From: Candidatus Micrarchaeota archaeon
Lineage (GTDB): Archaea > B1Sed10-29 > WALL01 > WAMD01
Assembly: GCA_964652335.1 (NCBI GenBank)
Contig: CAZZDL010000001.1
Span: forward strand, 62,181-77,400
Direction: 5' to 3'
DNA: 15,220 nt
This document shows, piece after piece, positions 1 to 15,220 of this stretch. Every line of letters begins with the position of its first letter. Position 1 is the stretch's first letter. Position numbers and translations under genes: made by a program. A model generated the notes under the pieces. The model searched no databases, was not told where the DNA came from, and saw nothing but the letters and a program-made list of their open reading frames with translations.

Positions 1-20
1 TTCGAATCCGGCCGGGCCCA
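1..20 (+). tRNA. 3' end (T-loop and acceptor strand) of a tRNA truncated by the window edge, or a duplicated tRNA 3' fragment; isotype not determinable
   Basis: TTCGAATCC-GGC-CGGGCCC-A matches the T-loop consensus followed by a GC-rich acceptor strand and discriminator A. The anticodon lies outside the window. Confidence 0.75.
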
Positions 21-21
21 C

Positions 22-102
22 TAGAGGGGTTGCACCCCCTCTACCCCTGCACACGGCACGAGGCCGAGTTTGCACCCCTTCTATCCTTGCTATGCAAGGT
101 AG
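22..102. repeat. GC-rich intergenic element with two hairpins and an imperfect 21-nt direct repeat
   Basis: Hairpin TAGAGGGG(22-29)/CCCCTCTA(36-43); hairpin CCTTGC(85-90)/GCAAGG(94-99). Direct repeat TTGCACCCCCTCTACCCCTGC (30-50) vs TTGCACCCCTTCTATCCTTGC (70-90), 18/21 identical. Confidence 0.6.
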
Positions 103-166
103 GCCTCCGGCCCGCAGTAAGTTTGGCGAAATAAATAAAAACAACACAAAAGAAAACTAATCCGTC

Positions 167-240
167 GGGGAGGTAGCTCAGCCTGGGAGAGCATCCGGCT
201 GAAGACCGGAGTGTCCCGGGTTCGAATCCCGGCCTCCCCA
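167..240 (+). tRNA. tRNA-Phe(GAA)
   Basis: Acceptor stem GGGGAGG/CCTCCCC, D-arm TAGCTCAGCCTGGGAGAGC, anticodon arm TCCGG-CT-GAA-GA-CCGGA, T-arm CCGGG-TTCGAAT-CCCGG. No intron, CCA not encoded. Confidence 0.97.
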
Positions 241-252
241 TATGGTGAGGAA

Positions 253-936
253 ATGAGATTAATAGGAGACGTCGTGAGTATTAGGAAAAAGAGGGGAAAG
301 GTGCTCGCCCCCAAAATAAAAGAATCTATTTCTGAGCTGGCTAATATAAGACTGTCAAATCCAATATTTGAGCACGAGCCTGGCGCAGCAAGGATAAAGG
401 AAGGAAAGGAACAAGCAGTCAAGCTAAATAGGTTCACAGCAGTTGTTGACTTGTCAAAACATTCTTGGTTGTTTGACCTTGCACATGAGTGGTCACATGA
501 AGCACAGGCAAAAAAAGGCCTGGGGCTTGGTCCGGTGGAGGATCTACACGCGCAGGTTCTAGCAACTCTAGCTTTGGATCACGCCATTAAAAGAGAGAAG
601 GACCCCACGCTAAAGGACGAACTTAAATTTTCCCTCAAAGAGGGACTTAACAGATTCAGAGGTAGCGAGTACGTTGTTGGGACGGTTTTATCAAAGATGT
701 ATATGGACGGAAGAATAAAGAAAGATGAACTCTTGAAGCTTATACGATCTAGCTCAAAGGACGAGTTTTTCCAAACACTAGAGGAAATTAGAGAAAATCA
801 CAAGGAGGAGATACTGAAGGAGCTTGAAAAGATGGTTAATCACAAAAAATACGAATACCTTGCACATACATATAAAGAGTTTTGGGAAACACCACTACAC
901 GAGAAAGCGAAGTTCATAAAAAAACTCAAATCATAA
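253..936 (+). CDS. Uncharacterised protein with a zincin-like HExxH motif (putative metallopeptidase), 227 aa
   Basis: The ORF-track start at 211 lies inside tRNA-Phe. The ATG at 253 is in frame and preceded by SD GGTGAGG (244-250). Motif FDLAHEWSH (H78,E79,H82; 484-498) followed by a Glu (E96) in PVEDLHAQVLA. Confidence 0.6.
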   Translation: MRLIGDVVSIRKKRGKVLAPKIKESISELANIRLSNPIFEHEPGAARIKEGKEQAVKLNRFTAVVDLSKHSWLFDLAHEWSHEAQAKKGLGLGPVEDLHAQVLATLALDHAIKREKDPTLKDELKFSLKEGLNRFRGSEYVVGTVLSKMYMDGRIKKDELLKLIRSSSKDEFFQTLEEIRENHKEEILKELEKMVNHKKYEYLAHTYKEFWETPLHEKAKFIKKLKS

Positions 937-968
937 TGCTTTTATTCTAGTAGGTGCTTCTATACTTT

Positions 969-2471
969 ATGACCATAGATATATCTAATTTAATATCTAT
1001 CCTAGCAGAACCAGCAAATGAACCCGTACTACTACTGGTAAAGGTGTTCATCCTTTTGCTGGCATCGTTTTTCATAGCCAGATTTCTAGGTTGGTCAATA
1101 AACAAATTATCTGGGAGAAGGAAGCTGGCGAGGTATGCAGAATATTTAGTCATAATAATTGGTTTGTTTCTCTCTTTGACTTATATGAGCCCAGAGGCGA
1201 CGAGCGATTTTGTTAAAAAGTTTATTATATATCTCCCTCAGGTTGTATCTGCCTTGTTTATCCTTGTGCTTGGTTTCTTTTTAGTAAACGTCACCTTAGC
1301 GATAATTGAGTGGGTAGTTGACTTCATAAAATTAAAGAGCTATCTGGTGGAAATGGGAATAGGATCTGGCTTGCTGTTTGCAATAGATCTAGTTATCAGA
1401 ATAATCCTTTATCTGATTGTTATACAGGTTGCTTTGAATGTACTGGGTGTTTCATCCGAGGTGACAAACACACTCATATCTGCAATAGGCTGGGCAAGCG
1501 CAATTTTAATGGCCGGGCTAGTTTTTTATGGCACAAAGGATCTAGTGAACAGTTGGTTTTCCAGTTTGACTCTTAAGTCTTCAAACCTGTTCAAGCCAGG
1601 TCAAAGGATTGTCTTCAAGGACATCGAGGGGGAGATAGTCGCAATCACTTCATTCTCTACTGTTTTGGATACTGGGAAGGGCAGCTATTTCTGGATTCCG
1701 AATTATACATTAGTCAATTCGCCAATACTGATAAGGAAATCAAGGTTTGATCTTAAAACATTGGAATCACTAAGGAGGCATTATGTCGCTCAAGAGGCTT
1801 CAATGTGTGCGCCAGCGTCAGCAGAGATGATGTTGAACTTCTTTGGATTTAAAGTTAAGAAAGGACAAAAGGAGATAGCTAAGCTAGCAGGAACAAAAGT
1901 TCCTGGAGGAACCAATGCCAAAAAATTAATAGAGGCTGTGAAAAAGCTGACAAAAGGACAAGTAATCGGATTGTTCGTCCCTTACAAGGATGTAATAAAC
2001 CTTAGAGAAGAGATAAAGTCTTGGCTAGCTGATGGCGGGTTAGTGATAATAAACTTCTACAAGGCGGCTTTGTTCCCTGGTGTGAAGAGAGAACAGAAAC
2101 ACGCGGTCTTGTGCGTTGGTGTTGAAGGAGACAATTTGATAATAGTTGATCCAAATCCAACCACTGGAGGAGTTTATCAAGTAAACTACAAAGATATGGA
2201 AAGGGCCATGGGTCCGTTTGAAGGCGAGGAGAGAGGGTATGTGGTTTACGCACCAAGAGGGACAAGAGCATACTGGAGGATACAGAACAAGCTGTATTAT
2301 TCAAATCCAATGTATTATGAGAGACTAACAAAAACGTTTGAAAGAAAACTGAAGCAGGTGCTTAGGGAGACAAGGAGGATAGAAAACATACTGCCCGAAT
2401 ACATAAAGGAATTATTGGATGAGTACAGGGCAGCAGAGGAAGAAAAGATAAAGAGGTTGTGGTCTCAATGA
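969..2471 (+). CDS. MscS-family mechanosensitive-channel-like membrane protein fused to a C-terminal C39-like (papain-fold) cysteine peptidase, ~500 aa
   Basis: About 5 hydrophobic TM segments including a CmpX/TM_helix-like YLPQVVSALFILVLGFFL; MscS beta-domain KDLVNSWFSS...FKPGQRIVFKDIEGEIVAI...IPN; then Q-x4-C (YVAQEASMCAPAS, Cys at 1806-1808), HAVLCVG (His 2100-2102) and IVDP (Asp 2148-2150). The start could alternatively be the GTG at 954. Confidence 0.85.
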   Translation: MTIDISNLISILAEPANEPVLLLVKVFILLLASFFIARFLGWSINKLSGRRKLARYAEYLVIIIGLFLSLTYMSPEATSDFVKKFIIYLPQVVSALFILVLGFFLVNVTLAIIEWVVDFIKLKSYLVEMGIGSGLLFAIDLVIRIILYLIVIQVALNVLGVSSEVTNTLISAIGWASAILMAGLVFYGTKDLVNSWFSSLTLKSSNLFKPGQRIVFKDIEGEIVAITSFSTVLDTGKGSYFWIPNYTLVNSPILIRKSRFDLKTLESLRRHYVAQEASMCAPASAEMMLNFFGFKVKKGQKEIAKLAGTKVPGGTNAKKLIEAVKKLTKGQVIGLFVPYKDVINLREEIKSWLADGGLVIINFYKAALFPGVKREQKHAVLCVGVEGDNLIIVDPNPTTGGVYQVNYKDMERAMGPFEGEERGYVVYAPRGTRAYWRIQNKLYYSNPMYYERLTKTFERKLKQVLRETRRIENILPEYIKELLDEYRAAEEEKIKRLWSQ

Positions 2472-3352
2472 AGTTTGCTATCCTTGCAGGTTCAAAGAAT
2501 TACAAGGAAGTAAATCAGATCCTTGAGGAGAAGGCAAAGAAGTATTTTGACAAAGTGAGGATAGCCCCCATAAAGGAATTAAAGCCAGTTGCAAGAGTTG
2601 GAGAGACGACAGTCATACATAAAGAAGAGGATCTTTCAGATTATGATGCAATCTTCCCAAGGATATCTGCTCCAGATACTGTTCCTGCGTATATAGCAAT
2701 AGATATACTAGTTGATAGAGGAGTTTATTCACCAATTCAGCCAGACGGCATGCTGATTGCAAAGAATAAATTTTATACCTTGAAGGCAGCAGCTCAAGCA
2801 GGTATTCCCTGCCCTAGATCGGCTTTGATAATCTCTCCCAAAACAGTGGATGATGTAGTAAAGGAGTTTAAATTTCCAGTTGTTGTCAAGCTTCTTGGTG
2901 GGGCTGGGGGTAAAGGAGTTATGCTCATAAAGACGCCTGATGAACTTTCGCCAGTCATTGAGACTATGGATAGATTGAACCAGATAGTAGCAGTGGAGGA
3001 ATTCATAGAGAATCCAGGAGAGGATCATAGGCTATTTGTGGTTGGGGATCAGGTGGTTGCTGCAGAGAGAAGGAAGGCAACCAAGGAAGGAGAGTTTAGA
3101 GCAAACATTGCGGTTGGTGGAAAGTCATTAGCCTACAAACCAAAGGATGAGGAAGTTGAAATAGCCATAAAAGCAGCCGAGACAGTTGGGCTTGAGATTT
3201 GTGGGGTTGACATTCTACAAGGTAAGGATGGGTTTTATCTTATAGAGATAAATGACGGTCCTGGTTTGAAGGGGATAAGTAAAGTAACAAAGGTGGATTT
3301 GTACGATAAGATTGTTTCGTTTATTCACAAGAAGGCAAAGGGGGCTATTTGA
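2468..3352 (+). CDS. rimK: RimK-family ATP-grasp alpha-L-glutamate ligase-like protein
   Basis: ATP-grasp motifs KNKFYT, FPVVVKLLGGAGGKGV, EEFI, DHRLFVVG, FRANIAVGG, GVDIL, EINDGPG. The ATG overlaps the upstream stop (ATGA 2468-2471). Confidence 0.88.
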   Translation: MKFAILAGSKNYKEVNQILEEKAKKYFDKVRIAPIKELKPVARVGETTVIHKEEDLSDYDAIFPRISAPDTVPAYIAIDILVDRGVYSPIQPDGMLIAKNKFYTLKAAAQAGIPCPRSALIISPKTVDDVVKEFKFPVVVKLLGGAGGKGVMLIKTPDELSPVIETMDRLNQIVAVEEFIENPGEDHRLFVVGDQVVAAERRKATKEGEFRANIAVGGKSLAYKPKDEEVEIAIKAAETVGLEICGVDILQGKDGFYLIEINDGPGLKGISKVTKVDLYDKIVSFIHKKAKGAI

Positions 3353-3734
3353 TGCCAAGTCGCTTTGCCACTGCTGGTCTTAGATCCAGCTCCTTTGGTC
3401 CAGAATGAGTCTTTGATATGTCTATTACAAAATTACCCAATATTATGTCCCTTCCAACTAAAACCTTAAATGGGGAATGAGTTCTCTTTGCAGTATTTGC
3501 CACAATTTCAAATTTCTTCCCAAATAACATTATCACTGCTTTGACTAGTTTTCTCTTTTTTCTGGCTGATGAGCTAATTACTAGTTTTTCTTTCTCCAAA
3601 AATTCTAGGCCAGCCTTCTTTGCAATTTCTTCATCTATGCTCGTCCTGGCAGCTCCAGTGTCAAATTTTACTAGAACGTTAATTCTCTTTTTTCCTATGA
3701 TCTCTCCCTTTGCAACTAGGCCAACAGTTCGCAT
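3345..3734 (-). CDS. RimK-associated retropepsin-like aspartic protease (so-called ATP-dependent Zn protease family)
   Basis: VKFDTGAARTSID (DTG at 3654-3662) and a downstream VLVGRD motif typical of single-domain pepsin-like proteases. Adjacent to rimK, 3' ends overlap by 8 nt. ATG at 3734 preferred to the upstream GTG at 3752. Confidence 0.82.
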   Translation of the reverse strand: MRTVGLVAKGEIIGKKRINVLVKFDTGAARTSIDEEIAKKAGLEFLEKEKLVISSSARKKRKLVKAVIMLFGKKFEIVANTAKRTHSPFKVLVGRDIILGNFVIDISKTHSGPKELDLRPAVAKRLGIK

Positions 3735-3754
3735 TGAATTATTAATTCCCACAA

Positions 3755-3766
3755 TCTATAAAAACA
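3755..3766. promoter_or_regulatory. Probable bidirectional TATA box between the protease gene and serS
   Basis: TATAAAAA at 3757-3764 (TTTTTATA on the minus strand) lies about 23-31 nt from both ATGs (3734 minus, 3788 plus), typical archaeal leaderless spacing. Confidence 0.5.
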
Positions 3767-3787
3767 ATCTCCTCGCAAATTAAACAG

Positions 3788-5059
3788 ATGCTAGACATAC
3801 GATTGTTTAGAGAGAAGATTGAGTTAGTGAGGGAATCACTTAAGAAGAGAGGGCTAGACCCTTCTCTAGCAGATAAGGTAGTTGAGTTAGACAAGGAGTG
3901 GAGAGAGACCAGGGTGCTGGCTGACAAGCTAAGGCACAAGAAGAATGAGATAAGCCTAGAGATAGCAAAGTTGAAGAAGGAAGGTAAAGATTTCTCCAAA
4001 AAGATTGATGAGATGAAGGAAATTGGAGAGAAGCTTAAGGCTGTGGAAGCAAAAGAGAAGAAGCTTCTAGAAGAGAGAGACAGGCTGAGAAGAGGGATGC
4101 CAAACATTTTACATGAGACTGTTCCAATCGGCAAAGACGAATCAGAGAACGTGGAGGTTAGGCGTTGGGGAGAACCTAAAAAGCCAGAGTTCGAGCTAAA
4201 GACTCATTGGAAATTATTGGAGGAACTTGGCCAGGTGAATTTTGAAAAAGCGAGAGAAGCCAGTGGGAGAGGTTTCTATTACTTGATGAGAGAGTTTGCA
4301 ATCCTTGATCTTGCTCTTCAGAGGTTTGTAGTGGATAAGCTGATTAGTAAAGGCTTTACCTTTGTTGTTCCTCCATTTATGACCAGGCGGATTGTTGAGG
4401 AAGGGGCTACGCAGTTATCAGATTTTGAGGAAGTTATATACAAGGTTGAGGATGAGGATTTGTACCTAATTCCTACTTCAGAACACCCATTACTGGCTTT
4501 ACATATGAATGAGGTTATCCATGAGGACGATCTCCCTAAGAGATATGTTGGATTATCTCCCTGCTTTAGGAAGGAGGCAGGAACCCATAGCGTAGATGAG
4601 AAGGGATTGTTTAGGGTTCACCAGTTCGCAAAGGTTGAGCAGGTTAGCTTGACTAGACCAGAGGACTCATGGAAGGAACATGAGTTTTTACTGTCAAATC
4701 TAGAAGAGGTATTTCAGGATTTAGGGATTCCATATAGGATAGTTAATATTTGCACTGGCGACCTTGGAGCAGTAGCAGCAAAGAAGTATGATCTTGAGGC
4801 ATGGTTCCCAAAGCAAGGTAAATATAGGGAGGCAGGTTCATGCTCAAATTGTCTCTCTTGGCAGTCCACCAGGTTAAACATAAGGGTTGAAAGGAAGGAT
4901 GGAACAAGGGAATTTTTACATACCCTGAACTCAACTGCAGTTGCTACCAGCAGGGCTTTAGTTGCAATAGTTGAAAATTATCAGAACGAAGACGGGACAA
5001 TAACCATCCCCAAAATCCTGAGGAGCTATACTGGGTTTGATGAAATACCAATGGAATAA
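3788..5059 (+). CDS. serS: Seryl-tRNA synthetase (canonical type)
   Basis: MLDIRLFR N-terminus with coiled-coil arm, LIPTSEHPL, CFRKEAG..GLFRVHQF (motif 2), AAKKYDLEAW, SCSNC, HTLNSTAVATSR (motif 3). Confidence 0.98.
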   Translation: MLDIRLFREKIELVRESLKKRGLDPSLADKVVELDKEWRETRVLADKLRHKKNEISLEIAKLKKEGKDFSKKIDEMKEIGEKLKAVEAKEKKLLEERDRLRRGMPNILHETVPIGKDESENVEVRRWGEPKKPEFELKTHWKLLEELGQVNFEKAREASGRGFYYLMREFAILDLALQRFVVDKLISKGFTFVVPPFMTRRIVEEGATQLSDFEEVIYKVEDEDLYLIPTSEHPLLALHMNEVIHEDDLPKRYVGLSPCFRKEAGTHSVDEKGLFRVHQFAKVEQVSLTRPEDSWKEHEFLLSNLEEVFQDLGIPYRIVNICTGDLGAVAAKKYDLEAWFPKQGKYREAGSCSNCLSWQSTRLNIRVERKDGTREFLHTLNSTAVATSRALVAIVENYQNEDGTITIPKILRSYTGFDEIPME

Positions 5060-5073
5060 TTGAAGGAATAAGG

Positions 5074-5081
5074 TTTAAATA
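5074..5081 (+). promoter_or_regulatory. TATA box for tRNA-Lys
   Basis: TTTAAATA about 28-35 nt upstream of the mature tRNA 5' end, with a purine-rich BRE-like sequence upstream. Confidence 0.6.
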
Positions 5082-5108
5082 TCTTCAGAATGAAAACTAT
5101 TCTTCGTT

Positions 5109-5182
5109 GGGCTCATAGCTCAGCCAGGTAGAGCATCCGGCTCTTAACCGGACGGTCGGGGGTTCGAATCCCCCTGGGCCCA
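5109..5182 (+). tRNA. tRNA-Lys(CTT)
   Basis: Acceptor GGGCTCA/TGGGCCC (one G-U), anticodon arm TCCGG-CT-CTT-AA-CCGGA, T-arm GGGGG-TTCGAAT-CCCCC, discriminator A, no CCA. Confidence 0.96.
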
Positions 5183-5246
5183 CTATGGGACTTTATGTCC
5201 CATCCTTGCGGGGTTCTAGTTTTCCCAAGGCTTTTCTAAAAGGCTT

Positions 5247-5269
5247 TTCGAATCCCCCTGGGCCCACTA
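5247..5269 (+). repeat. Exact 23-bp duplicate of the tRNA-Lys 3' end plus 3 flanking nt (att-like direct repeat)
   Basis: TTCGAATCCCCCTGGGCCCACTA at 5163-5185 and 5247-5269, separated by 61 bp. Confidence 0.92.
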
Positions 5270-5401
5270 AACCGACACGTCGGTTTACGCCGGAGCGAAA
5301 CATGCCACACAAGGTGGCATACCTCACTGACGGCAATGAATCGCTTTGCGAGAAGAAAGTTGAGTAGGGGTTATCATCCCAGGGATTTCATCTGCCGTCG
5401 G
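5268..5401 (+). ncRNA. Candidate structured non-coding element (unassigned family)
   Basis: Hairpins TAAACCGA/TCGGTTTA (5268-5287) and ATGCCAC/GTGGCAT (5302-5320); a ~16-bp interrupted stem 5327-5342 with 5384-5401 enclosing GGGGT/ATCCC (5367-5380). Confidence 0.35.
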
Positions 5402-5469
5402 AAAACTACTACAAGCAACTGCCGAAGGACGTCAAAGGGACAAGACAAATAGTTAGGAAGAATAGGTGT

Positions 5470-5736
5470 CTAGACCTTTTTTATTCTCAATATCTCTGCT
5501 ACTTCAACAAGTATTGCTATCCAGGATGCAGCTGTCAGGACAACAATTAGACCAACGAGGACGATAAAACCAGTGTTTATCCCTATGACGACTCCACCGA
5601 TGTCTTTGACTGTGAGGACTGGAGGAATTAGATTAATACCAATGAGTATCAAGACAAGTATCTCCAGGGCAATGTATCCAAGAATCTGATAAGAAAAAAG
5701 CTTTGCCAGCCTTTTTGATTGCTCGTTTATATCCAT
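5470..5736 (-). CDS. Small hypothetical membrane protein (2 TM segments), 88 aa
   Basis: Two long hydrophobic stretches; GGTGG SD-like sequence on the minus strand just upstream (CCACC 5741-5745); divergent from rnp4. Confidence 0.7.
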   Translation of the reverse strand: MDINEQSKRLAKLFSYQILGYIALEILVLILIGINLIPPVLTVKDIGGVVIGINTGFIVLVGLIVVLTAASWIAILVEVAEILRIKKV

Positions 5737-5782
5737 AAAACCACCGTTTTAATAAAAAAGATTCAAGTTTAAAAAGATTTGT

Positions 5783-6208
5783 ATGCAAAAGAGAAGACGG
5801 CCAGCTTGGGTAAAGGATATAGCGAAACGATTTATTAATAGAATGATCTCGCTAGCTGAAGAAACAGAGGATACGGAGCTTTCAAGGAGATATGTAGAAA
5901 TCGCGTTGAAAGCATGTAAAAAGTATAATGTAAGATTACCACTAGATTACAAAAGAAAGATATGTAAAAACTGTTATGCAATACTTATACCAGGCAAAAC
6001 AGCTTTGGTTAGGATATCTAAAGGAGTAGCAATATGGATATGTAAGGAGTGTGGCCATGTCAAGAGGATCGGATCTAAAAAAGAAGGCCAGGGAGCTAAG
6101 ACCCCTGGTAAGGATAGGGAAGGCAGGGCTAACAGAAGGAGTCATACTGGAGATAAAAAGGCACCTAGACACAAAAGAGTTAGTGAAGATAAAGGTTCTG
6201 CGCAGTAG
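5783..6208 (+). CDS. rnp4: Ribonuclease P protein component 4 (Rpp21)
   Basis: IAKRFINRM...RRYVEIA...KRKICKNC...LIPG...CKECG zinc ribbon, in the conserved position upstream of yhbY-rps19e. The C-terminal tail overlaps yhbY. Confidence 0.92.
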   Translation: MQKRRRPAWVKDIAKRFINRMISLAEETEDTELSRRYVEIALKACKKYNVRLPLDYKRKICKNCYAILIPGKTALVRISKGVAIWICKECGHVKRIGSKKEGQGAKTPGKDREGRANRRSHTGDKKAPRHKRVSEDKGSAQ

Positions 6209-6317
6209 TAAAGAGGATTATATGTATATAGTAGAAACCCTTTTAAAGGAGACAAATTCAAAATTAATAAGCTCTGTAGGGCACACCTTTGTTTTGTATA
6301 AGCCCAAAAAGAGGTGA
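6057..6317 (+). CDS. yhbY: YhbY/CRM-domain RNA-binding protein
   Basis: [31 protein letters not shown]...[15 protein letters not shown] at 6045-6048 before ATG 6057. Confidence 0.92.
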
Positions 6318-6321
6318 ATTT

Positions 6322-6885
6322 ATGGCAACAGTGTACGATGCACCATCAGGAGAGCTCATATCAAGAGTGGCTGATAAGCTGAAAAAGATTAAAGAGATAA
6401 ATCCCCCAGAATGGGCGAAATTCGTTAAGACTGGGCCACACGCCGAAAGGCCACCAACTCAAAGAGATTGGTGGTACATAAGGTGCGCTTCCATACTCAG
6501 GAGAGTTTATATTGATGGTCCAATAGGAGTTGGTAGGCTTAGGACATGGTATGGTGGAAGGAAGAATTATGGTCATTCACCTGAGCATCACGTAGATGCA
6601 GGCGGAGCCATAATAAGGAAAGCCCTTCAGCAGTTAGAGGCTGCTGGGCTTGTTGAAAAGGCAGATAAGGGTAGAAAGGTATCTCCAAAAGGTCAATCCC
6701 TTCTTGAGAAAACCGCCTCTGAGCTAACAAGTGTTGAACAGAAAGAGAAACCAAAATCAGAAAAACCAAAGGAAGTAAAGCCAGAGAAAAAGGAAAAGAA
6801 GAAACCAGAAAAGAAGGAAAAGAAAAAGCCAGAGAAGAAGACAAAGAAGTCCACCAAAGCAAAATCAAAGAAGGGTGGAAAATAA
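6322..6885 (+). CDS. rps19e: 30S ribosomal protein S19e with a Lys/Glu/Pro-rich C-terminal extension
   Basis: [56 protein letters not shown] before ATG 6322. Confidence 0.97.
6743..6846 (+). repeat. 104-bp coding repeat, copy 1 (rps19e tail)
   Basis: Identical base for base to 9151-9254; contains 24-nt tandem units encoding PEKKEKKK. Confidence 0.95.
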
Positions 6886-6886
6886 G

Positions 6887-7213
6887 ATGGATGACCTGGA
6901 GGAAATAAGAAGAAAAAAATTGGAGGAGTATCAGGAAAGACTGAAACAAAAAATGATAGAAGAACAGGAAAAACAAAAATTGCTTGCAGAGAGGGAAGCC
7001 ATATTATCCTCTATACTCACTCCAGAGGCAAAGTTAAGATTGAACAACGTTAAGCTTGCTGATCCAAAGAAGGCGTTATACGTTGAAAATGTGCTAATAG
7101 CCCTGTATCAGAGTGGTAGGTTATCCAGAAAGATAACAGACGATGATCTAAAAAGGCTGTTATTAAGAATGTCCCAGAAAAGGGAAACTAAAATTAAGAT
7201 AAAGAGGAAGTGA
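6887..7213 (+). CDS. PDCD5/TFAR19-family DNA-binding protein
   Basis: [14 protein letters not shown]...[15 protein letters not shown]...[11 protein letters not shown]...[10 protein letters not shown]...KIKRK; conserved position after rps19e. Confidence 0.95.
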
Positions 7214-7217
7214 TAGT

Positions 7218-7385
7218 ATGGGAAGCAGGAAAACAGAAAAGGAAAAGGAGAGGCTTAGTGCAAAGGCAAAATCAAATAAGAGAGTTCCTGTTTGGGTGAT
7301 TCTTAGAACAAAAAGAAAATTTAGTGAAAACCCTAGGAGGTACCACTGGAGAAGATCAAAACTAGGTAATGAGATAAAGGAGTGA
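7218..7385 (+). CDS. rpl39e: 50S ribosomal protein L39e (55 aa; below the ORF-track cutoff)
   Basis: Manual translation [55 protein letters not shown] contains N.RVP.WV and HWRRSKL; lies directly upstream of rpl31e. Confidence 0.95.
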
Positions 7386-7390
7386 TCTAA

Positions 7391-7768
7391 ATGGCGAAGG
7401 AAGAGGTGAAAGAGAAGAAAACAAAGTCCAAACCTGAAAAGAAACCAGTGGAGAAGAAAACTAAGGAAGAAAAACCAAAGGAAGTAAAGCCAGAGAAAAA
7501 GGAAAAGAAGAAACCAGTGGAGAAGCCAGCAAAGGAAGAGATTCATAAAATAAAACTTTCCAAGGCATACGATACACCCAGAAAAAGAAGAGTAAAGGCA
7601 GTTATGACTATAATTAGGGATTATGTCAAAAAGCACAAGAGGAAGGAAGCAATAATTACCCCAGAGTTGAATTCTGTTATAATGGAAAGGAGTATAGAGA
7701 ATCCTCCAAGGAAGATAAAGGTAAAACTGGTTGAAAAGGAAAAGGTGTTCGTTTATCCAGCTAGCTGA
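7391..7768 (+). CDS. rpl31e: 50S ribosomal protein L31e with a Lys/Glu/Pro-rich N-terminal extension
   Basis: PRKRRVKAVMTIIRDYVKKH...ELNSVIMERSIENPPRKIKV; synteny between rpl39e and aIF6. Confidence 0.93.
   Translation: MAKEEVKEKKTKSKPEKKPVEKKTKEEKPKEVKPEKKEKKKPVEKPAKEEIHKIKLSKAYDTPRKRRVKAVMTIIRDYVKKHKRKEAIITPELNSVIMERSIENPPRKIKVKLVEKEKVFVYPAS
7468..7517 (+). repeat. 50-bp partial copy of the coding repeat (rpl31e N-terminus)
   Basis: Identical to 6759-6808 and 9167-9216; encodes [16 protein letters not shown] in the same frame. Confidence 0.93.
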
Positions 7769-7776
7769 GTGATTGT

Positions 7777-8442
7777 ATGATAAGCAAGGGAGAGATCTGG
7801 GGAAACCCATTTATTGGTTTATATGCAGTGGCCAATGAAGACTATTGTTTTATTCCACAAAACGCGCCAGATAAGCTTGTGACCCCAATAATGGAAGCCA
7901 TGGATGTGGATATAATCCGTGCAAGTATCTACAATTCACCTTTAATCGGTCTTTTTTCAGTGATAAACAAAAGAGGAGCTGTCTTGCCATCTGTTGCGTA
8001 TTCAAGTGAAATAAAATTATTTGAGGAGCATCTTGACGTTTTGATCCTTGATGAATACACTGCAATCGGAAATTTGATATCTACAAATGACAAAAACGCA
8101 ATAATATCCCCAGTTATAAAAGACATATCCTCGGTGGAATCTGTCCTTGGTGTGAAGGCAAGACCTATGACGATTGGAGGAATAGATGTGACAGGTTCAA
8201 TGATAGTTATCACCAACTCTGGGTTTTTTGTATCTAGTTTGGCTAGCAAGAATGAAATGGACGAGGTGTCAAGATTTTTAGGTCTTGAAGGTTCTTCTGG
8301 TACAGTTAACTATGGAAACCCAATGGTTAAATCTGGGATAATCGCAAATACTAAAGGGGTGGTCGTTGGCGAGGCCACCACCCCATACGAGATGGGACAA
8401 ATAGACGAAGGGATAGGTGGTAAAGATGATAAAAATATTTAG
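7777..8442 (+). CDS. eif6: Translation initiation factor 6 (aIF6)
   Basis: GNPFIGLY, SPLIG, AIGNLI..ND, GTVNYG.P.VKSGIIAN.KG.VVG..TT..E motifs; synteny. Confidence 0.95.
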   Translation: MISKGEIWGNPFIGLYAVANEDYCFIPQNAPDKLVTPIMEAMDVDIIRASIYNSPLIGLFSVINKRGAVLPSVAYSSEIKLFEEHLDVLILDEYTAIGNLISTNDKNAIISPVIKDISSVESVLGVKARPMTIGGIDVTGSMIVITNSGFFVSSLASKNEMDEVSRFLGLEGSSGTVNYGNPMVKSGIIANTKGVVVGEATTPYEMGQIDEGIGGKDDKNI

Positions 8443-8644
8443 GGTGTTTGGTAAGGTCAAGGGAAATAGATTTGCACTTGACGTAGCATCCACAGACAAA
8501 GAGCATGCAATAGAAAAAGCATATGCAAATCTTGGTTCAAGACATGGAGCAACCAGACATGATATAGTTATTGATGATGTAAAGGAGATAGATCCAAAGG
8601 AAACCAAGAGCAGAGTTTTAAAACAACTTCATGGAGGCGATTGA
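8426..8644 (+). CDS. rplX: 50S ribosomal protein LX (L18ae/L20e family)
   Basis: KIFRVFG...A..KEHAIEKAYANLGSRH....I.I..VKEI; located between aIF6 and pfdA. Confidence 0.9.
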   Translation: MIKIFRVFGKVKGNRFALDVASTDKEHAIEKAYANLGSRHGATRHDIVIDDVKEIDPKETKSRVLKQLHGGD

Positions 8645-9065
8645 TTTGGAACTTACTGTAGATCAGGCGATTCAGCTTTTAAGATTTGAAGAGGCTAAGC
8701 TAAAGGATGTTGAAGCAAGAATGAATCAGAGCATGGCTTTACTCAATGAGCTCCAGCTAGCGAAAGCCACATTGCAGAACCTACCAGGCAAGAAGACAGA
8801 GGGATTGTTGCCAATAGGTGGGGGAGTTATGCTCCCAGCGTTAACCGAGAAAGGCAATGTACTGATAAATGTTGGCGCAGGTGTTGTTGTTGAGAAAAGC
8901 CTTGAAGATGCAGTCTCATTCCTTGATAAAAGGATAAAGATGATTGAAGAAAATATGAACAATCTAGCTAGACTTGCGCAAAAAACAGCAAAGAACATCT
9001 CTGTTTTAAGGGCAAAGATAGATGAAGCCATAAAAGCTAGACAAGGCCCAGCAGTGGTGGGTTAG
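8631..9065 (+). CDS. pfdA: Prefoldin subunit alpha
   Basis: Coiled coil - LLPIGGG...VLINVGAGVVVEKSLEDA - coiled coil; synteny. Confidence 0.95.
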   Translation: MEAIDLELTVDQAIQLLRFEEAKLKDVEARMNQSMALLNELQLAKATLQNLPGKKTEGLLPIGGGVMLPALTEKGNVLINVGAGVVVEKSLEDAVSFLDKRIKMIEENMNNLARLAQKTAKNISVLRAKIDEAIKARQGPAVVG

Positions 9066-10241
9066 GTGTTTGGCTTTCTCAAAAAGAAGCTGTCTGAATT
9101 AAAGGAAAAGATAGTTGGTAGACCAGAGGAGCAGGAGAAAAGGCTAGAGGAAGAGAAACCAAAATCAGAAAAACCAAAGGAAGTAAAGCCAGAGAAAAAG
9201 GAAAAGAAGAAACCAGAAAAGAAGGAAAAGAAAAAGCCAGAGAAGAAGACAAAGGCAGAGGAAAAGAAGGTAAAGAAAAAGGAGAAGCCAAAAGAAGAAG
9301 CAAAGCCAAAAGAAGTAAAGACAGAGAAAGCGAAGCCAAAGGAGACAAAAGCTGAGGAGGAAGCCAAGGAAGCAAAAGTAGGTGTCCTTTCAAGGATAAA
9401 AAAGGCATTATCAAGGAAATTCAAATTGTCTGATGCAGAACTTGATGATTATCTATGGGATATAGAGATTATTCTACTTGAGGCGGATGTGGCCCACGAA
9501 ATAGCAGAGGAGATAGTCTCCAAATTGAGGGATAAGCTGTCCAATGTCGAATTTTCATCCAAAGAAGAAGTTTTTGATAGGATAAAGCAGATCCTAAGGG
9601 ATATCCTGTCGGATATTATAATAGAAGGGGAGGACATCACAAGCATTCAGAAGAAACCAACAATTATTATGTTCATTGGCCCAAACGGTGCAGGTAAAAC
9701 AACGACCATGGCAAAGCTCGCAAAGAAGTTATTGGATAACAATAAAACAGTTATATTTGCAGCCAGTGATACGTTTAGAGCTGCAAGTATAGAGCAGCTA
9801 GAAGAGCATGCGAATAGGCTTGGGATAAAAGTGGTAAAACACAAATATGGGGCAGATCCTGCAGCTGTTGCATACGACGCTGTTAAATCAGCCGAGGCAA
9901 AGGGGATAGATTTTGTAATGATAGACACAGCTGGAAGGCAAGAGACAAACTCCAATCTGATTGAGGAATTGAAGAAGATAAAGAGGGTAGTTAATCCAGA
10001 TTTTGTTATTTATGTTGATGAAGGGATAGCAGGCAATGTTATATATGACAGGCTAAAAGCCTTTAGAGAAGTAGGTATTGATGGTGTTGTTCTCACTAAG
10101 ATGGACCTTGACGTAAAGGGTGGGGGCGTTGTCACATGTGCAAGCATGGGGATACCGATAGTCTATTTTGGTGTTGGTCAAGGTTATCAAGACATCAAAA
10201 AATTCAAAAAAGACGAGTTCTTGGATGAATTATTGGGCTAG
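9066..10241 (+). CDS. ftsY: Signal recognition particle receptor FtsY with a Lys/Glu/Pro-rich N-terminal region
   Basis: GTG start giving MFGFLKKKL; LLEADV, GPNGAGKTTT, DTFRAA, DPAAVA, DTAGR, TKMD...GG, GVGQ. Confidence 0.97.
   Translation: MFGFLKKKLSELKEKIVGRPEEQEKRLEEEKPKSEKPKEVKPEKKEKKKPEKKEKKKPEKKTKAEEKKVKKKEKPKEEAKPKEVKTEKAKPKETKAEEEAKEAKVGVLSRIKKALSRKFKLSDAELDDYLWDIEIILLEADVAHEIAEEIVSKLRDKLSNVEFSSKEEVFDRIKQILRDILSDIIIEGEDITSIQKKPTIIMFIGPNGAGKTTTMAKLAKKLLDNNKTVIFAASDTFRAASIEQLEEHANRLGIKVVKHKYGADPAAVAYDAVKSAEAKGIDFVMIDTAGRQETNSNLIEELKKIKRVVNPDFVIYVDEGIAGNVIYDRLKAFREVGIDGVVLTKMDLDVKGGGVVTCASMGIPIVYFGVGQGYQDIKKFKKDEFLDELLG
9151..9254 (+). repeat. 104-bp coding repeat, copy 2 (ftsY N-terminal region)
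   Basis: Identical to 6743-6846 and read in the same frame ([34 protein letters not shown]). Confidence 0.95.
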
Positions 10242-10275
10242 GGTTATTAAAACAAGCTAGTAGAAAAATATATCT

Positions 10276-11592
10276 ATGTTGTCTAGAGTAGCTAAAGGGC
10301 TACAGGATTTTCTTTCTAAGCTAGCAAGAGCAGGGGCAATTGATGAGGCATTCATAAAATCCAGCATAAAGGAACTACAAAAGATCCTGATTTCGGGAGA
10401 CGTCAATGTAAGGTTAGTTATAGAGCTTAGTAAGAAGATAGAAGACAGAATGAGGAAGGAAAACATACCAAAGGGAGTTAGCCACAAGCAGTATTTTCTG
10501 AAAGTGGTTTATGACGAGTTGGCAAACCTCCTTGGCGCTGAGGGTGCTGTGGAGATAAAACCACAAAAGATACTCTTGGTTGGTTTGTATGGACATGGGA
10601 AAACGACCACCGCAGCAAAACTCGCAAAGTTCTTTTCCAAGCGTGGCCTAAAAACAGCGCTAATAACAACAGATAACTGGAGGCCAGCTGCATACGAACA
10701 ATTGTCCCAGCTTGGAAAACGGATTAATATCCCAGTGTTCGGTGATCCGAATTCAAAGCCAATAGAAGTTCTTAGAGAAGGCATGAAAAAATTTGATAAA
10801 TATGATGTTCTAATAGTTGATTCTGCTGGTAGAGATTCTCTTAATCAGGAGCTAATAGATGAGATAAAAGAGTTAAAGGAAGAGCTAAAACCAGATAACG
10901 TTTGGCTTGTTATGGGTGGGGATATAGGCCAAGCTGCAGAAAGAGAGGCAAGGTCATTCAATGAGGCTGTGGGTATCACTGGTATAATCCTAACTAGAAT
11001 GGATTCATCTGCAAAAGGAGGAGGAGCCCTAGCTGCATGTAAGTCAGCAAATGTTCCAGTGGTCTTCATAGGAACAGGTGAAAAGCTTGATGATATAGAA
11101 GTATTTGATAAAGACAGATTCATATCCAGGTTGCTCGGTTTCCCAGATATAGCCAGCGTCCTTGAGAAATTTAAGGAGAGCGTAGAAGAGGAGGAGATAG
11201 AGGACATAACAAAGGGAGAATTTACATTAACAAAGTTTTACAAGCAGTTGGAGGCAACCAAAAAAATGGGTTCTCTTTCCAAAGTACTTGAAATGCTTGG
11301 TCTAGCTCAAAAGCTCCCTCAAGAAGTGGTTGAACAAGGAGAACAGAAGATGAAGGTTTTCAAGGTGATAATGGATTCAATGACAAAGGAAGAGCTTGAG
11401 AATCCAGATATCCTGAATAAGAGCAGGATAGAGAGAATAGCGAGAGGATCAGGAAGAACAGAAAAGGAAGTAAGGGAATTGTTGAAACAGTACAAAATGG
11501 CAAAAAAGATGATAAACAAAATGAAATCTGGAAAAAAGAGATTTCCAATTCCCGGCTTACCAAAGGACTTTAACATGGGGTTGGGAAGATGA
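10276..11592 (+). CDS. srp54: Signal recognition particle protein SRP54
   Basis: NG domain (GLYGHGKTTT, RPAAYEQL, DSAGR, TRMD.SAKGGGAL, FIGTGEK) plus M domain (IMDSMT.EE..P...SRIERIARGSG). TTATTAAA TATA-like sequence at 10244-10251. Confidence 0.97.
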   Translation: MLSRVAKGLQDFLSKLARAGAIDEAFIKSSIKELQKILISGDVNVRLVIELSKKIEDRMRKENIPKGVSHKQYFLKVVYDELANLLGAEGAVEIKPQKILLVGLYGHGKTTTAAKLAKFFSKRGLKTALITTDNWRPAAYEQLSQLGKRINIPVFGDPNSKPIEVLREGMKKFDKYDVLIVDSAGRDSLNQELIDEIKELKEELKPDNVWLVMGGDIGQAAEREARSFNEAVGITGIILTRMDSSAKGGGALAACKSANVPVVFIGTGEKLDDIEVFDKDRFISRLLGFPDIASVLEKFKESVEEEEIEDITKGEFTLTKFYKQLEATKKMGSLSKVLEMLGLAQKLPQEVVEQGEQKMKVFKVIMDSMTKEELENPDILNKSRIERIARGSGRTEKEVRELLKQYKMAKKMINKMKSGKKRFPIPGLPKDFNMGLGR

Positions 11593-12140
11593 AGATAGTT
11601 GTAATTGGGGATTTTCATATACCATCTAGAGCAAAGAAAATACCTGATTGGATAGTTAGGAAGATAATTGAGGAAAAGCCAGATATGATTGCATGCACAG
11701 GAGACCTGGAATCAGAGGATACTCTCAGTTTTCTTCATTCTTTGGCAAAAACAAAGTGCGTTTCTGGGAATATGGACTGGCTAGACCTTCCCGATCACCA
11801 GGAATTTGAAGTTGGAGATATCAGGATAGGTTTGATTCATGGGAAAGGGATAGTACCTAGGGGAGATATCAATCAGCTAAACAGATTCGCGGAAATGATG
11901 AGAGCAAATATTTTAATACACGGTCATACCCATAAGCTTTCTACTGAACTAGCCTACGGTAGGCTTTTTGTTAATCCTGGCACCGCCACTGGTGTTTGGG
12001 GAGGAGCAACAGGTGGGGAACCACAGAGCTTCATAATAATTGAAATTAATGGGAAACACATTATAGTTAGGAAATTTGTGGATGAAAAAGAGGTAGTGGA
12101 GAGGTATGAGTACAGAGATGGATCGGTCAGACCAGTTTAG
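11589..12140 (+). CDS. YfcE/MJ0936/Vps29-family metallophosphoesterase
   Basis: GDFHIP, TGDL, GNMD, IHG, HGHTH, NPG motifs; ATGA overlap with srp54. Confidence 0.92.
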   Translation: MKIVVIGDFHIPSRAKKIPDWIVRKIIEEKPDMIACTGDLESEDTLSFLHSLAKTKCVSGNMDWLDLPDHQEFEVGDIRIGLIHGKGIVPRGDINQLNRFAEMMRANILIHGHTHKLSTELAYGRLFVNPGTATGVWGGATGGEPQSFIIIEINGKHIIVRKFVDEKEVVERYEYRDGSVRPV

Positions 12141-13344
12141 AAAGAAAAAGGAGTTGCTAGCACAGTTCAATCCTTGTGATAGGTGTTTAGGTAGGCAGTT
12201 TCATAACTTGTTTAAGGGCCCAAACCCCAGTATAGGATGGGCAGTTAGGAATGCAGAGAAAATAGAAGACGTAAATGAGTTACTATCCAAAGAGCCAAGA
12301 CCAAATCTGTTTGAATGTTATTTATGTGATGGGATGTTTACAAATCTAGATAAAAATGCAAAAAGGGTTATTGAATTATTGGCTAACTATGACTTTGACA
12401 CGTTTTTGATTGGTGTTAGAATTCCCAAGACCCTGGCTGCCAGGGAAAAGGAGGTATGGCAGAAAGTTGGAGATGAATATGCAGAGCCATTGAAAAAGGA
12501 GATAGCAAGAGAGGTTGGAAAGAAGGTAGAAAAGGAAACAGGTAAATCCTTTGACCCAAACCCAGACATTGCTGTGGTTTTAGATTTCAATTATTCTCCC
12601 CCAAAGATAGAGTTACAGATAAAATCCCTGTTTGTGTATGGTGAGTATCAAAAGCTAAAAAGAGACATACCTCAGACAAGATGGCTTTGCCCAAAATGTA
12701 GAGGGAAGGGATGCAGGTATTGTGATTTCACGGGCAAACTTTACAGAACAAGTGTGGAGGAGGAGATAGGGAGACCAATAATAGAGCTAACAGGAGGAAC
12801 TGATTTTAAGTTTCATGGTTCTGGAAGGGAGGATAAGGATGTTTTGAATATAGGTTGGAGACCATTTGTCATAGAGATTCTGAATCCAGTAGTGAGGAGG
12901 ATAGATCTTGATCTAGTGGAAGAAAGGATAAATAAAGGAGAACTGATTAAGGTTAAAGGGCTGCGATTCTCATCAAAGGAAGAGGTAAGAGAGCTAAAGT
13001 CTGCCAAGTTCGACAAGACATATTTAGCTTTAGTGAGATGTGATTGGGATGAGGATATGATAAAGAGGATAGAAAACGCTTTTAATAACGTAGTGATAAA
13101 CCAGAGAACTCCAACGAGGGTATCCCATAGAAGGGCGGACAAGATTAGGAAAAGAAGAATATATTATGTAAAGATAACCCCAGTGGACAACAGTCATTTC
13201 AGGGCAGAGATAAAGGCAGAATCAGGAACATACATAAAGGAGCTGGTTTCCGGGGACAATGGTAGGACAGACCCAAGTTTCTCATCCATTGCTGGCAAAC
13301 CGTGCATAGTTGAAGAATTAACTGTTCTGGAGGTGCATAAATGA
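12106..13344 (+). CDS. pus10: tRNA pseudouridine(54/55) synthase Pus10
   Basis: CDRCLGRQF and CYLC zinc ligands, G.Y.KL.RDIPQT.W, FHGSGREDKDV catalytic motif, GWRPFVIE, QRTP.RV.HRR, GTYIKEL.SGD.GRT.PS. Confidence 0.96.
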   Translation: MSTEMDRSDQFRKKKELLAQFNPCDRCLGRQFHNLFKGPNPSIGWAVRNAEKIEDVNELLSKEPRPNLFECYLCDGMFTNLDKNAKRVIELLANYDFDTFLIGVRIPKTLAAREKEVWQKVGDEYAEPLKKEIAREVGKKVEKETGKSFDPNPDIAVVLDFNYSPPKIELQIKSLFVYGEYQKLKRDIPQTRWLCPKCRGKGCRYCDFTGKLYRTSVEEEIGRPIIELTGGTDFKFHGSGREDKDVLNIGWRPFVIEILNPVVRRIDLDLVEERINKGELIKVKGLRFSSKEEVRELKSAKFDKTYLALVRCDWDEDMIKRIENAFNNVVINQRTPTRVSHRRADKIRKRRIYYVKITPVDNSHFRAEIKAESGTYIKELVSGDNGRTDPSFSSIAGKPCIVEELTVLEVHK

Positions 13345-14195
13345 ACTTTTTTGATCTTGTTTCAGTTGCCGTTGCTGTGGTTGGAACCGGTTTATCTGCC
13401 TACTTTGATCTTAGGACAACATATATACCAGATGAGATAACTCATGCAATGATAGGGATTGGAGCAATTTTGTTATTTTTTAGATATCCATTACACATGG
13501 CAATTTCATACCTAGCTGTCGGAGCGTTGGTTTTTCTTATTGGGTTTTTACTTTACACATTTGGCCAGGTTGGTGGTGGAGATGTTAAGTTATTTGCAGG
13601 TATAACCTTGTTATTACCAGAGCATATCGTTCATTCCACAATACAATCGCCGTTCCCCCCAATCATCTCAATATTCTTTGCCTCTGCAATGCTGGCTACG
13701 TTGTTTGTTTCTATAAAATACATGGCAATGATCTACAAGAAAAAGGAGAAAATAGCTAGTTTTCATCAGAAGCTCACAGTCGGATTGGTGTCTGCTGGGT
13801 TGGTGTTCGCCGTTTTTGTATTCTTGTCAACCATTGAAAGAGCTATGCTGATCTTATCAATACCAATAATCGCAGGATTAATTGTATTCCCATTCAAGGA
13901 GGACATGGTTGACATGTTTATGTTAAAGACAAAGAGGGTTCTAGATCTAACAGAGGATGATATCATCGCTGTTGACAAATTACCAGATAGGATTAAATCT
14001 TCTCTTGGTATAGGGGTTAGAAGGACTTACCTGAATTCAGAACTTGAGAAGATAAAGAAGAAAGCAAAAAGGCATAGGATAAAGGAGGTTTATGTATACG
14101 ACAACCTTCCGACATTTGGTATATACATATTTCTAGGACTGATAATTGTTCTTCTTGTTGGTGACCCAATGTTCTTCTTGTTTAGTCATCTCTAG
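13341..14195 (+). CDS. A24-family (GxGD) prepilin/preflagellin peptidase
   Basis: First catalytic Asp in SAYFDLRT, GGGDVKL motif, about 8 TM segments and a C-terminal soluble insert before LPTF; ATGA overlap with pus10. Confidence 0.9.
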   Translation: MNFFDLVSVAVAVVGTGLSAYFDLRTTYIPDEITHAMIGIGAILLFFRYPLHMAISYLAVGALVFLIGFLLYTFGQVGGGDVKLFAGITLLLPEHIVHSTIQSPFPPIISIFFASAMLATLFVSIKYMAMIYKKKEKIASFHQKLTVGLVSAGLVFAVFVFLSTIERAMLILSIPIIAGLIVFPFKEDMVDMFMLKTKRVLDLTEDDIIAVDKLPDRIKSSLGIGVRRTYLNSELEKIKKKAKRHRIKEVYVYDNLPTFGIYIFLGLIIVLLVGDPMFFLFSHL

Positions 14196-14962
14196 ACCTT
14201 TTTCTTTCCCTCTTCCTTTATTGCTTTGACAAATCTCTTAACTTTCTCTTTCATTTTGTTTCTTTCAGCTTCAAAGGCAGTTCCGATCTGTATACCATCT
14301 GCCCCGGCTTTTATTATCTCCCTAGCTTGCTCAGGTTTCCTTACTCCACCCCCATAGAAGTAAGGGACATCACAGGCTGAAGCCACAGCTTTAACAAAGC
14401 TAGTCGGAGCAGGTTCAGGTGCCCCAGAACCAGAATCTGTGACAATTAGTCTAGATCCTAGATACTGTCCAGCCAACGCTGCAGCTGCAGCAATATATGG
14501 CTTTGACCTTGGCAGAAGCCTTGCGTCTCCAACCCAACCCACAGCTCCTCCTGGCTCAACTACTAGGTATGTGGTTGGGATTGGTTCTATTTTCATTTCC
14601 CTAACAACTGGGGCAGCGACTATCTGGGCTGTGGTGGCCCAGTAGACATCTCTTGAGTTTAGCATTGACATAAAATAGACTGCGTCCGCATAAGGAGTTA
14701 GTGTTCCAATATTTCCAGGGAACAAAACTATAGGTATGTCCACATTTTCTCTTATCATCTTAACAGACTTGTCCAGATACTCTCCTTGAGCACCTATTGA
14801 TCCGCCAATTAGTATTATGTCTGTTCCAGCCTCATAAGCATCCCTAGCCATCTTTGCTCCTTCCTCTGGGGACTGGTCAGCTGGGTCTATCAAGGATAAT
14901 AGGATTGCACCTTCTGTTTCTATTTTGTCTTTAATGTATTTTTCTACCTTCCCTATTCTCAT
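14192..14962 (-). CDS. Geranylgeranylglyceryl phosphate synthase (group II-like GGGPS)
   Basis: LIDP, IGGS, LFPGN, ADAVYFMSMLNS, YLVVEPGG.VGWVG.A, GSGA, GGGVR, GAD..GT. SD GGTGATC upstream on the minus strand. Confidence 0.93.
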   Translation of the reverse strand: MRIGKVEKYIKDKIETEGAILLSLIDPADQSPEEGAKMARDAYEAGTDIILIGGSIGAQGEYLDKSVKMIRENVDIPIVLFPGNIGTLTPYADAVYFMSMLNSRDVYWATTAQIVAAPVVREMKIEPIPTTYLVVEPGGAVGWVGDARLLPRSKPYIAAAAALAGQYLGSRLIVTDSGSGAPEPAPTSFVKAVASACDVPYFYGGGVRKPEQAREIIKAGADGIQIGTAFEAERNKMKEKVKRFVKAIKEEGKKKV

Positions 14963-15020
14963 ACGATCACCATTGGTTTAGTATTATATACTCATAATCA
15001 ATATATTTATGTCGGTTAAT

Positions 15021-15220
15021 ATGAGGGTATTAATCACTGGAGTCACTGGGCTAGTTGGATCTAGGCTAGCTAAAAAGCTAGTAAAGGCAGGTCATAAAGT
15101 AATTGGTGTTTCAAGGCGAGATATCAAGATACCTGGAGTTGAGGTAATCAATGCAGATATAACAAAATGGGAGGATGTTAAGAAAATAAGGAAGAAGTTT
15201 GATGTTGTGTATCATCTCGC
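15021..15220 (+). CDS. NAD-dependent epimerase/dehydratase (extended SDR), 5' part truncated by the window end
   Basis: Manual translation MRVLITGVTGLVGSRLAKKLVKAGHKV...ADIT...FDVVYHL gives the Rossmann TGxxGxxG and D.V.HL motifs. Confidence 0.9.
   Translation, partial: MRVLITGVTGLVGSRLAKKLVKAGHKVIGVSRRDIKIPGVEVINADITKWEDVKKIRKKFDVVYHL

Follow-up and report, generated by a model that had tools for sequence, protein, structure and literature searches.

Non-reciprocal transfer of sequence between two sites of one genome is known from the Salmonella tuf genes, where an identical tract is left beside divergent flanks (PMC8223754, accessible text). In the same part of that source, conversion tracts of Haloferax are described as far longer (kb) and as joining homologous loci. 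Rickettsia palindromic elements (Ogata et al. 2000, in PMC10969869), as the available portion presents them, are palindromes of ~150 nt with dozens of coding and non-coding copies, and they place one short peptide in frame in unrelated housekeeping proteins. Low-complexity regions of prokaryotes include K/E-rich terminal extensions of ribosomal proteins and archaeal FtsY, for which slippage, recombination and repair are named as origins (Ntountoumi et al. 2019, PMC6821194). The accessible sections of that survey deal with how common such regions are and what they are made of, and do not describe tracts of identical nucleotide sequence in two different proteins of a single genome. The A domain of FtsY, an N-terminal region ahead of the NG domain, is unstructured, variable, usually acidic and, in a haloarchaeon, dispensable, according to the accessible text of 10.1101/2022.04.13.488184. 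In the literature searched, no report was found of nucleotide-identical tracts common to the tails of unrelated ribosomal or SRP genes.

The window analysed here is a stretch of 15,220 nt from a Candidatus Micrarchaeota genome (assembly GCA_964652335.1, contig CAZZDL010000001.1). The organism is a small archaeon of hydrothermal vents.

One operon in the window carries a coding tract that is common to the C-terminal tail of ribosomal protein eS19 and the N-terminal region of the SRP receptor FtsY, with part of it also in the N-terminal tail of ribosomal protein eL31 (Table 1). The preferred reading, with a probability of roughly 0.6, is that gene conversion recently copied the tract, ectopically and over a short distance, between low-complexity tails that were already there, with eS19 as the probable source and a nearly neutral outcome. 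As in the tuf genes, an identical tract lies at two loci of one genome with divergent flanks, beyond what chance allows; unlike those genes, the partners are not homologous, their only common ground is the compositional similarity of disordered tails, and the tract is short (50-104 nt) and joins a C-terminal tail to N-terminal regions. The event thus resembles gene conversion in its working but differs from the classical case of paralogues, and the kilobase length and homologous partners of the Haloferax tracts count against a conversion reading. The finding concerns DNA copying, and no new biochemical function is claimed.

The shared tract and its host genes

The identities given in the earlier note were confirmed: the two long copies agree at 104/104 positions with neither end extendable, and the eL31 sub-copy agrees at 50/50 positions with tract positions 17-66 (6759-6808), likewise as a maximal match. 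Codon phase is equal in both pairs, so all three copies are indeed read in the same frame. The flanks of the tract in eS19 and FtsY are sharply divergent (2/15 and 4/15 identity), and exact, maximal, in-phase copies beside such flanks count for conversion. The lack of any difference in 104 nt (95% upper bound on divergence 2.8%) supports recent copying. Within the tract, two tandem 8-codon units differ at third positions without any change of amino acid and are followed by a third, partial unit (6829-6846). Older relics, such as the one inside ftsY, suggest more than one round of copying.

Table 1. Coordinates of the shared tract, its parts and its host genes in the window
Feature	Position	Strand	Details
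rps19e, ribosomal protein eS19, 187 aa, charged C-terminal tail	6322..6885	+	Pfam PF01090, residues 3-136
104-nt tract, eS19-tail copy	6743..6846	+	87% purine; 34 codons (18 K, 8 E, 5 P; net +10)
Two tandem 8-codon units within the tract	6781..6828	+	peptide equal; 4 synonymous differences (codon listing)
Genes between the long copies: PDCD5-like DNA-binding protein, eL39, eL31, aIF6, eL20/LX, prefoldin alpha	6887..9065	+	
rpl31e, ribosomal protein eL31, 125 aa, charged N-terminal tail of ~48 residues	7391..7768	+	Pfam PF01198, residues 58-117
50-nt exact sub-copy, eL31 tail	7468..7517	+	wider match 7455-7525, 71 nt, 88.7%
ftsY, SRP receptor, 391 aa, GTG start	9066..10241	+	SRP54_N (PF02881) 109-178; SRP54 GTPase (PF00448) 198-391
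104-nt tract, ftsY copy	9151..9254	+	identical peptide in P0004; one unit fewer in P0005
Older diverged relic of the tract's first half, inside ftsY	9279..9329	+	blastn: 80% over 51 nt, one 3-nt gap

The three hosts belong to three different Pfam families, their resemblance is limited to the tails and is one of composition, and the tract lies outside the Pfam domains of all three. The six intervening genes are assigned, in the order of Table 1, by PF01984, PF00832, PF01198, PF01912, PF01775 and PF02996, and GGAGTGA stands directly upstream of the rpl31e ATG. The reading frame of the eS19 tail runs up to the stop codon, and residues 143-187 of this protein have AlphaFold pLDDT below 50, which predicts disorder. 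K, E and P together make up 80% of the eS19 and eL31 tails, and solved eL31 chains align from residue 45-52 onward, with the exception of one that aligns from residue 2. With a biased segment outside the folded domain and disorder predicted for the eS19 tail, these regions resemble the described K/E-rich terminal extensions. In FtsY, the N-termini of relatives place the tract in a variable region between a conserved N-terminal start and the NG domain, as in the A domain. A domains are mostly acidic, whereas the copied stretch is basic, with a net charge of +10, and matches the tail of a ribosomal protein exactly.

Chance, assembly and mobile elements

Low-complexity K/E coding DNA might come to look alike by convergent drift, and the 87% purine content of the tract would favour this. 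The earlier note had argued that drift would not keep codon choices, and the calculation bears it out: given the same peptide, the probability that all synonymous choices are equal is 10^-10.7 for the 34 codons, and 10^-4.8 for the 16 codons of the eL31 sub-copy. Exact matches in 1465 heterologous tail pairs between genomes reach 18 nt at most. Convergence is ruled out by these synonymous choices and between-genome match lengths, and its chance is negligible.

Within the genome, 38 K/E-rich coding segments form 698 pairs, of which 689 have exact matches of at most 17 nt; eight of the other nine belong to the eS19/eL31/FtsY trio (shadow frames included) and one joins two small K/T-rich ORFs that match over 64 nt. 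Exact sharing of at least 18 nt occurs in 88 pairs among 799 ORFs of at least 90 aa, 67 of them with no other homology after masking. Matches above 27 nt are found in only five of these pairs: the trio (104, 50 and 50 nt), a module of 266 nt common to two proteins that resemble pilins, and a local duplication of 78 nt. A genome-wide BLASTn search with the tract, suggested earlier as a check, returned no further near-identical copy in the 821-kb assembly.

The assembler could also have homogenised or mis-joined similar low-complexity stretches. The sequence is a metagenome assembly whose contigs overlap by 55 nt, so the 104-nt repeat exceeds k; the evidence on the copies consists of k-mer contigs that branch at them, none spanning a whole copy, and the differing unit number in the FtsY of a sister (P0005) could itself be an assembly difference. 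Against this, contigs of run X1, built with a different assembler and possibly from the source sample, lead into and out of the repeat at each of the three copies, with shared-node depths of 100.9:159.3:97, about 50 per copy throughout, or 2:3:2. The shared nodes recur in run X2, which comes from another study and shows 8 differences relative to the window in unique DNA. P0004, an independent assembly with another allele elsewhere in FtsY, carries the identical 34 residues, and a one-base bubble should be impossible at k=55 within a 104-nt repeat. Because the repeat edges branch in two runs, the X1 depths follow 2:3:2 and the FtsY peptide recurs in another assembly, an artefact is very unlikely indeed. 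In X2 the node joining the three-copy and two-copy parts runs without a break over 6759-6846 at depth 80.2, and 7498-7555 has no coverage, which fits either a longer eL31 tract in the X2 strain or graph simplification (34.2 vs 26.7 per copy). Runs X3 and X4 were left out, since their coverage of the tract was too thin.

Presence in the same frame of unrelated essential genes is what a small mobile coding element similar to the Rickettsia palindromic elements would leave if inserted in frame into three genes, and a true hairpin repeat of such a kind does occur in G008, a genome from the same order, in its tails of eL31 and FtsY. That hairpin pattern was searched for in the present genome and is absent. 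The tract has no secondary structure (0 kcal/mol, z 0.69; 200/200 shuffles fold at least as well) and no inverted ends, its copies end differently (104 vs 50 nt), and there are no intergenic or distant copies in the genome. Palindromic structure and many dispersed copies with defined ends are thus both lacking, and the three copies lie within 2.5 kb in genes whose relatives are already long-tailed. The likeness to Rickettsia insertions proposed in the earlier note does not extend beyond in-frame sharing of a peptide; the lack of a fold, the few local copies and the lack of fixed ends largely refute a mobile element, which retains a very small probability.

Tails in relatives and the selected-tag reading

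Across the phylum, charged tails of at least 25 aa are present in 18/28 eS19, 23/23 eL31 and 27/29 FtsY proteins recovered, and their sequences vary widely; an eS19 tail of this length is missing in 10/28 genomes. Long exact sharing between tails is found only in the present genome; in 53 other within-genome pairs from the phylum, the longest match is 21 nt. Three of these 53 pairs beat a synonymous-redraw null at p<=0.05, where ~2.7 are expected, and eight beat a codon shuffle at p<=0.05. With the present genome removed, the within-genome score is 28.9 vs 23.9 between genomes, a slight excess that is largely compositional. The 21-nt match, between eS19 and eL31 of family member G003, lies above all 1465 between-genome pairs but has a synonymous-redraw p of 0.5. 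A phylum-wide concerted signal was rejected after these composition controls (codon shuffle and synonymous redraw). The suggestion of recent copying or ongoing gene conversion therefore stands for recent copying of DNA, and finds no support for ongoing concerted evolution as a trait of the lineage (3/53 pairs).

The genome G001, of the same genus and 61% complete, yielded none of the three genes with the queries used, which leaves the comparison without a close outgroup. A scan of metagenome contigs gave one distant locus; in this locus and 80 genome-collection loci (after removal of one duplicate of a phylum genome) tails are mostly short, with no more than 9 nt in common in any of the 38 testable pairs. 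An un-copied allele was seen in none of the strains examined.

The shared peptide may instead be a selected common tag, for a chaperone, a modifying enzyme, rRNA or a condensate, kept identical by conversion plus selection. The position of eL31 close to the ribosomal exit, the docking place of SRP and its receptor, counts in favour of such a tag. Every copy is in the same frame, the internal units differ at synonymous sites only, as under constraint on peptide or frame, and archaeal ribosomal proteins and FtsY often contain K/E-rich low-complexity regions, for which the accessible part of PMC6821194 argues a function. However, the tract peptide is not conserved among FtsY or eL31 orthologues, tails vary across the phylum as described above, one sister FtsY lacks an 8-residue unit, and only three proteins of the genome carry the peptide. 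Full synonymous identity requires recency alone, without selection, and every model predicts copies in the same frame, given that a copy out of frame would kill the cell. The charged tag proposed in the earlier note thus finds no support as a selected feature and is improbable. Improbable to the same degree is a combined version, with the operon's disordered tails as an exchange pool through which recombination spreads a charged peptide that selection then keeps as a handle shared by eS19, eL31 and the SRP receptor; if true, this handle could recruit the three to a single partner or condensate where ribosome and membrane meet.

Proposed copying between pre-existing tails

Ectopic copying has a starting point that the phylum shows: disordered K/E/P-rich extensions were already in place on the eS19 C-terminus, the eL31 N-terminus and the variable N-terminal region of FtsY. 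Because the DNA that codes for them is nearly pure A/G, these unrelated genes, 0.7-2.4 kb apart in one operon, offer each other partial homology, as their composition shows. Non-reciprocal recombination, either repair gene conversion or a template switch without crossover, may then have recently overwritten part of one tail, over 104 nt between eS19 and FtsY and at least 50 nt into eL31; a full-length gene of the RadA/Rad51 family is present in the genome. Tail lengths of 49/50/118 aa in eS19/eL31/FtsY are near the 50/55/121 aa of G003, which fits overwriting. Any K/E-rich sequence would probably serve in these slots, so that the product is tolerated and drifts; the dispensable A domain of the haloarchaeal FtsY, in the accessible text of 10.1101/2022.04.13.488184, counts for this reading. 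Retention of the copies had seemed notable, given that recombination between them would remove essential genes, but a crossover deleting six genes would simply be lost, so only non-reciprocal products should be seen.

Direction tentatively points to eS19 as the likely donor. Tails of 8 close eS19 orthologues measure 44-70 aa, whereas only 15 aa would be left here without the tract, so this copy looks native. Among 18 orthologous tails tested, the best alignment of the tract is to an eS19 orthologue (P0008, p=0.001, 1000 shuffles), two further tails fall below p=0.05 (eS19 of P0009, 0.01; eL31 of G002, 0.023), and 0/6 FtsY orthologues match at p<0.05; the direction rests on these low-complexity alignments. 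The relic in ftsY could make this gene the source of the tract's first half.

The same copying may have been an insertion, by template switch or slippage between nearby purine-rich stretches, that added 34 codons to ftsY and 16 to rpl31e. FtsY without the tract (34 aa) comes close to the shortest orthologues of the family, although this length allows replacement too; the missing unit in P0005 indicates that slippage is active in the tract; and the 7-mer AGAGGAA stands on either side of the ftsY copy. This 7-mer is itself low-complexity and lies 2 unmatched bases from the tract end, and no convincing target-site duplication was seen at the copies. The eL31 protein without its copy would keep ~34 aa before the core, vs 55-73 in family members, and its copy fades to 88.7% on both sides, as expected from pairing with a pre-existing similar tail. 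Insertion is accordingly unlikely, though the most credible of the alternatives to overwriting.

Non-conservation of the copied tract suggests, from sequence comparison, that it is near neutral, and the copying is most likely a harmless by-product of recombination rather than a purpose-built tag. The locus would then capture, cleanly and very soon after the event, an exchange of coding DNA between non-homologous essential genes by way of disordered tails of similar composition, and low-complexity similarity of 50-100 nt would be enough for such exchange in nature. Peptides common to the tails of unrelated proteins, it warns, need not be functional motifs. For small-genome archaea, this exchange would offer a route besides slippage for fast change in the extensions of ribosomal proteins and FtsY.

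An exact repeat in unrelated genes

The 104-nt lysine- and glutamate-rich tract is identical in the eS19 tail and FtsY (104/104 nt), and its 50-nt copy in eL31 corresponds exactly to tract positions 17-66; both matches are maximal and all are in the same codon phase, bearing out the in-frame identity described in the earlier note. The tract is 87% purine, encodes 34 residues, of which 18 are K, 8 E, and 5 P, and lies outside Pfam domains in all three hosts. Given the same peptide and the window's codon usage, the identical synonymous choices have P = 10^-10.7, and K/E-rich coding segments of the genome share at most 17 nt in 689 of 698 pairs. The flanks of the eS19 and FtsY copies diverge immediately (identity 4/15 left, 2/15 right), the eL31 match tails off (88.7% over 7455-7525), and ftsY contains a relic of the tract's first half at 80% identity. 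The tract is recent, with at most 2.8% divergence between copies. Two 8-codon units within it have four third-position differences and no residue differences, so it aged in one gene before being copied. The whole-genome search proposed earlier found no further near-identical copy in the assembly (821 kb, 51 contigs, 96.8% complete), in which the window occupies C1:62181-77400.

By a Pfam scan covering 14 of 20 selected proteins, the region follows a common archaeal string: eS19, PDCD5-like, eL39, eL31, aIF6, eL20, prefoldin alpha, FtsY, and SRP54. The purine-rich tails are 709, 1699, and 2408 nt apart. A full-length RadA/Rad51-family gene lies ∼1.9 kb past the window end, and a non-coding palindromic repeat family (30-130 nt) is grouped beside tRNA genes, including two 23-nt copies at window positions 5163 and 5247 downstream of a tRNA-like gene.

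Four runs were compared as k-mer contigs, and the two with most of the window's stretch are hydrothermal-vent metagenomes. In run X1, which may be the window's source sample, the unique contigs stop or start 30 nt into the repeat at each of the three copies (6144-6772, 6817-7497, 7488-9180, and 9225 onward). Its common nodes have depths of 100.9, 159.3, and 97, or 50, 53, and 49 per copy for two, three, and two copies, which is below the 72-93 of unique DNA, yet the ratio is as expected. Run X2, from another study and compared without the eS19 core contig, has eight differences from the window in unique DNA and the same common nodes. In X2 no path leading out of the repeat into eL31 after 50 nt (window 7498-7555) was seen; this may reflect a longer eL31 tract, perhaps 88 nt, or graph simplification. 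The tract is identical in P0004, an independently assembled FtsY record that differs at one other residue, and unit number varies, as a third record (P0005, 2.7-kb contig) is one 8-residue unit shorter. Because no record spans a whole copy, a small risk of artefact remains.

Table. Positions of repeats and related features (G000, this genome; G008, same-order genome; G009, a further genome)
Feature	Genome	Position
Tract, eS19	G000	window 6743-6846
Tract, eL31	G000	window 7468-7517
Tract, FtsY	G000	window 9151-9254
Tract relic, ftsY	G000	window 9279-9329
RadA/Rad51-family gene	G000	C1:79275-79991
Palindromic repeat	G000	window 5163-5269
Palindromic repeat	G000	C1:84901-85096
Palindromic repeat	G000	C9:30298-30430
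Palindromic repeat	G000	C23:8417-9212
Palindromic repeat, C26	G000	
Palindromic repeat	G000	C28:2576-3631
Pilin-like paralogue	G000	C1:104680-107136
Pilin-like paralogue	G000	C9:18167-20587
Pilin-like paralogue	G000	C12:2229-4682
Pilin-like paralogue	G000	C31:4398-5993
64-nt match	G000	C3:15609-15672
64-nt match	G000	C16:5871-5934
27-nt match	G000	C1:57688-57714
27-nt match	G000	C1:50231-50257
Hairpin repeat L177	G008	C4:81103-81133
Hairpin repeat L178	G008	C5:54597-54624
Hairpin repeat L179	G008	C13:77433-77460
Hairpin repeat L180	G008	C4:68560-68586
Hairpin repeat L189	G008	C13:79326-79345
Hairpin repeat L190	G008	C14:60-79
eS19 tail L039	G009	C31:982-1140

Tails in related genomes

Loci were recovered from 30 of the 31 phylum genomes (0.3-1.3 Mb); some homologues carry the label 'Candidatus Diapherotrites', as given by NCBI. 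None of the three proteins had a match in same-genus G001 (61% complete). Extensions of at least 25 aa are present in 18/28 eS19, 23/23 eL31, and 27/29 FtsY proteins recovered, their sequences vary widely across the phylum, and the eS19/eL31/FtsY lengths are 49/50/118 aa here versus 50/55/121 aa in same-family G003. The slots therefore pre-exist, and the peculiarity of this genome is the identity.

Among 56 within-genome tail pairs in the phylum, the longest exact matches of this genome's three are 104, 50, and 50 nt. In the remaining 53, none is longer than 21 nt (G003, eS19/eL31), and in 1465 between-genome pairs none is longer than 18 nt. With this genome excluded, gapped scores show a slight within-genome excess (28.9 versus 23.9), which is mostly composition, since few pairs beat the nulls at p ≤ 0.05 (codon shuffle, 8/53; synonymous redraw, 3/53). 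Of the recent copying or ongoing conversion proposed earlier, recent exact DNA copying stands, and phylum-wide concerted evolution of these tails has no support in the 53 within-genome pairs with composition nulls. The eS19 tail of G009 consists of exact 48-nt tandem units with a 110-nt exact self-match, a very recent within-gene expansion by slippage.

Direction and mechanism of copying

In alignments of the tract peptide to 18 tails from orthologues, each assessed by 1000 shuffles, the best match was P0008, the top-scoring eS19 orthologue (p = 0.001), followed below p = 0.05 by eS19 P0009 (0.01) and the eL31 of G002 (0.023), with none of six FtsY orthologues reaching this level. Without the tract, eS19 would have a 15-residue tail versus 44-70 in eight close orthologues. 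The alignments and the tail length both point to eS19 as donor, but weakly, since these are low-complexity sequences and the ftsY relic permits another history for the first half.

Residues 143-187 of eS19 are predicted to be disordered. Partial similarity of the purine-rich tails could allow pairing, followed by non-reciprocal copying via conversion or template switching; the copied tract would be tolerated if only composition matters in tails, and reciprocal products would be lost. The eL31 and eS19 lengths fit replacement, and the FtsY length is compatible with insertion too. Retention of the repeat had been considered notable, but its survival needs no special explanation, given that crossing over between the two long copies would remove six genes and join eS19 to FtsY. 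The tract behaves as in ectopic gene conversion, but its hosts are not paralogues, and conversion tracts measured in Haloferax span kilobases between homologous loci (PMC8223754), which sits less easily with the short tract here.

Elsewhere in this genome, pilin-like paralogues of ∼810 aa have exact blocks of 220-367 nt in common at each end, suggesting that paralogues here often undergo conversion. An exact 64-nt match links two very small basic ORFs on separate contigs (∼40-45 aa, K/T-rich, and histone-H1-tail-like), which are probably paralogues with a recent copy. Another short local copy is an exact in-frame match of 27 nt that a 456-aa gene has with an unrelated 237-aa ORF 7.5 kb away.

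Known systems and function

The likeness to Rickettsia palindromic elements (RPEs) suggested by the earlier note was not borne out: set against the criteria in PMC10969869, the tract has no fold, three local copies, and no fixed ends. A genuine 28-31-nt GC-rich hairpin repeat of the GGGGTGTC...GACACCCC type does lie in frame in charged tails of G008, read GVS..ATP, with eL31, FtsY, an eL24-like protein (named by sequence alone), and a hypothetical protein as hosts; one copy is possibly non-coding. There are two matches in G011 (L181 and L183), the peptide SAPEAATPQ occurs twice in FtsY P0136, and the pattern is absent from G000. This RPE-like mini-palindrome occupies the same tail slots as the tract, so these slots can take up repeated DNA by another route. 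A literature search outside subscription journals and supplements turned up no report of identical tracts in tails encoded by unrelated ribosomal or SRP genes.

Archaeal ribosomal proteins frequently contain E/A/K-rich low-complexity regions, which also occur in FtsY and for which a functional role has been argued (PMC6821194); the FtsY A domain is described as unstructured, variable, and dispensable in a haloarchaeon (10.1101/2022.04.13.488184). Selection on the tract sequence as a shared tag in all three proteins, an idea raised earlier, is unsupported, as orthologues do not keep the tract and a sister FtsY is shorter. Judging by how widespread tails are in the phylum, having a charged extension seems to be tolerated or useful, and copying among these disordered tails is real, recent, and probably near-neutral.
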